From IMG/VR virus record IMGVR_UViG_3300031659_000053, positions 1 through 31,011 of that record: DNA of 31,011 nucleotides. One strand, written 5' to 3'. This document shows, piece after piece, positions 1-31,011 of this stretch. Position 1 is the first letter of the stretch. The number at the start of each line of letters is the position of its first letter. Below the pieces are notes generated by a model. The model worked only from the letters and a program-made list of their open reading frames with translations. It did not search any database and had not been told where the DNA came from. The position numbers and the translations under genes are program-made. This stretch comes from a virus (lineage: Duplodnaviria > Caudoviricetes).

Positions 1-1
1 T

Positions 2-445
2 TCTACCGACAAAGTACTCACATAGGGCAGTTATTGCGTGTTCACCGTTACCTATAGAATAGTAATCCATATGTCTATGACGTACAACATTCACTAGTTT
101 ATTGGCACCGACAACAGTCTTAATCCACGGATACTTTTCTTTTACGTATTTTGCTATCGCATTGTGTTTTGTAACAATGGTCAACTCACTGAAAGGTGAA
201 TAAGTAAAGAAGACACTAAACCCTATCCACTTGGTACTACTAGAAACCCGACTATCAACAAAGTCTTTTAGTTCTTCGATAGTCCACGCATCTACGAAGT
301 CTAAAACTTCGATGTCCCACTCACCAGTCTCCCTCATATGTGAGGCAATTCTATGTGCCCCTGTTCCCCTTACGGGTACTTCTGTAATATGATAATCTTC
401 GGGATACGAAAAACTAGCCCCAGTCAAAATTAAAGCATGGTTCAT
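2..445 (-). CDS. B12-binding-domain radical SAM-type protein, N-terminal part (runs off the window)
   Basis: Not in the ORF track. Hand translation from ATG at 445, which overlaps the gp4 stop as ATGA, is open to the edge: MNHALILTGASFSYP...RGTGAHRIASHMRETGEWDIEVLDF...TKWIGFSVFF...KEKYPWIKTVVGAN...DYYSIGNGEHAITAL. This fits the cobalamin-binding domain of class B radical SAM proteins (G..IAS.LR..G..V.V.D; IGFS; K..P....V.GG; D....GEGE). The CxxxCxxC motif would lie outside the window. Confidence 0.7.
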   Translation of the reverse strand, partial: MNHALILTGASFSYPEDYHITEVPVRGTGAHRIASHMRETGEWDIEVLDFVDAWTIEELKDFVDSRVSSSTKWIGFSVFFTYSPFSELTIVTKHNAIAKYVKEKYPWIKTVVGANKLVNVVRHRHMDYYSIGNGEHAITALCEYFVGR

Positions 446-942
446 TTCTTACGTTTTTTCCTAAAAGGTCTTAATGTTTTGCCTAATGGTTTCAGGGGTT
501 TTGTTGATTTGGGAATAAGACTCTTCAGGGGTTCGTTCTTCTCTGTCCATATGACGAACTTCCATCCTCGGTCTTGTGCGTACACATTTGCAGCTTCCCA
601 CTTATTTATATTCTTAACATAGGTCATACTTTCCGATATGAATCTTCTAGTCCTACGGTCACCAGCTGGTATCCTAGTTTCCTTCTCAGGTTTAATCTCG
701 ACCAAGTACGTTCTACCATCCTTATAAGATAACTTTAAATCCATAAAATATCTATGATAACGCTTGTCTACTTCATATAAGTATGGTATAATGACTTCTT
801 CGGAAGACCACTTTGCCAAATCTGGATTATCATCCGCCCAACGAAATGCGTGTTTCTCCCACAGAGAACGATAGGTAACCTTAGTGTGGTCGCCTTCATA
901 TTTCTCTGGATTTTTTACCTTGTATCTGCCCGAATATGCCAT
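442..942 (-). CDS. gp4: T4-like head completion protein gp4
   Basis: MAYSGRYKVKNPEKYEGD..VTYRSLWE..AFRW.D.NP...WSSEEVIIPY...HRYFMD...LVEIKP...N..KWEAA...GWKFVIWTE is the gp4 family signature. It lies divergent from gp48/gp53, as in marine T4-like phages. Confidence 0.93.
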   Translation of the reverse strand: MAYSGRYKVKNPEKYEGDHTKVTYRSLWEKHAFRWADDNPDLAKWSSEEVIIPYLYEVDKRYHRYFMDLKLSYKDGRTYLVEIKPEKETRIPAGDRRTRRFISESMTYVKNINKWEAANVYAQDRGWKFVIWTEKNEPLKSLIPKSTKPLKPLGKTLRPFRKKRKK

Positions 943-950
943 AAAAACCT

Positions 951-958
951 TATAAATA
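951..958 (+). promoter_or_regulatory. T4-type late promoter driving the baseplate operon
   Basis: Exact TATAAATA in the intergenic gap, 37 nt upstream of the ATG at 996. Confidence 0.85.
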
Positions 959-975
959 AAAGAAAACCATAGATG

Positions 976-983
976 TATTTATA
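976..983 (-). promoter_or_regulatory. T4-type late promoter driving gp4
   Basis: TATTTATA on + equals TATAAATA on -, 33 nt upstream of the gp4 ATG at 942. Confidence 0.8.
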
Positions 984-995
984 GGACAGGTAAGC

Positions 996-2078
996 ATGGC
1001 TACGGCACCAATAACAGAAGACCAGACAATCGCATTGCGACAGATAGCAGAAAACAAGAATGCTGTAGCAGAAGGCCGAGAACCACGCAAAATCGTTGGC
1101 GGACAAGATACTCAGGCAGTAAAAGAAAATTTAAAGTTAAAAGACCTTGAGTATCCATTGAATAATGCCGATGACTATAAAGGTAGACTCATCTTTAATG
1201 TGATGGAAGAAGCGGAGACTGATATTGGTAACGCACTTTCTACCGTTGTTGAACTTGGTACAACTGCGGTAACAGCCATTGCATCATCTATTGGTACAGA
1301 TAACCCCGAAGAAATACAAACAGGAAATACTGCGTTCAAGGGTGAGGATTCAAAAACACAACCAGTAACTAAACCTAAAGGATTGTCGGCTGTTGGTAGA
1401 AAGGTATCTTTATATCTTCCCGTAGGACTACAGTACCGTGATAACGTTGGTTATGATAACATGGACTTGGGTGCAATGGGTGGTGCGGCAGAAGCTGGAT
1501 TGAAGAGTGGAGAAGGTGCGATAAGGGGAATGATTGAAGGTGGATTCAAAACACTGACTTCTGGATTGTCGGGTAACGCTAACGCTGATGTTGCAAAACT
1601 TGCCACCGTAAAAATAATGAGTAATTTTCCTGATGAGATATCAGGAGCATTCAGGTCTGCAACAGGCGTAACATCAAATCCAAACACTCGTGTATTGTTC
1701 AAGTCTGTTACACTCAGAGAGTTTGCATTTGCGTTTAAGTTCTATCCATCCTCTAGAAAAGAAGCTGAGGAAGTAAAAGAAATTATTAAGTTATTCCGAA
1801 CAGAACTCTATCCCGAAAACATTAACTTAACGGTTGCTGGTAGTTCAATCTCCATTGGTTATAAGTTTCCTAATAAATTTAGAATCGATGTTGAGTATGA
1901 CGGTCAAGATATCGCAACAAAAATTAAACCTTGCTTTCTTAAAGATATTAGTGTAACATATAACAATACTGCAATGTCTATGCATTCTGATGGTAATTTT
2001 CAAGAGATTGAGATGTCGCTGTCCTTCCAAGAAACACGAACACTCAACAGAAAAGATGTTGAAGAGGATGGATTCTAA
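996..2078 (+). CDS. gp48: Baseplate tail-tube cap gp48-like
   Basis: LYLP..LQY.D.V.Y; NPNTRVLFKSVTLREFAFAFKFYPSSRKEAEEVKEIIKLFR; FPNKFRI; PCFLKDISVTY; SLSFQETRTL. It immediately precedes gp53. Confidence 0.85.
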   Translation: MATAPITEDQTIALRQIAENKNAVAEGREPRKIVGGQDTQAVKENLKLKDLEYPLNNADDYKGRLIFNVMEEAETDIGNALSTVVELGTTAVTAIASSIGTDNPEEIQTGNTAFKGEDSKTQPVTKPKGLSAVGRKVSLYLPVGLQYRDNVGYDNMDLGAMGGAAEAGLKSGEGAIRGMIEGGFKTLTSGLSGNANADVAKLATVKIMSNFPDEISGAFRSATGVTSNPNTRVLFKSVTLREFAFAFKFYPSSRKEAEEVKEIIKLFRTELYPENINLTVAGSSISIGYKFPNKFRIDVEYDGQDIATKIKPCFLKDISVTYNNTAMSMHSDGNFQEIEMSLSFQETRTLNRKDVEEDGF

Positions 2079-2827
2079 TGACAACAAAATACTTCCGCAA
2101 TTTTAATACAGTTGCATATAGATTTGGTGACAACGAAAAACCAGTCATGTTTAATGACTTGACCCAATACGTTGACATGATTGATGGTATAAAGGATAAC
2201 ATATCTTTCTATAATCAATACACCATCGTATCGGGTGATAGACCAGACACATTGTCCTATAAGTTATATGGTACAACGGATTACTATTGGACATTCTTTT
2301 TGTTAAATGACGATATACGTCAACAAGGATGGCCTGTACTCGCACACGAAATTCTTCCAACTGCTATATCAAAGTATCCGCATAGAACAGTAACCACGAA
2401 TGATGAGATTGCAACGAACTTTCCTGTAGGAACTACGGTAACTGGTACGACTAGTAATACGGTAGGAACTATTGTCGCAAGACGTTTAGAGTTTGGTCAA
2501 TTGATTATTGATACTGTAGATGATAACAACTTTGGCCCAACCGAGAGTATTCAGTACCTCAGTCAAGAGGGTGCTTTCTACACCGCACAACTTGTAAAAG
2601 AATCTACACAATATGATGCAATCCATCATTATATGGATTCCCAAGGTGTTTACCAAGACCTACCGTTGTTCGACTTTGCAAACCCATCAGCGCTTTGGAT
2701 ACCTGTCACATATAGGGACAGACTCAACATGGCTAACGAAGACTTAAAAGAAATCGTTGTCTTAAGACCCGATGTTATCACTAAGGTCGTTTCCGAGTTC
2801 AACAACTTTCATAAACAGGCAACCTAA
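2078..2827 (+). CDS. gp53: Baseplate wedge protein gp53
   Basis: KYFRNF..V.Y and YTIVSGDRPDTLSYKLYGTTDYYWTFFLLND...WP (LysM-like gp53 motif), plus HHY.D near the C-terminus. Confidence 0.9.
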   Translation: MTTKYFRNFNTVAYRFGDNEKPVMFNDLTQYVDMIDGIKDNISFYNQYTIVSGDRPDTLSYKLYGTTDYYWTFFLLNDDIRQQGWPVLAHEILPTAISKYPHRTVTTNDEIATNFPVGTTVTGTTSNTVGTIVARRLEFGQLIIDTVDDNNFGPTESIQYLSQEGAFYTAQLVKESTQYDAIHHYMDSQGVYQDLPLFDFANPSALWIPVTYRDRLNMANEDLKEIVVLRPDVITKVVSEFNNFHKQAT

Positions 2828-4191
2828 TGGCGTCTAAACCATCACAGTCGCAACAGTTCAAGATAACTGAAGCATCTATTACGGCTGACCGTTTCGGTGG
2901 TTTTGCTGCAAACTCATTCGACATTAGAACTTCTGTTGCGGAATTCAATGTCTTCGAAACTCTGGATAAACCCTACCTAACAGGTCAGGTTGTTATACTA
3001 GATGACAAAGCATTGTTTGATAAGATTAACTTTCAGGGAACCGAAAGGTTTCGAATAAAGATGTCTTCTGTAGACAATGATTTGGATACAGTATTTGAAC
3101 GCACCTTTGCCATGACAGGAATCGAACGTTCGGTTAAGTCTAATGACAACGGAAAATCAAGTGTCTATGTATTCACACTATTGGATGAACACGCATTTTT
3201 ATCTAGTCTGAAGAAGATTAGTAAATCTTTTAATGGAAGGATTGATGAGGTTCTAATTAAGTTGTTGGCTACAGAGATGAATCTTGATATAGACTTGTCA
3301 TACTTATTTCTACCCAATGGAGTAAGGTCGCTTCCGTTACAAAGTGATATGAAAGGAATCATTCCTAACCTATCACCAATCGAGGCGGTTAACTGGTTGA
3401 CCAAACGTGCGACTACGGTTACAGGTTCTCCATTCTTTACCTATGCGTCAATGCACGACAACAATCTACGTCTGGGTAATCTGGACTCCATGTTATCACA
3501 AAAAGCGTTTAACAAAGAGTTACCATACACATTCAATCCCGCAAACGTATCGAACGCAGAATCACAAACCGAATTTGAAAAGACCTTTACAATTAAGGCA
3601 ATTAAGACATCAAAGATGGCCAACACACTGAATCTTATTAGACAGGGTGCAGTCGGAGCAACATACCAGAACACAAACTTAAACACTGGACAGGTATTTA
3701 AGACTCATCACACTATAAGGAATGTCCTAGATAGACTACAGAGTGATAGTATTATAGGTGCCAATCAGGGTGTGTTTGACCGAGAATTCAAAGTAGACGG
3801 TATTAAGGTAGATGAGTATAACTCTCATGTATACCATACAGTCACTTCTACGGGTACTTACGGTAGACATAAAAGTTATCACGATGAACATGACGGAACT
3901 AAGTTTAAAAAGAAACTTGAGAGTCGTGCAATACTAAATCATCTGTACAAGAATATGTTAAATATTGTGGTAGAGGGTGCGGGTTTTATTGTATCGAAAG
4001 CAGGGGTCGGTGACGTTATCAATCTAAAAGTAGTTAACGATAACGTAGAGTCATCGAACGCAGCAACCGAAGATGACCTAATAGACAAAAACAAATCTGG
4101 TGATTTTATCATATATGATACAAGACACACCTTTGCTGGAACCTCACACACAGTGTCAATGAACCTGTGTAAACTGGAGAGACTTCCATAA
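2827..4191 (+). CDS. Putative baseplate hub protein (gp27-like)
   Basis: FNVFETLDKPYLTGQVVILDD...INFQGTERFRI at the N-terminus and SGDFIIYDTRHTF at the C-terminus are typical of contractile-tail hub proteins. It sits between gp53 and gp5. Confidence 0.65.
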   Translation: MASKPSQSQQFKITEASITADRFGGFAANSFDIRTSVAEFNVFETLDKPYLTGQVVILDDKALFDKINFQGTERFRIKMSSVDNDLDTVFERTFAMTGIERSVKSNDNGKSSVYVFTLLDEHAFLSSLKKISKSFNGRIDEVLIKLLATEMNLDIDLSYLFLPNGVRSLPLQSDMKGIIPNLSPIEAVNWLTKRATTVTGSPFFTYASMHDNNLRLGNLDSMLSQKAFNKELPYTFNPANVSNAESQTEFEKTFTIKAIKTSKMANTLNLIRQGAVGATYQNTNLNTGQVFKTHHTIRNVLDRLQSDSIIGANQGVFDREFKVDGIKVDEYNSHVYHTVTSTGTYGRHKSYHDEHDGTKFKKKLESRAILNHLYKNMLNIVVEGAGFIVSKAGVGDVINLKVVNDNVESSNAATEDDLIDKNKSGDFIIYDTRHTFAGTSHTVSMNLCKLERLP

Positions 4192-5048
4192 TGAAACCGA
4201 TTTTATCTGAGTTCTATGGTGACAACACACGATGGTTCATTGCAACTGTTGTTGACGCATCACCCCCATACGGTTTCGAAGGACGGGTAAGAATCCGTGT
4301 ACACGGTCTCCACACACCATCGACTAGACTAATTCCTCAGAGTGACTTACCATGGGCACAATGTGTCGTTCCCACTACAGAAGGTGGTGTATCTGGTATA
4401 GGTAGAATGCCGCAACTACAACCGAGCGCATTGGTATTCGGTATGTTTATGGATGGCATGAATTCCCAGACGCCTGTCGTATTGGGTTCTCTTCCTCATG
4501 TGGAGTTTCCTACTAGTCAACAAATTGGACAGAAGAAGGAAGATATAGGAAACGATAACAAACCAGAGACTTTGTGGGAAAGAACTGTTGAAGTACTACA
4601 ACCAAAAGAAATCGATATACAAAACGAGAATACTGGCAATATCAATAACCTAGTTAAACTACAACGAGAGAAGACCGCAGTAAAATTCTTTTTGAATCTT
4701 GGATATTCTATAAAACAATCCATTGGTCTCACCTCGGCTCTATCTTTTTCTTCGGGAATGCGACCAAGTGTTAATCCCCAGTCAAAAGGATTAGCGAACT
4801 TTACGCAAAATCGTTACAGTGATTTACAGAAGTTTTCACCTAGTTTTGATAGGTTTCTTACCCAACTATCTTTTGTCGCATACGAACTAAACGGTTCACA
4901 GACGGCCGCAAACATTAGATTGTTACAATCAAAACGACTTGAAGAGAAGGGTATATGTCACATCATTGCAAAATACTATCTTGGTGATGTTGAGAAGACT
5001 AAACAAATTGAATTAACAGCTGGTCGTATGATGGATAGGATAGGTTAA
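4191..5048 (+). CDS. gp5 N-terminal OB-fold protein fused to a degenerate phage tail lysozyme-like domain
   Basis: WFIATVVD...GRVRIRVHGLH...DLPWA...P...G.SG.G.......VFGMFMDG..SQ.PVVLG matches the Gp5 OB fold. The C-terminal AVKFFLNLGYSIKQSIGLTSALSFSSGM.P...GLANFT..R...L..F....TQLSFVAYEL resembles Phage_lysozyme2. Confidence 0.8.
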   Translation: MKPILSEFYGDNTRWFIATVVDASPPYGFEGRVRIRVHGLHTPSTRLIPQSDLPWAQCVVPTTEGGVSGIGRMPQLQPSALVFGMFMDGMNSQTPVVLGSLPHVEFPTSQQIGQKKEDIGNDNKPETLWERTVEVLQPKEIDIQNENTGNINNLVKLQREKTAVKFFLNLGYSIKQSIGLTSALSFSSGMRPSVNPQSKGLANFTQNRYSDLQKFSPSFDRFLTQLSFVAYELNGSQTAANIRLLQSKRLEEKGICHIIAKYYLGDVEKTKQIELTAGRMMDRIG

Positions 5049-6973
5049 TGGCAGAGTTAAAGAAAGCAGACTTAAATCTCAACCTTGTTTCTGAAGCAAG
5101 AAAGAAAGAGGCACAGAATGTACTCTTCAAAGGAAAAGCGGATAAGGCAATTGATGAGGTGTTCGTCAAGACATCTACCCTAGTCGGTAAGGTTGACGGA
5201 GAAGTCTTGGGTGGTATTAAAACACTTGGACAGTCTGCTAGTTCAGCTGAAGAAGTTATTACTGCGGGTATCGGTGCATTAACCGACAAGATGCCTAGTC
5301 TCAGTGGAATCAAATTACCGAACATATCACAAACAGATAGTGATGGTATTGTAACGGATATGACATCATTAACAGGTCTTCCTGCTATCAAGTGTAACAA
5401 CCCTAATTCTGGGATGGAGGCTATATCTGATGGCACACCTCAGAGTATTGCGGAGTGTGTCGCATTGGTCGAGGGTGCAACCAAAAAATCACTCGAAGAT
5501 ATCTCTGCATTCACTTCTATCATAGAAGCACAGAACGCCACAGGTCTGGGTAGTAGTGGTGGGTTTTTTGGTAAGATTTCTGCTGCACTATCGGTATTGA
5601 GTATTGGTAACCTATTACCAGAAATAGAGGCACTCGCACCAATCAGAGACTTGAATGATAAGATAGGTGAGTTCCAAGACAAAATCGAATTGGGTATTAA
5701 AGACGCAACAGGAGAACTCTTTGCTGGTCTTGAAGGTGTTGGTGACCAAGTCGTAAACTCTACGCAGATTCAGGGTATGGTAGCTACAATCAATAAGGCA
5801 AAGTCTGAACTAAAATCATTCACAGATTTAAGTGATGTCGTAACTACAGGATTGACCGATAAACTTTCGGTTGTTAAGGACTTCGTTGATGATGTTGATA
5901 ACTTTGTTGACGAGTTCGATGGAAGGGTTAGTGAAGGACTAGGTGGTGTTTTACAGAATTTAGGAGAAGGACTGACGGGTGCTGCTAATAATTTCATTAA
6001 CAATTTAGTGCCAGGCGGGGTCTCTGCATCCGAAACAGAACGAAAGGCAATACTGAAACAGTTCTCCTTGGGAGATGACACAGAGAAAGCAGCTGCAGTA
6101 AAGACACTTGTTACCAAATCAAATACAGTTTCCGCTGCAATGAAACAGGTATTCGAGGATGTGAAACCACAACCAACTGCATCCGATTTAAATAACGCTA
6201 TTACAGATGAAGCTAGAAGACGAGGTATCCCAGAAAAAGAAATCAGTGAAGCTTCCGAAGTACTTGCGACCATCGATAGTAAGATGAAAAAACTAGACAC
6301 TACAATCAGTGGTACAGTTGTTGTTGATGCTGGTATATTTGACGAAGCAATACCTATTGATGAGAACAACCAGAAATGGAGTGGTCGAAATAGTCCTGAA
6401 GATACATTTACCTATGTCGCATCTGTCGAAGAACTTGATGCTGAGTTTGCAACAGTCAAGAGAGAAGTGACCGAGGTTATCGTTCACGCATCCGAAACAT
6501 ATACGAACAAAGACATTGGTGCAATTGAAATAAACAACCTACAGATTGAACTGGGTCATGACGGTATTGGTTACCACTATGTCATTAGAAGAGATGGTAG
6601 ACTACAACGTGCTCGTCCAGTGAGTCGTATCGGTGACCACGCTGTGGTAAATGGACACGACACTTTCTCTATAGGTATCGTTTTAGTAGGTGGTCTAAAT
6701 ATATCTGCGGGTGATGACAATCCTACAGATTACAAATCTGCACAGTCGTTTACTCGTCAACAGTACACGACTCTTGAGAAGTTCTTGAGAAGTTTCTACA
6801 GGAAATATCCTGGCGGTCAGGTGTTCGGTCATAATGATGTAGATGAGAATGAACTTGACCCATACTTTGATGTGTCAGATTATGTTGAATCGGTATTCAG
6901 AAAAGAAAACAAACTGATAGAACCGTCAACAAAAGGGCCCTTGAGTCCAGCGGAGATTAATAGTGACAACTAA
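5048..6973 (+). CDS. Baseplate-associated protein: long helical N-terminus plus C-terminal N-acetylmuramoyl-L-alanine amidase (T7-lysozyme/Amidase_2 type)
   Basis: VIVHASET...IGYHYVIRRDG..QRARP....GDHA....SIGIVLVGG...FT..QY..L......YP...VFGHND.....DPYFDV aligns by eye to T7 lysozyme. Confidence 0.85.
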   Translation: MAELKKADLNLNLVSEARKKEAQNVLFKGKADKAIDEVFVKTSTLVGKVDGEVLGGIKTLGQSASSAEEVITAGIGALTDKMPSLSGIKLPNISQTDSDGIVTDMTSLTGLPAIKCNNPNSGMEAISDGTPQSIAECVALVEGATKKSLEDISAFTSIIEAQNATGLGSSGGFFGKISAALSVLSIGNLLPEIEALAPIRDLNDKIGEFQDKIELGIKDATGELFAGLEGVGDQVVNSTQIQGMVATINKAKSELKSFTDLSDVVTTGLTDKLSVVKDFVDDVDNFVDEFDGRVSEGLGGVLQNLGEGLTGAANNFINNLVPGGVSASETERKAILKQFSLGDDTEKAAAVKTLVTKSNTVSAAMKQVFEDVKPQPTASDLNNAITDEARRRGIPEKEISEASEVLATIDSKMKKLDTTISGTVVVDAGIFDEAIPIDENNQKWSGRNSPEDTFTYVASVEELDAEFATVKREVTEVIVHASETYTNKDIGAIEINNLQIELGHDGIGYHYVIRRDGRLQRARPVSRIGDHAVVNGHDTFSIGIVLVGGLNISAGDDNPTDYKSAQSFTRQQYTTLEKFLRSFYRKYPGGQVFGHNDVDENELDPYFDVSDYVESVFRKENKLIEPSTKGPLSPAEINSDN

Positions 6974-8465
6974 ACAAGACAATTTTGATATCCGAGTGGA
7001 GAAACTGGGAGTGGGTACAGAGAATACCCTTGGTGTACCTAATGATGGTATGCAAGACCCCACTGGTGAATATCCAAAGAGAGAATATAACTACGGTTCT
7101 TCAATCAACAAAGCTGCTCGTGGACTTAGTGTTAATGAGTTGTATGTTGGGGGTGGTGATGTTGGTGTCTCTCTTAATATAGAAAAACAACGTCCTTCCG
7201 AGTTTCCGTTTAATCAAGTACAAGAGACTCCTTCGGGTCATATTGTCGAATACGATGATACGCCTGGCGGTGAACGTATTCTTATAAAACATCGTACTGG
7301 TGCTGGTGTTGAGATGCGGGCAGATGGCACTCTTGTCATCTCTGCGGTCAATAACAAAGTAGAAGTTACTGGTGGTGACCAGACGGTTATCATTGAAGGT
7401 AACGGTAACCTAGTGTATCAAGGTAATCTCAACCTTAAAGTCACTGGTGACTATAACGTGGACGTAGGTGGAAACTATAACGTCAATGTTGCTGGTAGTC
7501 AAAACGAGTCTATAGAACACAATCATAAGACAACCGTGACAGGTAACTCCGAGTATATTACTAAGAAGACCAAGACAACTAGAACGGTTGGAACAAGCAC
7601 TGACCAAATGTTATCAGACTTCAACCAACACGTCAAGTTTGATATGAAGACTCTTGTTCAAGGTAATGTTCAGGTGTCTTCTGAGGACACTATACTACTC
7701 ACGGGTAAGGAAGCGTTCGCTGCAACGAGTAAGAACACTAACATTACAGGTGCAAAGTTTGTATCAGTAATGGGTCAGAAAGGTGCAATCGGTGGACGAA
7801 TGGTAGACTTCACAGGTAACGCCTTTATGGGTGGTGAAGGTGCGGTTCCATTTAACTCTGGTGCTGCGTTCTACGGAACATTGTTTGGTAAAGCATCTGA
7901 AGCAATTTCGGCCGACCAAGCAGACAAATGTGATTTGGCATTAAGGTCATTCTGGGCAACCAATGCTGGTGCTGCGACCACAGCAGTAACCGCAGGAACC
8001 GCTGCGACAGGTGCTGCAACATTCACCGTCCCAACGGTATTATCAGCTGCGGTTCATGTTCCAGTATTGGTTCAAGAACAGCAATATACCAGTTCTGGTC
8101 AGGGTAATGGCCCAATCAATGGTGAGTTTGTCGTAGGACATTCTACCAATGGTGATTACTCAATTAGAACTGTGGTCATCGATGGTGGTGACATACTAAA
8201 GAATAAAACCCTATTGACCGATGATTATTTTGATGTGTTCGATAAGATACCAACGACCCAAGAGATTCGTTCTGCGTTTAGGAACTCATCTTCTAGAAGT
8301 GTTGTTGGTGGTGTACTTGTTTCGGAAGAAAGACTTAATTCAGAATATAAGACAAAGACTCCTCCTGCCATTGGTAGAACCGTGAAGAAGTCTCCGTCAT
8401 CTAGATTTGGTTTTGAATCGATTGGTAATGCAATTGAAAATAGAGGAAAGAGATTCACAAGATGA
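6963..8465 (+). CDS. gp5 C-terminal beta-helix (tail spike/needle) protein
   Basis: GTG start. DPTGEYP; FPFNQVQETPSGHIVEYDDTPGGERILIKHRTG..VEM..DG, then VxGN/VxGD 8-residue beta-helix repeats characteristic of the gp5 C-terminus. Confidence 0.85.
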   Translation: MTTKQDNFDIRVEKLGVGTENTLGVPNDGMQDPTGEYPKREYNYGSSINKAARGLSVNELYVGGGDVGVSLNIEKQRPSEFPFNQVQETPSGHIVEYDDTPGGERILIKHRTGAGVEMRADGTLVISAVNNKVEVTGGDQTVIIEGNGNLVYQGNLNLKVTGDYNVDVGGNYNVNVAGSQNESIEHNHKTTVTGNSEYITKKTKTTRTVGTSTDQMLSDFNQHVKFDMKTLVQGNVQVSSEDTILLTGKEAFAATSKNTNITGAKFVSVMGQKGAIGGRMVDFTGNAFMGGEGAVPFNSGAAFYGTLFGKASEAISADQADKCDLALRSFWATNAGAATTAVTAGTAATGAATFTVPTVLSAAVHVPVLVQEQQYTSSGQGNGPINGEFVVGHSTNGDYSIRTVVIDGGDILKNKTLLTDDYFDVFDKIPTTQEIRSAFRNSSSRSVVGGVLVSEERLNSEYKTKTPPAIGRTVKKSPSSRFGFESIGNAIENRGKRFTR

Positions 8466-9055
8466 TAGTATTAGTTGACCCAGTATATAACCCAGAGTTT
8501 AAGACCAACATCACATCGTTGACCAAGCTTGCGCCAGGCATTACTGTTGCAAAGTTCCTTGGTGCGTATGGTGATAGAACCCCATTCAATCATGTGACTA
8601 GTGAGACTAAGAGAAAAACAATTGCACGAAACTTGTATCTACAAGCAGAAGCAATGAGAATCATTAATGGTAATATCGAGAATTTTAATGACATTCGTTT
8701 GATTGTATCAGAAGGTGTTTATGACCTCAAAGATATTGATGACGGTGATGAGGTCATGGAGAAGAAATCAGATGGTCGTTTAGTCTATTATCAAGTAATA
8801 GGTCAAGACGGTAAAATCAATCTGGAACAAACGTTTGATGTTGCGGAGTATTGGAAAGACTATATCAATTTCGGTAAACTATATCTGGACTATGATAACT
8901 ATAATCCAGACGGTAGTATTACTGCACAGATTGGTCTAGAGTTTCCACAAGCTCCAACTTCCTTTGATATCTCATTTAGTGGAGATGTTGGGACTTATTT
9001 TAATAATGAGTTAATGAGTTCAGATGAATTAATAGAAATAAAGGAAAGTGACTAA
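8462..9055 (+). CDS. Hypothetical baseplate-region protein, possible catalytically dead peptidase M15 fold
   Basis: ATGA overlap with the upstream gene. The pattern KLAPGITVAKF..RNL..LIVSEGVY..K..GR.V.Y..VAEYWKDYINFGKLYLDY...PDG...QIGL parallels M15 (LS.NF.L.E..NL..ISSGYR..H..G.AAD..A.WI...FDQLILE...WIHVS) without the Zn ligands. Confidence 0.45.
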   Translation: MIVLVDPVYNPEFKTNITSLTKLAPGITVAKFLGAYGDRTPFNHVTSETKRKTIARNLYLQAEAMRIINGNIENFNDIRLIVSEGVYDLKDIDDGDEVMEKKSDGRLVYYQVIGQDGKINLEQTFDVAEYWKDYINFGKLYLDYDNYNPDGSITAQIGLEFPQAPTSFDISFSGDVGTYFNNELMSSDELIEIKESD

Positions 9056-9062
9056 AAAGTCA

Positions 9063-9070
9063 TATAAATA
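9063..9070 (+). promoter_or_regulatory. T4-type late promoter upstream of gp25
   Basis: Exact TATAAATA in a 20-nt intergenic gap, 5 nt before the ATG at 9076. Confidence 0.8.
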
Positions 9071-9075
9071 GAACT

Positions 9076-9525
9076 ATGGCAATACGAAGAGCGTTCGCAC
9101 AAGAAGACACTAACCTACAGACTGCGTCAGTAACGACCAGTCGTGTACGTCAGTATACCGATATCGACCTTGCATTTATAGCAAAACCGACTAGTGGAGA
9201 AATCTACAAGAAGACGGATGCAGCTGCGGTGAGACAAGCGGTCAAGACACTAGTTATGACAAATAGACTGGAGAAACCGTTTCGTCCAAACTTCGGGGGA
9301 AATGTCCAAGGTCAGTTGTTTGAACTAGCGGATAGGGGTAGGTCTGATACATTACGTAGAGGTATCATAGAAAACATAGAAGTCTATGAACCAAGAGCAA
9401 AGGTCATCGATGTTCGTGTAAACCTCCAACCAGACAACAATAGTTTAGACGCAACGATAATGTTTAAGGTAGTTAATACCGAAGAAGAAGTTGAGTTCAC
9501 TACAACACTAGCAAGGTTAAGATAA
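9076..9525 (+). CDS. gp25: Baseplate wedge protein gp25
   Basis: YTDIDLAF...P...I.K..D..AVRQAVKTLVMT...EKPFRPNFG......LFE...IE.YEPRA is the GPW/gp25 signature. Confidence 0.92.
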   Translation: MAIRRAFAQEDTNLQTASVTTSRVRQYTDIDLAFIAKPTSGEIYKKTDAAAVRQAVKTLVMTNRLEKPFRPNFGGNVQGQLFELADRGRSDTLRRGIIENIEVYEPRAKVIDVRVNLQPDNNSLDATIMFKVVNTEEEVEFTTTLARLR

Positions 9526-9526
9526 A

Positions 9527-11353
9527 ATGGCAACAACAATAAAATCGACATCATTAGATTTTGATGCAATTAAAAATAACCTCAAAGTATTTCTTGCTGA
9601 TAAACCAGAGTTTGCGGACTACAACTTTGAAGCATCTGGTCTATCCAATATCTTAGACGTTCTTGCATATAACACACATTATAATGCACTGACAGCTAAC
9701 TTCGCATTGAACGAATCTTTTCTTGGAACCGCACAGTTGCGTAGTTCCATACTATCTCTTGCCGAAGGTATTGGATACATTCCAGATTCTATGACATCTT
9801 CTCAAGCGATTGTTAACTTGACGTTGAACCTTGCGGGTGTTACTGACCGAACGACTGAGATACAAATCCCACGTGGGTTAAAGTTTAATGCAACCGTGAA
9901 CGATGCGGAGTATGTGTTTCAGACACAAGAAAATATTAACGCAATAGATAATGGTTCAGGTCTTTATGAGTTTAAGAACATTGCTGGTAGTAAGAATATT
10001 AAGATTTTCGAAGGAACCGAACGAGTAAAAACGTTCCTCGTTTCTAGAGCTGAAGACAACGCAGTGTATATTGTCCCCGATGCACAAATGGATATCGATA
10101 CAACAATCATTCGTTCATATGAACAACCATCTTCATCGGTCTTTACTGCATATACTAGTATCCTAAAAGCGACAACTATTAACGCCAACTCTACATTATA
10201 CATTCTCAAAGAAGCACCTAATGGTTTCTTTGAATTGTCATTCGGTAACGGTGCAACTCTTGGTGATGCACCTAAGACTGGTTCAAAGGTTACTGCAACA
10301 TATCTTGCAGCTAGTGGCGCTTCTGCTAATACTGCGAATACGTTCGAACCCCAATCACAAGTTACGGTATCTGGTAGTGGTTATTCAATAAATGTTGCTA
10401 CGGTAGCTAAAAGTATTGGTGGTTCTGCAAAAGAAACAACCGAATCGATTCGTCAGAACGCCCCGTTCCAATATGCATCTCAGAATAGAATGGTAACTGC
10501 GGTAGATTATTCTACCTTAGTACTAAGAAACTTCTCCACACTGATTAAAGATATTCAATCATTTGGTGGTGAGGATGCACTCGACCCAGAATTTGGTACA
10601 GTGTTCCTATCAATCTTATTCAACGCAGACGTTGATGCGGTAACCATAGCAACCACAAAAGATTCTATCGTTGACCTTGCTAAACAACTGTCAGTTGCTT
10701 CTTTTAATATTAAGTTTACTGACCCAGTCAAGACATTCGTAGAGACTAGAACGTTCTTCCAATACAACCCTAGTCTGACTACACTCTCTAGAAACACTAT
10801 TCAGGACACAGTGAACGCTGCTATCAAGTCTTATTTTGTGACTAGTATTGGTAAGTTTTCACAATCGTTTAGACGTTCGAATCTTCTTACGTTGGTCGAT
10901 GATGTAAGTTCTGCGGTTCTTTCTTCACGTTGTGATGTGTTTGTACAGAGACGATTCACTCCAACACTAACTAAGATTCAAGACTATACACTTAGGTATG
11001 CAACAACTTTGCAGACTCCTGATGATGTCAACTATATTATAACATCTTCTCCGTTTAGATACAAGAACAAAACGTGTATTATTAGAAATAAATTGAATAC
11101 CAATAAACTAGAAGTGTACAACACAGAAGGTAATGAGGTTATCGTTGATAATGTTGGTAGTTACTCAACAGACACAGTCTTTATTGTAGGACTACAGATT
11201 GACAATTTTGTTGGTGCAGATGGATTCATTAAACTCTCAGCTAAACCAGCAAACCAAAGTGCTATATCTCCGTTTAGACAAGACATTCTTGAACTAGACC
11301 CAAGTAACACATTCTCTCGTGTAGTCACCGTGGACACTGGGGTCACTAACTAA
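9527..11353 (+). CDS. gp6: Baseplate wedge protein gp6
   Basis: LDFDAIKNNLKVFL....EFADYNFEASGLSNILDVLAYNTHY.A..ANF..NESFL.TAQLRSS; FELSFGNG..G..P; E..ESIR.NAP..YASQNRMVTAVDY. Confidence 0.95.
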   Translation: MATTIKSTSLDFDAIKNNLKVFLADKPEFADYNFEASGLSNILDVLAYNTHYNALTANFALNESFLGTAQLRSSILSLAEGIGYIPDSMTSSQAIVNLTLNLAGVTDRTTEIQIPRGLKFNATVNDAEYVFQTQENINAIDNGSGLYEFKNIAGSKNIKIFEGTERVKTFLVSRAEDNAVYIVPDAQMDIDTTIIRSYEQPSSSVFTAYTSILKATTINANSTLYILKEAPNGFFELSFGNGATLGDAPKTGSKVTATYLAASGASANTANTFEPQSQVTVSGSGYSINVATVAKSIGGSAKETTESIRQNAPFQYASQNRMVTAVDYSTLVLRNFSTLIKDIQSFGGEDALDPEFGTVFLSILFNADVDAVTIATTKDSIVDLAKQLSVASFNIKFTDPVKTFVETRTFFQYNPSLTTLSRNTIQDTVNAAIKSYFVTSIGKFSQSFRRSNLLTLVDDVSSAVLSSRCDVFVQRRFTPTLTKIQDYTLRYATTLQTPDDVNYIITSSPFRYKNKTCIIRNKLNTNKLEVYNTEGNEVIVDNVGSYSTDTVFIVGLQIDNFVGADGFIKLSAKPANQSAISPFRQDILELDPSNTFSRVVTVDTGVTN

Positions 11354-12351
11354 TGAAACAAGATGACACTCTAACAGACCTGAATAGAAGAGCTATTGCA
11401 TTTCCTAAGCAGTCGGTCGAGGAAGTGTTGCCTGCATTCTTTAGAGAAGAGTACCCCAAGTTAATTACTTTACTTGATTCGTACTACGGTTTTGAAGATG
11501 GTGACACGTCTCCGTCTAAATTGGTTAATGAACTTTTCTATAGTCGTGACATTACACAAACGGATATAGATTTATTATCTTATATAGAAGATGAACTTCT
11601 CTTGGGACAATCATACTTTGAAGGTTTTGCTGACAAGAGAGCTGCATCAAAATACTCAAATACTCTGTATCGGTCAAAGGGTACTAAGTATTCTATAGAA
11701 CAGTTCTTTAGAACTTTCTTTGGTATTGACCCCGATGTAATTTACACCAAGAAAAATGTATTTAAGGTTGGCGAAGAAGATTCACAGATTGGTTTGAACT
11801 CACAAAAGTATATTACCGATAACAAATTATACCAGACCTTTGCTATACTTGTCAAGTCTGATATTGCCTTTAGTGAATGGAAAGAACCATATAAACTATT
11901 CACCCACCCCGCTGGTATGTTCATTGGGTCAGAGGTTCAGATTGTATCGGAAGGTTTTGATACATTGACAGCACCATTTGTTCAAATCGAACCACCACCA
12001 CCAATCGTGGTAGAGGGAAGAGGTCTATTTGGAGACTATGCATTGAGTAGTATTACATCTCTTGTTGATGACCTATATACAGATTCAGCTGGTGTGTTAA
12101 GTAGAATCAATGCAGAACTCACGTCTATGGATGACTTTGATAAGGTTGGTACGCTTCAAGATATAGAGAATCAGTATTCATCTTTACGTGAAGCACAGAC
12201 TGCAACGTCACCTACGTTTGATGATTCAGACGAATTCCAGACAAACGGTATGGATATGAGTAACAACTTCTCCTTCGAGACGTTAGACCAAGACGCATTT
12301 AGGTGGTATAGTGCAGACTCAGACCAGTACTTAAAAACATTTACTTTATAG
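11353..12351 (+). CDS. Short gp7-like baseplate wedge protein
   Basis: VLPAFFREEYPKLITLLDSYY; LYRSKGTKYSIEQFFRTFFG; ITDNKLYQTFAIL; YKLFTHPAGM. These are motifs of the gp7/P2 gpI-like wedge proteins that follow gp6. Confidence 0.7.
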   Translation: MKQDDTLTDLNRRAIAFPKQSVEEVLPAFFREEYPKLITLLDSYYGFEDGDTSPSKLVNELFYSRDITQTDIDLLSYIEDELLLGQSYFEGFADKRAASKYSNTLYRSKGTKYSIEQFFRTFFGIDPDVIYTKKNVFKVGEEDSQIGLNSQKYITDNKLYQTFAILVKSDIAFSEWKEPYKLFTHPAGMFIGSEVQIVSEGFDTLTAPFVQIEPPPPIVVEGRGLFGDYALSSITSLVDDLYTDSAGVLSRINAELTSMDDFDKVGTLQDIENQYSSLREAQTATSPTFDDSDEFQTNGMDMSNNFSFETLDQDAFRWYSADSDQYLKTFTL

Positions 12352-12361
12352 TAACAACTCT

Positions 12362-12369
12362 TATAAATA
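12362..12369 (+). promoter_or_regulatory. T4-type late promoter
   Basis: Exact TATAAATA in the intergenic gap, 24 nt before the ATG at 12394. Confidence 0.85.
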
Positions 12370-12393
12370 GATAAAACAAGACGGAACAAAACA

Positions 12394-13425
12394 ATGGCAA
12401 GACAGACGGTAAACAGAGGAACAGCGGCAAATGACGGAACGGGTGATACCCTACGTGTTGCTGCACAGAAAATAAACGAGAACTTCACAGAACTCTATGT
12501 GGCAGTTGGTGGTGACTCTGCCACAGCATCTGTTAGTCTGACTCTTGGTGGTGCATTATTCGAAGGTCAAGCTGAAAATTCTTTCGAAACTTTGTTGCAA
12601 ACAATAGAACCGACACAAGATAATGACATATATCTTCCTGATACAAGTGGTACTATTGTTCTAGACTCTGACACACAGACGTTGTCTAATAAGACAATTC
12701 TTGTTCCGATAATGACAACCCCGAAAATTCGTGATGCGAACGCAAGTCATACTTACAATTTAACAGTAGGTGACATAAGTGCGAATCGTAACATGGCACT
12801 CCCCGCACTAACTACTAACGACACATTCGTTTTTGCAAACCAGACTCAGACATTAACCAATAAGACTATCAGTAGTTTAACTGTGAACAATCCATCGTTT
12901 GGTGGTATTGATGGTGGTTCAATTCTCTTCGATAGTGCCGGTGATGAGTACTTAAAGTTTGTAAAGACTGCAAGTGCGATTAACTTCGTTACCATCACAA
13001 ACGCTGCGACAGGTAATGCAGCTGTAATCGATGTTGACGGTGGTGATACTAATATCAGTCTGAAGATTGGTGCAAAGGGTACTGGTGCAGTACAGATTGT
13101 AAACAAACTTGTTCTTGAAAAGGGTTCAGACGTTTCAACAACAACTGCTGTAGATTTATCGGAACCATTAACAGTATTTAACTCTGGTAGTCTGATTCTT
13201 CCGACTATTTCGGATGGCACTATTCAAGCTGAAGTAAAACACTTCAGTAATGTAGGTGCTGGTGAAGTAAGATTACAAGCAGGAAGTACATCTAAAATAT
13301 TTGGTTGTAATAACAATGGTTACGTTTCATTTGGTGAAGGTGACGGATGTATACTAGTATGGAACTCAACAAAAAGCAAATGGTTCTTTGTGTCTAATAA
13401 CGGCACAACAATAGTGAACCCCTAA
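12394..13425 (+). CDS. gp9/gp10-like baseplate tail-fibre connector
   Basis: MARQTVNRGTAANDGTGDTLRVAAQKINENFTELY is the gp9/gp10 N-terminal motif. Two TQTL(S/T)NKTI fibre motifs follow. Confidence 0.75.
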   Translation: MARQTVNRGTAANDGTGDTLRVAAQKINENFTELYVAVGGDSATASVSLTLGGALFEGQAENSFETLLQTIEPTQDNDIYLPDTSGTIVLDSDTQTLSNKTILVPIMTTPKIRDANASHTYNLTVGDISANRNMALPALTTNDTFVFANQTQTLTNKTISSLTVNNPSFGGIDGGSILFDSAGDEYLKFVKTASAINFVTITNAATGNAAVIDVDGGDTNISLKIGAKGTGAVQIVNKLVLEKGSDVSTTTAVDLSEPLTVFNSGSLILPTISDGTIQAEVKHFSNVGAGEVRLQAGSTSKIFGCNNNGYVSFGEGDGCILVWNSTKSKWFFVSNNGTTIVNP

Positions 13426-13437
13426 AGGATAAATGAA

Positions 13438-14796
13438 ATGGCGATTGTAACTCAAAGAATTAAAAAACAAGTCATCCAGTCGATATCAGCTGACATAGGT
13501 ACTGCATCTGAAGAATACTTCATTGGAATTGGACGTTCCGAAGATTGGAATGATTCTGACATTGCACCTGCGGCTATCAACAGTTCACGAGAAGAAAGAA
13601 ACTTTCGTCTTGGATTACAGTCTGTCAAAAATGTTATCGACTACTCTTTTGTTGTTCCTAGATACAACTGGTCTTCTGGTGCAGTTTATAGTGCATACGA
13701 TGACGCACAGGTAGGTTATCCCTCACAGACATACTATGTCATGAACGATAACAACCAAGTTTATATGTGTATCCAACAATCAAAGAACACTGTTGGTCAA
13801 GCACAGGTGTCTACCGTGCAACCTACTGGTAACACGACAGGAACCCCGTTTGATACCTCAGATGGTTATATCTGGAAGTTCTTGTACTCTATTGGTGCTT
13901 TGGATGCAAACAAATATATCTCCGCAAACTACCTCCCAGTAACATTGGTTGGGACTACAGACTCGGATTCTCCTGCTGCAATCGTAGAACAGAAATTAGT
14001 TCAACAAGCTGCAATTGCAGGACAAATTGTTGGTTATGTAATCGACTCAGGTGGTAGTGGTTACTCATCTACTCCTACGGTTACTATTGTAGGTGACGGA
14101 ACAAAAGCAAAAGCTGGTGCAGGTATTTCTGGTGGACAGGTTACTCAAGTAGAACTTATTGATAGTTCTGGTTCATACACATTAGGTTCGGGATACAATG
14201 CCGCTTCTGTGTCAATAACTGGTGGTGGTTCACCAACTAAACCCGCATCGGTAAGAGCTGTCTTAGGTAGTGTAGGTGGACTCGGTGCAGACCCAAGGGA
14301 TGACCTTCGTTCTACCGCAATTATGTTCAACGTAAAACCTGAAGGTGCTGAGGGTACTGACTTTATTATCGGTAACGACTTCCGTCAGGTCGGACTCATA
14401 AAGAATATGAAGGATAGTTCTGGTTCAGTAGACTTTACTGCATCAACAGGTCTTGCACTTAAACGTTTAGAGTTCTCAAGTTTCTCAACACAATTTACTA
14501 CCGATAACATTATGGTCGGTGGAACATCTGGTGTGAAGGCTTATATAGATAAGATAGACTCCGACACTATTTGGTATCACCAGACAGAAGTAACTGGATT
14601 CGGAAACTTTGGTGCTGGTGAAAACATAACAGAACTTGTCGGTAATGGTGCTGGTGGTTTGAATGCAACATATGCTCCATACGTTAATCCTGAAGTAGAT
14701 ATATTCTCTGGTGATGTACTATACATTGACAATCGTGCGTCAATTACACGTAGTGCTGAACAGACCGAAGATATTAAAATCGTAATCCAAATTTAA
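13438..14796 (+). CDS. gp8: Baseplate wedge protein gp8
   Basis: YFIGIGRSEDW; VVPRYNWSSG.VY..YDD; YYVMND..QVYMC; TSDGYIWKFLY; NDFRQVGLIKN; SGDVLYIDNR..ITRS.EQTEDIKIVI. Confidence 0.9.
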   Translation: MAIVTQRIKKQVIQSISADIGTASEEYFIGIGRSEDWNDSDIAPAAINSSREERNFRLGLQSVKNVIDYSFVVPRYNWSSGAVYSAYDDAQVGYPSQTYYVMNDNNQVYMCIQQSKNTVGQAQVSTVQPTGNTTGTPFDTSDGYIWKFLYSIGALDANKYISANYLPVTLVGTTDSDSPAAIVEQKLVQQAAIAGQIVGYVIDSGGSGYSSTPTVTIVGDGTKAKAGAGISGGQVTQVELIDSSGSYTLGSGYNAASVSITGGGSPTKPASVRAVLGSVGGLGADPRDDLRSTAIMFNVKPEGAEGTDFIIGNDFRQVGLIKNMKDSSGSVDFTASTGLALKRLEFSSFSTQFTTDNIMVGGTSGVKAYIDKIDSDTIWYHQTEVTGFGNFGAGENITELVGNGAGGLNATYAPYVNPEVDIFSGDVLYIDNRASITRSAEQTEDIKIVIQI

Positions 14797-14807
14797 GGTA
14801 ACCAGAG

Positions 14808-17800
14808 ATGCCCAAGACATTTACATCCAACGTATTTAACTCCTCTTACAAGGATGATTTTAAAGATAGTGATAACTATCATCGTATTCTGTTTAACAGT
14901 GGTCGTGCATTGCAAGCACGTGAACTTACACAGATGCAAACTATTGTCCAAGAAGAAATTAGTAGGTTAGGACGAAACCTCTTTGAAGATGGCGCAGCTG
15001 TAAATCCAGGCGGGTCATCGCCAGATACTGCATCCGAATTCATTAAACTAAATACGGCTACAAACACTCTACCAACAGTCCTAACGACCTTAGTTGGAAC
15101 TGAGTTTACTGGACAAACGTCTGGTGTTAAAGCGAGAGTATTAAAAGTTCTTGCTGCCGAAGGTAGTGACCCCGCAACATTATATGTACAATACACAAAC
15201 ACTGCAGCTGCCAATGCTGGTGAATTAACCATTCGTCTGAGTGCTGGTGAAGATATTTCTAATGGGTCGGACACACTTACTGTCCAGTCTACTAACACAG
15301 TAGCGAACCCTGCTATTGGTGTAGGGTGTCAATTCTCAGTTGCTGCGGGTGACTTCTTTGTTCGTGGTCGATTCGTATATTCTCCCCCACAATCTATTCT
15401 TCTTTCGAAGTATACTAGATATCCAAACAAGGTTGTTGGTTTCAAAGTAACAGAAGATATTATTACTGTTGCTGATACTCAAGAGTTATATGATAACCAA
15501 GGCTCTACACCTAACCTGTCTTCGCCTGGCGCAGACCGTTATCGTATCAAACTTACACTTACTACACAAGACCTAGTTGCTAGTGATGAGAACTTTGTTT
15601 ACTACGCAAAAGTGGTTGATGGTAATACGGTTGCCCAAGTTACTGGGTTTGATGGTTATGCAGCACCTGATGAAATGGTTGCGATAAGAACTAAAGAAGA
15701 GTCTGGTGATTATATCGCAAAGACCTTCACTGTAGATTTCACTGATTCTGGTACAAACTTAATCGCTTCGGTATCTGATGGTACTGCTTATGTAAACGGT
15801 CATCGTGCCAACTCTAGCGCATCAGACCCATTGGTCATTCCAAAACCAAGAGGCACTGCGACACTTACTAATGAAGTCGCTGGTATTACTTACGGACAAT
15901 ACTTTTTGTGTAATGTCTTGAAAGGTAATTTGGATATCAGAACGTTCGCAAAACAGAATTTACGTTCTGCTGTGGCACATGGTGGTTCTACCATAGGTAC
16001 TGCAAGAGTTCGTGCTGTAGAAGAAGATGGTGCAAACTATCGTGTATACCTGTTCGATATTCAAATGAACAGTGGACAATCACTACGTAACGTTAAGTCC
16101 TTGGGTACTAGTAGTATACGAGTTGCTCAACCTATACTAGTTGGTAATAAGGCTGTAATTAAACAATCACTTGCTACAAACTTGGTGTACGCTTTACCTA
16201 ACCCTCGTCCAAAGAATATTACCGATGTTGACTTTGAAGTTCAACGTATTATAACTGGTACGTCAAATGGTTCGGGTTCGTTGACAATATCACTTTCCGC
16301 CACGGGAGAGACTTTTACTAATACCTCTCAGTGGATTTTTACACGTAACGATACTGGTGTTATAGTTGCTGCTTCCGCTAACGGTGCGGGAACAAACTCA
16401 TCAACAATCACAAGTCTTCCTAATAGTCAAGCAGTTACGGTATATGCTAAAGTAAACAAAGCGCAACCTTCGGTTCGTCAAAAGACATTAGTCGAAACTA
16501 CTTTTAGTGGTGCGGTTGAGTCGGACGGAACAGGAACTAAGTTTGTAAACTTACACGCAACAGATTTATATAACACACTGTCAATCAAACAAAATGATTC
16601 TTCTGGTTCAGACTTATCTTATCTCTTTACTGTTGATAACGGACAACGTGCGGGTTTCTATGATAACGCTCGTCTCGTTCTTGATGGTGGTGCAACAGCG
16701 CCCTCTGGTGCGGTATTCACAAGATATAAACACTTCACTCATGGTGCTGGTGATTACTTTTCAGTGAACTCTTACACAGGTCAAGTTGCGTATGAAGATA
16801 TTCCTACTTTTAATGTTGGCCCTCGTAGTTCAGTTAGTCTACGTGACGTAATCGATTTTCGTTCTTCGGTTGACTCAGCTGGACTATTTGTTGCCGGTGA
16901 CGCAGCACATAACGAAATACCTACTAACGGTGATATCTTTCAAGGGGATGTTGAATATTATGTTCCTCGTTCTGATAAGATTGTTGTTACAAAAGATGGT
17001 GAGATTAAAAACATTCTAGGTGAAGCAGGATTTGCTTCACAGATTCCAGCTACTCCACTAGATACGTTGGGTCTTTTTGAAATAGAACATAACGCATATG
17101 GTTTGAATGACTCCGACATTGCGATGAATCCACTTGAAGCAAAACGATTCACGATGAAGGACATCTCTAAACTTGAGAAACGTATTGACAATCTAGAAGA
17201 AGTAACCTCGTTAAGTCTTCTTGAAGTTCAGACATCTTCTCTATTGGTGTTAGATAGTGACGGTAATACAAGAACTAAGTCTGGTTTCTTTGTTGACAAC
17301 TTCGTAGATAGAAGTTTTACTGATGCTGCAAACGCAGAAAACCGTTCTGCCATTGACCCATCTAGAGGTCTATTAGCACCCCAGACAGTAGAAGACAACA
17401 TTTCACTTATATACGATAGTGCGCTTTCAAGTAACACTATCATGAGAGGTGATACTGTTTATCTTAACTACACACATAAAGAAGCTATCTCCCAACCATT
17501 AGTGTCTGGAACAGAGAATGTAAACCCATTTGCCGTTATTACTGGTGAAGGTTCTCTTACATTGTCACCAGCATCTGATGACTGGCAATCAACTACATAT
17601 GCACCAGCAAATGTAATCAACAAGACTTCAACCGAAGACCTCGGTATCCTCAATGAAGGCGAACTTGCAGCGGGAACCGCTGTTGGTAGAGGGATGACTC
17701 CTTGGGTCTGGAGTGGTCGTCCATTCATTCCTATGCTTGGATTTGGATTTGGTATTGGTGGTGAAGGTGGTTTTGGTGGTAATCTGTTTGGTGGATGGAG

Positions 17801-20018
17801 AGGAGTGAATGCATGGAACTGGAATGGTGTAGATACAAACACATCTAGACAATCCAACGGTATCAGTGCAACCTCTAATACGACTTTCGGTCGAGATAGA
17901 GTAACAACCACCACGTTCTCACAGAGTGTTGTTGTAGGTAATAGAACTGTTCGTAAAGTAGTTGGTGACAGAACAGTATCACTGACATTTATTCCTTTCA
18001 TGCGTTCAAGAAAAATATTCTTTAAAGCAGAAGGTCTACGACCTAGTACTCGTTACTTCCCATTCTTTGATGGCAAATCAGTCGCACACTTCTGTCGTGA
18101 AGAAACATTCGATAGATTTGCTCGTAAAAACAGTGGTACTTTCTATGGACGACAGTTTCAAAATAGTGCTTCTCACCCACAAGGTACTTCTAACCTAGAA
18201 GCCGATGTTAATGGTAGAATTGAAGGTTCATTCTTTCTTCCGAGTTCACCTACGGAACGTTTCCGTTGTGGTACTCGTGAGTTTAAGTTACTTGATATCA
18301 GTAAGAATGATGACGCAAACGCACTGTCTCATGCTAACATAAACTATGTTGCACAGGGAACATTGGAAACTAGACAACGAAGTATTACATCTACTCGTAT
18401 TACCCAAACCAGAACTCGAAGATGGACAGAAACTACACGAGTCCGTAATCGTGACCCACTTGCACAATCGTTCACGGTAACCAACCCCTCTGGTATGTTT
18501 GTAACTAAGGTTCAAACTTACTTTAAGAGTAAGGATAGTAGTATTTCGATTGAACTACAGATTCGTCCTATGGTTAACGGTGTCCCTTCTGCTGAAGATA
18601 TTATCGGTAATGCGATTAAAGTACTACCACCGTCATCGGTCAGTATAGCAGGAACCCAGACACAAGCTGGAGTAGCTGCTGCACCTACAACATTCGAATT
18701 TGACGAACCAGTCTACTTGAATGCTAATACGGATTATGCGATTGTACTTTTGGCTGAATCTATTGAATACGAAGCATATGTTGCAGAGACCTATGCATTT
18801 GAATTGGGTTCTACCGAGAAAAGAATCTCTCGTCAACCTTCTATGGGTTCATTGTTTAAGTCACAGAATGGTAAGACTTGGCAACCAGACCAAACAAAAG
18901 ACTTGTCGTTCAAACTCTTTCAAGCACAATTCGATACTTCGGGTGGTTATGCAGTCTTCGAAAACCGTGATACGGAAAAAGAATTGGCGTCAAGTAATCC
19001 ATTCTTTACTGACAGTGGTGATGCAACAGTTACTATGTTGTTCCCAAATCATGGTTATACAAAGAATGACACAATCATCATTGAAGGACTTACAAACGCA
19101 ACCAGATATAACGGTATCCTTGGTTCAAGTATTAACGGAAGTAACGTTGTTACACACGTTGACGGGTTCGGACTAAGATTTGAAGCAGACAGTGCTTCAA
19201 CATCTGCTGGTAGATTTGGTGGTGCTACAGTAATCGCTGACAAACAAATTCAGTTTGACGGTGTCACACCAAACTTTACTACACTCTTACCTGATGACAC
19301 ATCACTGACGTATGGTGTAAAATATACTACTGGTAAATCTCTTGCTGCTGTAACTGGTCAACAAGTAAGATATCAGAAAGATGCGGAGTACAGTTCGGAA
19401 GTAGCTATTGGTCAAGAGAACTTTTTCTCCTCACCAAAACTTATTGCAAAAACACAGAACGAAACGTCTGAACTTGGTTCTGGTGTTAAGTCAACAACAT
19501 TCAAAGTTAATATGGCAACTGTCCGTGCAGATGTATCACCATTGATTGATGCACAAAGAACTTCTCTTACAACAATAAGCAACCTTATTGATAATCAGGT
19601 TGCCAGTGGTACTGAGAATGGTGTCAACATTCCATTAACGTTTACAGCAGAAACCGTAGCTTTCGGTGGGTCTGCACTTGCGAAACATATTACCTCACCA
19701 GCGACTCTTGCAGAAGATGCTGTTGGTATGAAAGTACTTGTTGCTGCATTGAGACCTTCTGGTGCAGACTTCGACTTGTACTACAGAGTTGCAACGGACG
19801 GTGTTGTTATCTTTAATGAGGACTGGACGTACCAAGCTCCAGAATCATCAATTGCGCCAGACGAAAGAAACTTCCGTGAGTATCGTTTTCTGATTGGTGG
19901 TGATGGTGGTTCTGTTGACCCATTCACACAATATCAGTTTAAAATTGTGATGCGTTCGAACAACTCATCTAGGATACCAGTATTCAAAGACTTTAGAGCA
20001 ATTGCACTGGCGGTATAA
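14808..20018 (+). CDS. Large virion structural protein (DUF4815/VrlC-like family of marine T4-like phages)
   Basis: YKDDF....NYHRILF..GRALQARELTQMQTI.Q; PGADRYRI.L; RT.EESGDY; RFTMKDI.KLEKRI.NLE..TSLSLLE; KSGFFVDNF; NVNPFAV; RDPLAQSF; GSLFKSQNG.TW...Q..DL.F; P..KDFRAIA. Confidence 0.8.
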   Translation: MPKTFTSNVFNSSYKDDFKDSDNYHRILFNSGRALQARELTQMQTIVQEEISRLGRNLFEDGAAVNPGGSSPDTASEFIKLNTATNTLPTVLTTLVGTEFTGQTSGVKARVLKVLAAEGSDPATLYVQYTNTAAANAGELTIRLSAGEDISNGSDTLTVQSTNTVANPAIGVGCQFSVAAGDFFVRGRFVYSPPQSILLSKYTRYPNKVVGFKVTEDIITVADTQELYDNQGSTPNLSSPGADRYRIKLTLTTQDLVASDENFVYYAKVVDGNTVAQVTGFDGYAAPDEMVAIRTKEESGDYIAKTFTVDFTDSGTNLIASVSDGTAYVNGHRANSSASDPLVIPKPRGTATLTNEVAGITYGQYFLCNVLKGNLDIRTFAKQNLRSAVAHGGSTIGTARVRAVEEDGANYRVYLFDIQMNSGQSLRNVKSLGTSSIRVAQPILVGNKAVIKQSLATNLVYALPNPRPKNITDVDFEVQRIITGTSNGSGSLTISLSATGETFTNTSQWIFTRNDTGVIVAASANGAGTNSSTITSLPNSQAVTVYAKVNKAQPSVRQKTLVETTFSGAVESDGTGTKFVNLHATDLYNTLSIKQNDSSGSDLSYLFTVDNGQRAGFYDNARLVLDGGATAPSGAVFTRYKHFTHGAGDYFSVNSYTGQVAYEDIPTFNVGPRSSVSLRDVIDFRSSVDSAGLFVAGDAAHNEIPTNGDIFQGDVEYYVPRSDKIVVTKDGEIKNILGEAGFASQIPATPLDTLGLFEIEHNAYGLNDSDIAMNPLEAKRFTMKDISKLEKRIDNLEEVTSLSLLEVQTSSLLVLDSDGNTRTKSGFFVDNFVDRSFTDAANAENRSAIDPSRGLLAPQTVEDNISLIYDSALSSNTIMRGDTVYLNYTHKEAISQPLVSGTENVNPFAVITGEGSLTLSPASDDWQSTTYAPANVINKTSTEDLGILNEGELAAGTAVGRGMTPWVWSGRPFIPMLGFGFGIGGEGGFGGNLFGGWRGVNAWNWNGVDTNTSRQSNGISATSNTTFGRDRVTTTTFSQSVVVGNRTVRKVVGDRTVSLTFIPFMRSRKIFFKAEGLRPSTRYFPFFDGKSVAHFCREETFDRFARKNSGTFYGRQFQNSASHPQGTSNLEADVNGRIEGSFFLPSSPTERFRCGTREFKLLDISKNDDANALSHANINYVAQGTLETRQRSITSTRITQTRTRRWTETTRVRNRDPLAQSFTVTNPSGMFVTKVQTYFKSKDSSISIELQIRPMVNGVPSAEDIIGNAIKVLPPSSVSIAGTQTQAGVAAAPTTFEFDEPVYLNANTDYAIVLLAESIEYEAYVAETYAFELGSTEKRISRQPSMGSLFKSQNGKTWQPDQTKDLSFKLFQAQFDTSGGYAVFENRDTEKELASSNPFFTDSGDATVTMLFPNHGYTKNDTIIIEGLTNATRYNGILGSSINGSNVVTHVDGFGLRFEADSASTSAGRFGGATVIADKQIQFDGVTPNFTTLLPDDTSLTYGVKYTTGKSLAAVTGQQVRYQKDAEYSSEVAIGQENFFSSPKLIAKTQNETSELGSGVKSTTFKVNMATVRADVSPLIDAQRTSLTTISNLIDNQVASGTENGVNIPLTFTAETVAFGGSALAKHITSPATLAEDAVGMKVLVAALRPSGADFDLYYRVATDGVVIFNEDWTYQAPESSIAPDERNFREYRFLIGGDGGSVDPFTQYQFKIVMRSNNSSRIPVFKDFRAIALAV

Positions 20019-20221
20019 TGAGTAAGTATACAATGGTTGATGGAAGTCAAAGTTTTGCAAGGACGCAATCGGGTGCTATAATTAATATAAATAAAGATGA
20101 GATAGAGAGAGCACGTTCAAATAAAATCAAACGAAAGAATAAAGATAAAGAGTTTCGAGAATTAAAGAATGAAGTCGGTGAGATAAAAGAACTCCTCAAC
20201 AAACTAATAGAGAAACTGTAA
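20018..20221 (+). CDS. Small hypothetical protein with C-terminal coiled coil
   Basis: TAATG coupling on both sides. R...SGAIIN and ELKNEVGEIKELLNKL are typical of the small gene that follows this structural protein. Confidence 0.7.
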   Translation: MSKYTMVDGSQSFARTQSGAIININKDEIERARSNKIKRKNKDKEFRELKNEVGEIKELLNKLIEKL

Positions 20222-21726
20222 TGGCAACAACGAAACCGACTATCACGACAATTAACGATACGTTCACTGAACTGGTAACTAATTCCAATACAGTGTCTTT
20301 AGACTTGGGTGCAACAGGTAGACTAAACACGAACCAAGATTCTAGTGCCGTTGCAGCTATTAACGAACTGGAACTAGGTATTCGTGGTACATCCAATAAC
20401 CTAGTCGCAACAGACCTTGCAGACTTTACCGCAAACAACATTGTCTCTGCACTACATGAACTCGATAGTGACCTTCACGGTGCCGGTGGTGGTAACGCAA
20501 AGGCAGACTTAACCACCAATGCAAATGATATTGTATCTGGTGTTAATGAACTTGAATTGGGTATCAGGGGAACTAATAACGGACTGGTTGCAGCTATCCT
20601 ATCAACTACCGCAAATGACCTAGTATTGGCCATTGGTGAACTTGATAGTGACATTGGTGCAAGACCACACACAACTCTTACAACGGGTTCAAAGAACCTC
20701 ACTGCTGCGGTCAATGAACTTGAAGCAGACATATTTAACGCAGAGGGTGGAACTAAAAGAACCCTTGCGTCACTTGGTACAACCGATAAGACTGGTATCG
20801 TTGATGCAATCAATGAACTAGAAACTGCAATCCGTGGTACTACAGCAAACTACACTATTAGTACTTCTAGTAACGATTTAGTGGGTGCGGTCAACGAACT
20901 TGATGCATTGCAAGGTAATGTATCAATGGGTACAAGTGCATCTACCATTACAGGTGCAATTAGAGAACATGACTTAGAGTTAGGTACAATCACTGCCGCT
21001 GCAATGGGTACAACTGCATCTACAGTATCTACTGCGATTGCAGAACTAGAAGTAGAGATTGATACACTTAATACAAAAGTCGAACCCGCCCAATCAATCA
21101 CAACTACTGCAACTACATTATCAGATGCAGTAAATGAACTCGATGGCGAGTTAGGTACAATCACTGCCGCTGCAATGGGTACAACTGCCTCTACGGTATC
21201 AACCGCAATTAAAGAACTAGAAATAGAGATTGATACACTCAATACCTTTGTTGAACCTACACAGTCATTGACCACTACTGCGACAACAATTCCTGATGCA
21301 ATCAACGAACACGATGCAGAGATTGGTTCTGCATCTCTCAATACCTCTGCGACCACACTACGTGGTGCAATCAACGAGTTACATACCGAGGTTGGTTCTG
21401 CAATTGGTAGTACACACAACACTACCACTGGTAATATTGGTGCATCTCTCAACTCCCTAGATAGTGCTGTAGGTAATCTAGCAATACTAAATAGTGATGG
21501 TTCTATCGGAAACAGAACTGACCTCGTAAGAGCGGTCAACTCACTTGCGGATGACATCACACTATTAGATTCGGACAGTACATTACAGAACTCAAGATTG
21601 GGTTCACTAGTAGATTTAAATTCCGCATTTGTTAATGCTGAGAGAAACAACTTTGTTGCTGCCCTAAACGCACTGAGAGCTGATATTCCATTAATCTTTA
21701 ACGAGAATGGAACGCAACTTAATTAA
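20221..21726 (+). CDS. Fibre-like structural protein with repeated T.A..L..A(I/V)NEL segments
   Basis: Many (L/I)V.A(I/V)NEL(E/D) motifs separated by Thr/Gly linkers, consistent with a segmented coiled-coil fibre (fibritin-like position). Confidence 0.65.
   Translation: MATTKPTITTINDTFTELVTNSNTVSLDLGATGRLNTNQDSSAVAAINELELGIRGTSNNLVATDLADFTANNIVSALHELDSDLHGAGGGNAKADLTTNANDIVSGVNELELGIRGTNNGLVAAILSTTANDLVLAIGELDSDIGARPHTTLTTGSKNLTAAVNELEADIFNAEGGTKRTLASLGTTDKTGIVDAINELETAIRGTTANYTISTSSNDLVGAVNELDALQGNVSMGTSASTITGAIREHDLELGTITAAAMGTTASTVSTAIAELEVEIDTLNTKVEPAQSITTTATTLSDAVNELDGELGTITAAAMGTTASTVSTAIKELEIEIDTLNTFVEPTQSLTTTATTIPDAINEHDAEIGSASLNTSATTLRGAINELHTEVGSAIGSTHNTTTGNIGASLNSLDSAVGNLAILNSDGSIGNRTDLVRAVNSLADDITLLDSDSTLQNSRLGSLVDLNSAFVNAERNNFVAALNALRADIPLIFNENGTQLN
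20977..21318 (+). repeat. Intragenic 171-nt (57-aa) tandem duplication
   Basis: gagttaggtacaatcactgccgctgcaatgggtacaactgc is identical at 20977 and 21148. Protein copies are ELGTITAAAMGTTASTVSTAI(A/K)ELE(V/I)EIDTLNT(K/F)VEP.QS.TTTATT..DA.NE. Confidence 0.9.
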
Positions 21727-21737
21727 TCGGAGAGAAC

Positions 21738-24230
21738 ATGACTGTTCTATTAAAACTAAAAGACAGTGCTAGTGCCGATTTTGTTGAGTTTTCCTCTACA
21801 GAAGAGAACTACATTGCGTACCAAGCTGGTCTACAACTTGCATCTGACGACAGTTCTGATGTAGGTTCCCTTGCGTTTGGTATCCACGGCACTCAGAACA
21901 ACATTGGTTCTTTCACAAACACCGCCTATGATTCCGCAGTAGGAACAGGTGGTGATGGTTCGTTCCTAACATTTACCACAACAACAACACCAATCAGACA
22001 GACCCTTGGTACAGTGACTCCTTCGGGAACCAACTATCGTATTCCTGTTACACAAAGAGATAGTGATGGACAAAGAATCATTCAGGAAATGAGTGATGCT
22101 GATGAAGATAGTTTGTTAACAAGAATTGGTTCACGTATCTTCACGTCCGATTACCCCGGCTCATATAAACTCGCAACGTCAACACCATCTGGTGGGTACA
22201 CACTCGCATTATCAGATGTGACAACCGACACCAGAGCTGATGGTGCGTCAGTACAGAAAAACATCTATAGACGAACAAGCATGACAGCACCCACTAAGGT
22301 GTTGCCTTTTGCGATTAAACGTTCTAGCGGTGCAACGGGAACCTATCAGGGTCTTCAGTTGATGACCGATGCACAAGTAAAATACAGTATTGGTACTAGG
22401 TTAAAGAATAAGATTGCGTCTAGTACTAGTGGTGTGGGTACATATAAGGTATTGAGTTCCGCAACAGGAACACCAACCAACGCAGGGTTCACTGGTACTT
22501 GGCAATCAAAGGGAGCTGCGACTGATACTCGTAATGCAATTGTTGATGTAAACTATACAAGAAATCGTGCATCCACTTATGCAAGATTAAGAAACTCTAA
22601 CTATACTGCTGCTTATACTAGGTCAAGAAGTTCTACGTATGCAAGGTCTTCTAATGTTACGAGAACAAGCACATACTCAGCTACGTATACTAAGACCAGA
22701 GTCAGTACTTATTTAATCAGTGGTTTCCTTGGTAACTACACAGGTAACTATTCTAGAACAACGTCAGGAACATTTACAAGAACTTCAATCACGACATCTC
22801 CCTACGCAAGCGCCTTTACTGGTAACTTCTCTGGTAACTATTCTCGTCTATTAGCATATACTGGCAACTATGCTGGTGTGGGTGGAAACTATAATAGAAG
22901 TTCTACAGTAGTTGCTAACTATGCAAGAACTTCAACTAATGTCTTTACTGGTAACTTTACCAGAGACTTGACCTATGTGGGTAACTATAGTTCTGACTTC
23001 CTTGGTGAATACTCAGCTGCGTATCAAAGAGTATCGACCGAAGGTAACTTTTCTCGTAACTTCATCGGTAACTATGGACGTGCGTTTACACGAACTCGTT
23101 CGTCTAGTTATACTAGAAACAGTACCAGAGATTCACAGAGAACTAGTACCAGAGATTCACAGAGAACTATTGCGGGTAACTTTACTGGTGACTTTACTGG
23201 TAACTATGCAAGAAACTTCGCTAGTAACTTTACTAGAACTAGTATAGGTACAATGGGTTATACAACCAACTTTCAAAGGGGTCGTGCAAAGAATAATAAC
23301 CTCGCAATCTATACTGGTAACTTTGTTGGCCAGAATTACTATACTCGTAATCGTGTAACTAGTCAAGGTTCTTTGAGTGGTGTCATCTATTCAGCCCCAG
23401 GCAATACCACAAGTATATATTGGTCAGTACCAATTGATTACTCTGACCAATTCTTTATTTATGACAACGGTTCTAAAAGTCAGCTGTCGATGCAGGCGTT
23501 TGTGACCCCCTCCCAGCCAATGGGCACGATGCCATTGTCTTTTTATGAGAGCATTCTGGAGTATAATGGTAGTACCACGATACCATCATACAAAGTCGTT
23601 CTTGGATGGTTTCAGGATAACAGTGCCTCAGGGCGAGCTTCTTCAGTATTGTTTTTGCAAAGTATCACAGCCATTAAATCCGGCAGTACTGAGTATCGCA
23701 AGGGTAGTTATCGAATGTCCTATTACGGCAGCCCTGTTTATGATATGCGAAAACGAACGATAACTAGTTATACAGGTAACTACGCTGAAACCTTTGTTGG
23801 TAACTACGCTAGAAACTTTGCTAGAGGTTTCACCAGAAACTCTACAAGAAACTCAGCTACAAGTTTTACTGGTAACTTCGCTGGTGACTTTTTAGGTAAC
23901 TTTACTGGTGATTTCACTGGTAACTACGGTAGAAACTTTATTGGTAACTACTCTAGAAATTACACTAGAACTCGTGCGTCTACATACACTGGACTTGCAC
24001 ACTTTTCTCGTAACTTCGCTGGTAACTTCATTGGTAACTACTCTAGAGATTTCTCAACGGATTTCACTGGTAACTACTCAAGAAACTATGCTGGTAACTA
24101 TACGGGAGATTATACTCGTAACTTCACTGGTAACTATTCCAGAACATTTGCTGGCAACTATGCTGGTGCGACAATCGGGTCTGGTAATACAAACATTGAG
24201 ACGTATACTCTCTATGTAAGAACTGCATAA
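21738..24230 (+). CDS. Putative fibre protein A: base domain, branched self-complementary tetrapeptide stems and an inserted tip domain
   Basis: N-terminal ~273 aa and C-terminal TYTLYVRTA are homologous to the next ORF. The middle consists of xGN(Y/F)/xRTR/xRNS units around a 131-aa non-repetitive domain. Confidence 0.75.
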   Translation: MTVLLKLKDSASADFVEFSSTEENYIAYQAGLQLASDDSSDVGSLAFGIHGTQNNIGSFTNTAYDSAVGTGGDGSFLTFTTTTTPIRQTLGTVTPSGTNYRIPVTQRDSDGQRIIQEMSDADEDSLLTRIGSRIFTSDYPGSYKLATSTPSGGYTLALSDVTTDTRADGASVQKNIYRRTSMTAPTKVLPFAIKRSSGATGTYQGLQLMTDAQVKYSIGTRLKNKIASSTSGVGTYKVLSSATGTPTNAGFTGTWQSKGAATDTRNAIVDVNYTRNRASTYARLRNSNYTAAYTRSRSSTYARSSNVTRTSTYSATYTKTRVSTYLISGFLGNYTGNYSRTTSGTFTRTSITTSPYASAFTGNFSGNYSRLLAYTGNYAGVGGNYNRSSTVVANYARTSTNVFTGNFTRDLTYVGNYSSDFLGEYSAAYQRVSTEGNFSRNFIGNYGRAFTRTRSSSYTRNSTRDSQRTSTRDSQRTIAGNFTGDFTGNYARNFASNFTRTSIGTMGYTTNFQRGRAKNNNLAIYTGNFVGQNYYTRNRVTSQGSLSGVIYSAPGNTTSIYWSVPIDYSDQFFIYDNGSKSQLSMQAFVTPSQPMGTMPLSFYESILEYNGSTTIPSYKVVLGWFQDNSASGRASSVLFLQSITAIKSGSTEYRKGSYRMSYYGSPVYDMRKRTITSYTGNYAETFVGNYARNFARGFTRNSTRNSATSFTGNFAGDFLGNFTGDFTGNYGRNFIGNYSRNYTRTRASTYTGLAHFSRNFAGNFIGNYSRDFSTDFTGNYSRNYAGNYTGDYTRNFTGNYSRTFAGNYAGATIGSGNTNIETYTLYVRTA
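22557..24161 (+). repeat. Tetrapeptide (12-nt period) coding repeat region of fibre A
   Basis: Recurrent (act)ggtaac(tat/ttc) and agaac units. An exact 24-nt tandem agtaccagagattcacagagaact x2 lies at 23121..23168. Confidence 0.9.
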
Positions 24231-24233
24231 ATA
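24226..24233 (+). promoter_or_regulatory. Possible variant late promoter (CATAAATA)
   Basis: One mismatch to TATAAATA. It overlaps the fibre A stop codon, 8 nt before the ATG at 24242. Confidence 0.35.
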
Positions 24234-24241
24234 GGGTTGTT

Positions 24242-26869
24242 ATGGGAACTACTACACTAAAACTTGAAGGCACTAATGGTGACCTTAAAGAGATAACTAC
24301 TACCGAAGAGAATTACCTCGCCTATCAGGCGGGGTTGCATTTGTCTGCGTTAGATTCTAGTGCCGTAGCGGCACTCACAACAACCAGTACAAACAACACT
24401 TTAATCGGTACATACACAGATACTAGTTTTACCGATGCAGCAGGCACACACGGGTTCAGTGGTGGTAATGTTCCTGTTATACAAACAACAAGTTCGTTCT
24501 ATCAAAAAGAAGGTGTAGCCAACTTTGCAGGAGACTCGGATTCATTTAGATATCCGACAGAGTTTGCTGATAACGGTGGAACACCAGAACTTCATGAATT
24601 AGATTCAGCTGAAGTTAACACACTCACAGACAGACTCTTATCTCGTATTGCGGTGTCAGAATATCCAGGCGTATATCGTCTAGGTTCCTCATCGCCAGGC
24701 GGAACATTCTCTGTATACAAGGCGGGAGTGTTTACCGATAAACTTCGACCTACCGTTAGTGGAACCGCATACAACCTATATGTGAAGTCTTCGATGACAT
24801 CACCAACGGCAATAAGACCCGTTTCAATTAAACGGTCAAGTGGTCTGACGGGTTCTTTCCAAGGCATCAAAGAGATGACCGATGCGGAAATAAGATATAC
24901 CTTTGGTTCAAGAGTCCAGTCCCGTATCATGAATGGTTCGTCTGGTATTGGTACATATCAACTACGTAGTAACATTCAGGGAGCTCCATCTGATAGTGGT
25001 ACATGGGCTGCAAAAGGAACTGCAACCGACACCCGTTATGATTTGGTCAACACAGATTATTCTGCTGCCTATACTAGAAACAGTACCAGAGATTCAACAG
25101 TTAACTCCACACAGAACTTTTCTCGAAGTGTTGATTATGTAGGTAACTACGCAAGAAGTTTCACAGCAAACTATCTCGGTGAGTATGTTGGTGATTTCAC
25201 TGGTGACTACGCTGGTGATTTCACTGGTAACTATTCGAGAAGTTTTCTTGGTGACTACACAGGAAACTATGCAAGAAACTTTGAAGGTAACTACACTGGT
25301 AACTACGCAAGAAACTTCCTTGGTAATTACGTAGGTAACTATGCACGTGCTTACTCAGCTGTTTATTCCAGAACAAGGGTAACAACTTATACGGGTGATT
25401 TCACTGGTAACTATGTAGGTAACTATACTCGTAATTATGCGGCCGCCTATACTAGAAACAGGGTAGCTAACTATGTTGGTGACTTTACAGGTAACTACAC
25501 AGGAAACTATACTCGTAATTATGCGGCAAACTATCAAAGAACTCGTGTAACTACTTACACTGGTAACTTCCTCGGTGACTACACTGGTAACTATGCTCGG
25601 GCATTTAGTGCGAACTATCAGAGAACTTCAACCAGAACTTCAACCAGAACTTCAACTCCATCTTACCTCGGCGACTATGTTGGTAACTTCCTCAGAACAA
25701 GAGCGACTGCATATGCTAGAACTCGTGTAACTACTTACACTGGTAACTACGTAGGTAACTATACTGGTAACTTCGTAGGCAACTATACTGGTAACTTCGT
25801 TGGTAACTATGGCAGAACAAGAGCAACTGCATACGCAAGGACTCGTGCTACCGCATACGCAAGAACTCGTACAGCCACTGGCAACTATGCGAGAACACGT
25901 TCAACCAACTATGCGGGTGGTGGTAAAGGTGGTAACGCTTATAACTACACTGGTAACTTTGTAGGTAACTATGCCAGAAACCTGTACTACGTAGGTAACT
26001 ACACGGGCAACTTTGTAGGAAATTACACGGGTAACTTCGTTGGTAACTATTCCAGAACAAGAGCAACGGCATACAATAGAACAAGAGCAACTGCATACGC
26101 AAGAACTCGTGTTACAAACTATGTTGGTAACTACGTAGGCAACTATACTGGTAACTTCGCAGGCAACTATGGCACTAACTTCCAAAGAACTCGCATAGGT
26201 AGCTTCGTAGGTAACTTTGCTGGTAACTTCCTTGGTGACTACACAGGTAACTACGCACGAAACTTTTCAGCAAACTATCAGAGAACACGTGTTACCAACT
26301 ATGTCGGTAACTTCCTTGGTGACTTCACAGGTAATTATGCCCGTGCATTTAGTGCTGCCTATACTCGAAATAGTGTTGCAACATTTGCTGGTGACTTTAC
26401 AGGTAACTACACAGGTAATTATGCCCGTGCATTTAGTGCTGACTATACTCGAAACTCGTTACAGGACTTTGCTGGCAACTTTGTTGGTGAGTACACTGGT
26501 AACTATTCGAGAAGTTTTACTGCGGATTATCAAAGAACGAGAGTGTCAACATACTCAGCTGTTTATTCCAGAACACGAACATCCTTGTACAGTGCAAACT
26601 ATCAGAGAACTCGTGCATCTACATACACAAGAAATTCTACCAGAAACTCTCTAAGAAACTCTGTTGCAACATTCACTAGAACTAGTGTCGTGGTGCGTTC
26701 GAGTAACTACAGTAGAACACGAACGAGTGTTACAACCTTTACTGGCGACTTTACTGGTAACTTTGTTGGCGACTTTACAGGTAACTATGTGGGTAACTAT
26801 GTGGGTACAACAATTGATTCTGGAACGTCTACAATTAAGACCTACACCCTCTATCAAAGAACAGCATAA
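24242..26869 (+). CDS. Putative fibre protein B: base domain plus a single long self-complementary tetrapeptide hairpin
   Basis: Paralog of the upstream ORF (TEENY.AYQAGL.L; IKRSSG.TG..QG...MTDA...Y..G.R; W..KG.ATDTR; TYTLY.RTA). It carries 70+70 tetrapeptide units around an AGGGKGGNAYNY turn. Confidence 0.75.
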   Translation: MGTTTLKLEGTNGDLKEITTTEENYLAYQAGLHLSALDSSAVAALTTTSTNNTLIGTYTDTSFTDAAGTHGFSGGNVPVIQTTSSFYQKEGVANFAGDSDSFRYPTEFADNGGTPELHELDSAEVNTLTDRLLSRIAVSEYPGVYRLGSSSPGGTFSVYKAGVFTDKLRPTVSGTAYNLYVKSSMTSPTAIRPVSIKRSSGLTGSFQGIKEMTDAEIRYTFGSRVQSRIMNGSSGIGTYQLRSNIQGAPSDSGTWAAKGTATDTRYDLVNTDYSAAYTRNSTRDSTVNSTQNFSRSVDYVGNYARSFTANYLGEYVGDFTGDYAGDFTGNYSRSFLGDYTGNYARNFEGNYTGNYARNFLGNYVGNYARAYSAVYSRTRVTTYTGDFTGNYVGNYTRNYAAAYTRNRVANYVGDFTGNYTGNYTRNYAANYQRTRVTTYTGNFLGDYTGNYARAFSANYQRTSTRTSTRTSTPSYLGDYVGNFLRTRATAYARTRVTTYTGNYVGNYTGNFVGNYTGNFVGNYGRTRATAYARTRATAYARTRTATGNYARTRSTNYAGGGKGGNAYNYTGNFVGNYARNLYYVGNYTGNFVGNYTGNFVGNYSRTRATAYNRTRATAYARTRVTNYVGNYVGNYTGNFAGNYGTNFQRTRIGSFVGNFAGNFLGDYTGNYARNFSANYQRTRVTNYVGNFLGDFTGNYARAFSAAYTRNSVATFAGDFTGNYTGNYARAFSADYTRNSLQDFAGNFVGEYTGNYSRSFTADYQRTRVSTYSAVYSRTRTSLYSANYQRTRASTYTRNSTRNSLRNSVATFTRTSVVVRSSNYSRTRTSVTTFTGDFTGNFVGDFTGNYVGNYVGTTIDSGTSTIKTYTLYQRTA
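25061..26800 (+). repeat. Tetrapeptide (12-nt period) coding repeat region of fibre B
   Basis: Dozens of ggtaacta(c/t), ggtgact and agaactcgt units. A near-exact 12-nt triple agaacttcaacc lies at 25622..25656. Confidence 0.92.
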
Positions 26870-26911
26870 ACATCGTATATATAATAGTGAAGAAGACATA
26901 GGAGACTTAAC

Positions 26912-27361
26912 ATGGCAAAAAATTGGTTAGATAATGCATTCTGGGAAACCCCCAAAAAACAAATATTGAATGCAATCAGTGAAGATGAAGTTGGAAACAA
27001 ACAGGTTCGTCAAGTTCATAGATTGGACAAGGTCAACGAAGATGGAACAGACAATGAACTGTTCATCGAAGCTGTTGCATTCCTTGGACAAGATAAGATT
27101 GATGAGTCCAGTAAGAAACGATTGGAAAAGAAACAGGGTGAAGCTGAACTTGAGAAACAAAAGAAACTAGAACACGAACGTGCAAAGAAACTAGAAAAAT
27201 TGTTCGAGTATAAACTAGAGACTTTTGAGATTGAAGAGATTAAGGTTTCTAAGAACCGTCTTTTAAAATCTAAGTTAAGACGCTCCAAATCGATTCCTGA
27301 AGTGAATCTCTATGCTATGATGATTGTGAAGGAAACGTTGGATGAAGAAAACACCAAGTAA
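26912..27361 (+). CDS. Hypothetical charged helical protein
   Basis: GGAG RBS upstream (aggagacttaacATG). K/E-rich coiled coil, LF.YKLE.FEIEEIK.SKNR.LKSKLRRSKS. Function not recognisable. Confidence 0.7.
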   Translation: MAKNWLDNAFWETPKKQILNAISEDEVGNKQVRQVHRLDKVNEDGTDNELFIEAVAFLGQDKIDESSKKRLEKKQGEAELEKQKKLEHERAKKLEKLFEYKLETFEIEEIKVSKNRLLKSKLRRSKSIPEVNLYAMMIVKETLDEENTK

Positions 27362-28091
27362 AGGTTTTGTAATTGTTGCATCAAAGAACCAAAACTTCTA
27401 TACATATGCCGTCAATCTAATAGAGTCAATCAGAGACTACTACCCCGAAGCTAAAATCTGTCTCGTCACGGAAGAACATTTCCTTGATGACCGTGCGGAT
27501 GAAGCCGACAAAATTATTCTGTGTGATGACCACTACCGTGCAAAATTGTGGGGTATGGCACAATCTCCGTGGGACATTACAATGTATGTCGATGCTGACA
27601 TGGATTGTGAACACGAGGACATTGCAAAAGTTTGGGATGAGATGAAAGACTATGATATGGTCTTTCACGCATTAACTCCAGAACGTGAGAAATATTACGC
27701 AATTCGTGAATTCGCTTATGGTGGTGGTACTGAGAAGTTCACCCTATGTGGTGGTGTGTGTCTTTATAATAGTGCCAAACCATTGGTACGTGAGTTTATG
27801 GAAGACTGGTTCGAGTTGTACAATAAACAACAAAGAGATATGTGGCGACCAGAAGGTTTTAACAAGGAACAGTTTGACCGTGACCTAAGACATTTTGACC
27901 AGACAACACTTTGGTGGTTGACTGAGAAAGAAGAGAAATACAAAGACTTGAAGATTGGTATCTTCTACGATGACATTCGTTGGAACTACTTTACTCAATA
28001 TGCGTATGAAGGACTTAAATCTATTGATGGTAAACCACCTATCCTGAGACACTACTCTGGCTCTCTCAAGAAAGATGTATTAATAGTATGA
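27342..28091 (+). CDS. GT-A fold glycosyltransferase (GT8-like)
   Basis: KGFVIVAS...Y...AVNLIESIRDY.P...ICLVT; RAKL.....SPWDITMYVDAD (DxD motif); GGVCLY; DQTTLW; RWNY; ILRHY. Confidence 0.8.
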   Translation: MKKTPSKGFVIVASKNQNFYTYAVNLIESIRDYYPEAKICLVTEEHFLDDRADEADKIILCDDHYRAKLWGMAQSPWDITMYVDADMDCEHEDIAKVWDEMKDYDMVFHALTPEREKYYAIREFAYGGGTEKFTLCGGVCLYNSAKPLVREFMEDWFELYNKQQRDMWRPEGFNKEQFDRDLRHFDQTTLWWLTEKEEKYKDLKIGIFYDDIRWNYFTQYAYEGLKSIDGKPPILRHYSGSLKKDVLIV

Positions 28092-28756
28092 AGAATATCC
28101 CGATAAAAAACAAAGAAATCTTAGATGTCTTGAACGAGTTCTTGTGGTATTATGATAATAAGGATTTTATTCAGAAAAACCTACACCTACACGGTAAAGC
28201 AAAGGATAGAGATTTCTATGTTGGTGCAGAGTATCGGGACGAAGTTATCGCAATGGACGAGAAACATGAGGGATTTCCTGACGCTGGACACTCTTATGCA
28301 TTGAAGGCAGACAGATTAGAACATCTTAAAGGTTCTGATTCTAAAGCGGCCGACCTTATCGCACGATACAGTAACTTAAACGAAAAACTTTGTACACTAT
28401 TATCAACACGAAACAATGCATTGACTCAACTGTATCCACCCAATGGGTTCATTTCGTGGCACAACAATGCAAACGCATCCGCATATAACATAATTTTCTC
28501 TTGGTCTGAGACTGGTGAAGGAAACTTCAAGTATGTTGATGGACACACTGGTAATGAAGTTGTCATGCAAGACGTAAAAGGATGGCAGTGTAAAGCGGGA
28601 TATTTTGGTGCATATGGAGAACCTTGGCACAATAGGGTCTATCATGCAGCTGAAACTGACTGTTGGAGAATCACGGTATCATATATATTTGACCGTACCG
28701 ATATGTCGTCTGGTCTACAAGATGACATTCTAGAAGAAATAATGTCGGATTACTAA
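28088..28756 (+). CDS. 2OG-Fe(II) oxygenase-like (double-stranded beta-helix) protein
   Basis: LYPPNGFISWHNN...IIFSWS..GEG.F...VYHAAETDCWRITVSY has the Y..G....WHxD...H......R.T layout, with HxN in place of HxD. Confidence 0.6.
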   Translation: MKNIPIKNKEILDVLNEFLWYYDNKDFIQKNLHLHGKAKDRDFYVGAEYRDEVIAMDEKHEGFPDAGHSYALKADRLEHLKGSDSKAADLIARYSNLNEKLCTLLSTRNNALTQLYPPNGFISWHNNANASAYNIIFSWSETGEGNFKYVDGHTGNEVVMQDVKGWQCKAGYFGAYGEPWHNRVYHAAETDCWRITVSYIFDRTDMSSGLQDDILEEIMSDY

Positions 28757-28776
28757 AAGGTTGACGTTGTAATCCT

Positions 28777-28784
28777 TATAAATA
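28777..28784 (+). promoter_or_regulatory. T4-type late promoter
   Basis: Exact TATAAATA in the intergenic gap, 38 nt upstream of the ATG at 28823. Confidence 0.85.
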
Positions 28785-28822
28785 AAGACAAGAAGAAATT
28801 GTTTTTATATGGGTAATTCTCA

Positions 28823-29191
28823 ATGGCAGCACCAAACTACGAAGATATTGTTATCAACCAAGGCACAGATGTTGCGATAGAAATACATCTGATGCATGAC
28901 AGTGGCAGCGCATATAACTTGACCAATAGGTCTGTTAGCGCAAAAATGAAACGTTCGTTTTCTGACTCTTCAGGAGACCCAACTACTATATCGTTCAACT
29001 CCACTGTAATTAATCCAGCTGAAGACGGTATCCTAAACCTTTCTCTAACTAACACCCAAACCGATTTGCTAAAGACTCGTGGTCGTTATGTTTACGATGT
29101 AGAGATATCTTACGTTGATAGCGATAGCAACACAATAATTCAAAGAGTCCTAGAGGGTCAGATTGAAGTGTCGCCTTCGGTCACGAAATAA
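28823..29191 (+). CDS. Small virion/tail-fibre adaptor protein (BppU-N-like Ig fold)
   Basis: DIVINQGTD...YNLT...AKMKRS...G.LNLSLT..QT..L...GRYVYDVEI......RVLEGQIEVSPSVT is a family commonly found in front of fibre genes in marine T4-like phages. Confidence 0.65.
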   Translation: MAAPNYEDIVINQGTDVAIEIHLMHDSGSAYNLTNRSVSAKMKRSFSDSSGDPTTISFNSTVINPAEDGILNLSLTNTQTDLLKTRGRYVYDVEISYVDSDSNTIIQRVLEGQIEVSPSVTK

Positions 29192-29203
29192 AAGGGAAAC
29201 AAC

Positions 29204-31011
29204 ATGGCTGTAGATAAAATTATACTGAAAAAGATTATAGTTGGGACTCCCGTAAAGAGAGTCACATCTGGTGCTTTTTCTATTGACAATCTATCTGGTG
29301 TTAATACTGATACTACAGAATCTGATGGTTCGATTCTTGCGTACAAATCGTCTACTGGTAATTATGAAGTAACCGCTCTTCGTGGTTCTAATAATTTAAC
29401 AGTTAACTATGATAGTAACAATCTCGTATACAACTTTGGATTTACTGGTGGAGAATTTACTGGCAGTTTAGTACCAGATTCTAATGAAGTCTATGACCTC
29501 GGTACGGCATCGAAAAAGTGGAGAGATTTATATCTTTCTGGACAAACTATCACCCTCGGAACACTACAACTAAAAGATAGTGGCGGTAAGTTTGTTTCTA
29601 TTAATGATAGTGGGGTTAAACAGGCGTTACAGATATCTCTGGTTACTAACAACAGTGATATTTTGGGGTTTAATACTCTAACTGGTGTTGCAACATTTAA
29701 TGACTCTGATATCGCAAGAACGGATATCAATGATACGTTCCACCAAGGTGTAACTGTACTTAATGGTGCAACGATTGATAGTGCGACCATTGTTAACCTA
29801 GCTAGTTCAAATTTAACAGGAAGTCAAGCGACTTTCGATAGTGCAAACATTGGTTCTCTACGAGTAACTGGTAATACCGTCCTAGATGGTAATCTGACCA
29901 TTACTGGTACAGAGACAATATTAAACACCGAAACGATTAACCTTGCTGATAACACAATTGTTCTCAACTCGAACGCAACAGGAACACCCACCGAAGACGG
30001 TGGTATTGAGATTGAACGTGGTGACCAACCAAACAAATCATTCTTATGGGATGAGGGTAATGAGTATTGGACATTAGGTAGTGAGAGTCTTGTAACTACT
30101 GGTAAAGTTCTATTCGGTAACATGTACAGTGCGGAAGGTGACTTACCTAGTGCATCAACCTATCATGGTATGTTCGCACACGTACATGGAACTGGTAAGG
30201 GTTACTTTTCACATGCGGGTGCATGGCACAAACTATTAGACGAAACATCGTCAACCACCGCAAGTTTAACCGAAGGGTCAAACCTCTACTATACCACTAC
30301 TCGTGCCGATAGTGATTTTGATGTCAGACTCACAACTAAATCAACAGCGAATGTTGCCGAAGGGACAAACCTTTATTACACTACCACTCGTGCTGATTCT
30401 GATTTTGATGTCAGACTCACAACTAAATCAACAAGTAACGTAGCAGAGGGTACAAATCTCTATTATACTAGTGCGAGATTTGACTCTGCACTGGGTGATG
30501 CAAACACTGGCCAATTGTCAGAAGGAAGTAACCTCTATTATACAACCACTCGTTTCGACAGTGACTTTGGTATCCAAACAACTAATCAATTGTCAGAAGG
30601 TGGTCTTAACCATTATTTCACTCTTGCTAGAGCGTATAACGCCTTTGATGCTAGAATTGGTGGTGCTAGTGCTATCGCAAGTATTCGTAGTTACCTAAGC
30701 GCTTCAGGTGACTTGTCATATAACCAATCGACTGGAGCATTCTCATTTGATGTAGAACAAGTCTACACCAAAACAAACTTTGATTCCGATTTAGGTGACG
30801 CATTAGATGGTGGAACAGGAATCACATATGATTCCGCAAATGATACTATCTCTATTACAAATACTGGAGTAACTGCGGGAACATACGGTAACGCATCTCA
30901 GATTCCAGTATTTACAGTAAACGCACAGGGTCAATTGGACAGTGCGGGTACAGTTGCAGTTGCGGGTGTATCAACATTAGCATTTGATTCCTCTGGTGGT
31001 AACCTCACTAT
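29204..31011 (+). CDS. Long tail fibre-like protein, N-terminal part (runs off the window)
   Basis: Not in the ORF track because it has no stop in the window. Hand translation: [20 protein letters not shown]...[25 protein letters not shown]...[11 protein letters not shown]......DNTIVLN...GGIEIERG...WDE...[28 protein letters not shown]...EGxNLYYT..R repeats...[21 protein letters not shown]. These are motifs of marine phage fibres. Confidence 0.8.
30272..30633 (+). repeat. Five EGxNLYYTxxR fibre repeats (25-29 aa)
   Basis: [29 protein letters not shown] / [29 protein letters not shown] / [25 protein letters not shown] / [25 protein letters not shown] / [13 protein letters not shown]. The first two share gattttgatgtcagactcacaactaaatcaaca exactly. 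Confidence 0.9.

Follow-up and report, generated by a model that had tools for sequence, protein, structure and literature searches.

A candidate marine phage fibre whose two repeat arms mirror each other through a side-chain pairing code

Protein B, an 875-aa protein encoded in the tail region of a T4-like phage, contains two repeat arms related by a mirror pattern that, judged from the sequences compared here, is real, lies far beyond chance and is under selection at the protein level. We consider it quite probable that protein B is a virion fibre in which one chain folds into a long intramolecular antiparallel hairpin. The sequence support for this reading consists of complementarity at a single register, arms of equal length, mirrored indels and the tail-fibre position of the gene.

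The window analysed here is the whole 31,011-nt stretch of virus record IMGVR_UViG_3300031659_000053. PHROG matches to a tube cap, wedge, hub/lysozyme, gp9-like connector and tail fibre protein place it among the baseplate and tail genes of a T4-like phage. All of the sequencing runs found to contain its DNA (20/20) are marine metagenomes, and the one RNA run contains 5% of the sequence words. The gene for protein B (24242..26869; this and all other features given below lie on the plus strand) is an open reading frame that follows those for a 1736-aa DUF4815 protein, which we take to be VrlC, a 501-aa helical-repeat fibre protein (20221..21726; phrog_25848 tail fiber protein, E 3.7e-16) and the 830-aa paralogue A (21738..24230). 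The latter has the same base and repeat alphabet as B, at 34% identity, and is asymmetric. Behind the gene for the large baseplate protein VrlC, related marine myophages mostly carry tail-fibre genes of a host-recognition cluster (PMC7029224).

Register and pairing code of protein B

Protein B is divided into a base domain (aa 1-273, 24242..25060), arm 1 (aa 274-557, 25061..25912), a Gly-rich turn (aa 558-569, 25913..25948), arm 2 (aa 570-853, 25949..26800) and a C-terminal strand (26801..26869) with a conserved C-terminal motif. The first-pass annotation had parsed the repeat region by hand into 284 + 12 + 284 residues with 70 tetrapeptides and 30 Gly-containing units per arm, and our scripted parse returned the same coordinates and counts. 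Besides its 70 tetrapeptides, each arm contains two leftover dipeptides, which the script placed 1-2 units away from the earlier placement, their position being ambiguous. Arm 2 is the mirror complement of arm 1, and the pairing axis is residue 563.

When units are paired outward from the turn, 60 pairs are Gly/non-Gly, 10 are non/non and none is Gly/Gly, as had been counted before; 12.9 Gly/Gly pairs would be expected (hypergeometric P 1.5e-11). The exclusion proved unique to this register when it was compared with all other offsets and with shuffled arms. Gly/Gly units numbered 3-17 at 24 other antiparallel offsets, 7-18 at 25 parallel offsets and 3-20 at 69 other circular shifts, and run-preserving shuffles never reached zero, either at the claimed offset (0/100,000) or at the best of 25 offsets (0/20,000). 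At the level of residues, the best antiparallel sum was i+j=1126, with a mutual information of 1.38 bits against 1.18 for the next. This sum holds along both entire arms, and the two-residue register shifts therefore sit opposite each other, in agreement with the earlier observation. A pair matrix built from 19 homologues, without B and its close relative L001, scored B at 215.5 at 1126, with the next of 201 registers at 45.2. Complementarity had been called perfect; this stands for protein B but not for the family, since 15 selected relatives contain 10 Gly/Gly pairs in 3887.

Residue-level pairing corrects the earlier unit pairing in that position 4 of a unit lies opposite position 4 of the neighbouring unit. 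It also modifies the proposal that Arg and aromatic side chains pack over cross-strand Gly, which is borne out for Arg but not for the aromatics (1 pair in the scan). Among the 143 inner-face pairs of B, the direct partners of Gly are Arg (30), Ala (14) and Thr (12), while aromatics lie opposite aromatics, Arg or Ser. Counted over the odd-residue face (n = 143), the pairs are G/R 30, Y/Y 28, F/R 14, A/G 14, G/T 12, F/Y 11, F/S 10 and few others. The even-residue face is dominated by N/T (26), A/N (19), T/V (18), A/T (13) and N/S (12), with a single N/N pair; Asn and Asp avoid each other across it. The same preferences were found in the 19 selected homologues, with each pair counted in both directions: G/G was observed 20 times vs 166 expected and N/N 44 vs 203, and G/R (420 vs 184), Y/Y (658 vs 207), F/S (170 vs 53) and D/Q (62 vs 13) were enriched. 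The Gly rule of the first-pass annotation is one letter of a larger two-face code. In composition, one face of B carries 112 Tyr and Phe among 292 residues together with 62 Arg; the arms hold 62 Arg vs 21 acidic residues, the latter declining toward the tip, from six per 48 pairs to none, and histidine is absent from aa 272-855.

Relatives, mirrored indels and repeat DNA

Homologues were collected by a protein search (499 matches among 7990 scored candidates), a scan of viral contigs (60 loci) and a base-domain profile, which retrieved 562 clusters at 50% identity (E<=0.001). For each complete homologue, the register was predicted from two terminal anchors alone, and 61 offsets were then scored with a matrix derived from B only. 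The predicted register was the best of the 61 in 68/129 anchored homologues (of 178 distinct sequences, near-duplicates included), among them 16/17 complete close orthologues of B, 576-1183 aa in length. Both anchors were present in 81 of a further 115 distant representatives, and the predicted register was best in 29/81 over the first 40 pairs and 28 offsets. The single predicted register was not the best in the other 61/129 and 52/81, and bulges and inserts explain some of these cases. One relative, L051, has bulge-like sites on both strands, where a unit of five residues faces one of four. Short representatives of 420-480 aa also have predicted stems, covering 60/60 pairs in P0122 and 79/96 in P0193. 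All six B-type proteins that carry the Gly-Gly-Gly-Lys turn (6/6, 826-1183 aa) have it at one and the same offset from the two anchors, and the tips of orthologues range from short turns to whole domains.

Paired indels, which had been proposed as a check, were found. When the arms were aligned separately, they shared their shifts at equal distance for 77-100% of positions in 11 pairwise comparisons; the proteins were cut at the predicted axis, so that arm lengths are equal by construction and only the places of the indels are free. Between B and L011, 240/245 positions agree between the arms through six successive mirrored shifts, and between L018 and L015, 207/208 agree. The 15 orthologues used for indels and the 19 used for the pair matrix were picked from good scorers in the register scan and lean toward pairing, and the counts are not independent because homologues share ancestry.

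Covariation, the other check proposed, gave its strongest APC-corrected signal at 1126, followed by 1124 and 1128 (0.095, 0.077 and 0.052); other sums averaged 0.005 +/- 0.015, and the best parallel diagonal reached 0.052. A peak at 1126 flanked by 1124 and 1128 is the pattern expected of antiparallel strands. The alignment was built from sequence only and kept 14/19 rows after removal of near-duplicates. Co-substitution of partners was modest (10 vs 5.5, 9 vs 4.3 and 21 vs 11.8, with shifted controls at most 6, 7 and 19), and a test of Gly-state switches between orthologues, with five informative sites, gave no support (7 Gly/Gly vs 9.5 expected). Codon differences between B and L001 comprise 62 synonymous and 31 non-synonymous changes.

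Paralogue A is likely to form two stems, with sums 1081 and 1188, some 107 residues of its arm 1 being looped out. In a pairing map averaged over the family, these sums take the top two places by modest margins; a tip domain free of repeats occupies about aa 545-672. A covariation map of paralogue A was swamped by noise from the variable tip and was discarded. Phage C48C1 (OQ984149.1, labelled Kyanoviridae), on which no papers were found, encodes a 3347-aa family member with a 359-pair stem that has zero Gly/Gly pairs, a 247-pair stem, and weaker basal stems that are broken up by globular inserts of its returning strand. When this protein was mapped with gaps allowed, 955/1069 outgoing residues were paired, scores in the basal part being low.

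At the DNA level, no long inverted repeat linking the arms of B was found, only 20 short pairs of which the longest was 28 nt at 75%. The arms have direct repeats of 17-27 nt in common, and an 84-nt-period duplication is present in both, its mirrored copies lying 138/166 and 137/165 residues away from the tip. A Gly-type block followed by an Arg-type block is a segment complementary to itself. Local dyads centred on the paired residues 523/603, 499/627 and 439/687 are 93, 90 and 83% identical over 29 aa and 76-86% identical in DNA, in direct orientation; windows reaching 70% identity make up 2.4% on the axis vs 0.28% overall. A self-complementary block copied from one arm to the other would arrive as a ready-paired segment, and the arms are likely to have grown by such inter-arm copying together with mirrored duplications.

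The assembly of the window allele is supported by read depth and by the length of L001, which equals that of B (875 aa). In three deep runs, possibly those from which the window derives, coverage of both exact 31-32 nt repeats was roughly double that of their flanks, and the intervening loops were single-copy. In two low-depth runs, contigs lack 84 nt of arm 2, skipped at the 32-nt repeat, and one of these two runs has a contig across the partner stretch of arm 1 without the deletion. The skip is probably a graph collapse, the alternative being a real uncompensated variant.

Predicted structure and known fibre designs

AlphaFold modelled the base (aa 1-274) with a pLDDT of 72-97 per 10-residue block and helices at 23-35, 122-139 and 214-229. 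The base contains three internal repeats, each with a hairpin, a helix and strands, and its thirds match one another in profile-profile comparison (E 9e-5, 9e-6 and 1e-8); it is predicted to be pseudo-threefold. The C-terminal part (aa 851-875, pLDDT 71-95) is placed with the base: strands 255-278 and 848-873, which would lie side by side, are continuous, and their inner ends, read from secondary structure and confidence, sum to 1126. An anti-diagonal contact map had been anticipated for the arms; the model brings the C-terminal strand to the N-terminal base at the expected sum but leaves the arms unfolded (pLDDT < 35; aa 275-852 all below 50). Within them, a low-confidence parallel beta-helix was drawn at aa 330-454 (pLDDT about 25-33), with weak matches to solenoid proteins (Z up to 4.0). 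The model of a shorter relative (P0003, 546 aa, from 20 sequences) had a mean pLDDT of 34 and strand ends that sum to the predicted 796, at a confidence too low to weigh. Predicting a stretch of arm 1 (aa 326-425) in complex with one of arm 2 (aa 701-800) gave a score of 0.01 with unfolded controls, which counts neither for nor against pairing.

Searches for relatives of known kind returned little. Protein B matched no Pfam family and had one weak PHROG match of unknown function, and paralogue A had no Pfam family either; a profile search of PDB sequences gave 0 matches to B at E<=1 and none to the base alone under E 0.33. The first ESM Atlas matches of B (0.78-0.80) were unnamed viral clusters below the finding level, Foldseek gave no match at E<=0.001 in viral and PDB libraries, and the structural second look with VIA returned only 3tow and 5nxk. 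Among 185,579 prokaryote genomes, one carries a homologue; the MAG contig in question, 70 kb long, is maybe a binned phage. The best matches of the base were to MABP/MACPF-associated beta-prism domains (8b6v, 2qp2 and 3tow; Z 7.0, 6.6 and 5.6), which have a threefold beta arrangement; they cover 110-121 residues, under half of the base, at rmsd 3.6-3.8 A and 6-8% identity (875-aa query model). Since Z is below 8, the match may reflect a mere common arrangement, and function cannot be read from it. The design is absent from all protein families searched, and the earlier remark that no described fibre with such a code was known held in the full-text articles searched, which include few subscription journals.

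The nearest described design is the needle of T4 gp37 (PMC3004832), whose D10-D11 region consists of three identical, interwoven chains, each with a stem of 50 residues in either direction, and forms a needle of 20 nm (PMC9603124, section 2.1). B resembles it in a chain that would extend out, turn at the tip and come back, in both termini being predicted to lie in a basal domain, and in a variable tip; for B, this out-and-back course with both ends at the base is indicated by the predicted C-terminal strand and the mirror register. It differs in its 284-residue arms, in a tetrapeptide alphabet with a complementary code and in a base with internal threefold repeats. Similarity to the gp37/gp12 collar and needle was absent from B in PDB sequence profile, PHROG and Pfam searches. 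The gp37 stem binds iron at His-x-His metal sites, and the arms of B are without histidine. Because both the sequence and the histidine tests fail, B is not a member of the gp37 needle family.

Another comparison is offered by S16 gp38 (PDB 6F45), a monomer that caps trimeric gp37 through a three-helix pseudo-threefold N-terminal domain, docks via three Trp, and has a beta-helix and a polyglycine sandwich in its distal part (PMC6851490). As a working analogy only, the base of B, with three repeats of one helix each, would be a similar cap; unlike the gp38 domain, it is mostly beta and comprises about 270 aa. The 6F45 match to the B model (Z 3.6, rmsd 7.4) lies only in the low-confidence repeat region, with none to the base. 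B has no gp38 family match in PHROG or Pfam and lacks the beta-helix and polyglycine sandwich, showing a tetrapeptide hairpin pattern with one short Gly run. Finally, in the Gly-aromatic 'mortise/tenon' (aromatic rescue) of beta-barrels, a side chain fills a cross-strand glycine groove (bioRxiv 10.1101/2020.10.22.346965). Those are isolated barrel motifs, whereas in B Gly lies opposite Arg, Ala or Thr, 60 times over, in an aperiodic two-stranded code.

Alternative readings and working model

The same antiparallel register could be formed between chains or in a bundle (B2, B3, or A with B, with the aromatic faces packed, in the manner of gp37), and complementarity and covariation cannot separate intra- from inter-chain pairs. 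The Tyr/Phe-rich face (112/292) might need burial, and phage fibres are mostly trimers (PMC9603124, section 2.1). We nevertheless regard this arrangement as unlikely. The turn sits exactly on the axis in relatives of differing length and the three internal base repeats fit a monomer that mimics a trimer, both of which argue against inter-chain pairing; the 62 Arg on the aromatic face would oppose tight face-to-face packing, and A and B differ in arm length and branching.

It is much less probable that the arms form a parallel beta-solenoid or beta-roll, the mirror pattern being incidental or reflecting two solenoids head to tail. The best AlphaFold model does draw a beta-helix at aa 330-454 with weak solenoid matches, but its confidence there is a pLDDT of about 25-33, parallel offsets show no Gly exclusion, and the parallel covariation diagonal is at best 0.052 vs 0.095 for the antiparallel one. 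Complementarity that is exact to the residue on both faces, together with two-residue shifts that mirror each other, fits strands paired lengthwise instead. Hardly credible, and already largely refuted, is the idea that the symmetry is an unselected product of the DNA (an inverted repeat or gene conversion) or a mis-assembly. The direct repeats of 17-27 nt shared by the arms speak for it, and repeats invite assembly errors; yet the arms lack a long inverted repeat, read depth backs the repeat copy numbers, substitutions between B and L001 are mostly synonymous, and independent assemblies of 576-1183 aa as well as GenBank OQ984149.1 obey the pairing rule. Moreover, the rule joins unlike residues, Gly with Arg and Asn with Thr, so that DNA copying alone is insufficient.

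The out-and-back antiparallel reading withstood every sequence test named beforehand as able to refute it; it is supported by the unique register, the mirrored indels, the covariation and the predicted placement of the C-terminal strand. In our working model, the chain of B would run out for about 290 residues, turn at the Gly-rich tip and return as the second strand of a beta-ribbon, its last 20 residues being predicted to complete the N-terminal base domain. On the odd-residue face, Gly opposite Arg, Thr or Ala would alternate with Tyr/Tyr, Tyr/Phe, Phe/Arg or Phe/Ser, and each 8-residue step would pack a similar side-chain volume in the groove of a twisted ribbon. On the even-residue face, Asn or Asp opposite Thr, Ala, Ser, Val or Gln may serve as caps for free backbone groups. 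With Gly-type and Arg-type blocks succeeding one another without a period, a single register would satisfy every pair, which would guard the repetitive chain from slipping. The length of about 95 nm suggested earlier is retained as an upper bound only (about 94 nm, from 284 x 3.3 A); a coiled ribbon would be shorter.

The gene upstream of the pair encodes 121-1101 aa across loci, with a conserved C-terminal helix and hairpin motif in 30/36 distinct tails, and the 501-aa protein is a candidate for a trimeric stalk that may provide the docking site of A or B. We propose tentatively that the threefold base caps a trimeric stalk, probably this protein, and that the Arg/Tyr-rich ribbon and variable tip could serve reach and a first reversible attachment to the host; 62 Arg vs 21 acidic residues and exposed Tyr would favour an initial contact with an anionic cell surface. 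Downstream lie three conserved genes (26912..28756) for proteins of 149 aa, with no recognised function, 249 aa, with a DxD motif and glycosyltransferase-like (PF00535 in 5/19 members, best E 0.0019), and 222 aa, with a His/Asn/His motif that makes it 2OG-Fe(II) oxygenase-like as a lead only. ESM Atlas leads for the downstream proteins reached 0.87-0.88, under the Atlas mark of 0.9, and the latter two proteins had no match under E 0.09 in a profile search of PDB sequences. The glycosyltransferase-like and oxygenase-like pair stands behind the fibre gene in 35/61 loci. These genes are candidates for a fibre chaperone or modifying enzymes, and, as a lead only, the pair could modify the Asn-rich face of B (21 N-X-S/T sites). 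A scan for sigma-70 promoters and terminators gave chance level only.

For the family as a whole, we lean toward a class of marine phage fibres with a protein pairing code, built as RNA-like stem-loop ribbons of about 60-950 residue pairs with mirrored indels, one-residue bulges, local palindromes and looped-out domains, in which complementarity alone would program length and payload positions. Relatives would carry globular domains either at the tip or as loops emerging from one strand. If this is true, a beta-hairpin of about 290 pairs that stands free would exceed the out-and-back stem of gp37 (50 residues each way) severalfold, and a repetitive chain that fixes its own register by a few side-chain pairing rules would be a new kind of fibrous protein. 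It would offer natural material for testing cross-strand pairing preferences and how beta-repeats avoid slipping and aggregation, and a case of compensated protein evolution akin to that of RNA stems; the simple rules could guide the design of monomeric rods whose length and domain positions are set in advance. A large group of marine T4-like phages (562 clusters), whose genes are now annotated as 'hypothetical', would moreover have its likely attachment fibre named.

Genomic surroundings of the fibre genes

The fibre gene B and its paralogue A are preceded by a gene for another fibre protein (window 20221-21726), which carries at its end a conserved hairpin-like motif similar to the hairpin found at the start of each repeat of the A and B base domains. 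The size of this upstream protein ranged from 121 to 1101 aa, depending on the locus. On the 3' side lie three conserved genes (window 26912-28756), encoding a 149-aa protein of unknown function, a 249-aa glycosyltransferase-like protein with a DxD motif and a protein of 222 aa in which a His-Asn-Asn ... His ... Arg pattern is invariant. This last pattern resembles that of the 2OG-Fe(II) oxygenases but differs in having Asn at a position where an acid is usual in that family. Elsewhere in the window, the gp5-like hub (4191-8465) was divided among three ORFs, of 285 aa (the OB-fold part), 641 aa (with an amidase domain) and 500 aa (the beta-helix-like part).

Exact sites of TATAAATA, the T4-type late promoter sequence, were observed seven times in the window (603, 951, 976, 9063, 12362, 20086 and 28777), compared to 1.7 expected, and a copy with one mismatch was located at 24227, immediately upstream of gene B.

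Length variants and assembly

A segment of 84 nt (window 26326-26409) was absent from the contigs of two low-depth runs, with a 32-nt direct repeat at the junction, and was present in deep runs at single-copy depth. The homologous protein P0003 corresponds to L020 8001-10439 without its distal 266 residues; the cut falls between direct repeats, and its shortness could reflect either natural deletion or assembly collapse. The 3347-aa family member of phage C48C1 (L061 14980-25023; OQ984149.1 CDS0201), which has looped-out domains, contains a stretch of ∼75 residues in two tandem copies near aa 2010-2155 that may be an assembly duplication. In the prokaryote genome set there was a single homologue (L062 10001-10768); the 70-kb contig that carries it is assigned to a MAG labelled Microbacteriaceae but may come from a phage and have been binned with that genome.

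Architectural variation within the family

Paralogue A (window 21738-24230) looks branched, with a basal stem, a second stem and then a variable nonrepeat tip domain, and with ∼107 residues of arm 1 looped out between the two stems. Among its orthologues, tip domains were freely swapped. In some family members (L029 4240-7989, P0004 and P0005), the base domain itself was interrupted by an insertion of 120 to 160 residues. Two short members (L038 7995-9308 and L039 3148-4491) use a different arm alphabet, with 6-residue outward and 10-residue return repeats, a pattern which suggests a second geometry built on the same base.
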